A stretch of DNA of 64,000 nucleotides from a virus. A program made the position numbers and the translations under genes. How positions within the stretch are numbered: position 1 is the first letter of the stretch; each line of letters opens with the position of its first letter. The notes under the pieces are model-generated. The model saw only the letters and a list, made by a program, of their open reading frames with translations. It searched no databases and was not told the DNA's origin. The DNA lies in the IMG/VR virus record IMGVR_UViG_3300025030_000039, positions 188,878 to 252,877 of that record; one strand, written 5' to 3'. Below are positions 1 through 64,000 of this stretch, in pieces.

Positions 1-488
1 TGATGCATTTGTTCCTTAAGATTTAATAATTTTGTATTTTTTCTTATAGAATTTTTTGTCCATTCAATTAATTTTAGAATTGCCTGTACAAGATCATTTA
101 AATCTGATGTATCAACCCATAAATTTCCTAATGCATCAATAAGTTTAAATGCAAATCCATATTTACTCAAATGAATAGTTATAACAGCATTTGCATTCAT
201 TTTAAATATTCTGGTTACTGCATCTGCTATAGTTCTTTCATCATTGATAACTTTAGAACAAATTAATATAGAACCTTTTTTCTTTTTAGGATAATCTTTA
301 GCAACTTCATTATTAATATTAGGCATCCAAATTATAAAATCATAATCAGGAACAAGATTTAAAGCATTTTGTAAATCATCTAAACTTCCACCGTTAACTT
401 TATGTGTTACTAAAAGGTCAGATAATTTATTAACAATTGAAGATTCTCTAGCATCACCAAAATTACCACCAACAATTAATTTTTTCAT
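1..488 (-). CDS. hypothetical protein, partial; ATG at 488-486, 3' end runs off the window start
   Basis: Open minus-strand frame (MKKLIVGGNFGDARESS...) from 488 to position 1 with no stop. The ATG overlaps the stop of the next gene in an ATGA-type junction. Confidence 0.35.
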   Translation of the reverse strand, partial: MKKLIVGGNFGDARESSIVNKLSDLLVTHKVNGGSLDDLQNALNLVPDYDFIIWMPNINNEVAKDYPKKKKGSILICSKVINDERTIADAVTRIFKMNANAVITIHLSKYGFAFKLIDALGNLWVDTSDLNDLVQAILKLIEWTKNSIRKNTKLLNLKEQMH

Positions 489-1025
489 TTATAATATTCC
501 TTTATCTTTTATACGTTCTGCAGCTACAACACTTATTAACCAATTTAATTGCATGCTTTTTATATTATATTTAATACAAAAATCATCTCCAAATTCTTTT
601 TGAAAATGATATAAATCACTATATTTTCTTATTTCATCAAGAATAGTAATTACTTCTCCTAATGTAATTCCATTTTTTATAAATTTAGAATCTTTAGTTA
701 ATGAAATTGGATTAAATTTACCTGCATATAAATTAAATTTATTTTTAATAGCATCTTCTTCTAATTCCTTTAATTTAATTAAACCATCTTCAGTTATTTC
801 TCTTAAGTGTGCAATACCTAATTTTGTTAATGATCCATGAGGTGTTGCGAAAAATGGAATTGAAAACATTTTTTCCCCATTAAATTGTCCCCATGAACCA
901 TCGGGACTTTCACCAACTATTCTTCCAATTACTTCACCCCACATACAAGGATATCCAAGTTCGTATTTTTTAATACTATCTTTTTTAATATCTATAAATC
1001 CAATTAAAGCCAATATATCCATCAT
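489..1025 (-). CDS. hypothetical protein (178 aa)
   Basis: Track ORF co-oriented and tightly packed with neighbours. No recognisable motif. Confidence 0.45.
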   Translation of the reverse strand: MMDILALIGFIDIKKDSIKKYELGYPCMWGEVIGRIVGESPDGSWGQFNGEKMFSIPFFATPHGSLTKLGIAHLREITEDGLIKLKELEEDAIKNKFNLYAGKFNPISLTKDSKFIKNGITLGEVITILDEIRKYSDLYHFQKEFGDDFCIKYNIKSMQLNWLISVVAAERIKDKGIL

Positions 1026-1267
1026 AATTTAAAATTTTGAATTAGTTTTAATTGTTCTTCTGTAATAACTATTGCATTTCCGAAATGTTGTTCAATTTCT
1101 GCAACTGATTCATCTAATTTATATTCAATATAATCATCAAAATCTTCAAATTCATCTATATCAAATTCTTCATCTTCAATTGAAAATGTAAATTTTTCAA
1201 TAGGACTTATATTATTATTTTTAACATTTTCCGGATATACTGATATCATATAAAACACTTTTACCAT
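1022..1267 (-). CDS. small acidic hypothetical protein (81 aa; D/E-rich)
   Basis: Track ORF with a 4-nt overlap to the downstream gene. Strongly acidic composition. Confidence 0.4.
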   Translation of the reverse strand: MVKVFYMISVYPENVKNNNISPIEKFTFSIEDEEFDIDEFEDFDDYIEYKLDESVAEIEQHFGNAIVITEEQLKLIQNFKL

Positions 1268-1361
1268 ATAATAAATATTTTAAATAAAGGTAAATATAAT
1301 AATTTAGATTCATAAATAAAAAAGGGAATCTTTATTCAAAATTCCCTTTAACTTTTTATTT

Positions 1362-1769
1362 TTACATAAAAGAAGATTGTGTTTCTTCTTTATCTATATT
1401 TTTATTTTTAATAATACTATTTATAATTTTTTTTTCTTCTAATTCTCTATTAGATTTTTTTCTAATACCATCAAAAGTTTGATATGGTGATACATCATCT
1501 CTTACTTTTCTATCTTTAGGATATTTATAATCTACATCTTTATGTGCATTAGAACTTCCACCTAATTTATCATCCCAAAACTTTTTAAAATCACTAAGGT
1601 TAGAATTAAAATATCTTATTTTACTTAAAATATCTTTATTTTCTAATCTAACATTTTCGTCTCCTTCTACTCTAAATTCTTCATATAATTTTTCAGTCTC
1701 TATTGCAGATAGACTATCTATAATCGACAATATGCGATTATAATCATTAAACTCAATTAGATTTTCCAT
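1362..1769 (-). CDS. hypothetical protein (135 aa)
   Basis: Track ORF, the last gene of the minus block before the divergent promoter region. Confidence 0.4.
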   Translation of the reverse strand: MENLIEFNDYNRILSIIDSLSAIETEKLYEEFRVEGDENVRLENKDILSKIRYFNSNLSDFKKFWDDKLGGSSNAHKDVDYKYPKDRKVRDDVSPYQTFDGIRKKSNRELEEKKIINSIIKNKNIDKEETQSSFM

Positions 1770-1780
1770 ATATTATTTTT

Positions 1781-1802
1781 AAAACTTTTTTATTATATTT
1801 AC
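1781..1802 (+). promoter_or_regulatory. conserved promoter-like motif, class A (AAAACTTTTTTATTATATTTAC), ~20 nt upstream of the ATG at 1823
   Basis: Near-identical 22-mers recur at 28761, 33451 and 43346, each 15-30 nt before the first ATG of a plus-strand gene run. This copy sits in the divergent intergenic region 1770-1822. Confidence 0.45.
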
Positions 1803-1822
1803 CCTTATTTAATTATATATTT

Positions 1823-2206
1823 ATGGAAATTAAATTAACCAACGAAGAATCAGAAGAATATTTCTATAACGCATTAAGTAATGGCGGATTATCACTTTTA
1901 GAAAATTCTGGTATTATTTTATCTTACGATAAAGATCAATATAAATTAGCAGCAGAGAAATTAACAGATTCATGTTTTGAAGATGTTTTAATGCAAATTT
2001 TAATAGATGGAAATAAATTATCTTTTATTGATTTAGAAGGTGATGGAGAATATTCAAGAGAAGTAACATTAGAACTTGTGCATCAAAGAGTCAATAAAAT
2101 GCCTCAAAAACATTTATTAGATTTAGTACAAGAAAATGATGATGCAATAACAGCAGATGTTTTGTTGCAAAGTGTTTTATACGACGGTGAAATAATATTT
2201 GGATAA
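1823..2206 (+). CDS. hypothetical protein (127 aa)
   Basis: First ORF after the class A promoter motif. Overlaps the next ORF by 8 nt. Confidence 0.45.
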   Translation: MEIKLTNEESEEYFYNALSNGGLSLLENSGIILSYDKDQYKLAAEKLTDSCFEDVLMQILIDGNKLSFIDLEGDGEYSREVTLELVHQRVNKMPQKHLLDLVQENDDAITADVLLQSVLYDGEIIFG

Positions 2207-2663
2207 AATGAAAAGAATTATTTTAGTAGATGATAATCATTATAAAGGCTGGGATGTTTTATTTAAACATATAATTAAAGACATTTATGGTGATTTAGTA
2301 GAATATAGTTATGTTGATTTTTTAAATAAAACAGAAAGTCAAATACATGTTGAATTAGATAAATTATTTAGAAGTGCAAATGAAGATACAATATTTATTT
2401 TAGATAATCAACTTGGACTATCTTTAACTGGATTAGATTATTTAAAACTTTATAAAATTAATGCTATATTAAATACTGCTGATAGTATTGGATTTGAAGC
2501 AGCTAAAAATGGAGCTTTATTTTATATGATGAAAGATAATCCTTCTAATCCAATGAGTAATGAAGAATTAAAAAATATGATGATTTTATTTCATAAAACT
2601 ATAATTAAACATTTTAGATTTATTCCAGAATTAATATGGCTAGTTTACAATAAATTAAATTAA
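2199..2663 (+). CDS. hypothetical protein with possible CheY-like receiver fold
   Basis: N-terminal RIILVDDN acidic pair, a later ILDNQLG stretch and YMMKDNP give a weak resemblance to response-regulator receiver domains. Not confirmed. Confidence 0.4.
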   Translation: MDKMKRIILVDDNHYKGWDVLFKHIIKDIYGDLVEYSYVDFLNKTESQIHVELDKLFRSANEDTIFILDNQLGLSLTGLDYLKLYKINAILNTADSIGFEAAKNGALFYMMKDNPSNPMSNEELKNMMILFHKTIIKHFRFIPELIWLVYNKLN

Positions 2664-2668
2664 GTATT

Positions 2669-3076
2669 ATGAAAATGTATATACCTGAAATAGGAAATAA
2701 AATTCAATTATTAAATGATTGGAGTTTTAATCTTTATCCTGAACGAAGAAATGATTCTTTAATTGATTTATTAAATAAAAAATTTTCATATAATTGGTTA
2801 TATGAAGAAGTTGATGGTGAATCGAAAGCTGTTTATGTATTAATTGAATCTACTTTAGCAGATGATATTTATAATAAAATATGGCGTATTAAAAATCCCG
2901 ATTTTCATGATGAAAGAATTAAATTATTTAAAATAGCTCAAAACGATGGATATGTGTTTAAATATTTATTAAGTACTATACATAAAGATTCTATTTTAAC
3001 TATAGATAGAGTTTATATAAGAAAAGGAGCATCAGATTATAGTTCAATATCTTTTAGACTAGATAAAAAAGTATAA
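2669..3076 (+). CDS. hypothetical protein (135 aa)
   Basis: Track ORF in the plus run, followed by a perfect hairpin. Confidence 0.45.
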   Translation: MKMYIPEIGNKIQLLNDWSFNLYPERRNDSLIDLLNKKFSYNWLYEEVDGESKAVYVLIESTLADDIYNKIWRIKNPDFHDERIKLFKIAQNDGYVFKYLLSTIHKDSILTIDRVYIRKGASDYSSISFRLDKKV

Positions 3077-3119
3077 TTGATATAAATTATCAAACAAAAC
3101 AAACATTTCAAACAATAAA

Positions 3120-3149
3120 ATCATCTAATTTTGCCCAAAATTAGATGAT
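3120..3149 (+). terminator. perfect 13-bp stem hairpin (ATCATCTAATTTT-GCCC-AAAATTAGATGAT)
   Basis: Seen directly in the intergenic region after the 2669-3076 gene. There is no strong U-run after it on the plus strand, so the terminator function is tentative. Confidence 0.35.
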
Positions 3150-3192
3150 GTTAATAAAATAGAATTTAGTTTAATTAATTAAAAATATTATT

Positions 3193-3633
3193 ATGATGAC
3201 GTCTTATTATTCAGAACAAGAACTTCAAAATTATATTAGTGTAAAAGATAAAGATCTTAATACTTTATTTCAAGAATTACGAAAATTAATTCCAGATAGA
3301 TATTATTTAAGAGAATCTAGTGTAACTCTTAAAAATTTCTTTAGAGTTAAAAAGAAAGAACTTACTTTTTATAGCCTATTATTTAGATATGGAAATGATA
3401 ATGATTTTGAATGTCAAAATATAAATTTTGAAGTTACAGGTTCAAAATCTTCAATAAATATTAGTGTTGAAAAATCATACATTATGTCAATGTTTTACGG
3501 TCTAATAAACGGTTATAGTCACGCAATAAATAAAAATAAACAAAAAGTAAACATTAAGCAATATCTTCATAAAAATATTAAGCAAGAAAAAGAATTAAAA
3601 CGAAATATTTATGAAAACATTATTGTCGAATAA
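3193..3633 (+). CDS. hypothetical protein (146 aa)
   Basis: Track ORF. Confidence 0.45.
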   Translation: MMTSYYSEQELQNYISVKDKDLNTLFQELRKLIPDRYYLRESSVTLKNFFRVKKKELTFYSLLFRYGNDNDFECQNINFEVTGSKSSINISVEKSYIMSMFYGLINGYSHAINKNKQKVNIKQYLHKNIKQEKELKRNIYENIIVE

Positions 3634-3916
3634 CGATATAAAAAATTTAAACGATTTAGGATTTAAATTAAATATAACATCTAATTCAATAAAATATTTT
3701 ATTTATAAAGTAAGATATAATTATTTTATTGAATTAGATGTGCATGAAACAGAATCATCGATTTTAATAAAGGTTTCAAACAGATATGAAGATAAAAATT
3801 TTACCATATTTAATGGCACTTTTCAATCTATTGATTCATTAAAATATGTTTTATCAATAAGTAATATTGAAGATTGTGAATTAAAACAAAAATGTATAAC
3901 AAGTATTAAATACTAG
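3611..3916 (+). CDS. hypothetical protein (101 aa); ends with TAG
   Basis: Track ORF overlapping the upstream gene by 23 nt. Its stop codon is TAG, which argues against global TAG recoding. Confidence 0.4.
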   Translation: MKTLLSNNDIKNLNDLGFKLNITSNSIKYFIYKVRYNYFIELDVHETESSILIKVSNRYEDKNFTIFNGTFQSIDSLKYVLSISNIEDCELKQKCITSIKY

Positions 3917-3917
3917 A

Positions 3918-4199
3918 ATGAAAACATATTTTTTACAAAACATTACAAAAAAATGGAATAAAATCTCAAATAAATATGGTAATGATCCTTTATTTGTTAC
4001 TGCTATATTTTTTCCATTAGTTATCGTAGCATCTATATCATTTATGATAAGTATATTTTATAGTCATAGATTTTTCTGTGACTTTTTTGGCTGGCATAGA
4101 AGTAAAGATATTCTTATTAATAATTCTACTAAAACAGGTCACTGTGCTAGATGTGGAATGCAAAATTTAACAAAAGATTCAAACAATAATTGGTATTAA
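3918..4199 (+). CDS. small membrane protein (one hydrophobic helix, Cys/His-rich tail)
   Basis: Track ORF with a FFPLVIVASISFMISIF hydrophobic segment. Confidence 0.4.
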   Translation: MKTYFLQNITKKWNKISNKYGNDPLFVTAIFFPLVIVASISFMISIFYSHRFFCDFFGWHRSKDILINNSTKTGHCARCGMQNLTKDSNNNWY

Positions 4200-4471
4200 A
4201 CATGGAAGATTATCATTTAAAAAATAAAAAAATACTTACTATTGCTAAAAATATTTTTGGCGATATAGTTAAAAATGCTTATATAGCTTATTTTGATAAA
4301 GATTTAATTTCAGGATTGGTTTCATCTTATAAAAAATTAAAAGATGATAGTATATTATTACCTTACGATAGTGATGATATTGTATTAGAATTTAGTAATG
4401 GAAATTTAGTTAAATTTTCTAATTCTGAATGGGCTAGTATATCTAAAATTGAAACATTAAATATAATTTAA
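4190..4471 (+). CDS. hypothetical protein (93 aa)
   Basis: Track ORF. Confidence 0.4.
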   Translation: MVLNMEDYHLKNKKILTIAKNIFGDIVKNAYIAYFDKDLISGLVSSYKKLKDDSILLPYDSDDIVLEFSNGNLVKFSNSEWASISKIETLNII

Positions 4472-4672
4472 ATGGACGAAACACCAATTTCAGTTTTATT
4501 AAAACAGATTAAATTTTATAATCAATTTATCAATTCGCTTACAACAAAAGAAGGTATTGATGAAAATGCTTCTCAAAAGAAGTTAAATAAATTGATAAAA
4601 GAATGTAAAATAAAAATAAAAGAGTTTAAAAGAGCAATTAAAATTTTAAAAGAATATGAAATTAAAAGTTGA
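4472..4672 (+). CDS. hypothetical protein (66 aa)
   Basis: Track ORF. Confidence 0.35.
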   Translation: MDETPISVLLKQIKFYNQFINSLTTKEGIDENASQKKLNKLIKECKIKIKEFKRAIKILKEYEIKS

Positions 4673-4910
4673 ATTTAACGATGCTATTAAAGGTAATTTA
4701 TCAGCTAAAAAACTTTTTATTATAACGTTAGTTGACGAAGAAGATACATCTAATACTTTATGGTTAGCAAATGATGAAAATGAATTACACGATCTTGCAA
4801 AACAAAATATCGATGATGGAATTTTCGGAACAAAAGAAGAATTTAATAAAGCCTTTAAAGAAGACTGGGGAAGAATTATTTTATATAAAGAAATAGGAAG
4901 TATTTGTTAA
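4656..4910 (+). CDS. hypothetical protein (84 aa)
   Basis: Track ORF, the last of the plus run. Convergent with the minus gene at 4907. Confidence 0.4.
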   Translation: MKLKVEFNDAIKGNLSAKKLFIITLVDEEDTSNTLWLANDENELHDLAKQNIDDGIFGTKEEFNKAFKEDWGRIILYKEIGSIC

Positions 4911-5233
4911 TTTTCTTTTTCTAAGAGAGCATAGTATTCTTTACAATGATCACATTGTATTTTACATTTAGACTGTCCTTCTATATCGCATTGGCAATAA
5001 AATTTTCTATTTATTCCTAAAATACAAAATTTAAATTCTTGTAAATTATTTTTAATTAAAAAATATCTATAAGATATTTCTTCTAACACTATTTTAAAAT
5101 AATTTTGTTTTTTATCCATTTTTACACCAATAAAATCCAGGAAAATACGATTCTTCCGTTTCATAATTCCAATCATCATCCCAATAATAGTATTCACTAC
5201 ATATTGGACAATTTCCATTATCATAATCTTCAA
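4907..5233 (-). CDS. Cys-rich hypothetical protein (108 aa; CQCD...CKIQCDHC)
   Basis: Track ORF with putative zinc-binding Cys clusters at the C-terminus. Confidence 0.4.
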   Translation of the reverse strand: MKIMIMEIVQYVVNTIIGMMIGIMKRKNRIFLDFIGVKMDKKQNYFKIVLEEISYRYFLIKNNLQEFKFCILGINRKFYCQCDIEGQSKCKIQCDHCKEYYALLEKEN

Positions 5234-5278
5234 CCAAAAATTTATGTTTACAGTTAGGACATTCTATTTCATTCATAA

Positions 5279-5509
5279 TCAAATGGACATTACAACATAA
5301 CCTTCTTCTATTCCAAATTGACCACCTTCTAAAATATAATTAACAGTTCTAGCCATCATTCTTCCTGTATATTGTTCACCATTCCATTCTTTTAAAATAA
5401 GTGTATCTCCATTTTGAAAATTACGATCATTCTTTCTTACTTCAAATGTTTTATGACACATAAACATTTCCTGAAAATATTTAGAAGTAGTTTTTAATTC
5501 GTGTATCAT
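5279..5509 (-). CDS. ASCH/DUF3850-like protein (PUA-like fold)
   Basis: HELKTxxxYFQ...KTFEVRKNDRNFQ.GDTL.L.E......YTGR...V.YIL.GG.FG..EGY.VMSI is the characteristic DUF3850/ASCH signature, recalled from memory. Confidence 0.6.
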   Translation of the reverse strand: MIHELKTTSKYFQEMFMCHKTFEVRKNDRNFQNGDTLILKEWNGEQYTGRMMARTVNYILEGGQFGIEEGYVVMSI

Positions 5510-5510
5510 G

Positions 5511-5753
5511 TTATATTTTATTTTGTTCTCTTATATTTTGTTCAAGTTCAAGCATTCCTGAAAAACAATCTCTTATATATGAATGTAATTTACCTAATTC
5601 ATATCCATATACAACATCATCTTTCTCTCCGTTACATAAATCTCTAATTGTATCGCCATGCATTTCAAACATTCGTCTATAATGCTCTATCTGCTCGAAT
5701 TGATCATTTGTTATATATATTTTAGTTTCTTTCTTTTTACTTTTATTTTTCAT
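5511..5753 (-). CDS. hypothetical protein (80 aa)
   Basis: Track ORF with a 2-nt gap to the ASCH gene. Confidence 0.4.
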   Translation of the reverse strand: MKNKSKKKETKIYITNDQFEQIEHYRRMFEMHGDTIRDLCNGEKDDVVYGYELGKLHSYIRDCFSGMLELEQNIREQNKI

Positions 5754-6087
5754 ATATTTTCAAATTTTGTTAATTTTTAAAATAAAATAGTCAGAGGTTT
5801 CAGGTATTTCTCCTTAATAATAGACATTTGCAACTGCTATTAAATGTACTTGACTATTTTATTATTTAAAAATAACTATTGGATTATTATTACGCCGTAC
5901 GGGAAATGTAGAGCTTTCGGCACTCTCCTGGAATCATTTTCAGATCTCGCCACTAATAATAGTTTATTTCCACTCCAATAGTTATTCAGTTTCGCCCCCT
6001 GTATAGATAGTTTATACTCTATCAGATGCCCATGGTCAGCCATAGCTCTTTTTGATTATATCTAAATTGTTAGAAAGGGAGCCACCT

Positions 6088-6576
6088 CTATTTATCTTTT
6101 AAAAATTTTTCTAATAAATCTAACATTTCTTCAATTGACCAATTTTTATTTATAAATTTATAACTTCCGTCTTCAGTATCTTCAAATGCAGGATAAATAT
6201 AATACTTATGAATAACTGACACATGATCTTTAGGCTGTATATTAACGCAATAACCTGTATCTTTACAAAGAGCTTCAATTTTTTTATCTAGTTCTTTACA
6301 TTTTTTTCGGCTTTCGGCTTTTTGCCAAAAATTTATAAATGGAATATATTTACCTTCTTCCCATAAAGGATAAGTAATAAAATTTTCAGATATAAATGGA
6401 ATTAATTTTTCAATTTGTTTATGTATTTTATTTTGTGCATTTGAATTTTTAATTAAATCATCTTTAATTTCACCTAAATCTTCAAATATATGATTAGGTA
6501 AATTTGAATAATTATTTTTTAAATATTCAATTACACTAATTAAATTTGTTCTTTCATTTTTCATTTCATTTTTCAT
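6088..6576 (-). CDS. hypothetical protein (162 aa)
   Basis: Track ORF. Confidence 0.45.
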   Translation of the reverse strand: MKNEMKNERTNLISVIEYLKNNYSNLPNHIFEDLGEIKDDLIKNSNAQNKIHKQIEKLIPFISENFITYPLWEEGKYIPFINFWQKAESRKKCKELDKKIEALCKDTGYCVNIQPKDHVSVIHKYYIYPAFEDTEDGSYKFINKNWSIEEMLDLLEKFLKDK

Positions 6577-6751
6577 TTAAAAAGTTATCATAAATTTCTA
6601 AATATTTTTCACTAACACCTTCTATACTATACGGCAAAAAACTTTTATCATATTTTTTCCAATGATTCCAATATTTTTTAACTTGTTCTTCTAATTTAAT
6701 ATCTTTATCATTAACTTTTCTATGTAAAGACGTGAAAATTATTCCTGACAT
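6566..6751 (-). CDS. hypothetical protein, C-terminal part of a frame interrupted by an in-frame TAG
   Basis: Track ORF. Its frame continues upstream through a single TAG (6821-6823) to an ATG at 6976. Confidence 0.4.
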   Translation of the reverse strand: MSGIIFTSLHRKVNDKDIKLEEQVKKYWNHWKKYDKSFLPYSIEGVSEKYLEIYDNFLNEK

Positions 6752-6823
6752 ATCATCAGCGTGAACAATCCCAATAGTATTAAAATATTTATGTAAATTA
6801 CTTTCTTTATTCCATAATCCCTA

Positions 6824-6976
6824 ATTATTTCTAATAGCTGTTCCAAAACCATGATGAATAGTTGAAATAGCATCTGTTTCATTGTTTTCAGCAAATCTTT
6901 TTAATTCAGTTATATCTGTATTTTTTATTAAAGCGTCTAAACTTTCTTCTAAATTTTTAGGTTTAATTTCTTTCAT
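6824..6976 (-). CDS. N-terminal 51-codon segment, in frame with 6566-6751 across a single TAG
   Basis: ATG at 6976-6974 overlaps the TGA of the upstream gene (ATGA). The frame (positions congruent to 1 mod 3) is identical to that of 6566-6751 and is interrupted only by TAG at 6823-6821. Confidence 0.3.
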
Positions 6977-7404
6977 AATATGTTCTTTAATTTTTCATTT
7001 CGTATACAGTTTATATTATCACATTGATGTTTTCCTGGTCTAACTAAAGTTAATTTTTCTCCACAATCTCCACATGCATAAATTAATTCTAGTTCTGAAT
7101 CAGCATTAATTATCGTAATTTCTTTTAATAAGTTTTTATTTCTTTGTAAATCTTCTTCTAATCTTTTAATATATGTAGTCATCCTATCAATTATATAATT
7201 AATTAGTAAATTATCATTTATTAAATTTTTATCAGATGTTGGATATGCAAAATGAAATTTATTACTATATTTATTGATATAGTAATAAATTTCATTTGAG
7301 CATTTTATAATTTTAGTTCCACCGTCTCTTATAGTATCGATAAAGGTTACACTAAAAAATTTACCACCTTTTATTACATATTTTTTAATTAATTCTTCTT
7401 CCAT
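6973..7404 (-). CDS. hypothetical protein with C-terminal Zn-ribbon (CGDCG...CDNINC)
   Basis: Track ORF. Confidence 0.45.
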   Translation of the reverse strand: MEEELIKKYVIKGGKFFSVTFIDTIRDGGTKIIKCSNEIYYYINKYSNKFHFAYPTSDKNLINDNLLINYIIDRMTTYIKRLEEDLQRNKNLLKEITIINADSELELIYACGDCGEKLTLVRPGKHQCDNINCIRNEKLKNIL

Positions 7405-7406
7405 AA

Positions 7407-7775
7407 TTATCTATCTACTTCTATTATAGCATCCGGATGTTCTATACATGCATTTAAATATTTTTCAATCCATGGAACGAAATGAATATATAATCCCCAT
7501 CCATTAGATGCATTAAATTGTTCATAAAATTCAGGTCTAGTTTTCATATCTTCTAAACCATTAGTAAGAGGTTCTATTAATTCGCTAGCTTTGGTTATAT
7601 TAATTTCTTCAGGCCTCCATAAATGATAATATATTCCAGCCTCAGCTGCCATTTTTCCTAAATTATGTGTAATGTTTTGACCAAAATATATTTCATAATC
7701 TTCATATACACTATGACAATGATCACATTCTTTTTTAACTTTTTCTTTACTCTTTAAACTTACATCTAAACTCAT
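7407..7775 (-). CDS. hypothetical protein (122 aa; N-terminal CDHCH)
   Basis: Track ORF. Confidence 0.45.
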   Translation of the reverse strand: MSLDVSLKSKEKVKKECDHCHSVYEDYEIYFGQNITHNLGKMAAEAGIYYHLWRPEEINITKASELIEPLTNGLEDMKTRPEFYEQFNASNGWGLYIHFVPWIEKYLNACIEHPDAIIEVDR

Positions 7776-7784
7776 AAAATATTT

Positions 7785-8069
7785 TTAATTATACAATAAT
7801 TCAGTAAGATTATATTCTAATTTATTTCTTTTTTCTAAATCTTTAATAGCTTGTTCAAATCTTTCAGCTGTTAATTCTTTTAAAGATGAAATCATAAACC
7901 TTTGTGTTATAGTAGTAAATACTTCATAACTACCATCGTTATATTTTCTTATATTGATTCCATCTTTAATATACTCTGTTATTTCTTCATTCATTATTTG
8001 TCCTTTCTTTTTCTTTCTTTTTTTTGTATTGTTCAAATTGTAATGCATCAAATAAATATTCAACACCAA
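7785..8069 (-). CDS. hypothetical protein, possibly the 3' half of a frameshifted gene
   Basis: Overlaps 7987-8298 by 83 nt in an adjacent frame. The overlap contains a T8/A8 homopolymer at 8018-8025. Confidence 0.35.
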   Translation of the reverse strand: MVLNIYLMHYNLNNTKKRKKKKGQIMNEEITEYIKDGINIRKYNDGSYEVFTTITQRFMISSLKELTAERFEQAIKDLEKRNKLEYNLTELLYN

Positions 8070-8298
8070 ACCATCCGTATAAATCTCTTAATTTATAATT
8101 AAATTTATGAAACTTTAATATTTCATCAATAGTTAATTCAGGTAAATCTCTTTCAATACATCCTTTAAATGAATCAAATCTTGATTTAAAAGATTCATAT
8201 TCTCCAACTCCTGATATTAAATATCCATCTCTAGTTTTTCTTATTAAATTTACAAAATCTTCTAAAGACTCTAAATTATCAAAATATTTATTATCCAT
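7987..8298 (-). CDS. hypothetical protein, possibly the 5' half of a frameshifted gene
   Basis: Track ORF. See the A8 tract in the overlap with 7785-8069. Confidence 0.4.
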   Translation of the reverse strand: MDNKYFDNLESLEDFVNLIRKTRDGYLISGVGEYESFKSRFDSFKGCIERDLPELTIDEILKFHKFNYKLRDLYGWFGVEYLFDALQFEQYKKKKEKERTNNE

Positions 8299-8299
8299 A

Positions 8300-8494
8300 T
8301 TAATATGTTATTTTTCCTAAATTAATTAACTCATCTAAAATATTATCTAAGTATAAATCTAAATGTTCTTTAATTCGTTCTTTTAAATAAAAATTTTGTT
8401 CTTCAAGATTTGCATTATTCCAATTATCTTCATTTACATCTACTTTTATTATTAGTTCATTAAATTTAACTTTTATTTTAAGTTCTTTTTCCAT
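8300..8494 (-). CDS. hypothetical protein (64 aa)
   Basis: Track ORF with a 1-nt gap to the downstream gene. Confidence 0.35.
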   Translation of the reverse strand: MEKELKIKVKFNELIIKVDVNEDNWNNANLEEQNFYLKERIKEHLDLYLDNILDELINLGKITY

Positions 8495-8620
8495 TTTTTA
8501 AATAAGTTTTTTGATATTTTCGTAATTTAATTTTAGATTTAGTACCATCTGCATTAATAACTAAGCAATATTTTTCTATAAAATATACAATATTAGATTT
8601 ACATTTTTCAAATTCTGTCA

Positions 8621-9163
8621 TTATATTATTATTAAAGGTATATTTTCATTTAATTTTGATGCGTCATATCCTATATTAGTTGAATCATTACCAGTTACAC
8701 ATTTTATAGGTCTTTCATGAAATAAATACACTGATTTAACTGCAGCTGCTATTAAAAAATATTCTCGCTCAGATAATGTTTCTTTTAAATTTATAAAATC
8801 TGTATTAATCATTAATTGATAATTTTTATCAGATTTAATATCGTAACCTATTAAAATGCAATGATGTAATTTACCTTTATATTTATTAAACCATTCATCA
8901 TAAGATAATGAATTTTCCAATAGATATTTTTTAGCAATATCTGCATTATATTTTTTCATTTCTTCTAATGTAATTCCTTTTATGTAAAATTTACCAACTC
9001 CATCAAATGAATATTCTAAACCACCATTCCATATAACTTCATAAAATACTTCATCTTTATTATGTCCTATTGTTCCATATATTTTATCTGATTGCATATT
9101 AACGAAAGCATCAGTAACTTTCTTCATATATGATTCATATTCAATTTGAAATTCATTTTTCAT
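8621..9163 (-). CDS. hypothetical protein (180 aa)
   Basis: Track ORF. Confidence 0.45.
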   Translation of the reverse strand: MKNEFQIEYESYMKKVTDAFVNMQSDKIYGTIGHNKDEVFYEVIWNGGLEYSFDGVGKFYIKGITLEEMKKYNADIAKKYLLENSLSYDEWFNKYKGKLHHCILIGYDIKSDKNYQLMINTDFINLKETLSEREYFLIAAAVKSVYLFHERPIKCVTGNDSTNIGYDASKLNENIPLIII

Positions 9164-9172
9164 TTTTAAAAA

Positions 9173-9493
9173 TTAATTTAAATTAAAAAATTTATTATCA
9201 TCTTTTGAATCATAAAATGTTCTACTATCTATACCTGTATATTTTTTAATTATTTCGTAAAGTTCATTTCCTAATGCAGTAGCTTTATCTTCATCGATAA
9301 GATTATTATGATAAGCAATATTAAAAAGTGTATGTCTAAATAATACTGTAGCATTCATTAATGCATCATCTTTATATTTATCAGGAACTATTCCAACTTC
9401 CTCTGTTTTTACTTCAAATCCTAATATAATATCTGCCCAAGTATCTAAACTGTCTTGGAATTCTTTCTGTATTTCTTTAATTTGTTCTTTCAT
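9173..9493 (-). CDS. hypothetical protein (106 aa)
   Basis: Track ORF. Confidence 0.45.
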   Translation of the reverse strand: MKEQIKEIQKEFQDSLDTWADIILGFEVKTEEVGIVPDKYKDDALMNATVLFRHTLFNIAYHNNLIDEDKATALGNELYEIIKKYTGIDSRTFYDSKDDNKFFNLN

Positions 9494-9795
9494 TATTTTT
9501 AAGTTAAATTATTGTCCCTTCTTTATATGCTTTATCTAAATATTCGTCATATATTTCTAATAAATATTTCTTTACTTTTCCTATTAATTCTATTTTTTTT
9601 ATTTCAGACAATTTTTCTATTTCTTCCATAATCTAAGTTTTTTAGAATTTATAAACTGTGTTTTTTTATGTTCTAAATATTGAATATCTGTTATCATATC
9701 ATGTATTGCACTATCATCTTTAAAACGAGTATAACAATAAATTATAAATGCATCTTTTGCAAGTTCAATTTGTTTATTTAATCTTTCCATTTATT

Positions 9796-10011
9796 TTAAT
9801 TTGTAAAGTATTCATTACAATGTTTACATTTATAATGTGTTAATTCAATTCCTTTCATTTCTTCAGTGCATACTGGACAATTAGTTATTCTTTTTGGATA
9901 TGAATTCAAAATATTATTACAATTAATAAGCATTTCAGCTAATTTCTTTTTAGACAATTTCATATACATTGTCATTTTTTCTTCTTGTGTTTGTTCTATT
10001 GTTTGTAGCAT
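9796..10011 (-). CDS. small Zn-ribbon protein (CPVC...CKHC)
   Basis: Track ORF with two CxxC pairs. Confidence 0.4.
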   Translation of the reverse strand: MLQTIEQTQEEKMTMYMKLSKKKLAEMLINCNNILNSYPKRITNCPVCTEEMKGIELTHYKCKHCNEYFTN

Positions 10012-10032
10012 ATTTTTATTTATTATTTTTAT

Positions 10033-10437
10033 TCATCCAAAATCAATTACACCATCAGGATATTTTTCCCAAAATTCTTTTAATCTTTTATATGAATTAT
10101 ATTTTAATTTTTTTTCTTCTTCATCACTATCAAATATTGTATTTTTAAATGATACAAGATCTTTATTATCTTCTAACCATTTAAAACATTCTATTTTAGA
10201 ATAAATAACATCTAATGTATATTCGCCATTGGAAACTTCTCTTTTTGATGTTCTAAATAAATCATGATATTCAGTTTTATTTAAAGTTTCAATTTCAGAA
10301 ATTCTTTGATCAATTTGAAATATTTCTATATCATCTAAATATGTTTCAAAATTTTCGCATTTATCCAATTTATCATAAAGTTCTTTATACTCTTCGTATA
10401 ATACTTTATCTTTATAAAACCGAGTGTGTAATCCCAT
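10033..10437 (-). CDS. hypothetical protein (134 aa)
   Basis: Track ORF. Confidence 0.45.
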   Translation of the reverse strand: MGLHTRFYKDKVLYEEYKELYDKLDKCENFETYLDDIEIFQIDQRISEIETLNKTEYHDLFRTSKREVSNGEYTLDVIYSKIECFKWLEDNKDLVSFKNTIFDSDEEEKKLKYNSYKRLKEFWEKYPDGVIDFG

Positions 10438-10441
10438 AATA

Positions 10442-10750
10442 TTAGTCTATATCAGGTATTATATCATATCTTCCATTAATTATTCCTTCTTCATCAATAT
10501 ATATTTTAGTATCGAATCCTCGTCCAAATCCACTTCTATATCCTTGTAATTTAAGCATATATTTCATGCATTCATCTGAATGACAATCGGCTCTACATAT
10601 TAAATAATTATATTGTTTAGTTTCTATAAAATCTCCTTTTCTCCAATTTTCTAATTCACATTCTAAATCTTTTGTTTGAGATTCTATTTCACTTATTTTA
10701 CCACAATATGGACATTTCATTTCCATATAAATACTATCAAACATTCCCAT
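10442..10750 (-). CDS. Zn-ribbon hypothetical protein (CPYC...C..C)
   Basis: Track ORF. Confidence 0.45.
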   Translation of the reverse strand: MGMFDSIYMEMKCPYCGKISEIESQTKDLECELENWRKGDFIETKQYNYLICRADCHSDECMKYMLKLQGYRSGFGRGFDTKIYIDEEGIINGRYDIIPDID

Positions 10751-10752
10751 AA

Positions 10753-10989
10753 TTATAATCTAAAAGTTCTTAAACTATTCATTATCTCTTTAATTGTTTC
10801 TGGATTTGATCTAAGATGAGTTTTTACTCTTCTTTTAGAAATAAGTTTTCTTGTATTATTTAAAATTATAAATTTATTTGCATAAAACATCATAAGTTCT
10901 TCAATATAATTAGGCACATGAATTTTAATACTATTTATTTCGTTAAATTCATTTATTGCTTTAGTTGCATTTAAAATATTATTTTCCAT
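10753..10989 (-). CDS. hypothetical protein (78 aa)
   Basis: Track ORF. Confidence 0.4.
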   Translation of the reverse strand: MENNILNATKAINEFNEINSIKIHVPNYIEELMMFYANKFIILNNTRKLISKRRVKTHLRSNPETIKEIMNSLRTFRL

Positions 10990-11066
10990 ATATTTAATTT
11001 TAATTATAGCAAATATAATTAATTAGTTTATAATTTAAAAATAATCCTTAATAATTTATAGCTTAT

Positions 11067-11636
11067 TTATTTTATAATTTCATCTATAACTCCTAATCTA
11101 AGGGCTTGTTTACTATTCATAGTCCAATCAATTTTATGAGTGTAAATTTTCTTAAGTTGTTTTTTAGATATTTTAGTTTTTTCAAGAGTTATTTTCTCAA
11201 GAAGTTTTTGTAATCTTTTTGTTTCATAAAACTCTTCTTCCATATCTTTAGCTTTACCCCAGAAACCATTACTTATTTGATGATATAATGGTGTTGATAA
11301 TTCATAACCAAATCTCTTATGTCCATTTATTAATATCATAAATCCGCACGACATAGCACAACCTGTAACAATAGTATAAATAGGTGTTTTACTTGTATTC
11401 ATTATAGATAATAAACCAAAACATTGATATACCATTCCTCCATAAGAATCAATATAAATTTTAATTGGTTTACGTTTATATTTAACATAATCTATTGCAT
11501 ATACTTTGGTAAGACGATCGTCTTCTTCATTAATTTCAATTATTCTTTCAGTTAATTTACCTATTGATTCTTGATCAACTTGCTTATTAAAATACAAATT
11601 TCTACCTGTTGGAATTTCTAATTTATTTTCTGCCAT
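11067..11636 (-). CDS. clpP: ClpP-family serine protease (S14), possibly a phage prohead or ATP-dependent protease subunit
   Basis: IYIDSYGGMVYQCFGLLSIM...TIVTGCAMSCGFMIL holds the nucleophilic Ser. The His is in LYHQISNGFWGKA and the Asp in DWTMNSKQALRLGVIDEII. Order and spacing match the ClpP catalytic triad. Confidence 0.8.
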   Translation of the reverse strand: MAENKLEIPTGRNLYFNKQVDQESIGKLTERIIEINEEDDRLTKVYAIDYVKYKRKPIKIYIDSYGGMVYQCFGLLSIMNTSKTPIYTIVTGCAMSCGFMILINGHKRFGYELSTPLYHQISNGFWGKAKDMEEEFYETKRLQKLLEKITLEKTKISKKQLKKIYTHKIDWTMNSKQALRLGVIDEIIK

Positions 11637-11814
11637 AAAATTTTAAATTTATTATTTTATGGAAAATTAATATTTTGTTTAAATAAAATTTAATTAATTT
11701 AATCTTTATTTCAACATTAAATATTTTTTTAATTTTTTTAACATTGATTGTCCTAAGGCATTCATATTTAATTAATTATATATTATTATTTATATATTTA
11801 TGTTAGCAACAATA

Positions 11815-12183
11815 CTACAAACCGTACTTCGATTTAAGTTTTTCTAATTGCTCCAACTCAATCTTTTTAATTCTTTCCTTTTCTTGTCTATCTCGTTCAT
11901 CTTGTCTTTTTTGGTATTCAATTTCTTCTTGTTCACACGCTTGTTTGTATTCATTTTCAGAAATTAGACCCAAATCAACAAGTGGATGGTCGGTATTATC
12001 TTTACTATATTGGTTTATATTCACTTCATTTTTTGTGTATCCAAATCCTTCTGTAATATCATTAACAACCAATACTGTAAATGTGTTATCTGTAAATTTT
12101 AACCATAAATCGCCACAATCTAATTTCAAATCAGAGATTGTTTTTCCTTTCAATTCATTGATATTCTGTATTTCATTTTTCAT
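11815..12183 (-). CDS. hypothetical protein with a C-terminal charged coiled-coil (122 aa)
   Basis: Track ORF flanked by an 11-bp inverted repeat, TGTTAGCAACA at 11801-11811 and TGTTGCTAACA at 12215-12225. Confidence 0.45.
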   Translation of the reverse strand: MKNEIQNINELKGKTISDLKLDCGDLWLKFTDNTFTVLVVNDITEGFGYTKNEVNINQYSKDNTDHPLVDLGLISENEYKQACEQEEIEYQKRQDERDRQEKERIKKIELEQLEKLKSKYGL

Positions 12184-12237
12184 ATTATATAAATTAATCG
12201 TTTATAATCCGTACTGTTGCTAACACATTGTATATGT

Positions 12238-12310
12238 CGGTTTTGCCAATTGGCTTTTGTGCTTTTGTGCTTTGACTGAGAGTATGTGCGTGGCAAAACC
12301 GAACACATAC
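12238..12310 (-). other. GC-richer structured element with nested inverted repeats
   Basis: CGGTTTTGCCA (12238-12248) is the perfect reverse complement of TGGCAAAACCG (12291-12301). GTATGTG (12282-12288) and CACATAC (12304-12310) enclose the second arm. A CTTTTGTG tandem lies between them. The region is non-coding. Confidence 0.35.
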
Positions 12311-12340
12311 AACCATTCGTTATAAGTAATAAAATAAAAA

Positions 12341-12505
12341 CTACTTACTACTATTAATATCCTTAATCAAAATTTGAATTTCTTCATTTTTATTTTCTAA
12401 CTCTTTTTCAAATGCTTTTTGAAACTCAAACTTTTGTTCTTCACTTAACTCATTCAAATTTTGAATGTTAGTTTGTCTAATTTCTGCTTTAATTTTCTTT
12501 TCCAT
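12341..12505 (-). CDS. small hypothetical protein (54 aa, charged and helical), below the track cutoff
   Basis: Hand translation gives MEKKIKAEIRQTNIQNLNELSEEQKFEFQKAFEKELENKNEEIQILIKDINSSK with a TAG stop. It lies about 20 nt downstream of a minus-strand promoter-like motif. Confidence 0.35.
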   Translation of the reverse strand: MEKKIKAEIRQTNIQNLNELSEEQKFEFQKAFEKELENKNEEIQILIKDINSSK

Positions 12506-12522
12506 AATTTTACTGTTTTTAT

Positions 12523-12549
12523 TTTACATACTTATAACAACAAATATAA
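12523..12549 (-). promoter_or_regulatory. promoter-like motif on the minus strand, early-block variant (TTTGTTGTTATAAGTATGTAAAAT)
   Basis: The reverse complement is TTTGTTGTTATAAGTATGTAAAAT, about 20 nt before the ATG at 12505. The same motif recurs at 12900-12928, 15146-15173 and 18110-18135, and is related to the plus-strand TTTGTTATTATATTTA motif. Confidence 0.4.
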
Positions 12550-12589
12550 AACATTGCTGATGTAGTTTCTATTTATATTATACGTTTAA

Positions 12590-12655
12590 TTTCAAGTTTT
12601 GTTTCATTTATTTACATTCATGTTGCAACTTTTTATATTTGTAATCGTTATAGAT
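12590..12655 (-). repeat. ~65-bp element, inverted copy of 21940-22006
   Basis: The reverse complement of 12596-12643 matches 21951-21998 at 44 of 48 positions (ACAAATATAAAAAGTTGCAACATGAATGTAAATAAATGAAACAAAACT). Similarity extends a few bases on both sides. Confidence 0.55.
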
Positions 12656-12662
12656 AATAAAA

Positions 12663-12881
12663 TTAAAAATAGTCATGACTATCTATAAATAACTCCTTAT
12701 ATGTTTCATCAGTAAAAGAAAATCCTCTACCATCAACCGTCATTTCTACAACTTGCATCACTTTTAAGTAATTAATTATTGTGTCAAGTTCGTCTTCTAA
12801 TTCTTTACCTATTTTAAACATACTCATAGCTGCCATTATCTCACCAAGTCTTTCAATATTTTCTTTTACTTTCTCATCCAT
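12663..12881 (-). CDS. hypothetical protein (72 aa)
   Basis: Track ORF with a promoter-like motif 20 nt upstream, at 12900-12928. Confidence 0.4.
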   Translation of the reverse strand: MDEKVKENIERLGEIMAAMSMFKIGKELEDELDTIINYLKVMQVVEMTVDGRGFSFTDETYKELFIDSHDYF

Positions 12882-12899
12882 ATTAATTAGTATTTTTAA

Positions 12900-12928
12900 T
12901 TTTACATATCTATAACAACAAATATAAG
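12900..12928 (-). promoter_or_regulatory. promoter-like motif on the minus strand (TTTGTTGTTATAGATATGTAAAAT)
   Basis: Same family as 12523-12549. It sits immediately upstream of the gene starting at 12881. Confidence 0.4.
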
Positions 12929-12998
12929 AAATAAATCTTACTTTGTCTATTTTTTAATGAAAAGATTTACTTCTCATATTTGCAACCGTTAGGCATAA

Positions 12999-13190
12999 TT
13001 ATACTCTACCACTAAGGTAGTATTCTATTTCACTCTTACTAAAATCATCGGGCTTGTTTTTATAGTACTCCCTTAATTTTCCTTCGTGAACACCTTGTTC
13101 AAATGCCCATTTCATATCATCTAATGAATAACTACGCCTAACAAAGTATAAACGTAATGTTTTCAGTTTTTCAATCAATCTTTTTATCAT
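12999..13190 (-). CDS. hypothetical protein (63 aa)
   Basis: Track ORF. Confidence 0.4.
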   Translation of the reverse strand: MIKRLIEKLKTLRLYFVRRSYSLDDMKWAFEQGVHEGKLREYYKNKPDDFSKSEIEYYLSGRV

Positions 13191-13256
13191 ATTATTAAAT
13201 TTTGTATTTCAAATTAAGTTCAGTTAAACACTACGTTTATACTCAACTGTTATGGT

Positions 13257-13430
13257 TCATGCTAATCGCACAATTTGACGTTCATCTACTTGTGAAAAAC
13301 AATTTTCATTATATGGTTGTCCATCGTACCAAAATGAACTACAGTCCCATCTCGCAACATTCCATCCTTCGTAACTAAAATTATTAGGGCTAAATAAGTA
13401 TACCCAATAGTAACCTTCTTTTCTTTCCAT
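13257..13430 (-). CDS. small Trp/Tyr-rich hypothetical protein (57 aa), below the track cutoff
   Basis: Hand translation gives MERKEGYYWVYLFSPNNFSYEGWNVARWDCSSFWYDGQPYNENCFSQVDERQIVRLA. It looks more protein-like than the overlapping track ORF 13286-13573, which runs into a GC-richer non-coding stretch. Confidence 0.35.
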   Translation of the reverse strand: MERKEGYYWVYLFSPNNFSYEGWNVARWDCSSFWYDGQPYNENCFSQVDERQIVRLA

Positions 13431-13563
13431 TTTATTTTTATTTTAAGTTTAACAATCTGATTAATAAAGCACGAAACCATAACATTTGCTATATGTAACA
13501 CGGCTGAAAAGTCCGTACTATTTTGAGAATGTCTGCTATGCCGTGCTACACATATCATTTTCG

Positions 13564-13755
13564 TTATGAACAATGCTTAACGTCTGCCAACGCTATGTCA
13601 TGTCCACATTTTTTACATTTACCAACCATAATTAAGTGGTCGAAAGCATTGTTCATAACACCAAATAAATGAAATTTCTCTATTTCATCTATTGTCGGTA
13701 GTGCTTTTATTGTTACTTCTATACCACTTGGCAATTTTACTTTCATATTTTTCAT
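13564..13755 (-). CDS. hypothetical protein (63 aa; CKKCGH Zn-ribbon-like)
   Basis: Track ORF. Confidence 0.4.
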   Translation of the reverse strand: MKNMKVKLPSGIEVTIKALPTIDEIEKFHLFGVMNNAFDHLIMVGKCKKCGHDIALADVKHCS

Positions 13756-13913
13756 AGTCTATACCCATAGAACAAACCTTTCGCTTCGCAACACTAACAT
13801 CAGATATATTCAATTTTTTATTTGTATTATCCAAAGTTTCTTCTAAAATTTTACTCTTTTCCATTTTATTAAATTTTGTGTTAGAACTACGTATATGTAA
13901 TCATTATAGCCAA

Positions 13914-14264
13914 TTAAAGCACTGAATCATAATTGCTGCCTCTATCATCATAATCCCATTTAGAATCAAGCTCATAATATTCTTTTTTTGATTGTTGGTA
14001 TTCGATTCCTTTTTGCAATTCTTTAATTTGAGAATTAAGTTTATCTATTTTATTTTGCCTTTGCTCTGAAATGTATTTTTGTGCATCATTAACTGTTTTG
14101 AAAAATTTGTCGGAAGTCATAGATAAGCATATTCTCCAATTATACTCCGTACCAGCACTACGCAAAGACCTGACAAATGCGTAACTATCGGTTAATTTGA
14201 CGCAATCTCTTTCCCATATTCTAACTAAATCATCCTTTACAATATAAACTTTAAAAAACTCCAT
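13914..14264 (-). CDS. hypothetical protein (116 aa)
   Basis: Track ORF. Confidence 0.45.
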   Translation of the reverse strand: MEFFKVYIVKDDLVRIWERDCVKLTDSYAFVRSLRSAGTEYNWRICLSMTSDKFFKTVNDAQKYISEQRQNKIDKLNSQIKELQKGIEYQQSKKEYYELDSKWDYDDRGSNYDSVL

Positions 14265-14418
14265 ATCTATAAAATTAACTGACTATAACCCGTGGTATGG
14301 TTAGTTGCCGTGTTAGTACTAAATTTAAGCGTTACTACCCGCTTGTAATTTTCTGTAATTTGATAGGAAAGTAGCCCGCAATCGGCAACTAACCATACAA
14401 CCAACGTTATGATTAATT

Positions 14419-14598
14419 TTACTCAACCACTTCAAAGTCACCAACATTAATTGGGTGATATACACCCAACCCCTGACATATTGTAAATGTTCCATCTTCA
14501 TTAAATCCTTGATATGGCTCATCCTCTTCAAATATATCACCACTTTTAAATGTTGTCATATACCCCTCATAATCTTTTAGTAATTTAATTTTTTTCAT
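14419..14598 (-). CDS. small hypothetical protein (59 aa), below the track cutoff
   Basis: Hand translation gives MKKIKLLKDYEGYMTTFKSGDIFEEDEPYQGFNEDGTFTICQGLGVYHPINVGDFEVVE. It is preferred over the overlapping junk-like track ORF 14325-14543. Confidence 0.35.
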   Translation of the reverse strand: MKKIKLLKDYEGYMTTFKSGDIFEEDEPYQGFNEDGTFTICQGLGVYHPINVGDFEVVE

Positions 14599-14680
14599 AT
14601 TTTAATATTTAAGTAAAAAACTAACCATAACAAGGTGTATAAAACATAACCTAATTACAAATTTTAAATTAACCACGGAA

Positions 14681-14935
14681 CTATAATAGGTTATGTTTCA
14701 TACACCTAACCGTTAGCGGTAATTTAATAACAGTATTTTGAGCATCTTCATAGCTTTCAAATATCTTATTACATCTTGGACAAGAACAACAACCGTCAAC
14801 AACGGGTATAGCAAATAATTTTACTAAGTCAAATCGTAATTTTCCACATATTTCTCCTGTCATTTTTATATAATCAAGATTATCGTTATCAATTTTTACA
14901 TCACTTAATAATAAGTGTACTTCTTGTTCTGTCAT
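14681..14935 (-). CDS. hypothetical protein with CCSCPRC Zn-ribbon (84 aa)
   Basis: Track ORF. Its 3' end overlaps a CTAACGGTTAGG operator-like motif. Confidence 0.4.
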   Translation of the reverse strand: MTEQEVHLLLSDVKIDNDNLDYIKMTGEICGKLRFDLVKLFAIPVVDGCCSCPRCNKIFESYEDAQNTVIKLPLTVRCMKHNLL

Positions 14936-15290
14936 ATTTATAAATTTATTAGTTATTACTATTAATTCCGAACTGAGTATATCTGAGTGTCGTTATATGC
15001 AATAAAAATTATTTTTTGGATATTTTATATAACATTATAAATCCTATTAAAAAGTGATGGATGTTGTACAATTTGCCATTTCTATCAACTTCGCTACAAA
15101 AATATCCAAATCCTATTACAAATGGCAAAATCTTTATATTCATAATTTTTACAGTTTATAACAACAAATATAAGCAATTATTTTCATTACTTCCAAAATA
15201 AATGTTGTTTGTTAATATTAATTTTGTTCTTTTAATTAAGTTTCTACTAATTTTACTCAAATGTATATACCTGCAGACGTTAGCTGCCAT

Positions 15291-15482
15291 TTAAGGAAGC
15301 TCTGTAATAACATAGTTAATAGCCATGTTTATTTCTGTTTCAATTTTAAATCTATACCCATTAAGCTCATAAACATTTTCATCTTTCATTTTTTCTAAAC
15401 TAAACTTTTGCAATAGTTCATAAATCTGCGAAAGTGTAAGATTATTCACGTTGGCTTTTATGTTTAAGTTTATTGTCATCAT
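15291..15482 (-). CDS. hypothetical protein (63 aa)
   Basis: Track ORF. Its 3' end lies in a ~60-bp repeat shared with the 3' end of 16344-16550. Confidence 0.4.
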   Translation of the reverse strand: MMTINLNIKANVNNLTLSQIYELLQKFSLEKMKDENVYELNGYRFKIETEINMAINYVITELP

Positions 15483-15585
15483 AATAAAAAATGGTAGCTA
15501 ACATGATATATAAGCCATACAATGTTAAGGTTTATACTAATTTGATAGTGTCGGGTATGACTTATATACCCATTGTTAGAGTGCA

Positions 15586-15780
15586 TTATCTAAACACTCC
15601 TAAAAAATCTTTTAAGCAACTTTCGTTACATACGTAAAATATTTTATTTCCCTTAAAATAACATTCTGGCACTTTCATTGCTTTATGCTTTTTAATTTGT
15701 TTTTTACAACTTTCACAATTAACGCACTCTAACAAAGTATTAGCGTTATTGCCTTTCTTGCTTTCTGATAAGTTTTCCAC
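15586..15780 (-). CDS. Cys-rich hypothetical protein (64 aa; CVNCESC...C..C)
   Basis: Track ORF. Confidence 0.4.
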   Translation of the reverse strand: MENLSESKKGNNANTLLECVNCESCKKQIKKHKAMKVPECYFKGNKIFYVCNESCLKDFLGVFR

Positions 15781-15847
15781 ATTTTATATTTTAATGTTGT
15801 TAATAATTGTTTGTGATTGCGTTAACTCCAATACTCGACCATTAGGT

Positions 15848-16036
15848 TCAATCATTAATTTGTTTTGAATCTTCTATCATATTTTTGATTCGTTCTTTGA
15901 ATCTATGTTCGTATTCCTTATCAACTTCACCCAAGTCAGTTGTTTCAAGATATTTTTTAGGTAATCCTTTACCCATAGTTTCCTTGAGTTTATTTTGAAA
16001 ATACTCAAGTTCTTCGTTTGTGTTTTTATTTTCCAT
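15848..16036 (-). CDS. hypothetical protein (62 aa, charged)
   Basis: Track ORF. Preferred over the overlapping 15877-16077 frame, which has a junk-like composition. Confidence 0.4.
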   Translation of the reverse strand: MENKNTNEELEYFQNKLKETMGKGLPKKYLETTDLGEVDKEYEHRFKERIKNMIEDSKQIND

Positions 16037-16343
16037 ATTTTATATTTTTTTACAAAGGTAAAACAAATTAATGACAAAACCTAACAAATGATAAACAACA
16101 TTAAAACATTCGTTTATCTGCAACCGTTATAAAACAGTTTGCTTAAAAAAGTTTTCCACATTTTATACATCTAACCAAATAAGCACCAACCTCAAACTTT
16201 TCAAATTCGTGTTTGCAAACAGATTTTATAACAGGTATATCCAATTGCTTTTTTTGTTTTCTAAATAAACATTTTCACAATTTTTTCATCTTGTATTTCA
16301 ATTTAATTTTTACTAATTTTACGCAACTATATACCTGCAGCCT

Positions 16344-16550
16344 TTATAGTGCATTAAGGAAGTCCTCAGCATCCTTCACACTAAAGCATTTTGTGAATTT
16401 ACCTGTATTTTCATTCAACACTATTACAAAATCAACTGCTCCGTAATTAAATGCCAATTTAGTTGCTTCAATATCAAACACACATAAAGCATTATACTTT
16501 GGTATTACGGGTTGACAATCTGAATATTTTTTATCTAAAATTCTTAACAT
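16344..16550 (-). CDS. hypothetical protein (68 aa)
   Basis: Track ORF. Confidence 0.4.
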   Translation of the reverse strand: MLRILDKKYSDCQPVIPKYNALCVFDIEATKLAFNYGAVDFVIVLNENTGKFTKCFSVKDAEDFLNAL

Positions 16551-16876
16551 AGTTTTAAGTATTAACTTACTATAACAATGTGTATATGTAATGCAGCCAA
16601 TAAGTTAATTGTAAATTGAAAGTATATGCAAGACAAACCGACATCATACCGCCAGCCATTATAGCCAATTAAAAAGTAACACCATTATCATATCCAACCT
16701 CTATTGATATATTTTCAATTTCAGTATTTAATATTTGTGCTATCTTTTCTTTTAGTTCGATTATCTTGGTTACATCAATCATTACATCTTTGTAAACAGA
16801 AATTGAAATTAGTTCTTTTTCATTCATATTATCTAAGCAAACATTCTCATATACTTAACCATTATAGATAATGAAA

Positions 16877-17167
16877 TTAAATATCCTTAAAAAGTCTTCT
16901 TGGTGCTACTAATCTTCTACCATCATCACATTTAATAATATATTCACCATCAGGTTCTATAACAGTATCTAAAACATTATAAATATTACCAACTGTTATT
17001 GGAAAATTTGGGTTTGGATTTTCCGTACATAGAACTTGTTTAAGCATAAACTTATTATTAAATGTTCCATAAATATCTGAATTAACTATTTTAATTTCAC
17101 TATCTATAGCATCAGATATATGTAATTTTTCATCTTTTTTCATAATACTATTTTTATTAGTTAACAA
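16877..17167 (-). CDS. hypothetical protein (96 aa)
   Basis: Track ORF. Confidence 0.45.
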   Translation of the reverse strand: MLTNKNSIMKKDEKLHISDAIDSEIKIVNSDIYGTFNNKFMLKQVLCTENPNPNFPITVGNIYNVLDTVIEPDGEYIIKCDDGRRLVAPRRLFKDI

Positions 17168-17173
17168 AACAAC

Positions 17174-17587
17174 TTAATACGCCTTGTTATGTTTGTACGC
17201 CCTTGTTTGATTATAGAGCATTTTCAATTCGATATGCTTTTCAATATCAATGTTTCTTTGTCCTATAAAATCGAGCAATCTAATAAATACGTCTGCAATT
17301 TCATCTTCAAAAGTATCCTTTACCTGAGTTCTGAAAATTTCCTCAAACTTTATCATATCGTTTTCTTTTGCTGCCAAATCTAAATCTTCTCGAATAGTTT
17401 TGCCGTCAATAATAAATTCAGCATCATCAATTTTGGCATATTGTCCTTTTCTATCAGCTTCCAAAGCCTCAGATAATTCAGAAACCATAAGCATTAATAA
17501 AGTACCTGTTTCTCTTGGTTCGTCCCAAAAACCCTTTGCCTTTGCTCTTTCATGAAAATGTTTTGCTAATTCGTTTAAATTATTCAT
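17174..17587 (-). CDS. mazG: MazG-like all-alpha nucleoside triphosphate pyrophosphohydrolase
   Basis: The EExxE core LMLMVSELSEALEADRKG and a downstream acidic/aromatic helix are typical of phage MazG-like NTP-PPases. The gene is locally GC-richer. Confidence 0.7.
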   Translation of the reverse strand: MNNLNELAKHFHERAKAKGFWDEPRETGTLLMLMVSELSEALEADRKGQYAKIDDAEFIIDGKTIREDLDLAAKENDMIKFEEIFRTQVKDTFEDEIADVFIRLLDFIGQRNIDIEKHIELKMLYNQTRAYKHNKAY

Positions 17588-17609
17588 ATTATTTTATCTT
17601 TTAAGTTTT

Positions 17610-18026
17610 TTAAAAATTTATTACAGACAGATCTAAATAATATTGTGGATCTGCATAGTCTTGAATTTCAGAAACTAATCCATTAAATTTCATTTTAAAA
17701 TCTCTATTTATATTTATAAGGTAAACAATTCTTCCATGTGGTTTTATGGAATACCTATCTCCTTCGATATTTTCAACTGAGCGATTTTGCATTAAAACAT
17801 ATCCACCAATTGTTAATGCAATATCATCAATCATTTTTTCTTTATCCCCAATTTCTTCATGCCAAGGTATTGCAACTAAATCTAAATCTCTATTCATTGA
17901 GCCATGCACAATAATATTATATCCATATTTTAAACCTATTTCTTTTATTATTTCAAAGTAAAATGAATATAAATTTGGTTTAGCATGAATTGGTTTAATG
18001 TCTGTTATAGGATTTGTTGTATTCAA
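17610..18026 (-). CDS. hypothetical protein with possible minimal nucleotidyltransferase motif
   Basis: IIVHGSMNRDLDLV resembles the GS...[DE]hD core of the pol-beta nucleotidyltransferase superfamily. The match is weak. Confidence 0.4.
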   Translation of the reverse strand: MNTTNPITDIKPIHAKPNLYSFYFEIIKEIGLKYGYNIIVHGSMNRDLDLVAIPWHEEIGDKEKMIDDIALTIGGYVLMQNRSVENIEGDRYSIKPHGRIVYLININRDFKMKFNGLVSEIQDYADPQYYLDLSVINF

Positions 18027-18109
18027 ATATTTATTAAATAAAATTTTATTATTAAATTATATAACCAAAATTAATTATGTTTATAATTTAATCAATTTTT
18101 ATATTTTTA

Positions 18110-18135
18110 ATTTTACATACTTATAACAACTATTT
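18110..18135 (-). promoter_or_regulatory. promoter-like motif on the minus strand (TAGTTGTTATAAGTATGTAAAAT)
   Basis: Same family as 12523-12549. About 85 nt upstream of the gene starting at 18026. Confidence 0.35.
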
Positions 18136-18213
18136 TTACACTTAATCGTTAGTAACAATATAAAAATAAAGTTTGTAGAATAACCGATACAGACTCAATA
18201 TTATTAAAAGAAT

Positions 18214-18645
18214 TTAAATAAAATCATATTTCATAATTATCTTATTATCGATTTCTTTAACAACAGTCCATCCCATTTTTAAATGATATTCTTTTGCAAA
18301 AACTGTATCTAAAAATATAGTTTTATATCCTAATAATTTTGCATATTCAAATCTTTTTTCAGTTAACATCAATCCATATCCATTACCTCTATATTCTGGT
18401 TCAACCCATAACAATAAATTCCAGGGAGATATAGTCCTATCTATTTCATTAATAGTATCAAATAATCCACAACCTATAGGTTTATCATCTATTATCAATA
18501 CATAACAAACTGAATCAGATTCATTATTTAAATACCTTCTAATCTCACTTAAACTATATTCATCATCAACTTGCCAACGTTCTTTCATAATAGATGAAAC
18601 ATAATTAATATACATGTGAGTTAATTTTTCTATTTTAATTTCCAT
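18214..18645 (-). CDS. GNAT-family N-acetyltransferase
   Basis: VLIIDDKPIGCGLF and the WVEPEYRGNGYG (R/QxxGxG/A) acetyl-CoA-binding motif, followed by YAKLLGYKTIFLDT. Confidence 0.7.
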   Translation of the reverse strand: MEIKIEKLTHMYINYVSSIMKERWQVDDEYSLSEIRRYLNNESDSVCYVLIIDDKPIGCGLFDTINEIDRTISPWNLLLWVEPEYRGNGYGLMLTEKRFEYAKLLGYKTIFLDTVFAKEYHLKMGWTVVKEIDNKIIMKYDFI

Positions 18646-20066
18646 TCAAATTTATAATTGCCTGTTCCAAAACATCTATAATATCCCTTATCATGCATTA
18701 TCTCCACTTCAGTCATCAAGGAATCTGCTCCTTCTTTTACCAATTTATCTTTACGATATTTAAACCTATTCTCCCTAATTCCATCTACTACCCACCAATA
18801 ATTCAAACCAGTATGCACTATATATTCAAACCCTAATTTTGTATATAAATTATCTTGCTCATCAACCGTCCAATCACAATCTGCATAACTTACTACTCGT
18901 TCAGGTTTATACTCTTTAATAAAATATTTAAATAAACGACTGGCTCCACCAACAACCGAAGTATTTAATTTATTAGCAAACCGTAAAAGCTCCCATTCAT
19001 TTTCTTTAGCAACTTGATTTAAATTTTTACGTAAGGATCCGAAGGTCATTAATGATACTAACTCACCTTCATAATATAAACCTAATTTAATAGCAGCATT
19101 AGTATTGCCCTGTAAATGGTTCCTATTTAAAAATTCTCTACTATCACCAGAATTAACGGTTTTAATTACACATTTTCTAGCATACACTTTATCAGTAGAT
19201 AAATTTAATAAATTCTTTATTCTTGATTTTACTATATCTCTTTTGTTATACCAAACATCTTCCCATATATGTATTAAATTAATTCCCAATTCTTTGCATC
19301 TATTACTTTTATCTATATGATATTCTTTAGGTTTATTAAATTCATTATGCCAATATACTCCATTATGTTCAAATGCTATATTTTTATCTTCAATATAAAT
19401 ATCAAGTTCTCTATTTTTTAATTCTTTTTTAGAATTAATTCTAAATGGTTTTAAATAAATGTCTTTTATCCAATCTATTAATTCTATTTCAGAATTACTT
19501 TTTCCGTGATTAGGATTACATTTTAAACATGGATTAATATTTATATTTATTCTTCTATATAATAATTGAGAATCTATTATTGATATACTTTTACATTCAA
19601 CACATTCTATTTTTATTTTTTGTTGATCATCCCATTCTATTATTTTAATTTTATCTTTTAATTTTTCTTTAGCAAAAGGAAAATAATATTTATCTTTAAA
19701 ATAATTTGATTGTGTTATATGTTGTACTCCATATCTTTTTAGAACTGTTATTCTTGTTCTTTTTTCTTTTAAAACTATTGCACATTTTCTACTACAGCTA
19801 GAAGAATAACCAGGCATTATACCCATAAATTTAGATGAAGGTATTTTATTACCACATACTTCACATTTTGGAATTTCAGTTTTATCATGTAATGCATGAT
19901 AAAGTTTTTCTTTAAAAGACGTTAATTTTAGATTATTATTTATAGAATATTTTTCTATTTCTAATAATAGATTAGGATAATTATTTTTAAAAAATTCAAT
20001 TCTAGTAGTACTAGATGTAAGTTTTCCGTTTTTTATTAATATTTTATTTAAATCATTTGATAACAT
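18630..20066 (-). CDS. three-part fusion protein: N-terminal Cys clusters, DUF559/Vsr-like (PD-(D/E)XK-type) endonuclease core, C-terminal GNAT-like fold
   Basis: CEVCGNKIP...CSRKC Zn-ribbon-like clusters. ELDIYIEDKNIAFEHNGVYWHN....LGINLIHIWEDVW matches the DUF559 and very-short-patch-repair-like nuclease pattern. The C-terminal GLYYEGELVSLMTFGS...ELLRFA...VVGGASRLFKYFI...YTKLGF looks acyltransferase-like. Confidence 0.5.
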   Translation of the reverse strand: MLSNDLNKILIKNGKLTSSTTRIEFFKNNYPNLLLEIEKYSINNNLKLTSFKEKLYHALHDKTEIPKCEVCGNKIPSSKFMGIMPGYSSSCSRKCAIVLKEKRTRITVLKRYGVQHITQSNYFKDKYYFPFAKEKLKDKIKIIEWDDQQKIKIECVECKSISIIDSQLLYRRINININPCLKCNPNHGKSNSEIELIDWIKDIYLKPFRINSKKELKNRELDIYIEDKNIAFEHNGVYWHNEFNKPKEYHIDKSNRCKELGINLIHIWEDVWYNKRDIVKSRIKNLLNLSTDKVYARKCVIKTVNSGDSREFLNRNHLQGNTNAAIKLGLYYEGELVSLMTFGSLRKNLNQVAKENEWELLRFANKLNTSVVGGASRLFKYFIKEYKPERVVSYADCDWTVDEQDNLYTKLGFEYIVHTGLNYWWVVDGIRENRFKYRKDKLVKEGADSLMTEVEIMHDKGYYRCFGTGNYKFEWKLK

Positions 20067-20104
20067 TTAATTATATGGTTAATTATTATTATGTTTAATA
20101 AAAT

Positions 20105-20983
20105 TTAAACATAATCACCTTCCTGTATTTCAGGTAACTCTCCCATCTTATTTCTATACAATAATGTAATCATCGGTAAATTTACCCATCTTAAATCCTT
20201 CTCAACTAATTGATTTTTAATACGTTCAAGAATGTCCCTGTCACTTCCCCGAGGTTCGCTGCGTACTGGTGAAGTAAGAAATTGCTCTCTTACATTTCTA
20301 TATCTTAAATCCTTAAATTCCTTCAAATCCCAACAAAATGTTGAATGCCAACTTTCTGTTATATGAGAAATATTATTCCCCCCTATATGTTTAACAACTC
20401 CTCTTTCTGGTCTACAATATGTATCTGTTCCTGTTTTATATCTTTTTATTATAGCTGTCGAAGAAAAGAATTTTGCTTTAGGATATCTAGTTATTGCCTT
20501 AGCCATATATTCTAGATGGTTAGGAAGCCATATATCATCGTGATCTAAACGACAAATAAAATTTACACCATCCCTTACTGCTTTATCAATAGCTATATTT
20601 GCAGCAACATCAGACCCTGAATGCCAAAGATCTGCCCCCCTGAATCGGATCCTTTCACCTGGCAGTTCCAGATTTTCATATACGATTTTTGAGTATTCGA
20701 ATGATTCAACTAAAGGCTTGATTTCATTATCACTTTCATAGTCATCACCCATTAGATAAATTTTGTAGTTTTGGTATGATTGGTTTTTGATAGATTGAAG
20801 AGCTTCTTGTAATCTCATAGGAGTAGTACCATCGCTTCTTTTATAGGTAGCAACTATAATACCAAATCTTATATTTGTTCTGTGTTCTATTTTTTTGAAT
20901 TTATCTATTTTATCCGATAAATCATTTTGTTTATTTTGATCTTCTTGATTAAAATTTTGAAAATTTTCTAATAAGGTGTCCAT
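20105..20983 (-). CDS. family 2 glycosyltransferase (GT-A fold)
   Basis: FGIIVATYKR, the QSYQNYKIYLMGDDYE acidic motif and the DHDD DxD-type motif. Confidence 0.7.
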   Translation of the reverse strand: MDTLLENFQNFNQEDQNKQNDLSDKIDKFKKIEHRTNIRFGIIVATYKRSDGTTPMRLQEALQSIKNQSYQNYKIYLMGDDYESDNEIKPLVESFEYSKIVYENLELPGERIRFRGADLWHSGSDVAANIAIDKAVRDGVNFICRLDHDDIWLPNHLEYMAKAITRYPKAKFFSSTAIIKRYKTGTDTYCRPERGVVKHIGGNNISHITESWHSTFCWDLKEFKDLRYRNVREQFLTSPVRSEPRGSDRDILERIKNQLVEKDLRWVNLPMITLLYRNKMGELPEIQEGDYV

Positions 20984-21363
20984 AAAAATATTATTTGAAT
21001 ATATATTTGGAATTTTAATTTTATTTTAAACTTTTTTATTATATTTAAATTTAATAATATTTAGTTATATGAATCAAAATTTAAAAATATTAATAAAATG
21101 AGAACAATAAAGGCACAGAAGACTTAATTACTGGTATAATTATTGAAATGAAAAACGAAGACAACTTTGAAAGAAAAGCTGCACAGCGAATAATCGAAGC
21201 ACTAACAGATGAAAATAATTTGAATATACCCCCAGTTATCGTTTCAATTTGCGATGGTCTTTTGTTTGAATGTACTGATAGAGAAACAATACATAACGAA
21301 TGATGCGTTTATTCTCGTTGCCGTATTAGGAGCAGAAATTATTAACCATAAAATAAACACAAT

Positions 21364-21591
21364 ATGAAAAAAGGAACTTCAAATAAGCAGAAAGCAGGCA
21401 ATAGAATTAAACGCAATGTTATAAAATTGTTGCCCGACCGGAGAATTTATGATGAATACACATTTATAATTGGAAGTATGCAACACGGAACATCCTACAT
21501 GGGTAAATCGGACGAAACTATAAAACACCACGACAATATAATCGCATGGCTTAAAAAACGTAGAGAGGAGTTTAAGGGCAATGTTTTATAA
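21364..21591 (+). CDS. hypothetical basic protein (75 aa)
   Basis: Track ORF in a locally GC-richer stretch. Confidence 0.35.
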   Translation: MKKGTSNKQKAGNRIKRNVIKLLPDRRIYDEYTFIIGSMQHGTSYMGKSDETIKHHDNIIAWLKKRREEFKGNVL

Positions 21592-21664
21592 CGGACGGCG
21601 GTTGGCTTTCGTTGCCGATGCTCGATTAACGACAAATGATTATTAATAGTAAAAATTTAAAATT

Positions 21665-21892
21665 ATGCAGACAGATTCTAAAAACCAAATAGGCAATGAA
21701 GCTAATACCATGTTATGTGAAGTGTATTTTGTAAAAAAAGGTAAAAAGTTTATGAAAGGACATGGATATAGCACATTAAAAGGATATAAATTTAGTTGGA
21801 CTTTCAATAAAAACGAAGCAAGAAAAATGGAATATAGCACAGCAAATAGTTTAGCAATTTCAAGCGGTGGTGTATTGAAACAACAACTATAA
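21665..21892 (+). CDS. hypothetical protein (75 aa)
   Basis: Track ORF. Preferred over the antisense 21643-21900 frame, which is F/L-rich and junk-like. Confidence 0.35.
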   Translation: MQTDSKNQIGNEANTMLCEVYFVKKGKKFMKGHGYSTLKGYKFSWTFNKNEARKMEYSTANSLAISSGGVLKQQL

Positions 21893-21939
21893 ATGGTCAA
21901 TTAGTAGAAATTCCACGCTACGACCCTCTTTATTATTGT

Positions 21940-22006
21940 GGCTAACGGTTGCAAATATAAAACGTTGCAACATGAATGTAATTAAATGAAACAAAACTTG
22001 AAAAAA
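21940..22006 (+). repeat. ~65-bp element, inverted copy of 12590-12655; contains CTAACGGTTGC and GTTGCAAC
   Basis: GGCTAACGGTTGCAAATATAAAACGTTGCAACATGAATGTAATTAAATGAAACAAAACTTGAAA. It lies about 90 nt upstream of the RlmN-like gene. Confidence 0.55.
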
Positions 22007-22090
22007 TGCTCGAATAACCACGGATGCCCAACTGTTTTATACCATATGTTAGCGGTAGTGATTTTTTAACTTATTAATATTTAACGATTT

Positions 22091-22978
22091 ATGAAAACAA
22101 AAAGATTTGATAGTTCAGAAGGTAATGTTTGGAAATATGTATTTGACTTTGAAAATGCAGTTGCCGAAGCGGTACTTTACAAATATGAAAACTTTTACAA
22201 AAGGACTGTACTTTGCGTGAGTGTGCAAAGTGGATGCCCTGTTGGTTGCAAATTTTGCGGAACTGGCAAAAAGTTTATTAGAAACCTTACAAACTTAGAA
22301 ATAGTTGCACAGGTTAAACATTGCTTAAAAGACATGAATATTGAAAATGTTAATTCGGCTAGTGATCGTTTCCAAATAATGTTTATGAGTATGGGTGAAC
22401 CTACTTTAAATATTGATAATGTAATAACGGCAATAAAGGATTTAAACAACTTATATCCAAATGCTGAATTACTTATTTCAACTATGGGGGCAAAAAACAA
22501 TACCGCTTTTGAAAAACTGTTAAAAGTAAGTATTGAAATACAAAAGGTTGGTTTGCAATTTTCAGTACATGAAGCATTTGAAGAAAAAAGAAACCAATTA
22601 ATATCATTTAAAAATAAATTGAATTTACGTGAAATGCGTGATTTTGGCATTGAGTGGAATAGGCAAACAAAACGCCCTGTATATGTGAATTATTGCATTG
22701 GAGAAACAAACCAAAGCAATGAAGAGATGGATAGGCTTAAAGACTTATTTAGCCCTGCTCTTTTCAATTTTACATTTTCGGTTATTTGCTCTTCTGATGA
22801 AAACATGAAAGATAAAGGATATAGAGAACTGAACAAGATAAACACAATTACTTCATCATTTGTTGAATGTGGTTATAATGTTCGAGTTTTCGACCCTGCT
22901 GGTCAAGATGATATTGGGGGCGGGTGCGGACAATTATGGTATGTACAAAACTGGATGCGTGACCATCATTACCGCTAA
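22091..22978 (+). CDS. RlmN/Cfr-family radical SAM RNA methyltransferase-like protein
   Basis: SVQSGCPVGCKFCGTG is the CX3CX2C radical-SAM motif in an RlmN-like context. FMSMGEPTLN and the C-terminal DIGGGCGQLWY resemble the conserved RlmN/Cfr Cys motifs. Confidence 0.8.
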   Translation: MKTKRFDSSEGNVWKYVFDFENAVAEAVLYKYENFYKRTVLCVSVQSGCPVGCKFCGTGKKFIRNLTNLEIVAQVKHCLKDMNIENVNSASDRFQIMFMSMGEPTLNIDNVITAIKDLNNLYPNAELLISTMGAKNNTAFEKLLKVSIEIQKVGLQFSVHEAFEEKRNQLISFKNKLNLREMRDFGIEWNRQTKRPVYVNYCIGETNQSNEEMDRLKDLFSPALFNFTFSVICSSDENMKDKGYRELNKINTITSSFVECGYNVRVFDPAGQDDIGGGCGQLWYVQNWMRDHHYR

Positions 22979-23095
22979 CATAAATATATAAATAATAATA
23001 TATAATTAATTAAATATGAATGCCTTAGGACAATCAATGTTAATAAAATTTAAAAAATATTTAATGTTGAAAAATTATTTAATTTTATAAAATAA

Positions 23096-23746
23096 ATGGA
23101 ATATAACGATAAAAATGGATTAGAATTAATAGCTGAATTAGCTAAAGTTAGTACTGATAAGCTAATGAATTTAACTATTTTAATACTAAGTAGTAATAAA
23201 TTGACTTCTATACCAAAAGAGATAGGATTACTTACTAATTTAAGAGAATTACGTTTATCCAATAATGAATTAACATCTGTACCAAAAGAGATAGGAAATT
23301 TGGTAAATTTACAACATTTACATTTAAATAGTAATAAATTAACTTCTATACCATTAGAAATATTTAATCTTATAAAATTAACTAAATTATTATTATATAG
23401 TAATAAATTGACTTCTATACCAAAAGAGATAGGAAATTTAATAAATTTACAGCGTTTATTTTTAAGTTATAATGCATTGACTTCATTACCTAAAGAGATA
23501 GGAAATTTGGTAAATTTATGTGAATTACTATATACAAATACTAAGATGGTTTCAATACCTATTGAGTTAGTTAAGTTAAATGTTTTTCCAAAGTTAGATT
23601 TATCAGAATTAACTCTGCCGTTATGGGCTGAATTATTTCAAGAAGATAAATTTAAAGTTATTAAGCATAAAGATTTTCCAAAAGATTTAAGAAATCATCC
23701 ATGGTTTATTGATGTAGCTTATGCAGATGATTTTGGACTTATTTAA
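23096..23746 (+). CDS. leucine-rich repeat protein (bacterial-type LRR)
   Basis: At least six tandem 23-aa repeats of the form L(T)SIPKEIGNLVNLQ.L.L..N. Confidence 0.8.
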   Translation: MEYNDKNGLELIAELAKVSTDKLMNLTILILSSNKLTSIPKEIGLLTNLRELRLSNNELTSVPKEIGNLVNLQHLHLNSNKLTSIPLEIFNLIKLTKLLLYSNKLTSIPKEIGNLINLQRLFLSYNALTSLPKEIGNLVNLCELLYTNTKMVSIPIELVKLNVFPKLDLSELTLPLWAELFQEDKFKVIKHKDFPKDLRNHPWFIDVAYADDFGLI

Positions 23747-23758
23747 AAATATTATAAT

Positions 23759-24016
23759 ATGATAATGAAAGTAATAAATGATCAAAGACCGATATTTAAT
23801 GGCCAATTTATAGCATTTGTAACAGGTTTAAAAAGTATTAATACATATCCAAAATATTTGAGAATTGGTGAAGTTATAGATGCAAAAGATTATGTAATTA
23901 AAGAATTAGTAAATAGTAAAATATGGAAAGTATATCCATCTAATATTATTACTACTGGTGATGATGGTATAGTTCAAGGTGTTGCATCACAAATAGTTTT
24001 CACAGAAAAATTATAA
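23759..24016 (+). CDS. hypothetical protein (85 aa)
   Basis: Track ORF. Confidence 0.4.
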   Translation: MIMKVINDQRPIFNGQFIAFVTGLKSINTYPKYLRIGEVIDAKDYVIKELVNSKIWKVYPSNIITTGDDGIVQGVASQIVFTEKL

Positions 24017-24023
24017 ATTAAAA

Positions 24024-24296
24024 ATGGAAAATATTGTTTTATTAACAGAAGAAAAAGAATTTTTATATTCAAAGATTGAGTATATTAAAAAGAAGAATTT
24101 ACAAAATAAAAATTTAGATATATACAATTTTCTTAAAAATGAAGAAGATGAGGTTGTATCTGAAGATTTATTTATAAAAATTCTTAATTGTTTAGAGTAT
24201 ACATTTAAGAAAAAGTTAAAAGGTTTAGACAAGCCTATAAAGAAAGAAGTATTTGAATCTTTATTAAATAAGGTTCCTAAAATATGGAAAGAATAA
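24024..24296 (+). CDS. hypothetical protein (90 aa)
   Basis: Track ORF. Preferred over the antisense 24011-24232. Confidence 0.4.
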   Translation: MENIVLLTEEKEFLYSKIEYIKKKNLQNKNLDIYNFLKNEEDEVVSEDLFIKILNCLEYTFKKKLKGLDKPIKKEVFESLLNKVPKIWKE

Positions 24297-25445
24297 TTAT
24301 TCTATATTTGGATAATTAAAAAGTTTATTTTGATAGTTTTTAAGAATAAGATTTCCATTTTCATCTTTACCTTGATAGTATTCAGGAAGAATAGGAATTT
24401 TACCTCCTCCACCTGGAGCATCAATTACAAAGGTAGGTATAGCATAGCCTGAAGTATTACCTCTAAGATTAAACATTATTTCTATTCCTTTTTCGATTGA
24501 GGTTCTAAAATGTTCTGAACCTAGAATTGGATCACATTGATATAAATAGTACGGTCTAACTCTAACTTTAAGTAATTCATGAAATAATTTTTTAAGAATT
24601 AATGAGTCATCATTAATTCCTTTAAGTAATACCGTTTGAGATCCTAATGGAATTCCAGCATTTGCTAATAAGTTGCAAGCTTGTTTTACTTCAGGAGTAA
24701 TTTCATCTGGATGAGTAAAATGTATACTCATAAAAAGAGGATGATATTTTTGTAGAATATTTATTAGTTTTTTGTTTATTCTTTGTGGAAGTATAACTGG
24801 AACTTTGGTTCCAATTCTTATTATTTCAATATGTTTGATATTTCTAATAGTTGATAATAAATAATCAAGTTGTGAATCAGGTAAAGTTAATGGATCACCG
24901 CCAGAAATTATTACATCTCTTATTTCAGTATGTTCTCGCAAATAATTAAAAGCAGATTCCCAATTATTTAAATTTTTTTCTTTTGCTACAATATGAGAAC
25001 GTGTACAATATCTACAATATGTTGCACAAAAATCTGTTGCTAAAAATAAAACTCTATCTGGATATCGATGTATAATATTAGGTACCGGATTATCTTCATT
25101 TTCATTTAATGGATCTGATAATTCACCCTCATTTATATAATATTCATTTACAATCGGAATAACGCTTTTTCTTAATGATTGCAATGAATTATTTTTATCT
25201 ATTAAGCTAGAATAATAAGGTGTTATTCTTATAGGTAATGAATCTTTATTATTATCATTTATAGATTTTTCATTATCATTTAAATTAAAAAAATCATTTA
25301 ATTGTTTAATGTTTGTAATACTATTTTTTATTTGCCATCGCCAGTCATTCCACTGTTCTTTTGATGTATTAGGAAAATTTTCTTTTAAATATTCTATTGA
25401 TTTTTCACTAGGTTCTATAAGTGAGATATCATCATTTTTGTCCAT
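24297..25445 (-). CDS. KamA-family radical SAM aminomutase-like protein (lysine 2,3-aminomutase / EpmB family)
   Basis: N-terminal WNDWRWQIKN, LATDFCATYCRYCTRS (CX3CX2C in the KamA context) and C-terminal GGGGK. Confidence 0.8.
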   Translation of the reverse strand: MDKNDDISLIEPSEKSIEYLKENFPNTSKEQWNDWRWQIKNSITNIKQLNDFFNLNDNEKSINDNNKDSLPIRITPYYSSLIDKNNSLQSLRKSVIPIVNEYYINEGELSDPLNENEDNPVPNIIHRYPDRVLFLATDFCATYCRYCTRSHIVAKEKNLNNWESAFNYLREHTEIRDVIISGGDPLTLPDSQLDYLLSTIRNIKHIEIIRIGTKVPVILPQRINKKLINILQKYHPLFMSIHFTHPDEITPEVKQACNLLANAGIPLGSQTVLLKGINDDSLILKKLFHELLKVRVRPYYLYQCDPILGSEHFRTSIEKGIEIMFNLRGNTSGYAIPTFVIDAPGGGGKIPILPEYYQGKDENGNLILKNYQNKLFNYPNIE

Positions 25446-25579
25446 TTTAATTTTATTTTAAACATTGTAAATTGTATTTTATTTATTCACTTTTTTAAAA
25501 TAATTTTATAGGATATGCATAAAATGTTTTAATTATAAAAAATGTTCGGGTGATATATAAAAAAAATAATGTTTAAGTT

Positions 25580-27031
25580 ATGAGTTTACTAAATTTTAAT
25601 GATTATAGATATAAAAGACTAGAAAAAGAAACTATTATAGACAAAAGAGTTATAATGGAACAAGCAGAATATGTTGCTGCTTTAAATGAAGCTTTTGCAT
25701 CTAAAAATATTATGCGTATGATTGCTTTAGCTGATAGACAGTCCCAAAAAGCATGGTACAGTTCGTTCGTAAAAGACTTTTATAAAGTTTATAATATTAG
25801 TATTGACAAAGTTAAAGATGAAGATTTTAAAGAAGCTAATGTTGAAGATTTTTTTAGAGGTGGAAAATTATATAAAGATGAAGTTAGATCTGAATTAAAA
25901 GGTAAATTTCCAATTGATAAAAGATATTTAGCTATATGTATTAATAGAGATAAAGATAATACTTTAGAAAGAGCAGCAAAAGAAGATTTAGAAACTCTAA
26001 ACAAATATTTAAAAGAAGTTGGATTTGATCTTAAAAAAGAAGTTCCAGAATTATTAAAAGCTGCTAGCGATAATCCAGCTAAATTTAAAACTGTACTTTC
26101 ACAAAAGTTAAAAGAAAAAAATGTTGATGATATAGCATTTAAAAAAATACATAATGTATTTACAGAATATGATAATATTAGAAAAATAGAAATTCCAGTA
26201 ATTACATCTATTATAATCGGTGGACATGCAGTATATCATGGTTTTGAACCTTCAACTACTGAAGTTAGAGAAAAAAGAGAAATAGCACTTCCAGTTCCTA
26301 CGATGTGGAGAGAAGATAGATATGGTGTATTACATTCACCAACATTAATTCATAGATATGTTCCAATTGATCAAGTTACAAATCTTAAAATTTTTAAATC
26401 AGTTTCTCAACCTACGATTGAAGCAGCTACTGATACTGTATATTATGTTGATGTTGATGAATTATCAGCAAAATATGATATGGGTACAAAAATGAGTGAT
26501 AGAAAAATAGCAAAATCTGGTAGCCCATTCTTTATGAGTAATGAAGAAATTAAAGCAGAAACAAAACGTTTAATGTTGCTTAAAACAAAACATAAAATAG
26601 ATACACATGCAATGACTGCTTTATATCTATTCTGCATTAAAAGATTTACTATGGAAATGGCTAAAGATTCTTTTAAAATGGATAATGTAGAATTTACTAT
26701 TGGAAGTCAAAAAATTACTTCAGGAATTAAAATATTAGATCATTTTAATACACTTTTAAAAGAATATCAAAAAGTTAATTCAGCATATAGTGATTTCTTA
26801 AAAAATATTACTCCTGCTGATGAAGATTTAATTACAAATAAACTTACTTCTAAATTTTCATTAGATGCAAAACAACAAGCTATCAGCGATCAATTATCTG
26901 GTTATATTGAACAGATATTAGGATTCAGACAAAAAGCTTTAGACATGTATAGTCAAATGCAACAAATAGGAATTACTTTTACTAAAGATGAAATTAAACA
27001 ACTTTCACCTTCATTAGAATTAGGAAAATAA
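25580..27031 (+). CDS. hypothetical protein (483 aa), the largest ORFan in the window
   Basis: Track ORF followed by a strong terminator hairpin. Confidence 0.5.
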   Translation: MSLLNFNDYRYKRLEKETIIDKRVIMEQAEYVAALNEAFASKNIMRMIALADRQSQKAWYSSFVKDFYKVYNISIDKVKDEDFKEANVEDFFRGGKLYKDEVRSELKGKFPIDKRYLAICINRDKDNTLERAAKEDLETLNKYLKEVGFDLKKEVPELLKAASDNPAKFKTVLSQKLKEKNVDDIAFKKIHNVFTEYDNIRKIEIPVITSIIIGGHAVYHGFEPSTTEVREKREIALPVPTMWREDRYGVLHSPTLIHRYVPIDQVTNLKIFKSVSQPTIEAATDTVYYVDVDELSAKYDMGTKMSDRKIAKSGSPFFMSNEEIKAETKRLMLLKTKHKIDTHAMTALYLFCIKRFTMEMAKDSFKMDNVEFTIGSQKITSGIKILDHFNTLLKEYQKVNSAYSDFLKNITPADEDLITNKLTSKFSLDAKQQAISDQLSGYIEQILGFRQKALDMYSQMQQIGITFTKDEIKQLSPSLELGK

Positions 27032-27036
27032 ATTAT

Positions 27037-27068
27037 AAAAAAGGAACTAAAATTTAGTTCCTTTTTAG
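27037..27068 (+). terminator. rho-independent-type terminator (AAAAAGGAACTAAA/TTTAGTTCCTTTTT palindrome)
   Basis: Perfect palindrome flanked by an A-tract and a T-tract, immediately after the stop of 25580-27031. Confidence 0.55.
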
Positions 27069-27109
27069 TTTGGTATAATTTTTGATGTATAACTCTTAAA
27101 ATAAATTTT

Positions 27110-27694
27110 ATGAAAACTTTCTTATTAACAATAGTATTATGTTTTATTTCCATTTTATCTTTTTCTCAATATCAAGATTATGAAAATAGAATTAAAAAAT
27201 TTCATCATCATAATCACTATTATTCTTATTATGATTATCCAAATTATAATTATGAATTATATAGTTATTATGTTAAATCTTGTAATTTTGAAATAATTAT
27301 TTCATTTAATTCGAATACATATTATAAATATTATGTGTATGATAGAAAGTATAATAATTATTGGAGCTTATTTAATTATAACTACAATGTTAATTGTTCT
27401 AACTATAGTAATCTCAGATCTAATAATAATATATCAATACAAACAAACAAACCACAAGTAGTAAATAATACAAAGCCTATTATTTATAATAAACCTTCAT
27501 CAACGAACATCTCTGTTAATAGAAAGCCTTATTATAATAGTACCTATAATAACAAATCATCTAATACTACGTATAATAAAAATAATTATAGTAAGCCTGT
27601 AACAGAATCAGGTAAATTTCATGGAACACGAAATACGAATCACGGAATAAAAACTCAAAAAATTAACAAAACAGTAATTAACCATCGTCATTAA
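27110..27694 (+). CDS. secreted Tyr/Asn/His-rich low-complexity protein
   Basis: N-terminal signal peptide (MKTFLLTIVLCFISILSFSQ), then HHHNHYYSYYDYPNYNY... low-complexity sequence. Confidence 0.45.
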   Translation: MKTFLLTIVLCFISILSFSQYQDYENRIKKFHHHNHYYSYYDYPNYNYELYSYYVKSCNFEIIISFNSNTYYKYYVYDRKYNNYWSLFNYNYNVNCSNYSNLRSNNNISIQTNKPQVVNNTKPIIYNKPSSTNISVNRKPYYNSTYNNKSSNTTYNKNNYSKPVTESGKFHGTRNTNHGIKTQKINKTVINHRH

Positions 27695-28145
27695 AAAATA
27701 AAAATTATATAAAATCTAAACAATTTTTTACGGATTACTAATCACGGAATAAACTGTCAAAATTAATTAATTTCCATATAAATGAAAATACTATAAATTG
27801 TATAAAAACATTAAATGTAAATTATAAAGCTAGAAATAGCTGAATAATAAATTTATGATTAATAATCTTAATAACTACAAAAATTCTAATAACCACAAAA
27901 CAAATAAAGTTAATTACAAAACAAAATTAAAAATACGTTAATCTTTCTATTTTAAATTTTAATACCATTTTATTAAATTTAAGTAAATATAATAATTTTG
28001 TAAATATTAAAAAATATTTGAATATACATATTTTTAATGCATTGGGATTTTTTATTAACAATTTTGGCCGCCTATTGTTAATAAAAAAACTACAAAATTT
28101 ATAGAATTCTATATATAAATTATAATATAAATTACTTTAATTTTT

Positions 28146-28742
28146 ATGTTAGCAATAGCTCCACCTAATAAAAAAGAGATTATAAACTATTCTAATTGGT
28201 TAGAAAAAAGAAAAATACCTTTTCATATACTTAATGAATATGATAATATAAATAGTTATTCTATGCTTATGTTATGTGGAGGTCCTGATATAGGAAAAAA
28301 TAAATTAAGAGATGAATTAGAAATAAAATGGTTTAATGATGCTTATAGAAAAATTCCTGTAATTGGAATTTGTAGAGGATTACAATTAGTTAATATTATT
28401 CTTAATGGTACTCTTTATGAAGATTTATCTGATGAATTAATAATGCATTCGACTGATAAAAATTCTATTTCTAATGAACCTTCTTCAAATTTAAATTCAA
28501 GTTTTCATAATATTATATACAATAATTTTAAAATTGAAGTTAATTCTAGACATCATCAGGGAATTAAAGTATTAGGTGAAGGATTAAAACCTTTAGCATA
28601 TAGTGAAGGAGATAATTTAATAGAAATGATTAAAGGATTTAAATCTTTATTTGTACAATGGCACCCTGAAAGAGAAGAAGTATATGAAATGCCAGCAGAA
28701 AGAATCGTATCATTGTGGATAGAAAAGTTTATGTTACTTTAA
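28146..28742 (+). CDS. class I glutamine amidotransferase-like protein, peptidase C26 / gamma-glutamyl hydrolase type
   Basis: MLMLCGGPD, the GICRGLQ catalytic Cys elbow, SRHHQG and VQWHPE His/Glu motifs. Confidence 0.7.
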   Translation: MLAIAPPNKKEIINYSNWLEKRKIPFHILNEYDNINSYSMLMLCGGPDIGKNKLRDELEIKWFNDAYRKIPVIGICRGLQLVNIILNGTLYEDLSDELIMHSTDKNSISNEPSSNLNSSFHNIIYNNFKIEVNSRHHQGIKVLGEGLKPLAYSEGDNLIEMIKGFKSLFVQWHPEREEVYEMPAERIVSLWIEKFMLL

Positions 28743-28760
28743 TTCTAAATTTTTATTTTT

Positions 28761-28782
28761 AAAACTTTTTTATTATATTTAC
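28761..28782 (+). promoter_or_regulatory. class A promoter-like motif (AAAACTTTTTTATTATATTTAC)
   Basis: Identical core to 1781-1802. It sits 18 nt before the ATG at 28800. Confidence 0.45.
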
Positions 28783-28799
28783 TTTTAAAATAAAAAAAT

Positions 28800-29606
28800 A
28801 TGCTGCCTGATAATATTTTTGATTCTCCTGAAAATCCATTATATCTTACACAAAATTCATTTTATATTCCGTTAACATGTACTAGGGAATCTGAAAAAGC
28901 TAAATTATTGACATGGAGAATAAAAGATAAAACTAAATCTATTTGGGTTCCTGATAGTGTAATAGAAGAAAAATTAAAAAATCCATCATTTTTACCAGAA
29001 AGTTATAATACTTATAAATTAAAAAGTTATTTTTATTCCAGAATAGAACAAAGTATTAATCCAAACGAAAAAGGATTTTTTAGTGAAGTTGCAAAAGGTT
29101 TATCAATTATTATAAAATTAGAAAAAGAAAAACAAGAAAAACAAAAATTAAATCTTTTTATAAAACGATGTAAATCATTATTAAATTTATTTGATATAAA
29201 TATTAATGATTATGATAAAAATTTTATTTATACTTCAGCTGGATTAATGACATATTCATTGGAATTTAATCGCCTAATGCCAGGTTTAAATTTATCTTTA
29301 ACAATTCCGAATAAAGTTACAACTGAAGCAACATTTATTACCGGCTTTTGGAATAAATTTCAAATTGATGGATATATTAATAGTAATAGTTTATTAGGAA
29401 TTTTACTTGCATATGATGCGTATAGAACAGATTTACCTGAAGAATATAGAGTTAAATTATTAAAAATGTATAATAATAAAATATTAACTCATGATAAAAC
29501 ATTTGAATTTTCTGATGATCATTCCGTATATAAAAATGGTTTAGAAGAAAGACAAATCATTTATATCTTACTATCAATACTAAAAATATTAAATATTCAA
29601 ACTTAA
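28800..29606 (+). CDS. hypothetical protein (268 aa)
   Basis: Track ORF. Confidence 0.45.
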   Translation: MLPDNIFDSPENPLYLTQNSFYIPLTCTRESEKAKLLTWRIKDKTKSIWVPDSVIEEKLKNPSFLPESYNTYKLKSYFYSRIEQSINPNEKGFFSEVAKGLSIIIKLEKEKQEKQKLNLFIKRCKSLLNLFDININDYDKNFIYTSAGLMTYSLEFNRLMPGLNLSLTIPNKVTTEATFITGFWNKFQIDGYINSNSLLGILLAYDAYRTDLPEEYRVKLLKMYNNKILTHDKTFEFSDDHSVYKNGLEERQIIYILLSILKILNIQT

Positions 29607-29609
29607 ATT

Positions 29610-30071
29610 ATGAAAATTAACGAAATTATAAAAAATATACTTGAATTTATTATCTTATCAAGTAAATGGTTATTAATACCATTCTATTTAAAGTTATTTT
29701 GGACGTTAATAAAATTAATGTATCATTTTATTTATCAAGGTGAAATAAGTAATGAAGATATAATATCTACTTTAGAAGATATAGATATTGTTATGATTGC
29801 AAATCTTGTAAAAATGATTATAGTTGGAAGTTATAATTCATTTGTATATAAATTAAATAATTTAGAATCTGAACATATTACATCAGGTGGATTAAAAATA
29901 AAAATGGCAACATCTATAATAGGCGTATCATCTATTTATTTATTACAAACTTTCATTAATGTTACAAATATTTCACAAGATATAATTATTAAGCAGATAT
30001 TAATATTTGGAGCATTTATTATTGGAGCATTAGTTTTAGCAATCATAAATTATTTATATTCAAAACATTAA
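29610..30071 (+). CDS. membrane protein (multiple TM segments)
   Basis: Track ORF with several hydrophobic stretches. Confidence 0.45.
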   Translation: MKINEIIKNILEFIILSSKWLLIPFYLKLFWTLIKLMYHFIYQGEISNEDIISTLEDIDIVMIANLVKMIIVGSYNSFVYKLNNLESEHITSGGLKIKMATSIIGVSSIYLLQTFINVTNISQDIIIKQILIFGAFIIGALVLAIINYLYSKH

Positions 30072-30072
30072 T

Positions 30073-30246
30073 ATGCTAAGACGAGAATTTAAGCCTGGTG
30101 AAAAAGTAATATTAGATGAAAAATATGCTAATAGTTCTATAGTTGAAGTAGTTAGTCAAACTCCTAAAAAATTATATACTATGGTAAAATCAGAAACTTC
30201 TGAATGGGAAGTAATGACAATTAGACTTACTTCAATAAATAAATAG
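30073..30246 (+). CDS. small hypothetical protein (57 aa), below the track cutoff
   Basis: Hand translation gives MLRREFKPGEKVILDEKYANSSIVEVVSQTPKKLYTMVKSETSEWEVMTIRLTSINK. It starts 2 nt after the upstream stop. Confidence 0.3.
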   Translation: MLRREFKPGEKVILDEKYANSSIVEVVSQTPKKLYTMVKSETSEWEVMTIRLTSINK

Positions 30247-30406
30247 TTTCAGATATTCCTAATGTATCGTTATTAAAAAATCCATCTACAATAGATTTAT
30301 TTATATCTTCTTTTAAAGAAAAATTATCATTAATAATATTTAAATCTTTGGATATTGAACAACTATAATTTAAAATAATAATAAAAATTAAAATTAATCG
30401 CATCAT
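30227..30406 (-). CDS. small lipoprotein (59 aa), below the track cutoff
   Basis: Hand translation gives MMRLILIFIIILNYSCSISKD..., a signal peptide plus lipobox Cys. It overlaps the previous small ORF convergently by 20 nt. Confidence 0.35.
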   Translation of the reverse strand: MMRLILIFIIILNYSCSISKDLNIINDNFSLKEDINKSIVDGFFNNDTLGISETIYLLK

Positions 30407-30511
30407 ATTTTTATTTTATATATAACTCATTTTTATTTAAAACGATGATACGCATATTAATTAATTATTAATTATTCGTTAAATATATAGTATATAAAAT
30501 AAATAATAATT

Positions 30512-30853
30512 ATGGATACTTTAAAAACTTATCAAGACTATAATAAAGAATTAGATGAACAGGAAATAGAAAAATCGTTAGTTAATGCAAAATCTATTAC
30601 TGAAAAATTAATGTCTAAATTACATAAAATAGCTGAAGATATAGTTAAAAATAAATCAAAAAAACCTTTAAAAGAATCTAAAGAACAAGATAAAACTATA
30701 AAGCAAGTTAATAAAGTTATTAATGAATGGTTAATAGGACTTGGTTATGGTACTGGTGCTGGATATCCAATACTTTATGATTATGGAAATTTAGCTAAAA
30801 ACTATGCACAAAATCAAATTAAAGAACCAAGAGACGGTGAAGAAAAAGAATAA
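30512..30853 (+). CDS. hypothetical protein (113 aa)
   Basis: Track ORF. Confidence 0.4.
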   Translation: MDTLKTYQDYNKELDEQEIEKSLVNAKSITEKLMSKLHKIAEDIVKNKSKKPLKESKEQDKTIKQVNKVINEWLIGLGYGTGAGYPILYDYGNLAKNYAQNQIKEPRDGEEKE

Positions 30854-31153
30854 TTAATTTAATTCATAAGAAATTTTATTTATAATTTTATAATTTAAAT
30901 CATAAAATATTTCAGTTATATGAAAATTAAATATTTCTATTTCTTTAAATTCCCCTATATCAAATTGAATTCCACCATCTCTCATTGGAAACACATTTAC
31001 TTGTGTTATAAATATAATATTTGATAAAGATTCTAAAAGTATTATTGCCGATTCAATTGATTGTATAGTTGTTTTTTCTGCATCATAAGTATCCCAATTC
31101 TTTTCTAAATCTAGAAAAGATAAAATTGTTTTATTTAATTCTTTTTTATTCAT
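30854..31153 (-). CDS. hypothetical protein (99 aa)
   Basis: Track ORF. Confidence 0.4.
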   Translation of the reverse strand: MNKKELNKTILSFLDLEKNWDTYDAEKTTIQSIESAIILLESLSNIIFITQVNVFPMRDGGIQFDIGEFKEIEIFNFHITEIFYDLNYKIINKISYELN

Positions 31154-31977
31154 TAGTAATGTAAATTTAAATACAAATTATTTTGATCATCTTTATAATA
31201 AATCGGAGAAAAAATTGGTGAATATTGATCTTTGGTATCATTTAACTCTTCTTCTGTATATTTATTTAATTTAGAAACATCTAAGTTTGGATATTCTTCC
31301 TTATCATTATATTCTCCGTCCATTTTTTCATTATGTTCTAATGCATTATAATATTGTTCTCCTTTTTTACAAATTACTGCCCATCCTTTAGATCTAAATC
31401 CTTGTGGATATGGTTTTAACTCTCCTGTTCTTGGATTTTTATCACAACACATTCCAGTAATATCATTACCATTATAATATGAATCGGGTATTCTTTGTAC
31501 AAACAATTTCGCAGTACTTGGTATGTTATGTTTTTCTATAAATTTTAAAAGATTATCTATTGTGCATAAATGTTTATTTGTAAAATAGTCTGATTCAACT
31601 TCATTTCTAGTTGGTTTAAACCACCCCATTTTTTCATCAATTAATCTTTTATATCTTGAAATATAATCTATTATTTCAGAAGGTAACCATTGTTTATTAT
31701 CTTGTCTTGATAAATGCTCATATGCTTCTATAATTTTATATTCATCTCTTTTTTGACAATCAATAACTATATTAATTTTTAATGACTCATCTGAACACCA
31801 AACTCTGATGTTATGAATTATTTTAAATTCATCATGTTCTTTTTTATAGATTAATTTATCTCTAGATGGATATTCCCAAGTACCTGTAACATTATAATGT
31901 CCGTTTTCTTTTACTTTACATGCAGAAGTAAAAAAAGAAATAAAATTTTCATCTAAATATTTTTTTACATTTATCAT
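31153..31977 (-). CDS. hypothetical protein (274 aa)
   Basis: Track ORF. Confidence 0.45.
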   Translation of the reverse strand: MINVKKYLDENFISFFTSACKVKENGHYNVTGTWEYPSRDKLIYKKEHDEFKIIHNIRVWCSDESLKINIVIDCQKRDEYKIIEAYEHLSRQDNKQWLPSEIIDYISRYKRLIDEKMGWFKPTRNEVESDYFTNKHLCTIDNLLKFIEKHNIPSTAKLFVQRIPDSYYNGNDITGMCCDKNPRTGELKPYPQGFRSKGWAVICKKGEQYYNALEHNEKMDGEYNDKEEYPNLDVSKLNKYTEEELNDTKDQYSPIFSPIYYKDDQNNLYLNLHY

Positions 31978-32750
31978 AGTTCAATTATTTTTTTAGGATT
32001 ATATCCTGAAAATTCTAAATTATATCCCTGATAACCGTATTGATTACATGTTAATATAGTATTATTTATTTTTACATCTTCTATATTTCTATGGGAATGA
32101 CCATATATCCAATAATCTATATTATTATCAGCTATAATATCATAATTTTCTGATACAAAAGCATTACTAATAATACTTGATTTATAATCAGGATGGACAA
32201 CTAATTTAGTCGGTAAATGATGTGTAACTACAACAGTTTTCGTATTTTTATTATCTTTTAATGCATTAACTATAAAAAATTTAGCATCTAAATGTAATGA
32301 ATTAAAATCTTTATATGATAATGTATATTTTCCTTTTTTGATATGATTAAAGTCCATTACATTTCTTTCAATATAAAAAGATTCATATTCATTAATATGA
32401 GACCATAATGTTGAAAAAATAAATTGAACTCCTTTATAATCAATTGAGACATTATTTACTAAATGAATATTATCTCTAATATCTTCATTTAAAAATGGCT
32501 GTGAAATTTTATTTAAATCACTTAAGTAATAATATTCATGATTGCCAGGAACAATAAAAATTTTATCAAAATACATTGATAAATGATCAAAAATAGGATC
32601 ATTATAATGTAACTTGTCCATTTTAGTGATATCACCGGCTAATATTAAAACTTCACCACTAGGAACAATTATTGAATTAATGTTTTGAGATATAAATTCA
32701 TAATTTATCATTCTCTCTAAATGAAGATCTGATAAATATTGTATCTTCAT
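31974..32750 (-). CDS. calcineurin-like metallophosphoesterase
   Basis: All the phosphoesterase motifs are present in order: SDLHLE, AGDIT, PGNHEY, VVVTHH and GHSH. Confidence 0.75.
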   Translation of the reverse strand: MKIQYLSDLHLERMINYEFISQNINSIIVPSGEVLILAGDITKMDKLHYNDPIFDHLSMYFDKIFIVPGNHEYYYLSDLNKISQPFLNEDIRDNIHLVNNVSIDYKGVQFIFSTLWSHINEYESFYIERNVMDFNHIKKGKYTLSYKDFNSLHLDAKFFIVNALKDNKNTKTVVVTHHLPTKLVVHPDYKSSIISNAFVSENYDIIADNNIDYWIYGHSHRNIEDVKINNTILTCNQYGYQGYNLEFSGYNPKKIIEL

Positions 32751-33037
32751 TTAAATGAATTATAATGTTCCTTTTTAAATGTTATGAATGATAATTTTTC
32801 ATCAACACATTTTTCACAAACTTGAGCAGTCCATTTTTCTTCATCATTATGTTCGCTGTAATATCCCCAATAAGCAGAAAGATTCATATAAGAAAATTCA
32901 TAAGTTTTTTCTCCATTATCTACTCTTAAATCATTTTCAATAACACCTTCATTAACTTTGCAGCTTTTGCCACAAATATCACATAATATATCTATAACTA
33001 CTTCTTGCTTTTTTAATTGTACTTGTTTAATTTCCAT
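32747..33037 (-). CDS. Zn-ribbon hypothetical protein (CDICGKSC...CEKC)
   Basis: Track ORF. Confidence 0.4.
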   Translation of the reverse strand: MEIKQVQLKKQEVVIDILCDICGKSCKVNEGVIENDLRVDNGEKTYEFSYMNLSAYWGYYSEHNDEEKWTAQVCEKCVDEKLSFITFKKEHYNSFK

Positions 33038-33326
33038 TTATTAATAATTTTAAATATATTTGTAAATCTGCACACATTTCATAATCCTGACATTCAGCTA
33101 AAATAGTTATTGATTCTTTTAATTTATTTATTTTTTCTTCTAATGATATTTCTTGTGATTTAATAAATGACATTGGATCAATCATCATTTCTAAATAAAA
33201 CCCTTTAGCTTTTTGAATACTTTTTTGTTGTTGTTTATTTAAATGAGCATTTAATTTTTGCTGAATTTCATTATTAACTAAAATATTATTTAGTTCATTG
33301 TCATTACTATAATTTGGAATATACAT
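33027..33326 (-). CDS. hypothetical protein (99 aa)
   Basis: Track ORF. Confidence 0.4.
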   Translation of the reverse strand: MYIPNYSNDNELNNILVNNEIQQKLNAHLNKQQQKSIQKAKGFYLEMMIDPMSFIKSQEISLEEKINKLKESITILAECQDYEMCADLQIYLKLLINGN

Positions 33327-33450
33327 AAGAATAAAATTTGAAATTTATATTTTTGAATTATATGTAAATTTAATAAAAAAGTTTAAAAAATAAAAAAATT
33401 TTAATACATTCTTTTTCAAAAAATTATTTGATAACTAATATTTTAAATTT

Positions 33451-33472
33451 AAAACTTTATTATTATATTTAC
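33451..33472 (+). promoter_or_regulatory. class A promoter-like motif (AAAACTTTATTATTATATTTAC)
   Basis: One mismatch to the 1781 and 28761 copies. It sits 20 nt before the ATG at 33493, at the start of the 33.5-40.3 kb plus run. Confidence 0.45.
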
Positions 33473-33492
33473 TTTTAATTATATAAAAATTA

Positions 33493-33888
33493 ATGAAAAC
33501 CTTAAAAACAATAGGTAGAATAATATCAATAAATTGCAATGCTGAACTTGATAACGGAGAAATATTATCTTTAAATTTAAGTAATAAAGATTTGATTTCT
33601 TGTCCAGGAGTTGATAGCATACATACAGTAAGTTCATTAATTGGTCATTTAATTGGAACTCCTATTGAACAATTTGTTATTAAAAATCCTATAGAATCTC
33701 AACTTATTAAAGATGTAAAAAATAAATTAGTAGAAGTTCATTCTCGTACATCTATTATTCATTTAACTAAAGGTGTTAAAGTTGATCTTTATACTATAAA
33801 AGGATTTAAACAACACACTTATAAATATGATTCATATCAAGATGCATATGATGATTTAGAATATTGTCGCAAATATTTAAACAATTAA
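33493..33888 (+). CDS. hypothetical protein (131 aa)
   Basis: Track ORF. Confidence 0.45.
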   Translation: MKTLKTIGRIISINCNAELDNGEILSLNLSNKDLISCPGVDSIHTVSSLIGHLIGTPIEQFVIKNPIESQLIKDVKNKLVEVHSRTSIIHLTKGVKVDLYTIKGFKQHTYKYDSYQDAYDDLEYCRKYLNN

Positions 33889-34232
33889 TTATGATGAGTA
33901 TATCTGAAAAACAAAGATTTAAAATCAGTATAATTGATTTTATCGTTGAAAATGGAAAACATGAAGTTGGAAAAGATAAGTTAGGAAATACTGTATGTTT
34001 AGGAGATTTAGTAAAATATAATAATGAAGATAATTGGTTTATCGTTTATCGTTATGGAAATATACTTTTAAAACAAGTAGGAATGATCGCTATGATTGGA
34101 AGTATACATTTTGTAAGTGGAGATTTTTCTAATGTTGAAAAACAAAATGCTTTTGCCTCTGGAGTTGATTGGCTTGCTATTGGTTATGAAGATGAACCAT
34201 TTTATGAAAAGGTAAAACATTTAGTTAAATAA
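33864..34232 (+). CDS. hypothetical protein (122 aa)
   Basis: Track ORF. Confidence 0.4.
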   Translation: MSQIFKQLIMMSISEKQRFKISIIDFIVENGKHEVGKDKLGNTVCLGDLVKYNNEDNWFIVYRYGNILLKQVGMIAMIGSIHFVSGDFSNVEKQNAFASGVDWLAIGYEDEPFYEKVKHLVK

Positions 34233-34235
34233 TAT

Positions 34236-34538
34236 ATGATACAAAAATTCAGAAAGAAACCAGTTGAGATTGAAGCAATCCAATGGAACGGAAACTCAAA
34301 CAGAATGGAAATTGAACAATTTGTTGGAAGAGAATTAAAAACAGAATTAGAAAGTGAAACGGCTTATGTTGCTGGGAAAGGTGCTCCAATTTTTAGTTTA
34401 TTAATCGAAACAAAAGAAGGAGTAATGAAAGCATTTAGAAGTGATTGGATTATTAAAGAGCCTTTTCCAACTGGCGATAGAGATTTTTATCCTTGTAAAA
34501 ATAATATTTTTAAAAATACTTATGATGTAATTAAATAA
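34236..34538 (+). CDS. hypothetical protein (100 aa)
   Basis: Track ORF. Confidence 0.4.
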   Translation: MIQKFRKKPVEIEAIQWNGNSNRMEIEQFVGRELKTELESETAYVAGKGAPIFSLLIETKEGVMKAFRSDWIIKEPFPTGDRDFYPCKNNIFKNTYDVIK

Positions 34539-34697
34539 ATTATGAAATCATTTATTTTTGTAGGATTAATAATTATTGCTAATGCTTATAATCCAGCATT
34601 TGTAGAATCTAATGAATCTACATTTTTATTACTTTTTATATTTAGCTTTATTTATGAAATAAGATTAGATTATTTAAAATATAAAAAAAAATAAATT

Positions 34698-35054
34698 ATG
34701 AAAACATTTTATATAAATGGTATAACTATAGAATTAGATGAAACTAAAACTTATTTAGATTTTTATTTAATTAAAGGAGAACCACAATTAAAATCAATAG
34801 ATTTTGAAAAGATGCTACAATATGCGTCTGAAGATAAATTAAAAATTGATGCAGAATTTAAAACACTTTTAGAATATTTAAAAAGATGGACAGTAGAAGC
34901 TCCTAGAAAAAGAGGTTATCGTCAAATGAAAAGAGATGGAATGATTGTATTAAGTGGTGAATATTTCTTTGAAAATGATGAAGGAGAAGAGATAATTAAT
35001 AATTTGGAAAATACTGGAATTTTAACTGAATATTTACTCGAAAAATTATATTAA
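34698..35054 (+). CDS. hypothetical protein (118 aa)
   Basis: Track ORF. Confidence 0.4.
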   Translation: MKTFYINGITIELDETKTYLDFYLIKGEPQLKSIDFEKMLQYASEDKLKIDAEFKTLLEYLKRWTVEAPRKRGYRQMKRDGMIVLSGEYFFENDEGEEIINNLENTGILTEYLLEKLY

Positions 35055-35657
35055 ATGGAACATCTAATTGATGGAGAAAAAGCATATCCTATTTATAAAT
35101 TAACTGCTAAATGGGAACAAGACGGAGAACATGACCCAGAATATCCAATTTTTCATAAAGGATTAAAGGAAGGTAGAGTTCATAATTCAACAGGATTTTC
35201 GTATATGTTTAAAGTTGAACAAACAGATGCTGAATTAACGATATTTTCAAGTAATTGGTGGACAAATCATTATAATAAAATTGATAAATACGATAAAGTT
35301 CCTTTATCAGAAAAACATGTAGATAATTTAGTTATTGAATTTAAATTGATTGAATATGAAACTTGGTATTTAACATGGTTTCAACATCAAACTTTCGATA
35401 ATGGCCAAACTAATGAAGAGGTTTTAAGAAGTTTTGAAAAATTTGTAAGAAGAAAAGAAGATTTAAATCATAAAAACAGTCATTGGGGAGGTGATAGAAA
35501 TTTTGATAATGATAAACCTTTCTATACATTAATGGGCGCTGAAGATAGATGGAGATGGCATGGATCGGGAAAAAATGGAAAACCTGATGAACACAGTCCA
35601 GCTCCGTGTAGATGTAAATATTGTAAAGAACAAGGTGTAATAAGAATAGCACATTAA
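35055..35657 (+). CDS. hypothetical protein (200 aa; Trp-rich, C-terminal CRCKYC)
   Basis: Track ORF. Confidence 0.45.
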   Translation: MEHLIDGEKAYPIYKLTAKWEQDGEHDPEYPIFHKGLKEGRVHNSTGFSYMFKVEQTDAELTIFSSNWWTNHYNKIDKYDKVPLSEKHVDNLVIEFKLIEYETWYLTWFQHQTFDNGQTNEEVLRSFEKFVRRKEDLNHKNSHWGGDRNFDNDKPFYTLMGAEDRWRWHGSGKNGKPDEHSPAPCRCKYCKEQGVIRIAH

Positions 35658-35658
35658 T

Positions 35659-36225
35659 ATGTTAAACATTTCTAAAAAACGAAAATTTCCTTTTAATGAA
35701 TTAAAAGATGGTTGGACTGTTACTGATAAGTATTTTATATACGAAATACGTAAAAAATATATTGGAAATTTTCTTAATACATGGTTTATTGGAGATAAAA
35801 TACAAGCATCTAATTTAGAACGTAATAAAGTTAAATTTAAAAATGGAGAATTAAGAGATTTCATTATAAAAGATGAATTTATAACAGTTAAAAAGGTTAA
35901 TAAAGATACATCATATAAATTATACAACAGAAAATATAATCCTATTTCTATAACAATAATGTGCCCTACTGGCGCCAAATTCAAGCAGAATGATAATGGA
36001 GAATATTTATATGAAATGAAAGCTCAAATTCATTCTGTTGATGATTCATCTTTTAGAATATGGTGGGCTTATTACTATAATAATAAAAATACATTTAAAG
36101 AATTAGAAATAATACGATTAAAATTAATGAAATGGATAAGTTCTCAATCTATTATTGATGGTAAAGATTTTTTACTTAAATGTCTTGAATTAGGTGCAGC
36201 AAAAGAAAGTATCGATTACAATTAA
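35659..36225 (+). CDS. hypothetical protein (188 aa)
   Basis: Track ORF. Confidence 0.45.
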   Translation: MLNISKKRKFPFNELKDGWTVTDKYFIYEIRKKYIGNFLNTWFIGDKIQASNLERNKVKFKNGELRDFIIKDEFITVKKVNKDTSYKLYNRKYNPISITIMCPTGAKFKQNDNGEYLYEMKAQIHSVDDSSFRIWWAYYYNNKNTFKELEIIRLKLMKWISSQSIIDGKDFLLKCLELGAAKESIDYN

Positions 36226-36235
36226 AAATTAAATT

Positions 36236-36457
36236 ATGGAAACAAAAGTATTAGAATTGAAAAAGTTAGTTTTAGCAGACGCAGTTTCAACAGAAATTCC
36301 AGATGGAAGTTATTCAGGCAATCGGGGAGGTTATGTCGTTACCTTTAGTGTTAAAAATATAACTTATGAGGCTAAATTAAATGTTGGTGTTAAATGTATG
36401 AGCTGTCCTTGTACTGTGAATGTTAAAGATGGTCAAATAACTATCATAGAATATTAA
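36236..36457 (+). CDS. hypothetical protein (73 aa)
   Basis: Track ORF. Confidence 0.35.
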   Translation: METKVLELKKLVLADAVSTEIPDGSYSGNRGGYVVTFSVKNITYEAKLNVGVKCMSCPCTVNVKDGQITIIEY

Positions 36458-36458
36458 A

Positions 36459-37019
36459 ATGGAAAATTTAAAAGAAAAATTAATAGAATTATTTTTAAAA
36501 TCTTGTAATGATTTTAAAATATCAAGAGCAGAAAACTTTCAGAATTTTGATATCCCAAGTGAATCTCGTGTTAAAATTTTAGATTTTTTACCAAAATTCA
36601 TACGTATAGGAGATAAGTTTTTTAAATCTACAAATGAAGTTATTCACAATTATGGATATGGATTTAAATATAATGATAATCCGCCTTTAATGATTGCATC
36701 GTATTTTAATACATATACATATAAATACGGAACATTTTTTCCTCTTATAAGTTATTTATTTTGGGACAATTATATAAATAGAAAAAAAGGAAATAAATTT
36801 GCTACAGATTATGTTAATAAAAATGAAGATGCTTATTATACTGATTGTGAAAATATTTTCAGTAAAACGATTACTATTGAAATGCGTGCTAATTTTATTA
36901 TTCATGGAACATTAGTTTCTAAATTAACAGAAAAAGAATTCATTAATTTACATGATGAATTAACAAATAGTATTAAAAAGCACGATATATTTAAATTAGA
37001 AGAACGATTAAAAGATTAA
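36459..37019 (+). CDS. hypothetical protein (186 aa)
   Basis: Track ORF. Confidence 0.45.
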   Translation: MENLKEKLIELFLKSCNDFKISRAENFQNFDIPSESRVKILDFLPKFIRIGDKFFKSTNEVIHNYGYGFKYNDNPPLMIASYFNTYTYKYGTFFPLISYLFWDNYINRKKGNKFATDYVNKNEDAYYTDCENIFSKTITIEMRANFIIHGTLVSKLTEKEFINLHDELTNSIKKHDIFKLEERLKD

Positions 37020-37022
37020 ATA

Positions 37023-37583
37023 ATGAAAAATCAAACTTTAATTAACATTGCTAAAAGCATTTTAAAAGAATTATTATCTCAATGTACTGAAGAAGAACAA
37101 TTACAATTTAAACGAATGTATTCAAACAATCATTTAGATATGCCCATAAATGAAGTAGTTGATAAAATGAATATTGAAAATATAGATTGGGCAATTTCTC
37201 AATGTGAAAGAACAATTGAAAAGAAAAATAAAATAAAAGAAGAAAATTCTTATAAGCAAAAAGAAATTTGGGAAAACATTTTCAGCGAATTGGAAAATAA
37301 ATGTTTAAATGCTACTACAGTAATAAATCATTTAAATGAAAATTATACAATATTAAAAAATGATTTTAAATCAGAAATAAGTTATAAATTAGAAAAACAA
37401 ATAATTGATGGAGTATGGCGTGATACTACTTATAAAAGTTATATTTCTCCTAAAAAAGCAATTGCAGCATATAATGCGATGCCTTATCATAGTATAGAAC
37501 TAGATAAAAAAAATGATATGCAATTTAGAATAAAAGAAATACATTCAATAATAACAGAAAAAATTTCTGACTTTAAAATTTAA
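37023..37583 (+). CDS. hypothetical protein (186 aa)
   Basis: Track ORF. Confidence 0.45.
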   Translation: MKNQTLINIAKSILKELLSQCTEEEQLQFKRMYSNNHLDMPINEVVDKMNIENIDWAISQCERTIEKKNKIKEENSYKQKEIWENIFSELENKCLNATTVINHLNENYTILKNDFKSEISYKLEKQIIDGVWRDTTYKSYISPKKAIAAYNAMPYHSIELDKKNDMQFRIKEIHSIITEKISDFKI

Positions 37584-37587
37584 TTTT

Positions 37588-38433
37588 ATGGGACGTAACG
37601 ATAGAAATCAAGATTATTCTAAAGAGAATTATAAATTCGCCCAGGTTGATGAAAATATAATTTATCAATTAATAGATCAAAATCCTAAAATTTTTAAAAA
37701 GGGAAAATCTTTAGAAAAATCTTCAACAATTTGGAAAATCAATATTAATGTTAAAAAAGGATATTTAATTTCTATTTTAAATATTATTTGTTCATCTGAT
37801 AGATACAAATGGTTTGATAATTTAAATAATGAAGTAGGAAGCGTTTATTTATATAGAAAAGAATTTAAAAATGTCGAAAAACCTATATTTTATATCATTA
37901 TCTACAGATATGGAATTAGATTTGAATTTTCAGAATTATTTGATGGAACTAGTAACGGTTTGCCTAGAACAAATAGAATTATAACAGATGAAGAAGAAAA
38001 ATTAATGATAAGTAATATTAATAATAATATTAATTTAACTCACATAAAGCATATCATTAATAAATATTCTAAATTTTCTAATAATACTATACTAAATATT
38101 TATGAAGATATACAAATGAATGAAGTATTTAGCTCATTATTTAAATATATTAAAAAGTTTAAATTATATAAAAATATTGATATTAAAAATTTAAAAAATC
38201 TTTTTAATGCTTTTATCATTACATCTGAAGATATTCGTGTAGCTGTGTATGATAATATTAATAACATATTAATAGAATTATTTAAACTAATTGGAGATTA
38301 TTATTATAAATATTTAGAATATTTTATTGATAATGATCCAATTAAATATATCGAATTTATAAAAATTTGCAATAAAAAAATTCGTACAAAATATGAACAT
38401 TTATTTAATGCTGAAGATTTTAGTTTAATTTAA
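37588..38433 (+). CDS. hypothetical protein (281 aa)
   Basis: Track ORF. Confidence 0.45.
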   Translation: MGRNDRNQDYSKENYKFAQVDENIIYQLIDQNPKIFKKGKSLEKSSTIWKININVKKGYLISILNIICSSDRYKWFDNLNNEVGSVYLYRKEFKNVEKPIFYIIIYRYGIRFEFSELFDGTSNGLPRTNRIITDEEEKLMISNINNNINLTHIKHIINKYSKFSNNTILNIYEDIQMNEVFSSLFKYIKKFKLYKNIDIKNLKNLFNAFIITSEDIRVAVYDNINNILIELFKLIGDYYYKYLEYFIDNDPIKYIEFIKICNKKIRTKYEHLFNAEDFSLI

Positions 38434-38441
38434 AAATACTT

Positions 38442-38654
38442 ATGATTAAAAATTTTATTTTAACAGTCTTAACAATAGACTTAAATAGTCCTTACATAAA
38501 ACATGGGAGTTGGATTTTAATGACTATTATTTTTCTTATTGTTTTTGGTTATTTTAACAGTAATAAAAGTAGAGGAATTGATAGTTTATCAAATGGAATA
38601 TTTACAATATTTTGTTATTTAATTTCATGGATAATTTGGTTAATAATTTATTAA
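38442..38654 (+). CDS. small membrane protein (two TM segments)
   Basis: Track ORF, hydrophobic. Confidence 0.35.
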   Translation: MIKNFILTVLTIDLNSPYIKHGSWILMTIIFLIVFGYFNSNKSRGIDSLSNGIFTIFCYLISWIIWLIIY

Positions 38655-38655
38655 T

Positions 38656-39036
38656 ATGAGAAAATTTACAGAAGGCTATATTTTAGAGGAAGATGAATTT
38701 CTTTTAAAGATTTCAGGATCTGGATATCGTGAACATAATGCTAATAAAGGATTTTTAACAAAATTTACGCAAAAAGGAAAAATTCCTTTACCTTTTAAAA
38801 ATTGGCATCCAGACCTTGACATATATGTAGTTAAAGAGGAATTTCGAAAAGGATGGAAAATCGTTGGCTTTAGAGAAGGAATGAGTACAACTTGGGTAAT
38901 ATTAGTTCATCCGAATAATTATACTCTTGAAATTAATATTAGTAATTTTATAAATTTACTTAAAGAAATAACAATTGATAAAGGTGAACTAATAGGAGAA
39001 TTTAGATGGGAAGATCATAATTTAATTCAAAAATAA
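38656..39036 (+). CDS. hypothetical protein (126 aa)
   Basis: Track ORF. Confidence 0.4.
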   Translation: MRKFTEGYILEEDEFLLKISGSGYREHNANKGFLTKFTQKGKIPLPFKNWHPDLDIYVVKEEFRKGWKIVGFREGMSTTWVILVHPNNYTLEINISNFINLLKEITIDKGELIGEFRWEDHNLIQK

Positions 39037-39067
39037 TATTCAAATTTATGCAAATAATTAAAATAAT

Positions 39068-39334
39068 ATGAAAAACCTTTTAAAAATAAAAACACTTCTA
39101 AAAAATATTCCAGAAAAAGTATTATATGATTTTGATTTATTGAAATTATTAAGAGAAGTTCAAATTAATGCTGTAGAAGTATCATTAGAATTAGCGGCTA
39201 AATCAGCTACGACTAAAGATGATCCTAATTCTTATGCCGGAAATACTGGAAGTGAATGTTCTGCTGATATCATAGTTGATACAAAATCAATATTAGATTG
39301 TAGACAAACTTTAATTAATCAAATTTATGAATAG
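39068..39334 (+). CDS. hypothetical protein (88 aa)
   Basis: Track ORF. Confidence 0.35.
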   Translation: MKNLLKIKTLLKNIPEKVLYDFDLLKLLREVQINAVEVSLELAAKSATTKDDPNSYAGNTGSECSADIIVDTKSILDCRQTLINQIYE

Positions 39335-39839
39335 AAATTGGAGTAGAAAAGATCGTCATACTAGAAGAAAAATAAAAGGTATTATTGATAAAATAGAATT
39401 TGCTACTAAAGATATGCCTATAATACTTGAAGTTGTTGCATGTGGTTCTTATAGAAGGCAGTTTGATTATTGTGGTGATTTAAATATGTTATTTAAATTA
39501 TCAAATATTGATAAAGTTGGAGATGTTATTCCTATACTTATAAATAAAATAGGACCTGATGAAATATTAACACATGGAAAAAAGAAATCAAATATTTTAA
39601 TAAATAAAGTTCAAATTGATTTAAATTTCTCAAGTGTTGAATCATGGCCTTATGCTTTATTACATCATACTGGATCAGTCGAAGAAAGTATTAGGTTACG
39701 AAAAGTAGCAAAAAATAAAAATTTAAAACTAAATGAAAAAGGATTATATAATGAAAATGATGAATTAATTAAATTATCTTCAGAAAGAGATATTTATAAT
39801 TATTTAGGTATTGAATATAGAAGTCCAGAAAATAGATAA
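39327..39839 (+). CDS. minimal DNA polymerase X-like nucleotidyltransferase (palm and thumb only, 170 aa)
   Basis: VACGSYRRQFDYCGDLNML matches the Pol-beta GS.RRG...GDxD motif with the second Asp replaced by Asn. IDLNF, LLHHTGS, LNEKGLY and ERDIYNYLGIEYRSPENR match the Pol-beta palm and thumb motifs. The size recalls the ~174-aa minimal Pol X of African swine fever virus. Confidence 0.65.
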   Translation: MNRNWSRKDRHTRRKIKGIIDKIEFATKDMPIILEVVACGSYRRQFDYCGDLNMLFKLSNIDKVGDVIPILINKIGPDEILTHGKKKSNILINKVQIDLNFSSVESWPYALLHHTGSVEESIRLRKVAKNKNLKLNEKGLYNENDELIKLSSERDIYNYLGIEYRSPENR

Positions 39840-40251
39840 AACAATGGAAATTTTAGAAAAGATATTTTTAAGAAAAGCTAAGAAAAAATATTATACAAGT
39901 TTAAGTCCTAATATTGCAATAGAACATATTGTATATAATTTTTTTAATGATGAAATAATTATTCCGTCAGGATATATTAGTGATGAAATTCAGTTTGTAT
40001 TAAATGATTTATATTTTAATTATAAAAATAAAAATGATTTTAAATTTAGAATTATAAATTTTATGTATAAATATCATAAACAAAAAGAAACTAAACTAAA
40101 ATATAATTTAAGTCCTAAAGATAATAAAGTATGGGCATGGAATAAAAAAATGTGGAGAACTACAAAATATTTTTTAGGAATTAAATATTATGTTTATACT
40201 CTTATTAAACATAATCAAAAAGATTTAGAAATTAAATATTCATTTAAATGA
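39811..40251 (+). CDS. hypothetical protein (146 aa)
   Basis: Track ORF, the last of the plus run. Convergent with tnpB. Confidence 0.4.
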   Translation: MNIEVQKIDKTMEILEKIFLRKAKKKYYTSLSPNIAIEHIVYNFFNDEIIIPSGYISDEIQFVLNDLYFNYKNKNDFKFRIINFMYKYHKQKETKLKYNLSPKDNKVWAWNKKMWRTTKYFLGIKYYVYTLIKHNQKDLEIKYSFK

Positions 40252-40350
40252 AAAAAGAAGAAATAATAGGTACTACTGGTAAACTTGTTGATTTATTTAA
40301 AATATAAAATTCAATAAATTAAATAATTAATTATAAAAAAGTATAAATAT

Positions 40351-41673
40351 CTATATTTTGTCTATAAAGACATAATTAAGAACCATACTTTTATGTGAAT
40401 TTTGCTTAAAAACATCAAACTCATGTAAACACTCATCCAATGAAACTCGATATTTCAATCTCGAATTTTTTACAACCTCAATATAAAATCCCTTCCAATC
40501 CTTAAACGATGTAACCATTTCCTTCCATCGGTGTTTCACATCAAAAACTGGATAAAACCCTACCTTGCTTTTCTTTATTCTATACTCGTACCCTCGTCTA
40601 GCAATCTCTATCGACGCATTTACCGCATCAGTATATTCGTATTGCATATTCCCTATAAAACTAGAATACGCTGGATTAACTTCATATAAACCAATACCTA
40701 ATACATTCAATCTTTTAGCCAAATTAGAAATAAATTTATCTCTCTTCCATAAATTTCTATTCTTTCGATTTCCTATTTTATTATGTTTTTGCTCTTTAGT
40801 TAATTTTTGCTTAAACTTCAAATCCTCAATATATACAGTCTTACAACCAAACTGTCTAGCAATCAATGATACAGATTTAGCAATCTCGATCGTTTCAAAA
40901 TTTAATTTATTCTGATAATACTTCATCTTAACAGAATCTGAACTTAATTTTTTACTTAAAATTTTATTAAAAATTAATTTCAAACTAAACTCTTGAGCAT
41001 GAATAACTTTATTATTTTCTAAAACGGAAATTCCAATTGTATCTGGATTCAAATCGATACCTAAATACCTATTTTCATTTAATTGCTTAATCTCTTTATT
41101 CTTAAACTCTTCGAAACTTATATAAACATACTTCATATCAAATCGAACAGAATATGTATATCCATGCTCATTATATTTAACTTCATTTAATTGTTGAAGC
41201 CTAAACAACTCTTTCTTTATATTATTCCTTAAATTAGGTAATTCAAGTTCTATATGTTTAACTTTATTTAACTTAAATATTATTTTATTATTCTCTATAA
41301 TATTCAACTTAAAACTTCTATTTCCTTTTTTTAATACTTCGCCTTGAATATTTAATGGACTCAATCGTTTTAAATCAAATTCTTCTTTAGAAATTTTGTC
41401 TTTTAATCTATTAATAAAATTAAACTTTCCACCAAATACAACTTTAATATCTTCAAACCTCTTCTGCATTGCTTTACCATCCAATATAGCACATTGAACT
41501 AACCAAGAGTTAAGCAAATCAACATTACTTAACTCTTTAGTCAATAATCTTATTTCCTTCTCATTCTTACCCTCGAGAAATCGATTATAACTATACCTTA
41601 CAACATTAGAGTATTGCTTAAGTATAGAAGTTAAATCTTCATCAGTTTTATATGGTAACTTAATTGTTTTCAA
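40351..41673 (-). CDS. tnpB: TnpB-like RuvC-fold nuclease (OrfB; IS605/IS607 accessory protein), zinc-finger-less variant with TTG start
   Basis: RuvC-I is YLGIDLNPDTIGISV. RuvC-II Glu is in KTVYIEDLKF. RuvC-III is VNPAYSS...YTDAVNASIEIARRG. The usual CxxC...CxxC zinc finger between RuvC-II and RuvC-III is absent. The first in-frame codon after two TAA stops that could start translation is TTG at 41673. Confidence 0.8.
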   Translation of the reverse strand: MKTIKLPYKTDEDLTSILKQYSNVVRYSYNRFLEGKNEKEIRLLTKELSNVDLLNSWLVQCAILDGKAMQKRFEDIKVVFGGKFNFINRLKDKISKEEFDLKRLSPLNIQGEVLKKGNRSFKLNIIENNKIIFKLNKVKHIELELPNLRNNIKKELFRLQQLNEVKYNEHGYTYSVRFDMKYVYISFEEFKNKEIKQLNENRYLGIDLNPDTIGISVLENNKVIHAQEFSLKLIFNKILSKKLSSDSVKMKYYQNKLNFETIEIAKSVSLIARQFGCKTVYIEDLKFKQKLTKEQKHNKIGNRKNRNLWKRDKFISNLAKRLNVLGIGLYEVNPAYSSFIGNMQYEYTDAVNASIEIARRGYEYRIKKSKVGFYPVFDVKHRWKEMVTSFKDWKGFYIEVVKNSRLKYRVSLDECLHEFDVFKQNSHKSMVLNYVFIDKI

Positions 41674-41675
41674 TC

Positions 41676-41840
41676 TTATTTATTAATTAATGCTTTTATA
41701 TCTTTATCTTTTATAAAATTCAAACCACCAATCTTTACAAAATTCAACACACCCTTTTCCTTCCAATTATATAAAGTCTGTCTAGTAACATTAAATTCTT
41801 TACATACCTTCGATAGTTTTAATAACTTAAAATCTTCCAT
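41676..41840 (-). CDS. 54-aa MerR-like HTH protein resembling the N-terminus of IS607 TnpA serine recombinase (catalytic domain absent)
   Basis: MEDFKLLKLSKVCKEFNVTRQTLYNWKEKGVLNFVKIGGLNFIKDKDIKALINK matches the IS607 TnpA N-terminal pattern (...TLRRWDREGKL...). Its stop lies 2 nt before the tnpB TTG, in a different frame. Confidence 0.55.
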   Translation of the reverse strand: MEDFKLLKLSKVCKEFNVTRQTLYNWKEKGVLNFVKIGGLNFIKDKDIKALINK

Positions 41841-41968
41841 TGCTTAAAATATTAATTTATTTTATATATCATCAAGCCTTTATAGTTTTATATAAAATTT
41901 AGTTATATTTTTAAATTAAAAACTTTAATATTATATTTAATTATTAAATTTATATAAATTATAACAAA

Positions 41969-42304
41969 TTGATATTAGATAATAATAAAGAATTAACTCA
42001 AAAAGAATGGAATGCTCTTTGTATAATTCATAAATTAACATTAAGACTTGATATTGGTATAAGATTTGACTGGTCAAAATCAATTGATGTTAAACATAAA
42101 AGTATATCACAGATTATTGATGAAAGTGTTTTTTTAAATAAAGAAACTAAAAAAATTATTATAAGTAAATCTAAAAGTTTTTACGGTAACCATGGTAGAA
42201 TATCATGTAATTGGTATAGATGTACTAAATGCAATTCAACAACTATACTGGAACTTGATAAATATTGTTCTAAATGTGGTACAGAATTAATTTGGGAAGA
42301 ATAA
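41969..42304 (+). CDS. Zn-ribbon hypothetical protein (CTKCNS...CSKCG)
   Basis: Track ORF. The promoter-like motif AAAACTTTAATATTATATTTAA is at 41918-41940. Confidence 0.45.
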   Translation: MILDNNKELTQKEWNALCIIHKLTLRLDIGIRFDWSKSIDVKHKSISQIIDESVFLNKETKKIIISKSKSFYGNHGRISCNWYRCTKCNSTTILELDKYCSKCGTELIWEE

Positions 42305-42336
42305 TTACGAAATATATTTACTTAGATTAAAAAATT

Positions 42337-42711
42337 ATGTATATTAAATATATAGAGCAAAAAATTTCATATGCTAGTACAGTTATTGATAATACGTATT
42401 TAATCAATACTTCAGAAATATTTTCAATTAAATGTACTAAAAGAACTGAAGAATATACAAAGCCTGGAGGTTTTTCAGAAGTATATTTAAAAGAGTTTGG
42501 ATTTATTACTATCTATAAAACTGATAAAATGTATCATCAATTTAATTTTACTAGTCATAAAAATACCGATGAATTTATAATGAAATTAGAAGAATATATA
42601 ATTAATAATGAATCAATTGTTAAAGAAATTATAATTGAACACGAAGTAGTAGAAAGACCTAAATTTCCTGATAAAGAAAATTCTAATACATTCGATATAA
42701 AAATAAATTAA
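42337..42711 (+). CDS. hypothetical protein (124 aa)
   Basis: Track ORF. Confidence 0.4.
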   Translation: MYIKYIEQKISYASTVIDNTYLINTSEIFSIKCTKRTEEYTKPGGFSEVYLKEFGFITIYKTDKMYHQFNFTSHKNTDEFIMKLEEYIINNESIVKEIIIEHEVVERPKFPDKENSNTFDIKIN

Positions 42712-42715
42712 ATAA

Positions 42716-43168
42716 ATGGAAGCTTTTGAAAAATTAGAAAAAGTTCTTAATCATATACAAAACGTTCAGAGAATTGCACAAAAACTTGGTATCATTTTAA
42801 TTAAAAAAGGTGAACAAGAATTAGGAAGAAATCTTATAGCAAATGCGCAAATACATGATAATAGTAAATTAAAAGGTATTGAATTTGAACATTTATTTGC
42901 AGGCGATGAATTATTAAATGTTACAATTAAACATCATCATACAACAAATCCTCATCATCCTGAATATTGGGGAGATATTAAAAATATGCCAGATGTTTAT
43001 ATAGCTGAAATGATATGCGATTTTATATCTAGATCTACGGAATTCGGTACAAGTGTTAGAGAATGGATAGAAAAAAATGCAACAAAAAAATATTCATTTG
43101 AAATGACTGATGAAATCGGTATAAAAATAAGTTATTTTATGAATTTAGTTTTAGATAAACCTTTTTGA
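42716..43168 (+). CDS. possible HD-domain phosphohydrolase
   Basis: NHIQNV...IHDNSK (H...HD) followed by His-rich HHHTTNPHHPE and an Asp in MICDF. The pattern is compatible with an HD metal-binding site. The match is weak. Confidence 0.4.
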   Translation: MEAFEKLEKVLNHIQNVQRIAQKLGIILIKKGEQELGRNLIANAQIHDNSKLKGIEFEHLFAGDELLNVTIKHHHTTNPHHPEYWGDIKNMPDVYIAEMICDFISRSTEFGTSVREWIEKNATKKYSFEMTDEIGIKISYFMNLVLDKPF

Positions 43169-43345
43169 AATGATTGAAATAGGAAAAATTTATACTTATA
43201 AGGATGGTAGATCTGTTATAGTTATACAAAAAAGTGATAAACAATTAAGAGCAGAAGTATCAGATGATATAGAAAACAAATGGAATCCATTTTGGATATA
43301 CTATTCTGATTTAATTTTTATACTTTAAATAAAATTTTTAAATTT

Positions 43346-43367
43346 AAAACTTTTTTATTATATTTAC
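43346..43367 (+). promoter_or_regulatory. class A promoter-like motif (AAAACTTTTTTATTATATTTAC)
   Basis: It sits about 30 nt before the ATG at 43399. Confidence 0.45.
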
Positions 43368-43398
43368 ATATTATTTAATTTAAATCTGTTATTATACT

Positions 43399-43740
43399 AT
43401 GCTAAAACCTGAACATATATATTTTCATATTTTAGATTCAGATATAATAGGTCATATAGAAGTCGTTATAACTCCTATTGAAATATTTAATAAAGTTAAG
43501 TTTATTTCAAGCATAAAAACATATCCTGAACTTAAAAATATTTTTAATGAATTAGAATTAGAATTTATTGATTCTTCAAGACTTATTCATAATGGTATTT
43601 TAACAAAAGAAGAATTAAATGATAAAATGCTTTCTTTAGGATTTAAAACAAACGAAGAATTTAAAGAAATAACAGAAAGTTTTTTTGAAATTGAATACGT
43701 TCCAAAATCAATTGAAGAATTAAAAAATTTAATAAAATGA
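43399..43740 (+). CDS. hypothetical protein (113 aa)
   Basis: Track ORF. Confidence 0.4.
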   Translation: MLKPEHIYFHILDSDIIGHIEVVITPIEIFNKVKFISSIKTYPELKNIFNELELEFIDSSRLIHNGILTKEELNDKMLSLGFKTNEEFKEITESFFEIEYVPKSIEELKNLIK

Positions 43741-43970
43741 AAATATTATTTTTACTTTTAAGTATTATTATTTTAACATCTTGTAGTGTATCAACATCAA
43801 AAATTGATGCTAATAAATTTAATACTAATGATATTACATATATAGAAGATACTAGAACTGGTGTATGTTATGCTATAATAGCTGTTCAAAAAGGTGGAAA
43901 TTTTGAACAAAATGGAATTGGATTTACAGAAGTTCCTTGTGATAAAGTAAAAGAATATTTAAATAAATAA
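43737..43970 (+). CDS. lipoprotein (MKILFLLLSIIILTSCS)
   Basis: Signal peptide plus lipobox Cys. Confidence 0.45.
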   Translation: MKILFLLLSIIILTSCSVSTSKIDANKFNTNDITYIEDTRTGVCYAIIAVQKGGNFEQNGIGFTEVPCDKVKEYLNK

Positions 43971-44011
43971 ACAATATTTATTAATCTCATATAAATTTAA
44001 AATAATTACAT

Positions 44012-44452
44012 ATGAAAATTGCTAAAGGTCTTAAAATAAAAAATGAGTTAAAAATAAAATTATCTCATCTTCAATCTCTTTTAATACAACATAATTCTTC
44101 AATCGTTGGATCAACTAATGATTATAATACAGAAGAAGTATTAAAAGAATATATTGAGGTAAGAGATAAACTTATTTTACTTAAAACAAATTTACAAAAG
44201 GCTACTTTACCTATTTATCAAAAAATATTTCGTATTTCTGAATTGAAAGCTACAATTAAAGCGTTAAGAAGTATGAATACAATATCTGGTAAAACAGTTA
44301 ATTCTAGATATGGCGGTAGTGAAGTTATTGAAAATATAGCAACAATTGGTAACTTAGCTGTCGATAAAAAAGTTAAAGATATTGAATTTGAAATTTCAAA
44401 TTTACAAGATGAAATTGATGAATTCAACAATACTACTAATTTTGAATTTTAA
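44012..44452 (+). CDS. coiled-coil hypothetical protein (146 aa)
   Basis: Track ORF. Confidence 0.4.
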   Translation: MKIAKGLKIKNELKIKLSHLQSLLIQHNSSIVGSTNDYNTEEVLKEYIEVRDKLILLKTNLQKATLPIYQKIFRISELKATIKALRSMNTISGKTVNSRYGGSEVIENIATIGNLAVDKKVKDIEFEISNLQDEIDEFNNTTNFEF

Positions 44453-44677
44453 TTTATTATTGGTATAGGGAACAGCGAAAGTGATTAATTATTACATTAC
44501 CCAGCAAGGTAAAACTTAAATTCTGACATTTAGATAACGTTAAAGATAATGAATTCAAAATTTATTCTTTATAATTCAAATATTCAAAATTTAAAATTTA
44601 AAAATCATCTTTGTAAATTTTAATTATTATTAGCTGTTTCCGTTTTTAAAACAAATAAATATATAAATAATAAAATA

Positions 44678-44922
44678 ATGAACAAGATACAGCGATGGAG
44701 TTATCCAAAAGTGTATACTAAATTAAATTTATTGGCTGAGGAAGAAGGTTTCTTTATTAAGCAGGTGAATCCAGCATATACTAGTCAGACTTGTTCAGAA
44801 TGCGGGGAATATAGATAAAGAGAGTCCGTAAAGGTGAGGTTTATTTATGTTCGAGCTGTAAAATAGAGATTAATACAGCATTGAATATTTTGCATAGAGG
44901 AGTATATGGTCCCTCTAATTAA
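44678..44922 (+). pseudogene. tnpB: degraded C-terminal fragment of a second TnpB (retains the zinc finger and RuvC-III motif, with an in-frame stop and a frameshift)
   Basis: Reading across one stop and one frame change gives ...IQRWSYPKVYTKLNLLAEEEGFFIKQVNPAYTSQTCSECG(EYR*) then ...RKGEVYLCSSCKIEINTALNILHRG. This holds the canonical TnpB VNPAYTSQTCSxCG and NxAxNIL.RG motifs. Confidence 0.65.
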
Positions 44923-44985
44923 AAATAATTATAATAAATACAAATTATGCGATTTAAAATATCAAATACTGGCAAAGGAGCATTC

Positions 44986-45016
44986 CTTTTTTCTGTCTCG
45001 TAAAGAAACAGAAAAA
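44986..45016 (+). other. imperfect palindrome / hairpin downstream of the TnpB remnant (TTTTTTCTGTCTCG-TAAA-GAAACAGAAAAA)
   Basis: Seen directly in the sequence. It could be a relic right-end or omega-RNA scaffold, or a terminator. Confidence 0.3.
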
Positions 45017-45026
45017 TAAATGCTTT

Positions 45027-45518
45027 ATGGGAAAAACTTACATTCATATTCAAAAAGCTAAACATGGTTTGGCTTATATTGAATTTAATGATTATTTAGA
45101 ATTAAATAATGAATATTATGAGAAACTAGATCAAATTTATGATTCATTTGGATTGTATTCTAAATATTTACGACATTGTCATAGAAGTGGGGAAACAGAT
45201 TGGTTATTTACAACTCGTATTAAAAAACGAAATAAGATTGCTAATAAAGATATGCAATCACAGTTGAATGATTATTATGGAATTGAAGAAAAGAATTTAA
45301 ACAAATTTAGAGATAAATCACTCAAAGTATTTCAACTTAAAAAGAAATATGGTATACCATCATCTTATAGTTATTTTACTTTTAGTAAAAAATTCTCAAC
45401 ATTTAAAGGAGCTTTAAGAGCTGGAAAATCATCTATTAAAAATAATAGATATTTTGAATTTGAAATATTAGAAAATAATAAAATAATTTATAAAGAAAAT
45501 AAAAATGGAAGAAATTGA
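45027..45518 (+). CDS. hypothetical protein (163 aa)
   Basis: Track ORF. Confidence 0.45.
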   Translation: MGKTYIHIQKAKHGLAYIEFNDYLELNNEYYEKLDQIYDSFGLYSKYLRHCHRSGETDWLFTTRIKKRNKIANKDMQSQLNDYYGIEEKNLNKFRDKSLKVFQLKKKYGIPSSYSYFTFSKKFSTFKGALRAGKSSIKNNRYFEFEILENNKIIYKENKNGRN

Positions 45519-45969
45519 AGATTTAAAATTTGAATCAGAATTAAATAAAAAAAATACTTTAGAGGAAGTAAAAGAGTATTATGAACAAATTTATGCTAAA
45601 AGATTAACTAGTAGTTATACTATTAATATTGGAGGTCCTATATACAATAAATATTTAGTTAACTATTTAAAAAATAAAGTAAAATGGAGTGGTAAAGAAA
45701 TTTTATTTCTTAATACTTTAGTTAATAATTTAGAAGTAAATTTATCTAAAGATAATTTCAAATTACCTGCTATGTTTGTTGAAGGAATTGATCAATTTTT
45801 ATCTCGTCATGAGGGCTTTGGATGCGCTAGTGGTGATAAAATATTTAATATATTTGTGTCATTACAAAATGTAGTTTTATATTTAACAGAATTACAAAAT
45901 GAATTAAAAGCAACAAAAAATAAATTAATTCAATTAGAGACAGAACGAGCAAAAGTACAGATGGTTTAA
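45505..45969 (+). CDS. hypothetical protein (154 aa)
   Basis: Track ORF. Confidence 0.45.
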   Translation: MEEIEDLKFESELNKKNTLEEVKEYYEQIYAKRLTSSYTINIGGPIYNKYLVNYLKNKVKWSGKEILFLNTLVNNLEVNLSKDNFKLPAMFVEGIDQFLSRHEGFGCASGDKIFNIFVSLQNVVLYLTELQNELKATKNKLIQLETERAKVQMV

Positions 45970-46014
45970 TAAAGTACGAATTACGAAAAACGAATACTTA
46001 AAACAGTCAAAATA

Positions 46015-46353
46015 ATGGATGAAAAAGAGTTAAAAGAAAAAATTAAAAATGAATTAGTAGGAGTTGAACTTAAAAAAATAATTCCATCAACTACTAGAGT
46101 GCAAGCTGTTCATCTTAAAATTAATGGTACTAATTATCAAGTTACAGTTTCTCCATTACCTAGATTATGGACCGAAACAGCGGCTTATGAAGCAACAAGA
46201 ACTGGAAGAGTTTTAGATTTTACAAAGTCGTTCTTTAAATTCCAAGGTGATGATATATTTGAAGGTATTAAAGAATTATCTAATTGCTTAAATGGATTAC
46301 CATTTAAAAATGAAAATAATACTAAACCATTATTAGATTTTAAACTAAAATAA
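46015..46353 (+). CDS. hypothetical protein (112 aa)
   Basis: Track ORF. Confidence 0.4.
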   Translation: MDEKELKEKIKNELVGVELKKIIPSTTRVQAVHLKINGTNYQVTVSPLPRLWTETAAYEATRTGRVLDFTKSFFKFQGDDIFEGIKELSNCLNGLPFKNENNTKPLLDFKLK

Positions 46354-46391
46354 ATATGAAAATTTTTAAACGACATACCCTCATAATTAGA

Positions 46392-46422
46392 GGAGAATAA
46401 TTAGTTCCCTATATTATTCTCC
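46392..46422 (+). terminator. perfect 10-bp stem hairpin (GGAGAATAAT-11 nt-ATTATTCTCC) before a rare strong Shine-Dalgarno (AAGGAGG)
   Basis: Seen directly in the sequence. It lies between 46015-46353 and 46446-46727. No U-tract follows, so it may be regulatory rather than a terminator. Confidence 0.35.
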
Positions 46423-46445
46423 AATAACAAAATAAGGAGGATAAT

Positions 46446-46727
46446 ATGAAAAATTACAAAAGAGCTCTAAGAAGAGATCAAAAAAGAACTAAGTATATTA
46501 AACGTTTAAAGATGTTTTATTTTAGTGATTCATGGTTAGTTAATTGTAAATCATGGACTGATGTTGAAAAAGAACATCCAGTAATAGCATATAAATTAAA
46601 AACAATGTCTACGACATGCAGTTGTGAAATGTGTGCTTATTTAAAATATAATAGAACGGAATTTAAACATAAAACAAATAAATTATTAAATGAGTTTGAA
46701 TACAATTACGAAAATTCAGTATTATGA
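46446..46727 (+). CDS. hypothetical protein (93 aa; CSCEMC)
   Basis: Track ORF with an AAGGAGG 7 nt upstream. Confidence 0.45.
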   Translation: MKNYKRALRRDQKRTKYIKRLKMFYFSDSWLVNCKSWTDVEKEHPVIAYKLKTMSTTCSCEMCAYLKYNRTEFKHKTNKLLNEFEYNYENSVL

Positions 46728-46917
46728 TATAGTAACTAAATATAAAAATACTTATCATAATCCTATTAAAATTAAAGCTAATCCAAATGTTTCAGCAGAA
46801 GATATTATGAAATTTGCTTATAAAAATAAATTTATTAATGAAGATGATTTTCATTTTAAAATCAAAATTAATCCTATCACTGAACACCAATATAAAAAAT
46901 TAAGTATGACAAAATGA
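46690..46917 (+). CDS. hypothetical protein (75 aa)
   Basis: Track ORF. Confidence 0.35.
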   Translation: MSLNTITKIQYYDIVTKYKNTYHNPIKIKANPNVSAEDIMKFAYKNKFINEDDFHFKIKINPITEHQYKKLSMTK

Positions 46918-47312
46918 AAAAAATTTTATTTATATTATTAACATTTTCATTTTCATTTATATATGCTCAAGATTATTATAATCCTGATCAAGCAGAAATT
47001 AATGATTTAAAAATGATTATAAAAACATATGAAAAGGAAAATTTATCATTAAAAAATGATTGTAAAGATTTAAATGATAAATTTATTAAAACTATAGATT
47101 CTCTTACATTACAAAATATAGAAACAGTTAAAATGCTAACTAATTTAAAATTTGATTTAAAAGTCATTTATGCTGTAAATAAAGCCAAAATTAAATTTTT
47201 AGAAAACCAAATGAATCTTAGTCATGAATTTTCTATTCGACTTATAGATATAGTTATGCTTGGATTTATTATTGTAATTTTTACATTATTACCAACATCT
47301 AAAAAGAATTAA
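46914..47312 (+). CDS. secreted protein with C-terminal TM anchor (signal peptide ...FSFIYAQ)
   Basis: Signal peptide ending in AQ, then a coiled-coil region and a C-terminal hydrophobic segment. Confidence 0.45.
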   Translation: MKKILFILLTFSFSFIYAQDYYNPDQAEINDLKMIIKTYEKENLSLKNDCKDLNDKFIKTIDSLTLQNIETVKMLTNLKFDLKVIYAVNKAKIKFLENQMNLSHEFSIRLIDIVMLGFIIVIFTLLPTSKKN

Positions 47313-47321
47313 ATTTTAAAA

Positions 47322-47368
47322 TTACTTTAAATCTTATTTTTATTTTAAACCCTTTGTTATTATATTTA
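47322..47368 (+). repeat. 47-bp direct repeat, copy 1, containing a class B promoter-like motif (CCTTTGTTATTATATTTA)
   Basis: Identical to 47984-48030 (TTACTTTAAATCTTATTTTTATTTTAAACCCTTTGTTATTATATTTA). Confidence 0.6.
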
Positions 47369-47388
47369 TTTTAAATAATAATAATTAT

Positions 47389-47958
47389 ATGGAAACTTTA
47401 AGATTAAATAGATATTCAGTATGGTCAAAATATGTTAGAACATTTTGGGGAATTAAAGATGAATCCACATTATCTGATATATGCTCGTATCGAGCATATA
47501 GTATTTTACCTGCTATTTTATTACCATTTACTATAACATCTTATATTATATGGGAATTATTTAGATATATTTTGGATGGAAAACATAGTTATAAAAATGA
47601 TAATGGTTTAAATGTAATATGGTTAATTTTTGTACCATTTATTTTATCATGTATATTAACGTTCGTTGAAAATAAAGATCATATAAGTCTTAATATGGTT
47701 TTAAATATTGATAAATTAACATTTTATATTTTAAGTTATTTTGCTTCTCCTATTATTGGAATTCTTATATTATTAATATTAATAGCATTTCTTGCAATGC
47801 TTATGGGAATATATAAGTTAGGTGAAATAATTATTGAAATAATTAAAGATCTTTTTAAATCAAAAAATGAAACAACTAAAGTGAAGAAACCTACATTATT
47901 AGGCGAATTTCATAAAAGTTTAAAAGAAAAATATTGTACAAAAATAGAATGGTTTTAA
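47389..47958 (+). CDS. integral membrane protein (about 4 TM segments)
   Basis: Track ORF flanked by identical 47-bp direct repeats. Confidence 0.45.
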   Translation: METLRLNRYSVWSKYVRTFWGIKDESTLSDICSYRAYSILPAILLPFTITSYIIWELFRYILDGKHSYKNDNGLNVIWLIFVPFILSCILTFVENKDHISLNMVLNIDKLTFYILSYFASPIIGILILLILIAFLAMLMGIYKLGEIIIEIIKDLFKSKNETTKVKKPTLLGEFHKSLKEKYCTKIEWF

Positions 47959-47983
47959 GTAAGAAAATAATATCGATTATTAA

Positions 47984-48030
47984 TTACTTTAAATCTTATT
48001 TTTATTTTAAACCCTTTGTTATTATATTTA
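47984..48030 (+). repeat. 47-bp direct repeat, copy 2, containing a class B promoter-like motif
   Basis: Identical to 47322-47368. It sits about 28 nt before the ATG at 48056. Confidence 0.6.
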
Positions 48031-48055
48031 CCTATAATTATTAAAATAAATTTTT

Positions 48056-48370
48056 ATGAAAAACTGGCCATTTACAGAAGAAATAGGGCAAGGTCCTAGA
48101 AGTATTATCAGACAAGATATTATGCAGTTACCAAATGTTAAAAATTGTATGACAAAGGACGATACAATTACTATTGTAGATTCTTTTAATGTTAAACATC
48201 CAGATGAAAAACATTCTGTAAATATCCCGCTTGTTGAAGATATCATTAAAAATTATTCTAAAGGTGCTGGGTTTGTTATTGAATCAATGACATCAAAAAG
48301 AGTTCAAATTAAAAATACCGATACTTATCATTTGATTTATACAATACACAATTTTGATAAAATAAAGTAA
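48056..48370 (+). CDS. hypothetical protein (104 aa)
   Basis: Track ORF. Confidence 0.4.
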   Translation: MKNWPFTEEIGQGPRSIIRQDIMQLPNVKNCMTKDDTITIVDSFNVKHPDEKHSVNIPLVEDIIKNYSKGAGFVIESMTSKRVQIKNTDTYHLIYTIHNFDKIK

Positions 48371-48371
48371 A

Positions 48372-48935
48372 ATGAATTTTACCAATTTTAATAAAAGAAT
48401 TTTTTCAAAATACCCTGGTATCAATTGGATTGGTACTAGTGGTACATTGAAAATTGATGAAAAGAGAATGGTAACTATTACTATAAATGATCCTGCAATT
48501 CATCAACATTATACTTCATATAAATGTGAAATTAAAAATATTTTACTCGGTAATAGTATAGCATTTAAATCTTTTAATTTTAATGAACATTTAGTTATTG
48601 ATGATAATAGAAAATCAGACAGTAATGGTATTAAATTAATTTCTTATGTTAAAATTGATTGGTATAATGCTCCTAAAAATGAAACACAAATTGCTGATAT
48701 TATTTTTAATTGGATTAATCAATATAAAATAGTTGAAGATAAAAAGAAATTTATTGTTTTAACTGATGAAGGAACTACAATGTCTCCTAATGGGAAAGAT
48801 GTTGAAAATTTACAAGTTTTAGCAATATTAGAATCAAAAGATAAAGAATTAGCGGAACTTGAATTTAAGCATGATTATAAAAAAATGCTAAAAGACGGTA
48901 AATGGAAAAACTATAAAATTCACGAATTAATTTAA
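48372..48935 (+). CDS. hypothetical protein (187 aa)
   Basis: Track ORF. Confidence 0.45.
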   Translation: MNFTNFNKRIFSKYPGINWIGTSGTLKIDEKRMVTITINDPAIHQHYTSYKCEIKNILLGNSIAFKSFNFNEHLVIDDNRKSDSNGIKLISYVKIDWYNAPKNETQIADIIFNWINQYKIVEDKKKFIVLTDEGTTMSPNGKDVENLQVLAILESKDKELAELEFKHDYKKMLKDGKWKNYKIHELI

Positions 48936-48937
48936 TT

Positions 48938-49663
48938 ATGTTAATTGTATCTAATTTTCACGACTATTATGATACATCTATGGGAATCCATGGAATAGAT
49001 AAAACTATTGTTTATAATAGAAAAACCGAAGAAATAAAAAAATTTCATATAGACTTAGAAAAAAAATTACCACATATTTCAAAAGGATATAGTATCCGTT
49101 TTAATAGTACTGTTACTAAAGATAAACCTAATATGATTCCTTACATTATCGGGTTTTGTGGTAAATCTTATGTTGTATATAAAAAATCTTGGTATGAAGA
49201 ATATCCCACTGAAAATTTTGAATTCATATATGATTATGAAGAAATAAAAAAAATATTACTTAATAATAAAGAAAGATATGATTTAAATAAACATACAGAA
49301 TTACAATTAGCTGAAGCCTATAAGTTTTATCATAATAAACCTTTATTTAAAAATGTATTTTTAGAGTTAAAAACACCGATCTTTTCATATGAACTTCATA
49401 AACAATTTATAATAAATCCAAAACTTTTAGATTACCAATTTTTTAAAGTTTTTGATCCATTTACAACATTTCAAGAAATACAAATGTTTATAGGTGGTGT
49501 ATTAACTAATCCCGAAAAAAATTATATTCAAATTGATGAAAAATATCGTCAAGCACAAAGAGGTTTAGATAAAACATCTTTCAGACAACAAGCTCCAGGT
49601 AAAAAGAAAGAACAAAGAAAAATTAATAAAGAACGTAAACGTAAAACTAATGAAAACAAATAA
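48938..49663 (+). CDS. hypothetical protein with a very basic C-terminal tail (241 aa)
   Basis: Track ORF. The last ~30 residues are K/R-rich. Confidence 0.45.
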   Translation: MLIVSNFHDYYDTSMGIHGIDKTIVYNRKTEEIKKFHIDLEKKLPHISKGYSIRFNSTVTKDKPNMIPYIIGFCGKSYVVYKKSWYEEYPTENFEFIYDYEEIKKILLNNKERYDLNKHTELQLAEAYKFYHNKPLFKNVFLELKTPIFSYELHKQFIINPKLLDYQFFKVFDPFTTFQEIQMFIGGVLTNPEKNYIQIDEKYRQAQRGLDKTSFRQQAPGKKKEQRKINKERKRKTNENK

Positions 49664-49991
49664 ATTAGTACTCTTATATATTTCAATATCTTTACTATTT
49701 TCATGCGCTTCTAATAATACTACCGATAAAAAATATGAACCTGAACCTGAATTTAAAAATAGTGAATATCCTATTATAAAGTGGGTATTAATATCTTCAC
49801 AAAATAAAGGTTATCTTATAACTTTAGATGAAAATGAAAAATATTTTTTTATATGGCCTGAAGGACCTGTATTTAACTATAATACTGAAGAGGAAGTATC
49901 ACCTCATAAATATTTAGAGTTATCTGATATGATACAAGACTTTAAAAATAAATCAAAAATAAAAGAAATTAAAAAACTTTATAATGATTAA
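49650..49991 (+). CDS. lipoprotein (MKTNKLVLLYISISLLFSCAS)
   Basis: Signal peptide plus lipobox Cys. Confidence 0.45.
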   Translation: MKTNKLVLLYISISLLFSCASNNTTDKKYEPEPEFKNSEYPIIKWVLISSQNKGYLITLDENEKYFFIWPEGPVFNYNTEEEVSPHKYLELSDMIQDFKNKSKIKEIKKLYND

Positions 49992-50274
49992 AGTATATTT
50001 AAATTCAAATTTTATAATAGACTCTATTAATCAAAATTTAACTGGTGAGTTAACTCATGTAGCAAATATTGATATATTAGATTTGGAAAAAGCCTTTTAT
50101 TTAACACAAAATTTAACAGATTCTTGGATTAAAAATAAAGAAATTGTTCCTGTTATTAATGAACTTCAAAGATCAATATCTGCTGGAGATGTATTTGAAT
50201 ATGCAGATACTTTTTATTTTATTGATATGATAAGATTTAAAGAAATAGAAGTAGATAAATCTAAAATTAAATAA
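49984..50274 (+). CDS. hypothetical protein (96 aa)
   Basis: Track ORF. Confidence 0.4.
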   Translation: MIKVYLNSNFIIDSINQNLTGELTHVANIDILDLEKAFYLTQNLTDSWIKNKEIVPVINELQRSISAGDVFEYADTFYFIDMIRFKEIEVDKSKIK

Positions 50275-50275
50275 T

Positions 50276-50674
50276 ATGAATCGAAAAATTGATAAAGATA
50301 TTTTCAAAAAAAATATTAGTGATAGTGCAAAAATTATAAGAACATTAATTGAAAAAGCAATTAATTCTCACGAAATAACTATTGATGAACATGAAAAAAT
50401 TACTCATTTAGCAACTGCTGATGGATTAATTGATAATCATGAAAAAGCATTACTTGCACAATTAAACGATTTAATTAATGATAAAACGATTAAATTTGTT
50501 AAAAGTAAAGAAGCTGTTTTAAAAGAAAAAACCTCTTTAACAAAAGATGAAATAAAAATTTTATTAAACGATGAGTTTATAATTTTTGAAAAGAAATGGC
50601 ATGGTGTTATGAATGGTTCAGATCTACAAACTTTAGCGCAATTTATTATGCAAATAAATGAAAAATTAAAATAA
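50276..50674 (+). CDS. hypothetical protein (132 aa)
   Basis: Track ORF. Confidence 0.4.
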   Translation: MNRKIDKDIFKKNISDSAKIIRTLIEKAINSHEITIDEHEKITHLATADGLIDNHEKALLAQLNDLINDKTIKFVKSKEAVLKEKTSLTKDEIKILLNDEFIIFEKKWHGVMNGSDLQTLAQFIMQINEKLK

Positions 50675-50850
50675 TGGCTTGTTTAGAAGAAGGTACAGTT
50701 AGTGGAAAACCATTAACTAAAAAAGAAAGTATAGAACAATTAATAAGGTTATATGAATATAACTATAATTGTGCATGTCGCGATAATGATTCTATTAAAA
50801 TAGAATATTATTCAGAACAATTAAAAAAACAAAAAGAAAAATTGAAATAA
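50674..50850 (+). CDS. small hypothetical protein (58 aa), below the track cutoff
   Basis: Hand translation gives MACLEEGTVSGKPLTKKESIEQLIRLYEYNYNCACRDNDSIKIEYYSEQLKKQKEKLK. It has TAATG overlaps at both ends. Confidence 0.4.
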   Translation: MACLEEGTVSGKPLTKKESIEQLIRLYEYNYNCACRDNDSIKIEYYSEQLKKQKEKLK

Positions 50851-51029
50851 TGGCTAAAAAAACAGCATCAAATAATTCAGTTATAAAATATTGTCCTTAT
50901 TGTAAAAATCCATTACAAGACAATACTAAACTAGCGCAAGGAATAAAAGAATGCACTGTATGTGATGCAAGATTTTTAATTATAACAACTACAGTACCGA
51001 AAAAAGAAATAGAAAATAATGAATTATGA
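50850..51029 (+). CDS. small Zn-ribbon protein (59 aa), below the track cutoff
   Basis: Hand translation gives MAKKTASNNSVIKYCPYCKNPLQDNTKLAQGIKECTVCDARFLIITTTVPKKEIENNEL. It has an ATGA overlap with the next gene. Confidence 0.4.
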   Translation: MAKKTASNNSVIKYCPYCKNPLQDNTKLAQGIKECTVCDARFLIITTTVPKKEIENNEL

Positions 51030-51421
51030 TAATTGAAGACTATATTAAACAATTAATTAAAATTGAAGTTATAGAAAATTCTGACGATTTCGGTTATTAT
51101 CCTTTTCATCTTTGGAGTGAAAATAAAGATGGTACTAATGATTTAAATTCATTATTATTAGGAGGAGATGTTTTAAGTTGTTATAAAAGATTTAAATCTT
51201 ATATAGTTAAAAATGCAAAAACTATTTATATGTCAGTTGACTTTCCTGCTGTCGAAGATAATGCGAGAGATTTTGTTGCTGTATTTTCTTATGTTAATGG
51301 GGAAGTTAATTGTATAGCAATACCGTATAACATAAAAAATGGAGAAGTTTTTCCTATCATAAAAGAAGGAAAATTTATAAATCTAATTTTAAATCAATTA
51401 AATGCTGTTATAAATAATTGA
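51026..51421 (+). CDS. hypothetical protein (131 aa)
   Basis: Track ORF. Confidence 0.4.
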   Translation: MIIEDYIKQLIKIEVIENSDDFGYYPFHLWSENKDGTNDLNSLLLGGDVLSCYKRFKSYIVKNAKTIYMSVDFPAVEDNARDFVAVFSYVNGEVNCIAIPYNIKNGEVFPIIKEGKFINLILNQLNAVINN

Positions 51422-51447
51422 ATTCATTAATTACGAATTACGAATTA

Positions 51448-51482
51448 CGATATCTGTTCTTATTAAAGGCAGATATCGTTGT
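51448..51482 (+). terminator. hairpin with 9-bp stem (CGATATCTG / CAGATATCG) after an ACGAATTACGA tandem motif
   Basis: Seen directly after the stop of 51026-51421. Followed by TTGTTT. Confidence 0.45.
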
Positions 51483-51749
51483 TTATACAAACTTTAAAAT
51501 AGTATTGTAAAATTCTATTTAAAATATTTTTTTCTTAAAATATTTGTTAATATATTTATTTAATAATTAATATTAATACAATAACATGGTACATTCATAT
51601 AAAAATTACAAATCTAGTTTAAAGATAAGTATTAAAAATAATAAATCCAATACTTAATTAAAAACAATATTACCGATTTTTATATTAATATCTTTGTTAT
51701 TAAATTTACCTATTAATTTAAAATATTTATTAACTTTAATTTTTTAATC

Positions 51750-52631
51750 ATGTCAAACAAAAACAAGCAAACTGGTGCAAAAAAGAATTTAAACGAAAAT
51801 GATAATTCTGATGCCCAAACTGTTGCTACTGATGTAGTTAACAATGTAGAAAACAAAGAAGAAGCTGTCGAAAATAACGAAGAAGTTGTTGTAGAAGATA
51901 TGCAAATTCCTGAAATTCCTACTGCTGAAAAAGCAAAGAAAAGAATTATTAAACCTTTAGTAAAAGGTATTGGTTTTAATGATTTTGGAACATGGTTCAC
52001 TCGTCCACGAAAAGATGGTGATAAAGATGTTAATGGAAAAGATATTCCAACAGACAGAGTATTTGTTCTTTCATTAGAGCCACATGACATCGCTAAAATG
52101 GATTTACCTGCAGCTCCACTTATTTATGATCCAGCAGGAAAAGATGATTCCGGTAATGCTATTTTAATTGCTTACAAAGTTCCTCAATTCAGAAATTCTG
52201 AAGGTGGTGTAGCGTTCAAAAATGCTGAAAACAAAACAGAAACTCATCATCAGTATAAACAAATTACTACTTTAGTAGAAGATTTGAACGAAACTACTGA
52301 AGTAAGAAGAGGCTGGGTTGGTTATACTAAACTTCCACTTTCTCAAACTGATTTGGAAACTATCGCAAAAGAAAAAGAAGTTAAAGAAGCAGCAGCTAAA
52401 AAGAAAGCTGAAGAAGCAGCAGCCAAAAAAGTAGAAAGAGAAGCAGCAGCTAAAAAGAAAGCCGAAGAAGCAGCAGCTAAAAAGGAAGAAGCCGATAAAA
52501 AAGCAGCAGTAGATGCAATTAACAAAGCTCAAGCTGCAACACAAACTGAAGGTCAGAGTGTTGAAAATCCTGAAGTAGCTATTGATGGTGCTCCAGCAAA
52601 AGTAAAGAAAAATCAAGAAGCAACTGTATAG
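51750..52631 (+). CDS. Ala/Lys/Glu-rich protein with an internal 9-aa (27-bp) tandem repeat; GC-richer than its surroundings
   Basis: Track ORF with four tandem EAAAKKKAE-type units at 52386-52493. The antisense track ORFs here are artefacts of the repeat. Confidence 0.55.
   Translation: MSNKNKQTGAKKNLNENDNSDAQTVATDVVNNVENKEEAVENNEEVVVEDMQIPEIPTAEKAKKRIIKPLVKGIGFNDFGTWFTRPRKDGDKDVNGKDIPTDRVFVLSLEPHDIAKMDLPAAPLIYDPAGKDDSGNAILIAYKVPQFRNSEGGVAFKNAENKTETHHQYKQITTLVEDLNETTEVRRGWVGYTKLPLSQTDLETIAKEKEVKEAAAKKKAEEAAAKKVEREAAAKKKAEEAAAKKEEADKKAAVDAINKAQAATQTEGQSVENPEVAIDGAPAKVKKNQEATV
52386..52493 (+). repeat. 4 x 27-bp tandem repeat (GAAGCAGCAGCTAAAAAGAAAGCTGAA), coding
   Basis: Four consecutive 27-mers with 1-5 substitutions each. 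Confidence 0.8.
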
Positions 52632-52648
52632 TTACTTTTTAAAATTTT

Positions 52649-52679
52649 AAAAGAGGAATATTAATATTCCTCTTTTTTT
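52649..52679 (+). terminator. rho-independent terminator (AAAGAGGAATATT-A-AATATTCCTCTTT then TTTTTG)
   Basis: Perfect 13-bp stem followed by a U-run, 18 nt after the stop at 52631. Confidence 0.65.
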
Positions 52680-52785
52680 GTTTACATTTTGGACCAGTCT
52701 TTTCAATTAAAATAATTAAATTTTACCGGTAAAACTTATTAACATTTACAAAAAATTAATGTTAATAAATTTATTTTTTGCATTA

Positions 52786-52810
52786 AATATTTGTTATTAT
52801 TTTTATATTA
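52786..52810 (+). promoter_or_regulatory. class C promoter-like motif (AATATTTGTTATTATTTTTATATTA) upstream of the sigma factor gene
   Basis: A ~30-bp block identical to 53723-53747. It sits about 40 nt before the ATG at 52852. Confidence 0.45.
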
Positions 52811-52851
52811 ATAAAATTAAATAATACAATAAACTAAAAAATTACAAAGCT

Positions 52852-53685
52852 ATGGATTTAAGTTATGACCGCAGAATTTTACTAAATTATTCGAAAGAAA
52901 TAGAAAAAAGATTATTAACACAAGCAGAGGAAATTGAATGCTCATACATTATTCAAAATTCTCAACCTTGTGATCCAAGAAGAATTAGTGCTATTCAAAA
53001 ACTCGTAAAACATAATTTACGATATGGATTATCAGTTGCAAAACAATATCAGAATCAGGGACTCCCCTTACCTGATTTAATTAATGAAGCAAGTATTGGA
53101 TTAATCAAAGCAGCTGAACGATTTGATTATAGTACACATAAAACTAAATTTATAACATGTGCTGTTTCATGGATAAAACAATGCATCAAAGATGCACTAT
53201 GTGAACACGCAAGAACTGTAAGATTACCTAGACAGATTCATAATTATAAAAATGAATTTGAAAAACTTAAAAATAAACAAATAGCTGCAAATGGAGTTTA
53301 TGATATTGAAACAATTGCAGAAGAAATGATTGTACCAAAAAGAATAGTACATGATTTAGAAAAAATAACTCAATTTGGTGTATCATTAGATGAACCTGTA
53401 ATGGGAGAAGATGATGGACAAAGAACAAGATTAGATACTTATATTCCCGAATCTGAAAAAAATAATGATGAAAATGAAGATATCAAAAGAAAAATAAAAT
53501 ATGGATTGTCATTTTTAAAAGAAAGAGATCAAAATATTATGAAAGATGCATATGGTATAGATAGAGAATATGCATTAAGTATTGAAGATGTCGCAATAAA
53601 ACATGATTTAACTGAAGTAATGATTAGAAAAATAATGAGAGATTCATTAGATATGTTAAAATATCTTATTAATAAGAAAAAATAA
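52852..53685 (+). CDS. sigma-70 family RNA polymerase sigma factor
   Basis: Region 2 is unmistakable: LVKHNLRYGLSVAKQYQNQGLPLPDLINEASIGLIKAAERFDYSTHKTKFITCAVSWIKQCIKDAL...ARTVRLP. A region 4-like HTH (LSIEDVAIKHDLTEVMIRKIMRDSLDMLK) sits at the C-terminus. Confidence 0.85.
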   Translation: MDLSYDRRILLNYSKEIEKRLLTQAEEIECSYIIQNSQPCDPRRISAIQKLVKHNLRYGLSVAKQYQNQGLPLPDLINEASIGLIKAAERFDYSTHKTKFITCAVSWIKQCIKDALCEHARTVRLPRQIHNYKNEFEKLKNKQIAANGVYDIETIAEEMIVPKRIVHDLEKITQFGVSLDEPVMGEDDGQRTRLDTYIPESEKNNDENEDIKRKIKYGLSFLKERDQNIMKDAYGIDREYALSIEDVAIKHDLTEVMIRKIMRDSLDMLKYLINKKK

Positions 53686-53722
53686 TCTTTTTTAAGTAAG
53701 AATAAATAATTTTATCTTATAA

Positions 53723-53747
53723 ATATTTGTTATTATTTTTATATTAA
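53723..53747 (+). promoter_or_regulatory. class C promoter-like motif, second copy
   Basis: Identical to 52786-52810. It sits 15 nt before the ATG at 53763. Confidence 0.45.
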
Positions 53748-53762
53748 ATAAAAAATTAATCT

Positions 53763-53960
53763 ATGTTTCCTACTAATTTTAAAAACAAAAAGATATCAAT
53801 AATATTTAAAATATTATTTTTTATTTCTATATTTGTAACTATAAGTTATAGAATCATAATGCCTGAATTTATAATAATATCAAATGATATCTATTTATGG
53901 TTATTTTGTTTAACTTCAATAACATTATTTTTTATAACATACTCATTTAAAACAAATTAA
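53763..53960 (+). CDS. small membrane protein (two TM segments)
   Basis: Track ORF, hydrophobic. Confidence 0.35.
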   Translation: MFPTNFKNKKISIIFKILFFISIFVTISYRIIMPEFIIISNDIYLWLFCLTSITLFFITYSFKTN

Positions 53961-54007
53961 TACGAAAATAACACTTAATCAATTTATAAATTTAAAACAA
54001 TTTAATT

Positions 54008-54223
54008 ATGAAAAGAACATTTATTTATTTAGTAGCTATTTTAATGATAGCAGGTTGCTGCAACCCAAATGAAGCAAATTCACCATGTACTCCTGGTGAT
54101 ACAATACAAGTTTCTAATAGTGAATCTGAAAACTTAGATGAAACTATTAAAGAAGGTGAATCTGAAAATATCGATTCAGTAAGTAATGATGGCTATGCAG
54201 CCGATGAAAAATATTCAGAATGA
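54008..54223 (+). CDS. acidic lipoprotein (MKRTFIYLVAILMIAGCC)
   Basis: Signal peptide plus lipobox Cys, then an acidic S/E-rich sequence. Confidence 0.4.
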   Translation: MKRTFIYLVAILMIAGCCNPNEANSPCTPGDTIQVSNSESENLDETIKEGESENIDSVSNDGYAADEKYSE

Positions 54224-54435
54224 AAAATATTTGGACAATATTAATAATAGGAGCATATATTATATATGTTACATCAGCATTTTCATCTACTGCATCATTA
54301 CCAGTATCTTCACCTGTTAAAATTGTATCAAGTATTGATTTTACAGTTTATAAGATAATAGATGGTTCAAATGTAGTCTATATTACTTGTTCAACTTCAG
54401 ATAATATTAATGTATCAATGGCTGTTGTTAAATAA
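54220..54435 (+). CDS. secreted or membrane small protein (71 aa)
   Basis: Track ORF with an N-terminal hydrophobic segment. Confidence 0.35.
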   Translation: MKNIWTILIIGAYIIYVTSAFSSTASLPVSSPVKIVSSIDFTVYKIIDGSNVVYITCSTSDNINVSMAVVK

Positions 54436-54443
54436 TTACATTA

Positions 54444-54476
54444 AAAAGAATCATAAATTTATGGTTCTTTTTTTGT
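54444..54476 (+). terminator. rho-independent terminator (AAAGAATCATAAA/TTTATGGTTCTTT then TTTTG)
   Basis: 13-bp stem with one G-U pair, followed by a U-run, 9 nt after the stop at 54435. Confidence 0.55.
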
Positions 54477-54674
54477 CTGTAATTTTTTATAATCAAAATT
54501 ATTTTGATAACAGGATATTTTTATAATAGGGATATTAAAAATTTAATCCCTTTGTATATTCCGGTAATACTTGGTATACGCGATATTCAGGATAATAATA
54601 CCTTATATCCAATAATTACATTAACCCTAGTTAAATATTGTATAAAAATACTTTAGATAAAAATTTTTATTTTT

Positions 54675-54695
54675 AAACCTTTGTTATTAAATTTA
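54675..54695 (+). promoter_or_regulatory. class B promoter-like motif (AAACCTTTGTTATTAAATTTA) with no protein-coding gene downstream
   Basis: Same family as 47347 and 48009. The next ~430 nt lack any ORF longer than 25 codons. Confidence 0.4.
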
Positions 54696-54699
54696 TAAA

Positions 54700-55032
54700 A
54701 TTAAAAATTATAAAATAGTTCATTGAAATGAAACATTTGTGATCCTAACGGTTGGTATTTTAATATAATAAGTATTAAAATATGATACAATATGAAAATA
54801 TTGGACAGTGCGAAACTGAATGAGTTAGGCAATATAAACATCAAATTGATTTTGCTGTGGATGAATATTGAAGCTGTTGACTGTCATGAAAAGATAAATG
54901 ATAAAAATTGCTTACACACCTAATTGTAATATTGGGTATGATTTTTAATTTTTAATAATTATCGCTAAAGTGTAAATGTTCCATATACTATGTATTAAGG
55001 TCGTTTAGCGATAGTTATTTTTATTAATTTTG
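54700..55032 (+). ncRNA. candidate non-coding RNA (~330 nt) between a promoter-like motif and a hairpin/T-run
   Basis: An ORF-free interval bounded upstream by the class B motif. Downstream is a 10-bp perfect inverted repeat, TATCGCTAAA (54960-54969) and TTTAGCGATA (55004-55013), followed by TTATTTTTATTAATTTT. It contains a CCTAACGGTTGG operator-like motif at 54744-54755. Confidence 0.3.
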
Positions 55033-55127
55033 AAATTTTATTATGAAAAATTTGAAGAATTATCAGAAGCTGAGAAGGAATTAAGAAGTTTAATATATGC
55101 ACTTTATTTGAAATAAAATACAAAAAT

Positions 55128-55502
55128 ATGGAAAAATTAAAAGATCTGGAAAAATTAAAAGATTTTATAACAGAAGATGATTTGAATAAATTTAAAGAAG
55201 GTGTAATTGAAACAGCAAGAGAAAATCTTAGAAGAGATAAACAATTATTACCTATTATTCATTTTTTATTCATTAAAGATAATAAATTAGCAGTTGCATT
55301 AATGCCAGTAAATGATTTTATGATTAATGATCAAACAAAAGATATAATGGTTCACTTAGTTAAAAAAACTATTGATGAATTTAATGTATTTGCATTAATT
55401 ATGATACAAGAAGCATGGCTCAGTTCTATTAATATTAATGAAAAAGATACATATCAAGGAAGGCCTTCAGAAGATCCAAATCGTAATTTTCAAATATGCT
55501 AA
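55128..55502 (+). CDS. hypothetical protein (124 aa)
   Basis: Track ORF. Confidence 0.4.
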   Translation: MEKLKDLEKLKDFITEDDLNKFKEGVIETARENLRRDKQLLPIIHFLFIKDNKLAVALMPVNDFMINDQTKDIMVHLVKKTIDEFNVFALIMIQEAWLSSININEKDTYQGRPSEDPNRNFQIC

Positions 55503-55551
55503 AACAAAATCCTGGATTAAATTAAATACTTTAAAATTTATTTTTATCTTT

Positions 55552-55573
55552 GGCCTTTTGTTATTATATTTAT
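55552..55573 (+). promoter_or_regulatory. class B promoter-like motif (GGCCTTTTGTTATTATATTTAT)
   Basis: It sits about 28 nt before the ATG at 55602. Confidence 0.45.
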
Positions 55574-55601
55574 TTAATTAAATTTAAAATTAATTCTAAA
55601 C

Positions 55602-56540
55602 ATGCCAAAGATATTAATGAATTTGGAACAAGCTTTAGATGTATTTAAACATATAATAGCAATAACTGGAGATCAAAATTTTCATTTAGCAGGATCAGCA
55701 AGAAGAGGTAAAAAAGAAAATTTAAAAGATTTAGATATAATCTATTTAGGAGATGAAATTCCTGATATAGAAAATGCTATTTATGTTGCAGATGGACCAT
55801 CATTAAAAAGAATTAAATTAAGATATGAATTTTCAAAAGGAATATTTGATTATGTTTCTATGGATATTCATATTGCGAATAAATTAAATTTCGGTTCTAC
55901 TCTTTTATATTTTACAGGTTCTCGGGAATTTAATATTAATATGAGAAAAAATGCTATGTCTAAAGGATGGAAACTCAATAGACATGGATTGTTTAATCAA
56001 AATAATGAATTAATAGCGGCTGAAAATGAAATAGATATTTTTTCAGCATTAGAAATTCCTTTTGTTAATCCTGTAGATAGAACAATATTTAAATCTGAAC
56101 AAGATGAAGAAAATCAAAAATTAATAAATACTATACGTCAATTAGCAATATTTCATGCTATTGAAGGTGATCATTATCGATCATCAGCATATTTTAAAGC
56201 ATCTTCATCATTACAAGAAATTGGTAATATCAAAAAATCAAAAGAAAATAACGAACTTATTTGTATAGATAATGTTGGAAATTCAATAGCAGCTAAAATC
56301 ATCGAATTTTTTGATACGGGTAAAATACATAAATTAGAAAAATTAAAAGAAACATATCCAGTTGATGTAGAAGGATTATTAAGTTTAGAAGGAGTTGGAT
56401 ACAAAAGCTTATTTAAATTTTATAAATTATTAGGAATAGAAACACTTGATGATTTAAAGAAAGCATGTAAAGAAAATAAAATAGCAAATCTTCAAGGATT
56501 TGGATTATCATCTCAAGAAAAAATATTAAATCAACTATGA
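55602..56540 (+). CDS. DNA polymerase X-like protein with apparently permuted domain order (palm and thumb first, then 8-kDa/HhH fingers)
   Basis: The N-terminal half has the Pol-beta motifs HLAGSARRGKKENLKDLDII (GS.RRG...D.D), LLYFTGSREFNINMRKNAMSKGWKLNRHGLF and ENEIDIFSALEIPFVNP. The C-terminal half holds IDNVGNSIAAKIIEFFDTGKIHKLEKL and LEGVGYKSLFKFYKLLGIETLDDL, helix-hairpin-helix motifs like the Pol-beta 8-kDa and fingers domains. Confidence 0.65.
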   Translation: MPKILMNLEQALDVFKHIIAITGDQNFHLAGSARRGKKENLKDLDIIYLGDEIPDIENAIYVADGPSLKRIKLRYEFSKGIFDYVSMDIHIANKLNFGSTLLYFTGSREFNINMRKNAMSKGWKLNRHGLFNQNNELIAAENEIDIFSALEIPFVNPVDRTIFKSEQDEENQKLINTIRQLAIFHAIEGDHYRSSAYFKASSSLQEIGNIKKSKENNELICIDNVGNSIAAKIIEFFDTGKIHKLEKLKETYPVDVEGLLSLEGVGYKSLFKFYKLLGIETLDDLKKACKENKIANLQGFGLSSQEKILNQL

Positions 56541-56621
56541 CAGAATTTGAAATTATATTAAAACTTTTAGTTGTAATTGCGATTGTATTATGTTTAAGAT
56601 TAAAAATTAAAAAATCTACAA

Positions 56622-56822
56622 ATGAAAAAATGGGAAGAGATATTGAATAAAAAATTTCCTAACGAAGCTTTTGATAATGAATTAACAGCAATTCAAACTT
56701 ATTTATTAATAGCAGATTTAGATGAAGATGGAATTCCTACAAAGGACGAAATAAGAACATATTTAATTGAAATATTTGAAAAAGCATTTGAAAATAAATT
56801 TATGAATTGGGATAAAGTTTGA
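56622..56822 (+). CDS. hypothetical protein (66 aa)
   Basis: Track ORF. Confidence 0.35.
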   Translation: MKKWEEILNKKFPNEAFDNELTAIQTYLLIADLDEDGIPTKDEIRTYLIEIFEKAFENKFMNWDKV

Positions 56823-56826
56823 AGTT

Positions 56827-57183
56827 ATGACAGATACACAATTTACTAATTGGATAATAGATGAAGGAAAAGCAGCATTTGAATGGTATAATAATAAGCC
56901 ACAAGTTATAAAAGATTTAGTTAGAGCATATCCTTATTGTTTTGAATATATTATAAAAGAAAATGCTCCATATTCAATATCAGCGCCAGGCACTATTGTA
57001 AATATAGAATCTTATAGAGAAGATGAAACTGTTAGAGTATCATTTCCAACAAATAAACTAACAGAATCTGCTAAATTACATCTTATAGAATTATGTACCA
57101 AACACAATAAACCATTTCCTGCTGATAATATAATACAAGTAGTTATTATAGAACCTAAATATTTATTAAAAATTGAAAAATGA
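56827..57183 (+). CDS. hypothetical protein (118 aa)
   Basis: Track ORF. Confidence 0.4.
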   Translation: MTDTQFTNWIIDEGKAAFEWYNNKPQVIKDLVRAYPYCFEYIIKENAPYSISAPGTIVNIESYREDETVRVSFPTNKLTESAKLHLIELCTKHNKPFPADNIIQVVIIEPKYLLKIEK

Positions 57184-57383
57184 GCGACAAAAATAAAGAA
57201 ATTTATCAAATAGATACAGTAGATCATAGATTAGATTGTACAGGATATCAAGAAAGTAATTGTTGTGGAGCATTTATAGATTCAGATATTGATTTATGTC
57301 ACGATTGTAAAGAGCATGCTGATACAAGATGTACAGATTGTGATGAAAGTGAAGGTTGTCCAAATAAAAAATATTTCTCATGA
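57180..57383 (+). CDS. small acidic Cys-rich protein (67 aa; 10 Cys in the C-terminal 45 residues)
   Basis: Track ORF with CTGYQESNCCGAFIDSDIDLCHDCKEHADTRCTDCDESEGC. Confidence 0.4.
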   Translation: MSDKNKEIYQIDTVDHRLDCTGYQESNCCGAFIDSDIDLCHDCKEHADTRCTDCDESEGCPNKKYFS

Positions 57384-57916
57384 GTAATGAAATTAATATG
57401 ATTCCTATATTAGAAGGAAAAGGAATACAAGAATCAATATATGGGTTTGCTTCTTCTGAAAACTTTACTATTGAAGAATTATCTGAATCGCTTGTAAATT
57501 TTTTTATAGAAAAAAATATTACTAATTCAATAAATAATCTTATTCTGTTTCATGGTAAAATAGAAGATGCCACTACTAAAAATTTTAGTGTCATACCGTT
57601 AGCATTTCCAGGCAAAATAGATGATATTAAAACTGCTTTAATTGATTCTCCATTTAAATATATTTGTATTATCAGAATAAGAGAACAAGATACTTATATT
57701 AAAATCGGTACTATTTTTCAAATTGAAGAAAACAAAAAGAAATTTAATGCTATTTCTTTATCTGAAGTTTACGATTTAGATACAATTCCAGCCTTTATAG
57801 GTTTGTATATTGGAGAAGACAAAAAATCTAGAATTATAGAATTAATTAAAAAAGATAAAAATTGGATAATTAATCATAATTCAACAATAGAAGACTTAAC
57901 TAAACTATTAATTTGA
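57380..57916 (+). CDS. hypothetical protein (178 aa)
   Basis: Track ORF. Confidence 0.45.
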   Translation: MSNEINMIPILEGKGIQESIYGFASSENFTIEELSESLVNFFIEKNITNSINNLILFHGKIEDATTKNFSVIPLAFPGKIDDIKTALIDSPFKYICIIRIREQDTYIKIGTIFQIEENKKKFNAISLSEVYDLDTIPAFIGLYIGEDKKSRIIELIKKDKNWIINHNSTIEDLTKLLI

Positions 57917-57917
57917 T

Positions 57918-58172
57918 ATGGCTAGATTTAGTTTAAGAAATCAAAATAAAATCGAAAAAACTTTTGGATATGATTTTTTACAATGTTTGTTATCTTCATT
58001 AAAAAAGACTTTTGAAATTAATATAATAGAAGAACATACATATGAAAATGAAAAATATAAAATAATTCATTCTCATAATGTTCAAAAAAATTCAGATAGT
58101 TTTTTCGAGTTGTACATCATAAGTAAAACTTATGATGTATTTAATTTGGCTTATAAATCAACATGTGGTTAA
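57918..58172 (+). CDS. hypothetical protein (84 aa)
   Basis: Track ORF. Confidence 0.35.
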   Translation: MARFSLRNQNKIEKTFGYDFLQCLLSSLKKTFEINIIEEHTYENEKYKIIHSHNVQKNSDSFFELYIISKTYDVFNLAYKSTCG

Positions 58173-58542
58173 TATTATGGAAGCTTTTTATTTTTTTTTA
58201 TTTTTAGTATTTGTTTATTTATTTATAACTCTCTCACTTAAATATATTCATTATAATCAACAAAAAGATTATAATGAATATAAACGTATGATGGATGATA
58301 TCTATAAAGGTCTACAAAGTGAATTACTCAAGCGCCAACAAAAACAATATCCTAAAATTTTAAATGATAATGATAGAGAAAAAATTTATAATATTTATAA
58401 GCATTTTGTATTAAATACAGGTAATGAACAAGAAGTAGCTAAAATGCATTTAAATAAATTTCTAACTAAACATAAAATAACTCTAAATCAATTTTTAAAT
58501 GAATATAAAATACACGGAAAAGAAAAAATACTTAATAACTAA
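58132..58542 (+). CDS. membrane-anchored hypothetical protein (136 aa)
   Basis: Track ORF with an N-terminal hydrophobic helix. Confidence 0.4.
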   Translation: MMYLIWLINQHVVNIMEAFYFFLFLVFVYLFITLSLKYIHYNQQKDYNEYKRMMDDIYKGLQSELLKRQQKQYPKILNDNDREKIYNIYKHFVLNTGNEQEVAKMHLNKFLTKHKITLNQFLNEYKIHGKEKILNN

Positions 58543-58732
58543 AAAAGATTTAATTCAAATTTCTGGATTAATTATTTGCTTTTTAATAGGATATCTTTCT
58601 AGTAATAAATCTATAATAAAAGGAATTATAATGTCTTTATGTTATGGATTGTTAATGTTTTTGATAATATTTATTATAAAATTATACCAAAGAAAACAAA
58701 AACGTGATTTTTTCAAAAATATAAAATACTAA
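58499..58732 (+). CDS. small membrane protein (two TM segments)
   Basis: Track ORF. Confidence 0.35.
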   Translation: MNIKYTEKKKYLITKKDLIQISGLIICFLIGYLSSNKSIIKGIIMSLCYGLLMFLIIFIIKLYQRKQKRDFFKNIKY

Positions 58733-58899
58733 AACTTATGGAATATAAAGAATTTATAGATAAATGGCTGACCAAAAATTCAAATGAAAATAAAATTGAA
58801 TTTATTAATGATACAATAAAATTATGTAGAACAACAATTGATAAAAAAATATTATCGTTAATAGAATCAGGTGATTTAGAAATTGGCAAACAAACATAA

Positions 58900-59109
58900 A
58901 TGGAAAAATGTACTAGATGTGGTAAATGTTGCTTAGCTGCACCGTGTTGTTTAATTCCAATAGGAAAAGAAGTATATGAAAAAAAGGATGGTAAAAAAAT
59001 ACATAAATGTAAATTTTTTACATTCGATAAAAATCTTGCAAAATGCAGAGCATATAAATTAGTAAATAATGGAGGATTTTGTACATCTTCTATAAAAATA
59101 AAAGTTTAA
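58900..59109 (+). CDS. YkgJ/UPF0153-type CxxCxxCC putative Fe-S or zinc-chelating protein
   Basis: CTRCGKCCLAAPCC matches the CxxCGxCC signature of the UPF0153 family. There are additional Cys downstream. Confidence 0.5.
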   Translation: MEKCTRCGKCCLAAPCCLIPIGKEVYEKKDGKKIHKCKFFTFDKNLAKCRAYKLVNNGGFCTSSIKIKV

Positions 59110-59181
59110 ATACTTTAAATAAAATTTTTTCTATAATTTAAAAGTTATTATATTTATATAACGATTAAATAATTATAAAAT

Positions 59182-59958
59182 ATGCTAATAGATTTAACTT
59201 TAAAATGTAACGAACAATGTACTCATTGTATGGTAGATGCTCTTCCGACAGGTAAACATATGGAAGAAAAAACATTCATAGATTTATGTGGTTTCTTATT
59301 TATAATTAAACCTCCTATTGTTCAAATAAGCGGTGGTGAATTTACTCTTCATACTAATTTTTATGAGTATATTCAAAGATTAACTAATATGCTTCCAGAA
59401 AGTATGTTTTTACTTGAAAGCAATGGTTCATTTATAAATGATAAAGATAAAGTCAAAAAATTAAAAGATTTATTATCTATAAAAAATGTATATGGGCTTC
59501 AAATTAGAACTCATGAAAAATACTATCCAAACTTTGAAAATACAATGAAGAATCAAATGATTTTAAAATCATTACATCCTAAAGTTATGTTTTTCTCAGA
59601 TGGTATAGATGAGTTAGTTCCTATAGGAAGAGCAAAAACTAATTATCCAGATAACATAGCAACTAGAAGACCTCAGTGTTCAAATGTATTTTTATTAATT
59701 AAACAACCTGCTGCTAAAATAACTTCATTTAAAGAATTAATATTTACGTTACAAAGAAATGGAATATTCTGTAAACCTATGATTGATATCGAAGGAAATA
59801 TTAGAGCTGGTGAAACTCCATTTTGTCAAAAGTTTGGACATATTACCGATTCTTTAGATACTTTGTTCAATAATATTAAGAAAAGTGTACCGTGTGATGC
59901 TTGCGGATTAGTTAAAAATTACAAGCCTATAGAAAAATCTATTATATTCTCAGTTTAA
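59182..59958 (+). CDS. radical SAM protein (small, 4Fe-4S CX3CX2C plus SGGE motif), with extra C-terminal Cys residues
   Basis: LTLKCNEQCTHC is CX3CX2C. The QISGGEFTLH glycine-rich SAM-binding motif is typical of the activating-enzyme/QueE-like radical SAM subfamily. Five more Cys lie in the C-terminal third, ending in CDACG. Confidence 0.65.
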   Translation: MLIDLTLKCNEQCTHCMVDALPTGKHMEEKTFIDLCGFLFIIKPPIVQISGGEFTLHTNFYEYIQRLTNMLPESMFLLESNGSFINDKDKVKKLKDLLSIKNVYGLQIRTHEKYYPNFENTMKNQMILKSLHPKVMFFSDGIDELVPIGRAKTNYPDNIATRRPQCSNVFLLIKQPAAKITSFKELIFTLQRNGIFCKPMIDIEGNIRAGETPFCQKFGHITDSLDTLFNNIKKSVPCDACGLVKNYKPIEKSIIFSV

Positions 59959-59994
59959 GTTTAATTAAATACTTTATTAAACATTTTTAAATCT

Positions 59995-60016
59995 GGTCCT
60001 TTGTTATTAAATTTAT
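59995..60016 (+). promoter_or_regulatory. class B promoter-like motif (GGTCCTTTGTTATTAAATTTAT)
   Basis: It sits about 60 nt before the ATG at 60077. Confidence 0.4.
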
Positions 60017-60076
60017 ACTATAATTAAATTTTTATAAACATATTAATTACAAATAATTAAAAAATAAAATTTCTAT

Positions 60077-60472
60077 ATGGAAAATACAGAACAAAGTGTA
60101 AATTTATCATGGGTATATGATATTATGCATAGTAATGGAAATGTTGATATAAATTGTAAAGAAGTTTATACTCAATTATTTAATTTTGCATCAATGCTTT
60201 CTAAATCATCGGCATTTGCAGTAAAAGCACATCATGTATTTAGTTTTTTAAATGGAAAATCATCTTTTGATATTAAACAAGATGTTCAATTAATTCCAAA
60301 ATTTGGTACCAAACCTGAATTTGCAATATATCAAATAAATAAAGGTGAATATGAACTTAGAAAAGAAGGTACAATTATTCTTAAAGGTTTAAATGAAGGT
60401 TTAGCAAGAAAAATATTTAATGATATCAGAGTAGCAAGTGAACCAGAAATTCAGAAAAAATTTAAAGCATAA
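60077..60472 (+). CDS. hypothetical protein (131 aa)
   Basis: Track ORF. Confidence 0.45.
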   Translation: MENTEQSVNLSWVYDIMHSNGNVDINCKEVYTQLFNFASMLSKSSAFAVKAHHVFSFLNGKSSFDIKQDVQLIPKFGTKPEFAIYQINKGEYELRKEGTIILKGLNEGLARKIFNDIRVASEPEIQKKFKA

Positions 60473-60704
60473 TTATATGAATCACTTAAAGGAAAAAATA
60501 CTAAATGACTTTAAAGTTAATCCATATTCATTATGGGCTAAAAAGTTTGATAGTGAACTTCATATTCCACATCAAATGAAAAAGGGAGATGGTACTTTAT
60601 GTGGTTCATCATCAGCATTATTAGGCAATAATTATGCACCTCATAAAAAAGATTTACCAATATGTAATAAATGCTTAGAAATAAAATATAATGAACATAA
60701 ATAA
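60438..60704 (+). CDS. hypothetical protein (88 aa; C-terminal CNKC)
   Basis: Track ORF. Confidence 0.35.
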   Translation: MNQKFRKNLKHNYMNHLKEKILNDFKVNPYSLWAKKFDSELHIPHQMKKGDGTLCGSSSALLGNNYAPHKKDLPICNKCLEIKYNEHK

Positions 60705-61005
60705 ATATACTGGAATAGCTTCTGCTAATGGATTAGAATGTATAACTCCATATGATGAAAAAACATTTGGAATGGCTATAGTAAGAGCAGAAGCAAATGA
60801 TCAAAGGCATTCAGTCGCATTCACTATAGAATTAGAAGAACCTATGTATGATGCACTCCAGGAAATGATAAATGAAGGAGATGCAGAAGTTGCTTTAATA
60901 GCTATAAAAAATGCATCAGGCATACAATTTCCATCAAATAAATTCAAACCATATTCTAAAAATTGGGATATTATACCAAATACAAAATTAGATCCTCATG
61001 CTTAA
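60691..61005 (+). CDS. hypothetical protein (104 aa)
   Basis: Track ORF. Confidence 0.4.
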   Translation: MNINKYTGIASANGLECITPYDEKTFGMAIVRAEANDQRHSVAFTIELEEPMYDALQEMINEGDAEVALIAIKNASGIQFPSNKFKPYSKNWDIIPNTKLDPHA

Positions 61006-61501
61006 TTTGAATCAATATCAAAAAGGTAATTTGGAAGTTGTTAATAACTTCCTTAGTTATAAAAAAGAAAGAATAATTCAATCTTTTAAACCGTTTACAT
61101 TAGAAGAAATAAAAAATTATAATCATTCTAACAATAGAAATGATTATAAAGATTTAAAACGTAGATTAAAAGAAGAAGAAAGTAATTTCAAAAGTTGTAA
61201 AAAACTATTAATATCATTAGCTTGTAATAGTGTTAAAGATAATTATAATGCAAGAGTAGGTTCAGGTAATGGTTTTGAATTTAAAAATTTAAAAGACTAT
61301 TCCGTACATGATATTAATGATATGCTAAAAGACATTCTTTTAAAACAAAAAAATATTATCGATTGTACAAATTATACGGATAAATATTTTGTCTTTTATG
61401 ATACTGGCTTTAGAGGTCTAGGAGGTTATTCTTATGGGATAACTATGATTAAAAAAGAAGATATTGATAAGCCTTTTACAAAACATGTAACATTTAATTA
61501 A
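60998..61501 (+). CDS. hypothetical protein (167 aa)
   Basis: Track ORF. Confidence 0.45.
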   Translation: MLNLNQYQKGNLEVVNNFLSYKKERIIQSFKPFTLEEIKNYNHSNNRNDYKDLKRRLKEEESNFKSCKKLLISLACNSVKDNYNARVGSGNGFEFKNLKDYSVHDINDMLKDILLKQKNIIDCTNYTDKYFVFYDTGFRGLGGYSYGITMIKKEDIDKPFTKHVTFN

Positions 61502-61813
61502 ATGATTAAAGTAGATAGCATAGTTATTATTCAATATCTTAATAATAACTTTATTCAAACTAAAAAAATTATATCTACAGAACATTTATTATTTGTAAAA
61601 GCAAATTATAAAACATACATTTCACTTCCAAAAAAAGAACAAGACAAATTCAAAAGAGAAAATAAAATTGAATTAGAACCTTATTATGAAATTCCTGAAG
61701 TATCGCCAATGGGATCACCTATGATGAATTCTAAAATTGGCGATATTTGTGAAATGTATTTATCTGAAAATCAAGGAGGATATCATTACTTTAAAATCTT
61801 AAATATACAATGA
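61502..61813 (+). CDS. hypothetical protein (103 aa)
   Basis: Track ORF. Confidence 0.4.
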   Translation: MIKVDSIVIIQYLNNNFIQTKKIISTEHLLFVKANYKTYISLPKKEQDKFKRENKIELEPYYEIPEVSPMGSPMMNSKIGDICEMYLSENQGGYHYFKILNIQ

Positions 61814-62262
61814 AAACTTTATTATTAGATATAGATTATACAATGGCTCACGAACAGGAGCCAAGACCATTCTTAAAAGAATTTTTACTCACATTAAAAG
61901 AACAATACAACTTAGTTATTTATACAGGAGGTACTTCTAGTAGAGTAACAGACTTTCTAAGAATACTTTATCATAAATTAGAAATAAAAGATAGAGAATT
62001 TATACATGATTTACAAATTACAGCATTACATAGAGGTAATTGTGATTTAATTGAATATCCTACTTCTAGCTGTTCTTCAATTTATATTAAATGCTTAAAG
62101 AAAGCATCTGAAATATTAAATATTCCAGTTGAAGATCTTACTCTTATTGATGATACAGTTCATTGTGAAGACCCTTATATTAAACAAATTATTCAGGCTG
62201 AAGGATTCTATGGACAAGAAAATGATGATTATTTACAAAGACTTTTAAAACAATTAATATGA
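61810..62262 (+). CDS. HAD-superfamily phosphatase-like protein
   Basis: LLLDIDYTM is the DxDxT motif I. VIYTGGTSS is the motif II Ser/Thr. LIDDT is the motif IV DD. Confidence 0.55.
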   Translation: MKTLLLDIDYTMAHEQEPRPFLKEFLLTLKEQYNLVIYTGGTSSRVTDFLRILYHKLEIKDREFIHDLQITALHRGNCDLIEYPTSSCSSIYIKCLKKASEILNIPVEDLTLIDDTVHCEDPYIKQIIQAEGFYGQENDDYLQRLLKQLI

Positions 62263-62822
62263 TAAAAGTATTATATGCTGGAATGGCAGATGATATTCTT
62301 TTACCTTTATTACTAATTCCGACTTTTAATGAACTATTTGTAATATGTGAATTTGATATCGCATTTGCAAAAAATAGAAGTTGGAAAGGTCAAAAGGATG
62401 ATATCAAACAAATTTTATTTAATGGTAATAATGAAAATTCTCATCATAGAGATATCTATTTATTATATTATAAAGATACACCTATTTTTAATTTAGATGA
62501 ACCTTGTATTATAATCGATGAAAAAGATATTGATAATTGTTGGACATTAATATTTTCATACAATAATAAAATAAGAAAATTAATTTATTATCATCATACA
62601 AATTTTTTAACCGAATGGGATAAAAGTATTACTGATATTAATCATGTCTTAAGTGTAGGTGCACCCTTTCCAATTGATGATAAAATACTAAATAAAATGG
62701 TAAAAGAAAGATGTACATTAGATTGTTTATATTACGATCAATTTACAGTAAATAAAAATACTAAAAAAGTTAATCTAATGGATAGATTAATTTACATTAA
62801 TAATATTAAAGAATTATTATGA
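62259..62822 (+). CDS. hypothetical protein (187 aa)
   Basis: Track ORF. Confidence 0.45.
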   Translation: MIKVLYAGMADDILLPLLLIPTFNELFVICEFDIAFAKNRSWKGQKDDIKQILFNGNNENSHHRDIYLLYYKDTPIFNLDEPCIIIDEKDIDNCWTLIFSYNNKIRKLIYYHHTNFLTEWDKSITDINHVLSVGAPFPIDDKILNKMVKERCTLDCLYYDQFTVNKNTKKVNLMDRLIYINNIKELL

Positions 62823-63124
62823 GCTTAATTACGCATGAAATTTTAGTTACCAAAGGATTTAAAGAAGAAACAACACAAGTTCCCGTAATGACCATGAAAT
62901 GGTCATGGAAAAAGTTTAAGTTTATCCCTGATGAAAAATTATGCATACCAGGTCCTATTCTATCTACTTATAAAAAAGGAATTTTAACTATTCATACAGA
63001 ATCCGTAGCAGCAGGCGATTTTGCTTTGTATATAAAAGTAGGAGATGATAAACCAAGAAGATTTGATGAAATGGAAGAAAGACATTTAGAAGGTTTAATA
63101 GAGGGATTATGCTTAAATGGATAA
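62819..63124 (+). CDS. hypothetical protein (101 aa)
   Basis: Track ORF. Confidence 0.4.
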   Translation: MSLITHEILVTKGFKEETTQVPVMTMKWSWKKFKFIPDEKLCIPGPILSTYKKGILTIHTESVAAGDFALYIKVGDDKPRRFDEMEERHLEGLIEGLCLNG

Positions 63125-63279
63125 TAAAGTCAAAATAACAACAATAACTGAAGTAGAAGGACATATTGATGTATATTCAGAAGCTATTCCTTCTAATGTC
63201 AACGTTACATATTTTAATGAATGTGGTGTTTATGAAGGTTATGTTGTAACATATTCTTATATAGATAAAAATAAATTAA

Positions 63280-63810
63280 ATGAACATAGCGGTTAAAGAT
63301 TTAAAATTAGGTGATACTTTTGAATTTGATTTTACATTAAAATACAATATCAAAATTAATAAAGATAAAGGGTTTAAACCTCTTTTAGAATTTAAAGGAA
63401 TTAATTTTGAAGGTTTATGGAATGTAATAAAAATAGGACCTTCTTACAAACATTGCAAACAAAATAAAACAAAATTAATTATTTATACTAGTAAAAGATT
63501 TGGATTACAAGAAGTATTTGCAATTTCTAGAAATAAAAATGTATTTCAAAATGCCGGACTTATTACTCTGGTCTTAGATAGAAACATTCAGAATCCTATA
63601 ATGACAGATTCTGATAAATTACATGAGTATCTAGGATATACATCATATTTAAAAGATGTAATATTTAATAAAAATCGTGCAGATAAAATGAGTCTAGATG
63701 AATTTATAATTTTGTGTAATGATTTAATTAAAGCAACTAAAAAAATGAAAAAAGACATAAACCAGAATTACCCTTATGTTGACTTTTCAAAAAATTATAT
63801 GCAGATTTAA
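63280..63810 (+). CDS. hypothetical protein (176 aa)
   Basis: Track ORF. Confidence 0.45.
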   Translation: MNIAVKDLKLGDTFEFDFTLKYNIKINKDKGFKPLLEFKGINFEGLWNVIKIGPSYKHCKQNKTKLIIYTSKRFGLQEVFAISRNKNVFQNAGLITLVLDRNIQNPIMTDSDKLHEYLGYTSYLKDVIFNKNRADKMSLDEFIILCNDLIKATKKMKKDINQNYPYVDFSKNYMQI

Positions 63811-63868
63811 TCAAGCATAAAGCATGAATCAATTACATTGAATAAAATGAAGAATTAAGAAATGAAAA

Positions 63869-64000
63869 TTAATCAGGAATAATTATCAAATTTGGATTTG
63901 GATTAACTACTAAAAAATTTTCACATTCTTCCTTTGTCCCAATAAAACACTCAATTATTTCTTCATTATTAAGGCTTAAATCTAAAATTTTGTATAACAT
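63869..64000 (-). CDS. 3' end of a minus-strand ORF running off the window end (partial)
   Basis: Minus-strand open frame from 64000 down to a TAA at 63871-63869 (...LDLSLNNEEIIECFIGTKEECENFLVVNPNPNLIIIPD*). The true start may lie beyond the window. Confidence 0.25.
   Translation of the reverse strand: MLYKILDLSLNNEEIIECFIGTKEECENFLVVNPNPNLIIIPD

What the first reader, a model, noticed from the sequence alone, without database searches (positions are those of the whole stretch)
55602..56540. Second Pol X-like gene with circularly permuted domain order
In canonical Pol X the order is 8-kDa lyase, fingers (HhH), palm, thumb. Here the palm and thumb motifs (AGSARRGKKENLKDLDII; LLYFTGSREFNINMRKNAMSKGW; IDIFSALEIPFVNP) occupy residues ~30-170. 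The two helix-hairpin-helix modules that resemble the Pol-beta 8-kDa and fingers region (IDNVGNSIAAKIIEFFDTGKIHKLEKL; GVGYKSLFKFYKLLGIETLDDL) follow at ~200-300. This points to a permuted or domain-swapped Pol X, or a fusion of a minimal Pol X with a separate HhH lyase-like module. Together with the minimal Pol X at 39327, and MazG, HD, HAD and metallophosphoesterase hydrolases, the element seems to carry its own short-patch repair and nucleotide-sanitation toolkit.
Basis: partly seen in the sequence, partly recalled or inferred. Interest (0 to 1): 0.7.

Follow-up and report, generated by a model that had tools for sequence, protein, structure and literature searches.

The report
Circularly permuted family-X DNA polymerase
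A huge uncultured phage encodes a complete DNA-repair polymerase of the Pol beta/PolX type whose two halves are joined in the opposite order to every described relative; this rare but conserved natural rearrangement has apparently not been reported for this enzyme family.

Summary
ORF 55602-56540 (+, 312 aa) is a full PolX catalytic core with the order palm-thumb-linker-8 kDa-fingers. The canonical order is 8 kDa-fingers-palm-thumb. Each half matches Thermus PolX at about 3e-13. Swapping the halves in silico gives one end-to-end alignment with ordinary 320-aa PolX proteins (E 1e-48). All polymerase catalytic residues and the dRP-lyase lysine are conserved.

The window is part of LR756500.1, an unannotated 462-kb uncultured phage genome. 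The order is not an assembly artefact or a one-off. Four other proteins, 39-47% identical to one another except for one 70% pair, share it on AT-rich phage-like contigs from independent assemblies. Among the best 150 of 14,615 PolX-like hits in 1.84 billion representative proteins, only these match colinearly. None was found in 77 tested cellular loci, 50,697 deposited phage genomes or a viral structure library. Stand-alone 145-149-aa palm+thumb proteins nest inside the clade, apparently by loss of the C-terminal module.

The most likely function is short-gap filling plus dRP-lyase activity as in Pol beta, with the lyase domain tethered to the thumb. Activity, 3D ring geometry and origin are untested. 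The "repair toolkit" context is weakly supported. Verdict: a new variant of a known kind, of moderate interest.

The parts
55602..56540 (+). Permuted PolX gene (312 codons plus TGA stop). The start may instead be Met6 at 55617, which matches the MNLEKAL/MNREKAL N-termini of the homologs.
55617..55889 (+). Palm (catalytic) subdomain, residues about 6-96. It carries the G31-S32-x-R34-R35 triphosphate motif and the metal-binding D43 (55728-55730), D45 (55734-55736) and D88 (55863-55865). The palm is shorter than in canonical PolX.
   Evidence: Alignment to Pol beta numbering (G179/S180/R183, D190/D192/D256). Pol beta sequence verified against 1bpx_A. pLDDT 93-98.
55890..56081 (+). Thumb (Pol beta N-subdomain), residues 97-160. 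It has the YFTGS motif (Y103 F104 T105 G106), N111, R115, and ends with P157-x-D-R160.
   Evidence: PF14791 at residues 100-160, 72.3 bits, E 2.9e-20.
56082..56111 (+). New linker (residues 161-170, TIFKSEQDEE) joining the thumb's C-terminus to the N-terminus of the 8-kDa domain. The linker is 8-10 residues in all five members.
   Evidence: low pLDDT (about 59) in the full-length model.
56112..56342 (+). 8-kDa dRP-lyase-like domain with HhH1, residues 171-247. K232 (56295-56297) is the equivalent of the Pol beta K72 Schiff-base lysine, Y197 of Y39 and R193 of K35.
   Evidence: PF14716 HHH_8 at residues 170-241, 39 bits against a cutoff of 30; aligns to TthPolX 3-145 and Pol beta 6-140; fold hits.
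56343..56537 (+). Fingers (Pol beta D-subdomain) with HhH2 (G264-V-G266), residues 248-312. The protein ends right after the last fingers helix, so the canonical fingers-to-palm connection is the site of the new termini.
   Evidence: PF14520 HHH_5 at residues 257-312, 30.3 bits against a cutoff of 27; PF10391 is below its cutoff.
39327..39839 (+). Context only: a separate 170-aa palm+thumb 'minimal' PolX paralog. It belongs to a different lineage (30-35% identity to the permuted N-halves) and has Asn53 in place of the second catalytic Asp.

Best explanation
The gene encodes a natural circular permutant of the family-X DNA polymerase core (POLXc). The chain runs palm, thumb, an 8-10-residue linker, 8-kDa lyase domain, fingers. 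Relative to canonical PolX, the thumb's C-terminus is fused to the N-terminus of the 8-kDa domain, and new termini are opened at the former fingers-palm connection.

Shown: the permuted order; its conservation in five diverged proteins from AT-rich phage-like contigs; and retention of every polymerase catalytic residue and of the lyase lysine.

Inferred: the protein folds into the same four-subdomain ring as Pol beta. It acts on short gaps in the phage genome, filling 1-nt or short gaps and probably removing 5'-dRP through K232, as in Pol beta or ASFV-type base-excision repair or end repair.

Also inferred: in Pol beta the lyase domain touches the thumb only in the substrate-bound 'doughnut'. 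Here the covalent tether would hold that contact in place permanently, and the opening of the ring would move to the fingers/palm junction. The replacement of the Pol beta conformational-switch residues (R258, E295, Y296) throughout the clade fits altered open/closed dynamics.

Evolutionary inference: the permutation arose once. A sub-lineage later lost the now C-terminal 8-kDa+fingers module and became 145-149-aa minimal PolX proteins.
For: - Order: two non-colinear matches to TthPolX (3.4e-13 and 3.6e-13); the Pfam domain order; and the re-permuted sequence aligning end to end with five canonical PolX proteins (E 1e-48 to 4e-18) and with Pol beta.
- No PolX remnants in the flanks.
- Conservation: P0002, P0003, P0035 and P0183 share the order at 39-47% identity to one another and to the window protein, except for P0035/P0183 at 70%. 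They occur in independent assemblies and samples: P0001 on 5 contigs, P0003 on 10.
- Rarity: in the exhaustive HMM search, only P0003, P0001 and P0035 are single full-length colinear matches among the best 150 of 14,615 hits. Of the cellular loci, 77 of 80 are canonical and none is permuted. Only LR756500.1 itself matches colinearly among 50,697 phage records. There is no colinear match in BFVD.
- Catalytic residues: equivalents of G179/S180/R183, D190/D192/D256, T273/G274, R283, K72 and Y39 are conserved in all five. R258, E295 and Y296 are replaced in all five, yet are at least 90% conserved in the 75-sequence alignment (70 canonical plus the 5 permuted proteins).
- Fold: the full model has pLDDT 84.3 and pTM 0.67. 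PDB hits are Pol lambda, Pol beta and ASFV PolX over about 180-200 columns, as expected for a permutant under a sequential aligner. The C-half model has pLDDT 94.7, and its top 50 hits are all family X.
- Feasibility: the lyase domain contacts the N-subdomain in the Pol beta ternary 'doughnut' (PMC8375306 and PMC6158618).
- Tree: permuted plus solo proteins form a clade at 97%. The solo proteins are monophyletic (98%) and sister to P0035/P0183 (84%).
- Repair link: ligase-like genes lie directly upstream of the solo relative P0125 and of the canonical-order relative P0159.
Against: - No biochemical data exist for any member.
- I could not obtain model coordinates or PAE, so the relative 3D placement of the two halves (ring closure, linker span) is not verified. 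The 8-kDa domain and linker have only moderate confidence in the full-length model (pLDDT 59-72).
- The C-half model was built on an alignment of canonical N-termini and therefore leans toward that fold.
- K68 of the Pol beta 5'-phosphate pocket is Ser in all members (but Ala in close canonical relatives). N279 is Gly in P0002/P0003 and the YF pair is HL/FL in P0035/P0183, so fidelity and lyase efficiency may differ.
- No ligase, AP endonuclease or glycosylase was found in the 64-kb window, so the pathway assignment rests on family knowledge and on neighbours of relatives.
- The tree is NJ on 151 columns, and the basal position of P0001 is weakly supported (39%).
- Only the top 150 hits of the exhaustive search were visible, so more divergent permuted members may exist.
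Confidence: 0.8

Rival explanations
1. Origin by fusion, not by duplication and truncation. A phage minimal PolX (palm+thumb) acquired a separately encoded 8-kDa+fingers HhH module at its C-terminus. The result looks like a circular permutation but is a chimera of two lineages. The function would be the same.
For: Both modules exist as autonomous proteins in nature. There are 145-170-aa palm+thumb proteins and 148-161-aa 8-kDa+fingers proteins in mid-contig bacterial contexts. The best canonical relatives of the N-half are short ~320-aa PolX proteins, several of which are labelled Peregrinibacteria or Peribacteria. Those of the C-half are mostly long PolX-PHP proteins.
Against: The solo palm+thumb proteins closest to the family nest inside the permuted clade and do not branch at its base. 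The stand-alone 8-kDa+fingers proteins are only about 30% identical and have no adjacent palm/thumb gene. The difference in best relatives comes from a comparison set selected on summed score, which forces a negative correlation. The linker length (8-10 residues) is about the sum of the native C-tail and N-head, as expected from a tandem duplicate.
Confidence: 0.25
2. The C-terminal 8-kDa+fingers module does not pack against its own palm. It works in trans instead, either in a domain-swapped dimer or as a flexible DNA-end-binding arm. The enzyme would then behave like a minimal ASFV-type PolX with an appended HhH DNA-binding and lyase tail, not like a closed Pol beta ring.
For: The fingers are no longer covalently joined to the palm. 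The linker and 8-kDa region have lower confidence in the full-length model, and pTM is only 0.67. The palm+thumb part evidently survives alone in the solo sub-lineage. The R258/E295/Y296 switch residues are lost.
Against: The lower confidence coincides with shallow alignment depth (5 sequences) over that region. With a deep alignment the module models at pLDDT 94.7. The break and join points sit exactly at the native subdomain boundaries. The lyase-thumb contact is native to Pol beta.
Confidence: 0.12
3. The gene is a rearranged, non-functional relic or an assembly artefact of a canonical PolX gene.
For: The gene is very rare. The record is a metagenome assembly without annotation.
Against: The same protein is found on 5 contigs from NCBI, JGI and Logan assemblies. 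Four further diverged members with intact ORFs come from independent samples and assemblers. All catalytic residues are conserved across members that are 39-47% identical apart from one 70% pair. There are no PolX fragments in the flanks.
Confidence: 0.02

Closest known systems
Short bacterial/archaeal PolX core proteins without a PHP domain (about 315-345 aa; several of those recovered here are labelled Peregrinibacteria or Peribacteria)
   Same: They have the same four subdomains, similar size, no PHP domain and no BRCT domain. They are 30-38% identical over each half, and the re-permuted protein aligns end to end with them.
   Different: Their order is 8kDa-fingers-palm-thumb; here it is palm-thumb-8kDa-fingers. 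The palm is shorter here, and the equivalents of R258, E295 and Y296 are replaced.
Mammalian DNA polymerase beta (and the Pol lambda catalytic core)
   Same: The catalytic triad, the GS-x-RR motif, YFTGS, N279, R283, the lyase K72 and Y39, and the two HhH motifs are all conserved. These enzymes are the top fold matches. They are the likely functional model: gap filling plus dRP lyase.
   Different: Identity is about 28-33%. The chain order is permuted, the lyase domain is tethered to the thumb, K68 is Ser, and the R258/E295/Y296 switch is absent.
Thermus thermophilus / Deinococcus / Bacillus PolX (PolX1: POLXc + PHP)
   Same: These are the best sequence and fold matches for both halves.
   Different: There is no PHP exonuclease/AP-endonuclease domain here. 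The NCBIfam PolX equivalog scores 128.7 against a cutoff of 426. The order is permuted.
Minimal PolX of African swine fever virus (174 aa, palm + thumb only)
   Same: The N-terminal 160 residues correspond to the whole ASFV enzyme (TM normalised to the target 0.74). The derived solo proteins (145-149 aa) and the window ORF 39327 have that architecture. All are virus-encoded.
   Different: The finding's protein retains 8-kDa and fingers domains, placed at the C-terminus.
PolX2 group of Timinskas et al. 2026 (PMC12926913)
   Same: It is described as lacking the N-terminal 8-kDa domain and the PHP domain, and as having an extra alpha-helical C-terminal domain. It is found in bacteria, archaea, eukaryotes and viruses. 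Superficially that is a similar layout.
   Different: Its C-terminal domain is called novel, meaning it was not recognised as 8-kDa or HhH. Here the C-terminal module is plainly HHH_8 + HHH_5 and 30-40% identical to canonical N-termini. I had no PolX2 sequence, so any relationship is untested.

Membership tests
DNA polymerase family X (POLXc core) | Pol beta-type nucleotidyltransferase palm with a G-S-x-R-R motif and three metal-binding aspartates | tested here: met
   G31 S32 R34 R35, D43, D45 and D88 align to Pol beta G179/S180/R183 and D190/D192/D256. All are invariant in the five permuted members.
DNA polymerase family X (POLXc core) | Thumb (N-subdomain) domain, Pfam PF14791, above the gathering score | tested here: met
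   72.3 bits against a cutoff of 25, residues 100-160.
DNA polymerase family X (POLXc core) | 8-kDa HhH domain (Pfam PF14716) with the lyase lysine | tested here: met
   39 bits against a cutoff of 30, residues 170-241. K232 is the equivalent of K72 and is invariant in the family.
DNA polymerase family X (POLXc core) | Fingers (D-subdomain) with a second HhH motif | tested here: met
   HHH_5 scores 30.3 bits against a cutoff of 27. The specific PF10391 model is below its cutoff (16.7 against 29.8). Residues 171-309 align to TthPolX 3-145. Fold match TM 0.74-0.75.
DNA polymerase family X (POLXc core) | Canonical N-to-C order: 8kDa, fingers, palm, thumb | tested here: not met
   The order here is palm, thumb, 8kDa, fingers. 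This is the feature that makes it a variant.
DNA polymerase family X (POLXc core) | Template-directed gap-filling DNA polymerase activity and dRP-lyase activity | not testable with these tools
   Inferred only, from conserved residues.
Bacterial PolX (PolX1, NCBIfam NF006375 equivalog) | POLXc followed by a C-terminal PHP domain; whole-protein score above the cutoff | tested here: not met
   128.7 bits against a cutoff of 426; no PHP domain; 312 aa.
Minimal viral PolX (ASFV type) | Palm + thumb only, with no 8-kDa or fingers domains | tested here: not met
   The finding's protein has both extra domains. The feature is met only by its truncated relatives (P0125, L096-L099) and by window ORF 39327.
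PolX2 (PMC12926913) | No 8-kDa domain, no PHP domain, and a novel alpha-helical C-terminal domain | not tested
   No PolX2 sequence or model was available: afdb50 was offline and the supplements hold no sequences. By description the C-terminal domain differs.
Other HhH families (NusA, RuvA, ComEA, LigA HhH) | The C-terminal HhH region matches these families better than PolX | tested here: not met
   HHH_2 scores 21.2, below its cutoff of 27. LigA models score 14-16 bits against cutoffs of 369-1051. The top 50 fold hits of the C-half are all family X.

The most novel reading that the evidence does not exclude
The permutation is functionally meaningful and not a neutral rearrangement. Tethering the lyase domain covalently to the thumb would hold the enzyme permanently in the 'doughnut' contact that Pol beta forms only on substrate binding. 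That would move the DNA-entry gate to the fingers/palm junction and dispense with the R258-E295/Y296 conformational switch, giving a PolX with different gap-size preference, processivity or fidelity. It would also put the accessory domains at the C-terminus, where a single nonsense or deletion event yields a working minimal PolX. That would be a general evolutionary route to ASFV-like minimal polymerases.
Probability: 0.25. Interest if true: 0.7.

Novelty: new variant of a known kind. Interest (0 to 1): 0.55.

Why it matters
Family-X polymerases are among the best-studied repair enzymes. A recent survey of over 3000 bacterial species with complete genomes describes the bacterial family as showing low architectural variability. 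A conserved natural circular permutant shows that the four-subdomain ring tolerates a different chain connectivity.

It also provides a ready-made natural experiment on two long-discussed features of Pol beta: the role of the transient lyase-thumb contact, and the open-to-closed switch. The permuted protein, its naturally truncated relatives and canonical-order relatives form a comparison series that can be expressed and assayed directly.

The finding adds a repair polymerase variant to the gene repertoire of huge phages. It also warns that domain-order-sensitive annotation, such as equivalog models and sequential structure aligners, will under-score such proteins.

Tried and rejected
I used real sequences instead, which left the 8-kDa/fingers half with only five rows. 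I then modelled the C-half separately.
I used PDB and BFVD instead.
3. P0197 and P0241, with 65-74% apparent coverage, looked like possible duplication intermediates. They are ordinary PolX-PHP proteins whose alignment runs on into the PHP domain.
4. I compared which canonical proteins score best against each half. The result was a negative rank correlation (-0.55), but the comparison set had been selected on total score, so the test is biased and was discarded as evidence for a chimera.
5. I searched for a split precursor. Stand-alone 8-kDa+fingers proteins exist, but in unrelated bacterial contexts with no adjacent palm/thumb gene.
6. I searched for a ligase partner. The ligase-like genes next to relatives have no homolog in the window or beside the other permuted genes.
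7. Synteny: the neighbours of the permuted genes are not shared between genomes.
8. Literature: four searches for a permuted PolX or for this record found nothing. The 2026 polymerase survey does not mention a permutation.
9. The first two tree or alignment scripts timed out and were rewritten.
10. I did not attempt dN/dS, because the members are too diverged (synonymous sites saturated).
Full report
**Observation**

All five quoted motifs are at the stated places.

Pfam finds three domains:
- the Pol beta thumb at residues 100-160 (72.3 bits);
- the Pol beta 8-kDa HhH domain (HHH_8) at 170-241 (39 bits);
- a second HhH domain (HHH_5) at 257-312 (30.3 bits).

Against solved structures the protein gives two non-colinear matches to Thermus thermophilus PolX. 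Residues 171-309 align to PolX 3-145 (8-kDa + fingers, 3.4e-13). Residues 11-214 align to PolX 167-364 (3.6e-13); the palm+thumb part of that match ends near query residue 160, and the remainder runs on into the region that follows the thumb in Thermus PolX.

I then cut the protein after residue 165 and swapped the halves. The re-permuted sequence aligns as one block with ordinary ~320-aa PolX proteins, for example 1-308 against 5-319 of P0004 at E 1.3e-48. It also aligns with human Pol beta, 27-308 against 34-334. I checked the Pol beta sequence used for numbering and it is identical to PDB 1bpx_A.

The domain order is therefore palm-thumb-8kDa-fingers, a clean circular permutation of the canonical 8kDa-fingers-palm-thumb. 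The new termini lie exactly at the former fingers-to-palm connection. A new 8-10-residue linker (TIFKSEQDEE in the window protein) joins the end of the thumb to helix A of the 8-kDa domain.

**Not an artefact, and not a one-off**

The window is part of LR756500.1, an unannotated 462,018-bp 'uncultured phage genome assembly'. The identical protein is on five contigs from NCBI, JGI and Logan assemblies. tblastn with canonical PolX proteins finds no PolX remnants in the flanks. The only other PolX-like sequence in the 64 kb is the 170-aa ORF at 39327.

Four other proteins have the same order: P0002 (297 aa), P0003 (296 aa), P0035 (293 aa) and P0183 (293 aa). They are 39-47% identical to the window protein and to each other, except P0035/P0183 at 70%. 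They come from independent samples and assemblers. One source is a 348-kb contig that IMG/VR lists as viral. All carrier contigs are AT-rich, at 24-26% GC. The neighbouring genes are not shared with the window.

Both halves are conserved between members. N-halves are 44-83% identical and C-halves 36-65%.

**How rare it is**

- A profile of the permuted proteins was scored against 1.84 billion representative proteins. There were 14,615 PolX-like hits. Among the best 150, only P0003, P0001 and P0035 matched as a single full-length stretch, and every other full-length PolX matched in two pieces.
- I tested 80 loci recovered from one genome per bacterial or archaeal species. Of these, 77 have the canonical order, 3 have palm/thumb only (two of those genes lie at a contig end), and none is permuted.
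- Among 50,697 deposited phage genomes, only LR756500.1 itself gives a colinear full-length match. Other phage PolX genes (Cobetia Carin-5, Yersinia YerA41 and GN1, a Vibrio phage) match only the palm+thumb half.
- The viral structure library has no colinear full-length match.
- Literature searches for a permuted PolX found nothing. A 2026 survey of bacterial polymerases states that family X shows low variability, with only two groups, PolX1 and PolX2.

**Functional residues**

Residues were mapped to Pol beta numbering. All five permuted proteins keep:
- the triphosphate-binding G179/S180/R183;
- the three metal-binding aspartates D190/D192/D256 (D43, D45, D88 here);
- T273/G274 and the minor-groove R283;
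- in the 8-kDa domain, the Schiff-base lysine K72 (K232 here) and Y39. K35 is Arg or Lys.

The window protein also keeps Y271/F272 and N279.

Differences:
- K68 is Ser. It is Ala in close canonical relatives.
- The palm is shortened.
- The three residues that form the Pol beta open/closed switch are all replaced: R258 to His or Tyr, E295 to Arg or Gln, and Y296 to His, Trp, Ile or Leu. Those three positions are at least 90% conserved in the 75-sequence alignment of 70 canonical and the 5 permuted proteins.

The role of R258, E295 and Y296 in Pol beta is from my own knowledge of the Pol beta literature and was not tested here.

**Structure**

AlphaFold2 on the full protein gave mean pLDDT 84.3 and pTM 0.67. 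The palm and thumb are at 93-98, the fingers at 75-93 and the 8-kDa domain at 59-72. The lower values coincide with the part of the alignment that had only five sequences.

Foldseek against the PDB returns Pol lambda, Pol beta and ASFV Pol X. Only about 180-200 columns align and TM is about 0.45, which is what a sequence-order-dependent aligner should give for a permutant.

Modelled alone with a deep alignment, the C-terminal 152 residues reach pLDDT 94.7. Their top 50 PDB matches are all family-X polymerases. Thermus PolX gives TM 0.74-0.75, rmsd 2.7-2.8 Å and 32% identity. No NusA, RuvA or ComEA appears.

I could not obtain coordinates or PAE, so the relative placement of the two halves is untested. 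It is sterically plausible: in the Pol beta ternary complex the N-terminal lyase domain physically contacts the C-terminal N-subdomain, forming a doughnut around the DNA, whereas the apoenzyme is extended (PMC8375306 and PMC6158618).

**Most likely mechanism**

Shown: this is an intact, conserved PolX core with permuted connectivity.

Inferred: it folds into the same ring and fills short gaps in phage DNA. It probably also removes 5'-dRP through K232, as Pol beta and the ASFV repair system do.

The tether would keep the lyase domain next to the thumb at all times, and the break in the ring would lie between the fingers and the palm. The loss of the switch residues fits such a change in dynamics.

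A repair role has indirect support. A ligase-like gene with a KxDG/KxNG motif lies directly upstream of the solo relative P0125 (L012) and of the canonical-order relative P0159 (L102). No ligase, AP endonuclease or glycosylase was found in the window itself.

**Evolution**

Searches also recovered complete stand-alone palm+thumb proteins of 145-149 aa: P0125, and the proteins encoded in L096/L097, L098 and L099. Where the contig allows a check, each has its own stop codon. They are 41-56% identical to the permuted N-halves.

I built a bootstrapped neighbour-joining tree of the palm+thumb region, with 151 columns and 300 replicates:
- permuted and solo proteins form one clade (97%);
- the solo proteins are monophyletic (98%);
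- the solo proteins are sister to P0035/P0183 (84%), so they sit inside the permuted group.

The simplest reading is one permutation event followed by loss of the now C-terminal module in one sub-lineage.

Whether the permutation itself arose by tandem duplication and truncation or by fusion of separate modules is unresolved. The linker length fits the sum of the native tails. No intermediate was found, and the test of whether both halves share the same relatives was biased.

The window's own minimal PolX at 39327 is a different lineage (30-35% identity) and carries Asn in place of the second catalytic Asp.

**Verdict**

This is a new architectural variant of a well-known enzyme family, conserved but very rare, and so far seen only in AT-rich phage-like contigs. 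It is not a new kind of system, and its activity is untested. A possible relationship to the PolX2 group, which is described as having a 'novel' helical C-terminal domain, could not be tested for lack of a sequence.

Noticed in passing
window 39327-39839 (+): The other PolX gene is a 170-aa palm+thumb protein of a separate lineage (30-35% identity to the permuted N-halves). Its DxD motif reads D51-L-N53, so the second metal-binding Asp is Asn. The YF pair is HH and N279 is Ser. It may be catalytically impaired or have a changed function.
   Followed up: partly
L012 534-1373 and 1380-1817; L102 1055-1732 and 1748-2779: Small ATP-ligase-like genes (279 and 225 aa, with KxDG/KxNG motifs and faint DNA_ligase_A_M / weak RNA_ligase hits) lie directly upstream of a solo palm+thumb PolX (P0125) and of a canonical-order phage-like PolX (P0159). 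This is a recurring ligase-PolX pair. No homolog is present in the window.
   Followed up: partly
L096 3295-3744, L097 3792-4241, L098 3247-3687, L099 1302-1751, L012 1380-1817: A clade of complete 145-149-aa minimal PolX proteins (palm+thumb only), smaller than ASFV Pol X, nests within the permuted family. They occur on AT-rich (26-32% GC) phage-like contigs.
   Followed up: yes
L103 2293-2754; L104 4001-4462; P0329: Stand-alone 153-161-aa proteins consist only of the PolX 8-kDa + fingers module. They sit in bacterial chromosomal contexts (downstream of a two-component histidine kinase and response regulator, near GidB and glycosyltransferases) with no polymerase half nearby. Their function is unknown.
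   Followed up: partly
L102 1748-2779 (P0159): This canonical-order PolX shares family-specific features with the permuted clade: the GSARRGK motif, a shortened palm, R258 replaced and an NEHGL motif. It was the top- or near-top-scoring canonical relative of the N-half, yet its own 8-kDa/fingers half is very divergent. It may be the closest canonical-order relative.
   Followed up: partly
window 22091-22978, 24297-25445 (-), 59182-59958: There are three radical-SAM proteins in 64 kb, one with a lysine-2,3-aminomutase C-terminal domain. The window also holds a sigma-70-like factor (52852-53685), an LRR protein (23096-23746), a class-I glutamine amidotransferase/peptidase C26 (28146-28742) and a weak REase_MTES_1575 match (18630-20066). 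Clp protease, GNAT, NIF phosphatase, DUF5662 and UPF0114 hits occur among the remaining ORFs; their coordinates were not resolved.
   Followed up: partly
L097 4253-5385 (also 3499-3795): A run of five or more small paralogous genes, all starting MKKLVKE(D/S)LNE, flanks the solo PolX gene. It looks like a locally expanded family of unknown function.
   Followed up: no
L001 7505-8671: A TnpB/OrfB_IS605 (Cas12f-like) gene lies about 1.3 kb upstream of the permuted PolX gene in the 348-kb contig. A tRNA-synthetase class 1c fragment and a DNA_pol_B_exo2/RNase_H_2 protein are nearby.
   Followed up: no
window 55602-55619 and 56535-56650: There is a start-codon ambiguity: Met1 at 55602 or Met6 at 55617, the latter matching the homolog N-termini. 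No obvious Shine-Dalgarno sequence precedes either. The TGA stop overlaps the ATG of a 37-codon hydrophobic ORF (an ATGA overlap) that is called as a gene in the public record.
   Followed up: partly

What the first reader, a model, noticed from the sequence alone, without database searches (positions are those of the whole stretch)
57180..59958. Third radical-SAM enzyme next to a YkgJ-type CxxCxxCC protein and a Cys-rich acidic mini-protein: a possible peptide-modification (RiPP-like) or metallo-cofactor module
59182-59958 encodes a small radical SAM protein (CNEQCTHC plus SGGEFTLH) with five extra Cys in its C-terminal third. That tail could be a degenerate twitch/SPASM-type auxiliary cluster domain. 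Directly upstream is a 69-aa UPF0153/YkgJ-type Fe-S or zinc-chelating protein (CTRCGKCC...CC). About 1.5 kb upstream is a 67-aa acidic peptide with 10 Cys in 45 residues. Radical SAM maturases with auxiliary clusters commonly crosslink Cys-rich precursor peptides (sactipeptide or ranthipeptide logic). Alternatively this is a QueE/NrdG-like activating enzyme with an Fe-S carrier.
Basis: inference. Interest (0 to 1): 0.6.

Follow-up and report, generated by a model that had tools for sequence, protein, structure and literature searches.

The report
Stand-alone phage twitch radical-SAM enzyme
The radical-SAM gene is real and belongs to a sizeable, uncharacterised family of small two-cluster enzymes carried by phages and plasmids, but the two nearby cysteine-rich mini-proteins are one-off orphans that do not travel with it, so there is no evidence for a peptide-modification module.

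Summary
The window is part of LR756500.1, a 462-kb uncultured huge phage at about 23% GC. All three ORFs exist as described, with small corrections. The 67-aa peptide has 8 Cys, not 10, and lies 1.8 kb upstream.

ORF 59182-59958 is a genuine radical SAM enzyme. Its C-terminal part is a twitch-type auxiliary-cluster domain (C197-x12-G-x4-C215 ... C238-x2-C241) plus a fifth conserved Cys, C166. The AF2 model (pLDDT 85) matches EpeE/YydG, SkfB, BtrN and SpeY best. QueE, NrdG and PflA-type activases are poor matches.

The protein belongs to an unnamed family. It has at least 412 clusters at 50% identity, all about 250 aa, found on phage or plasmid-like DNA. Members include Bacteroides phage BS-TP1 gp91.

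Across 15 independent genomic contexts only the radical SAM gene is conserved. The 67-aa and 69-aa proteins have no homologue among 5.8 billion proteins and match no Pfam, NCBIfam or PHROG model. A small Cys-rich upstream neighbour occurs in 3 of 11 contexts, which is no more than background (P=0.15).

The RiPP module, the YkgJ assignment and the activase alternative are unsupported. The enzyme's substrate is unknown. Interest is moderate to low.

The parts
59182..59958 (+). 258-aa radical SAM enzyme with a C-terminal twitch-type domain. It belongs to an unnamed family carried on mobile genetic elements.
59206..59229 (+). Codons for C9-x3-C13-x-H15-C16, the radical SAM [4Fe-4S] motif (CNEQCTHC).
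   Evidence: C9, C13, H15 and C16 are present in every family member that is not N-terminally truncated. EpeE also has a CxxxCxHC motif (alignment).
59332..59340 (+). Codons for G51-G52-E53, the GGE SAM-binding motif.
   Evidence: G51 and G52 are present in 160 of 162 members. E53 is present in 153 of 162.
59677..59679 (+). Codon for C166 (motif P-x-C-x-N), a fifth conserved Cys outside the four-Cys twitch motif. It is proposed to be catalytic or an extra ligand.
   Evidence: Cys in 160 of 162 members. HMMER pairs it with EpeE C223 in 'PCCS', but only at 2.7 bits, which is not significant.
59770..59904 (+). Twitch-type auxiliary cluster region: C197-x12-G210-x4-C215, a predicted beta-hairpin (206-208 and 217-220), a helix (225-234), then C238-x2-C241.
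   Evidence: Cys conservation is 157-160 of 162. The regex CX9-15GX4C..CX2C matches 123 of 162 members, and the full SPASM CX2CX5CX3C matches 0 of 162. Secondary structure is from the model. Motif definitions are from PMC6231123.
59110..59181 (.). 72-nt AT-rich spacer between the 69-aa gene and the radical SAM gene. It carries five in-frame TAA codons.
   Evidence: By contrast, the genes from 56622 to 59109 abut or overlap.
58900..59109 (+). 69-aa basic (pI 9.4) ORFan with 9 Cys and an N-terminal CxxCGxCC motif. It is probably a small metal-binding protein and is not a conserved partner of the radical SAM gene.
   Evidence: It finds only itself among 5.8e9 proteins. It has no Pfam hit at E<=10 and no PHROG or PADLOC hit. 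PDB and phage tblastn give nothing significant. The single-sequence AF2 model is unusable, pLDDT 54.
57180..57383 (+). 67-aa acidic (pI 4.4) ORFan with 8 Cys, including CxxC-x7-CxxC. It is probably a small zinc-binding protein. It overlaps both neighbouring genes by 4 nt and is not linked to the radical SAM family.
   Evidence: It finds only itself. It has no Pfam, NCBIfam or PHROG hit. Its only resemblance is a non-significant one to ZZ-type zinc fingers, E 1.8.
57380..58899 (+). Five intervening small ORFs (178, 84, 136, 77 and 53 aa). Two are predicted membrane proteins. None is a protease, a transporter or a RiPP recognition element protein.
   Evidence: Only weak or unknown-function matches were found: phrog_13941, and DUF3792 below its cut-off.

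Best explanation
ORF 59182-59958 is a stand-alone accessory gene of a huge phage. It encodes a minimal (about 250 aa) two-cluster radical SAM enzyme of the twitch subclass.

Inferred mechanism:
1. The N-terminal C9/C13/C16 [4Fe-4S] cluster binds SAM and cleaves it reductively to the 5'-deoxyadenosyl radical.
2. That radical abstracts an H atom from the substrate.
3. C197, C215, C238 and C241 ligate one auxiliary [4Fe-4S] cluster, which relays electrons.
4. The fifth, near-universal Cys (C166, on the loop after the last core strand) acts as an H-atom donor or thiyl relay, as C223 does in the closest characterised relative, the peptide epimerase EpeE/YydG.

My estimates for the chemistry are about 35% for an EpeE-like H-abstraction and H-return reaction on a peptide or protein substrate. 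They are about 25% for a BtrN/SpeY-like two-electron oxidation of a small molecule, and about 40% for something else.

The substrate is not encoded next to the gene. It is a host or phage molecule specified elsewhere.

The 69-aa and 67-aa Cys-rich proteins are lineage-specific small metal-binding ORFans of this phage. They sit nearby by chance and are not part of a conserved system with the enzyme.

Shown here: radical SAM membership, the twitch motif and fold, conservation of five Cys, the size of the family and its location on mobile elements, and the absence of conserved neighbours. Inferred only: cluster occupancy, the role of C166, and the chemistry and substrate.
For: Identity of the enzyme:
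- Pfam Radical_SAM scores above its gathering cut-off.
- A profile search finds 412 cluster representatives at E<=1e-30, all full-length at 170-313 aa.
- C166, C197, C215, C238 and C241 are each present in 157-160 of 162 members. H15 is universal. CX12GX4C...CX2C is present, and the full SPASM motif is found in 0 of 162.
- The AF2 model has pLDDT 84.9 and shows a beta-hairpin plus helix between the Cys pairs.

Closest relatives:
- Foldseek gives EpeE at 7e-9 and BtrN at 4e-7 with TM 0.57/0.60.
- A PDB profile search gives EpeE at E=8.5e-17. The next hit, a viperin-like enzyme, is at 4e-9.
- Twitch and SPASM definitions and the Cys4 ligation of BtrN come from PMC6231123 and PMC10337720. The role of EpeE C223 comes from PMC13012085.

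Stand-alone nature:
- Across 15 independent contexts, only the radical SAM gene is shared.
- In the P0008 contigs it is a lone + strand gene inside a - strand block.
- In this window it is flanked by 72-nt and 118-nt spacers, whereas the upstream genes are tightly packed.
- The surrounding genes are typical of mobile elements: GP88, YopX, PcfJ/K, Rep3, ParA, DNA methyltransferase, TnpB and a tailspike-like beta-helix.
- Annotated members are Bacteroides phage BS-TP1 gp91, Selenomonas pSRC4 and a Photobacterium megaplasmid.

Small proteins:
- Both are ORFans.
Against: - No biochemical data exist for any family member.
- The alignment of C166 with EpeE C223 scores only 2.7 bits and is not significant. 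EpeE's essential D210 aligns with an Ala in the family's GRA motif.
- Three of 11 contexts do have an unrelated small Cys-rich ORF immediately upstream (window, L001 group, L006). A non-homologous but analogous partner therefore cannot be fully excluded, although P=0.15 against background.
- The context sample is small (15 lineages), and most contigs are short.
Confidence: 0.7

Rival explanations
1. RiPP-like module. The radical SAM enzyme crosslinks or otherwise modifies the adjacent 69-aa protein, or the 67-aa acidic peptide, as a precursor (sactipeptide, ranthipeptide or SCIFF logic).
For: - The closest structural and sequence relatives are RiPP maturases: EpeE, SkfB, SuiB and CteB.
- A Cys-rich 69-aa ORF lies 72 nt upstream on the same strand.
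- Unrelated small Cys4-6 ORFs lie immediately upstream in two other lineages, L001 (75 aa) and L006 (81 aa).
Against: - Both peptides are ORFans with no homologue next to any of the family members examined, or anywhere else.
- The closest homologue (49% identity, L005) and most other lineages have non-Cys-rich neighbours or none.
- Small Cys-rich upstream ORFs are not enriched over background: 3 of 11 against 12.6%, P=0.15.
- The 67-aa gene is 1.8 kb away, with five other ORFs and then the 69-aa gene in between.
- No SCIFF or other precursor model matches at E<=1.
- There is no RiPP recognition element. The cluster motif starts at residue 9.
- No protease or exporter is nearby.
- The window holds several other small CxxC-pair proteins.
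Confidence: 0.07
2. An activating enzyme of the QueE, NrdG or PflA type, working with the 69-aa protein as a YkgJ-type Fe-S or zinc carrier.
For: - The 69-aa protein has the CxxCGxCC motif plus later C-x-F and C-x-x-Y elements that recall PF03692 (sequence).
- The enzyme is small, which fits an activase.
Against: - NrdG2 scores 11.7 bits against a cut-off of 131.15, and YjjW activase reaches only E 0.011.
- Foldseek gives QueE E 9.5e-3 with TM 0.33.
- Glycyl-radical activases and QueE lack the conserved CX12GX4C...CX2C tail that this family keeps.
- No ORF in the window is longer than 483 aa, so none is NrdD- or PFL-sized.
- No 7-deazaguanine genes were found among the ORFs scanned.
- PF03692 does not match the 69-aa protein at E<=10.
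- The 69-aa protein is absent from all other contexts.
Confidence: 0.03
3. A BtrN/SpeY-like twitch dehydrogenase, or a viperin/MoaA-like nucleotide-modifying enzyme. It would act on a small molecule (sugar, aminocyclitol or nucleotide), for example to modify phage DNA precursors or to counter host immunity, rather than on a peptide.
For: - It has the same size and Cys4 twitch layout as BtrN. Foldseek TM is 0.57/0.60, the best target-normalised score.
- SpeY, viperin and MoaA are among the hits.
- pVip is the only PADLOC hit, at E 1e-4 and over the N-terminal part only.
- Neighbours are often DNA or nucleotide-metabolism genes: Pol X, ligase, ExoVII, thymidylate synthase, dUTPase and DNA methyltransferase.
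- No peptide partner is conserved.
Against: - Sequence similarity to EpeE exceeds that to viperin-like enzymes by about 8 orders of magnitude in E-value, and that to SpeY by about 12.
- The extra conserved C166 has no counterpart that I know of in BtrN (from memory, not tested).
- No sugar or nucleotide pathway gene is consistently adjacent.
Confidence: 0.2

Closest known systems
EpeE / YydG, the radical SAM peptide epimerase of Bacillus subtilis (PDB 8AI1-8AI6; NCBIfam TIGR04078)
   Different: Identity is only about 20%. The TIGR04078 score is 34.9 against a cut-off of 300. The protein is about 60 residues shorter (258 against 319 aa, recalled), so the domain is less extended than EpeE's 'T-SPASM'. 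EpeE D210 is replaced by Ala in the invariant GRA motif (weak alignment). There are no epeX-like precursor, protease or ABC transporter genes. The gene is carried by phages and plasmids.
BtrN (2-deoxy-scyllo-inosamine dehydrogenase) and SpeY, twitch radical SAM dehydrogenases
   Different: Identity is 13-16%. Neither BtrN nor SpeY appears in the profile search at a level comparable to EpeE (SpeY is at 3.4e-5). There is no aminoglycoside or spectinomycin gene cluster. This family has an additional conserved C166.
SkfB, a twitch sactisynthase, and the SPASM maturases (SuiB, CteB, anSME, PqqE)
   Different: This family has no RiPP recognition element domain and no second auxiliary cluster (CX2CX5CX3C in 0 of 162). 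The Pfam SPASM HMM matches 1 of 68 members. No precursor peptide is conserved.
YkgJ / UPF0153 (Pfam PF03692, CxxCxxCC), considered for the 69-aa protein
   Same: The 69-aa protein has an N-terminal CxxCGxCC motif and later Cys residues next to aromatic residues.
   Different: No HMM match was found even at E<=10. At 69 aa it is shorter than the domain, and it has no detectable homologues at all.

Membership tests
Radical SAM superfamily (PF04055) | A CX3CX(aromatic)C motif that ligates the SAM-binding [4Fe-4S] cluster | tested here: met
   The motif is C9-NEQ-C13-T-H15-C16. It is present in all members that are not N-terminally truncated.
Radical SAM superfamily (PF04055) | An HMM score above the curated cut-off, plus the GGE and ribose motifs | tested here: met
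   The score is 36.8 bits against a cut-off of 29.5, and 68 of 68 family members match. G51-G52-E53 and S80-N81-G82 are conserved.
Radical SAM superfamily (PF04055) | A partial TIM-barrel fold | tested here: met
Twitch-domain radical SAM subclass | The first four Cys of the seven-Cys SPASM motif (CX9-15GX4C - gap - CX2C), with the remainder absent | tested here: met
   The motif reads C197-x12-G210-x4-C215 ... C238-x2-C241. Each Cys is present in 157-160 of 162 members, and CX2CX5CX3C occurs in 0 of 162. The definition comes from PMC6231123.
Twitch-domain radical SAM subclass | A beta-hairpin followed by a helix that carries the ligands, with a fold similar to solved twitch enzymes | tested here: met
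Twitch-domain radical SAM subclass | Binds exactly one auxiliary Fe-S cluster | not testable with these tools
   This needs Fe/S quantitation, EPR or Mossbauer spectroscopy, or a crystal structure.
Full SPASM domain (PF13186 / TIGR04085) | The seven-Cys motif including CX2CX5CX3C, with two auxiliary clusters | tested here: not met
   The regex matches 0 of 162 members. The Pfam SPASM HMM matches 1 of 68 at E<0.01 and does not match the window protein.
YydG/EpeE epimerase family (TIGR04078) | An equivalog HMM score above the cut-off | tested here: not met
   The score is 34.9 bits against a cut-off of 300, and only the N-terminal 128 residues match.
YydG/EpeE epimerase family (TIGR04078) | An operon with a short precursor peptide, a protease and an ABC transporter (epeXEPAB) | tested here: not met
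   No such genes lie near the window gene or in the 15 contexts.
RiPP biosynthetic module (sacti-, ranthi- or SCIFF-type) | A precursor peptide gene adjacent to the maturase and co-conserved with it | tested here: not met
   The 67-aa and 69-aa proteins have no homologues. No neighbour is shared across the 15 contexts. No NCBIfam precursor model matches at E<=1.
RiPP biosynthetic module (sacti-, ranthi- or SCIFF-type) | A RiPP recognition element on or beside the maturase | tested here: not met
   The radical SAM motif starts at residue 9, which leaves no N-terminal domain. No RiPP-recognition-element-type Pfam hit was found on the neighbours. EpeE also lacks one, so this feature alone is not excluding.
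Glycyl-radical activases (NrdG, PflA) and QueE | Family HMM or fold similarity, and a partner gene nearby | tested here: not met
YkgJ / UPF0153 (PF03692), for the 69-aa protein | A match to the family HMM | tested here: not met
   No Pfam family matched at E<=10. HMMER's speed filters could hide a very weak match.
YkgJ / UPF0153 (PF03692), for the 69-aa protein | An N-terminal CxxCxxCC motif | tested here: met
   Residues 4-11 read C-TR-C-GK-CC. This is a motif only. It is short and not specific.

The most novel reading that the evidence does not exclude
The enzyme represents a large family (at least 412 clusters at 50% identity) of minimal twitch radical SAM enzymes that is restricted to mobile elements. 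On this reading, phages and plasmids use it to chemically alter a host or phage macromolecule that is not encoded beside it. One example would be EpeE-like Calpha epimerisation, or another radical edit, of a host protein as a takeover or anti-defence function. That would be a new biological role, and possibly new chemistry, for twitch enzymes. It could be tested genetically in the cultured Bacteroides phage BS-TP1 (gp91).
Probability: 0.25. Interest if true: 0.65.

Novelty: new member of a known kind. Interest (0 to 1): 0.33.

Why it matters
The proposed RiPP or metallo-cofactor module does not exist as a conserved system, so the locus needs no follow-up on that basis.

What remains is a well-defined radical SAM subfamily of unknown function. 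It is compact, carries two clusters and has five conserved C-terminal Cys. No curated model (Pfam C-terminal domain, NCBIfam or PHROG) describes it. It recurs as a solitary gene on phages, phage-plasmids and megaplasmids of Bacteroidota, Negativicutes and Vibrionaceae.

Its nearest characterised relative is a peptide epimerase. Finding its substrate could reveal a way in which mobile elements edit host or their own molecules by radical chemistry. A cultured phage that carries a member (BS-TP1) makes this experimentally approachable.

Tried and rejected
1. Fusion of the 69-aa ORF with the radical SAM ORF by stop-codon recoding. They are in the same frame, but five TAA codons lie in the 72-nt spacer, so I rejected it.
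2. Homology between the small upstream ORFs of different lineages (window 69 aa, L001 75 aa, L006 81 aa). BLASTP found no match at E<=1e-2.
3. Enrichment of small Cys-rich ORFs immediately upstream. It is not significant: 3 of 11 against a 12.6% background, P=0.15.
4. Single-sequence AF2 of the 69-aa protein. The pLDDT was 54, which is unusable, so I ran no fold search on it.
5. PDB and phage tblastn searches with both small proteins at E<=10. Only noise came back.
6. Scans of IMG/VR viral contigs and GTDB genome contigs with motif patterns. No relatives were found. These scans need exact degenerate motifs, so this is weak evidence of absence. One search failed for lack of a conserved stretch.
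7. The afdb50 fold library was not available.
8. BS-TP1 gp90, annotated 'Mrp/Nbp35 family', as a possible Fe-S carrier partner. It groups with a ParA-like gene on a Rep3 plasmid-like contig (L011) and is absent elsewhere, so I rejected it.
9. Flanking repeats or insertion scars around the radical SAM gene. Only AT-rich noise was found.
10. Promoter and terminator scans. Promoter-like sites were fewer than in shuffled sequence, so the scan was uninformative.
11. Literature searches for phage radical SAM functions or anti-defence roles. Nothing relevant was found.
12. Model coordinates are not exposed to scripts, so Cys-Cys distances and the position of C166 could not be measured.


Full report
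**Source and setting.** The radical SAM ORF is 100% identical to positions 447379-448152 of LR756500.1, an unannotated 462,018-bp 'uncultured phage' genome. The window is 21-30% GC throughout. It has no tRNA genes. It is packed with short ORFs, mostly on the + strand. Recognisable genes include:
- a glycosyltransferase, an LRR protein, a peptidase C26 and a metallophosphatase
- ClpP, a sigma-70 factor and an NIF-type phosphatase
- two Pol X-like genes
- two other radical SAM genes: an RlmN/Cfr-like gene at 22091-22978 and a KamA-family aminomutase at 24297-25445(-).

The 'third radical SAM' description is therefore correct.

**The observation.** All three ORFs exist at the stated coordinates.
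- The 258-aa protein has Cys at positions 9, 13, 16, 36, 166, 197, 215, 238 and 241.
- The 69-aa protein has 9 Cys and pI 9.4.
- The 67-aa protein has 8 Cys at positions 20-60, not 10, and pI 4.4.
- The 67-aa gene overlaps both neighbours by 4 nt.
- The 69-aa gene starts directly after the preceding stop codon.
- The radical SAM gene is set apart by a 72-nt spacer upstream and a 118-nt spacer downstream.
- The 69-aa and radical SAM ORFs share a frame, but five TAA codons separate them, so a recoded fusion is excluded.

**What the enzyme is.** Pfam Radical_SAM scores 36.8 bits against a cut-off of 29.5. The best NCBIfam hits are YydG, HxsC, ArsS, MoaA and NirJ. All are SPASM/twitch-clade enzymes, all match the N-terminal half only, and all fall far below their cut-offs.

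A word-indexed search found 17 homologues. A full HMM search with their alignment found 412 representatives of 50%-identity clusters at E<=1e-30 and 851 at E<=1e-10. All listed hits are full length. None carries a name. No NCBIfam model reaches its cut-off on 68 diverse members. Pfam sees only Radical_SAM and Fer4_12 on them, and the SPASM model matches 1 of 68.

I aligned 162 members to a family HMM.
- C9, C13, H15 and C16 are universal.
- C166 is present in 160 members, C197 in 158, C215 in 160, C238 in 157 and C241 in 160.
- The pattern C-x12-G-x4-C ... C-x2-C occurs in 123 of 162. Most of the others have Ser in place of Gly.
- The distal SPASM element CX2CX5CX3C occurs in none.

According to PMC6231123, the SPASM motif is CX9-15GX4C-gap-CX2CX5CX3C-gap-C. 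A twitch domain is its truncated form that binds one cluster. Its ligands lie before and after a beta-hairpin and after the following helix.

The AF2 model (pLDDT 84.9, pTM 0.85) has that layout, as far as its secondary-structure summary shows: C197, strands 206-208 and 217-220 with C215, helix 225-234, then C238 and C241.

Structural matches:
- Foldseek agrees. EpeE is at 7e-9, BtrN at 4e-7 with TM 0.57/0.60, then SpeY. QueE is at 9.5e-3 with TM 0.33.
- A PDB profile search puts EpeE at E=8.5e-17, about eight orders of magnitude ahead of the next hit.

The QueE/NrdG alternative does not.

**The proposed partners.** The 69-aa and 67-aa proteins each find only themselves among 5.8 billion proteins. 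Neither matches Pfam even at E<=10, NCBIfam at E<=1, PHROGs or PADLOC. PDB and phage tblastn searches returned only noise. The YkgJ label for the 69-aa protein therefore rests on an eight-residue motif alone. Its single-sequence model was unusable. The window contains several other small proteins with CxxC pairs, so such genes are common in this phage.

**Genomic contexts of the family.** I collected 23 loci. They fall into 15 independent lineages, with GC from 24% to 48%. All-against-all BLASTP of every ORF of 40 aa or more shows that only the radical SAM gene is shared across lineages. The exceptions are:
- antisense shadow ORFs of the radical SAM gene itself
- TnpB transposases in three lineages
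- a ParA-like gene in two lineages
- a Rossmann-type methyltransferase-like gene in two lineages (L021 and L014).

None of the window's neighbours recurs anywhere. The closest homologue (49% identity, L005) has a non-Cys-rich upstream gene. In the P0008 contigs the gene is a lone + strand ORF inside a - strand block. A small ORF with at least 4 Cys and at least one CxxC lies immediately upstream in 3 of 11 lineages. The background among small ORFs in the same loci is 12.6%, giving P=0.15.

The contexts are phage- or plasmid-like. They include GP88, YopX, SNase, PcfJ/K, Rep3, ParA, DNA methyltransferases, a beta-helix tailspike, ExoVII, thymidylate synthase and dUTPase. Annotated members are gp91 of the cultured Bacteroides phage BS-TP1, a gene on Selenomonas ruminantium pSRC4, and one on a Photobacterium damselae megaplasmid. 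All three score E 1e-55 to 1e-74 against the family HMM and keep all five Cys. Motif-based scans of IMG/VR and of GTDB species genomes found no members. These scans have limited sensitivity.

**Most likely mechanism.**
- Shown here: radical SAM core, twitch motif and fold, five conserved C-terminal Cys, a solitary gene carried on mobile elements.
- Inferred: the C9/C13/C16 cluster cleaves SAM to the 5'-deoxyadenosyl radical, which abstracts a substrate H atom. C197, C215, C238 and C241 fully ligate one auxiliary [4Fe-4S] cluster, as in BtrN (Cys4 ligation and a proposed electron-transfer role, PMC10337720).
- Inferred: C166 lies in a P-x-C-x-N loop after the invariant G-R-A motif. It is a candidate H-atom donor, like EpeE C223, which sits opposite SAM and quenches the Calpha radical (PMC13012085).
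- HMMER does pair GRA...PxC with EpeE's GYD(210)...PCC(223). The score is only 2.7 bits, so I treat this as a lead, not evidence.

I rate an EpeE-like H-abstraction and H-return reaction on a peptide or protein at about 35%. I rate a BtrN/SpeY-like oxidation of a small molecule at about 25%, and other chemistry at about 40%. Because no neighbour is conserved, the substrate must be encoded elsewhere or supplied by the host.

**Comparison with known systems, and novelty.** The protein is a member of the radical SAM superfamily and, by motif and predicted fold, of the twitch subclass. It is not a member of the YydG equivalog family, the full SPASM group, the glycyl-radical activases or QueE (see the membership table). 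The family itself is undescribed in the curated libraries searched. It is best filed as a new member, or subfamily, of a known kind.

The three-gene module is not a real feature. Phage genomes commonly carry radical SAM genes of unknown role. The BFVD hits include several Campylobacter phage proteins, at 11-23% identity to this one. A specialist would therefore not be very surprised.

The points of interest are the size of the family, its restriction to mobile elements, its nearest relative being a peptide epimerase, and the existence of a cultured phage in which to test it.

**Verdict.** The twitch-domain inference is correct. The RiPP/metallo-cofactor module, the YkgJ assignment and the activase alternative are unsupported. 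Interest is 0.33.

Noticed in passing
window 55602-56540 (+) and 39327-39839 (+): There are two Pol X-like genes with unusual architecture. The 312-aa protein appears to have a palm-like N-terminus (GSxRRGK...DLD) and the Pol-beta thumb at residues 100-160. The HHH_8 (8-kDa lyase-type) and fingers/HhH domains follow at residues 170-312. That order would be circularly permuted relative to canonical Pol beta/X. A second, 170-aa ORF holds palm plus thumb only.
   Followed up: no
window 24297-25445 (-): A phage-encoded KamA-family amino-acid 2,3-aminomutase. It scores 455.8 bits against AblA, whose cut-off is 525, and it passes the KamA subfamily cut-off. It also matches the glutamate, arginine and EpmB models. 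Its role in a phage is unclear.
   Followed up: partly
window 22091-22978 (+): An RlmN/Cfr-like radical SAM RNA methyltransferase of only 295 aa. It matches the RlmN and Cfr models from about position 75 onward, so it lacks the N-terminal domain, and it scores far below the equivalog cut-offs. An LRR protein lies next to it at 23096-23746.
   Followed up: partly
L021 5807-6379 (Bacteroides phage BS-TP1 gp92) and L014 6974-7720: A Rossmann-type (GLGLG) methyltransferase-like protein lies directly downstream of the radical SAM gene in BS-TP1 and 1.2 kb downstream in an unrelated metagenomic contig. The two share 38% identity, E 5e-23. It is the only non-trivial neighbour shared by two lineages, and it is absent from the other 13.
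   Followed up: partly
L009 12743-13795, L017 1483-2772 (-), L023 7553-8788: TnpB / IS605 OrfB-type transposase genes lie within 0.3-4 kb of the radical SAM gene in three independent lineages. This suggests that the gene sits in variable accessory regions.
   Followed up: no
radical SAM family, collection scans: Members are readily found in JGI, Logan and ENA metagenome contigs, but motif-pattern scans of IMG/VR (four scans) and GTDB species genomes (two scans) found none. Among 50,697 GenBank phage genomes, tblastn with two family members found the family only in LR756500.1 and BS-TP1.
   Followed up: partly
window 58243-58282 and 58112-58140: A perfect 16-nt inverted repeat with an 8-nt loop lies inside ORF 58132-58542. 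A terminator-like hairpin with a 13-bp stem lies at the junction of ORFs 57918-58172 and 58132-58542. The significance of both is unknown.
   Followed up: no
window 11067-11636 (-), 52852-53685 (+), 61810-62262 (+): The phage encodes a ClpP-like protease, a sigma-70-type factor (regions 2 and 4) and an NIF/FCP1-like phosphatase.
   Followed up: no
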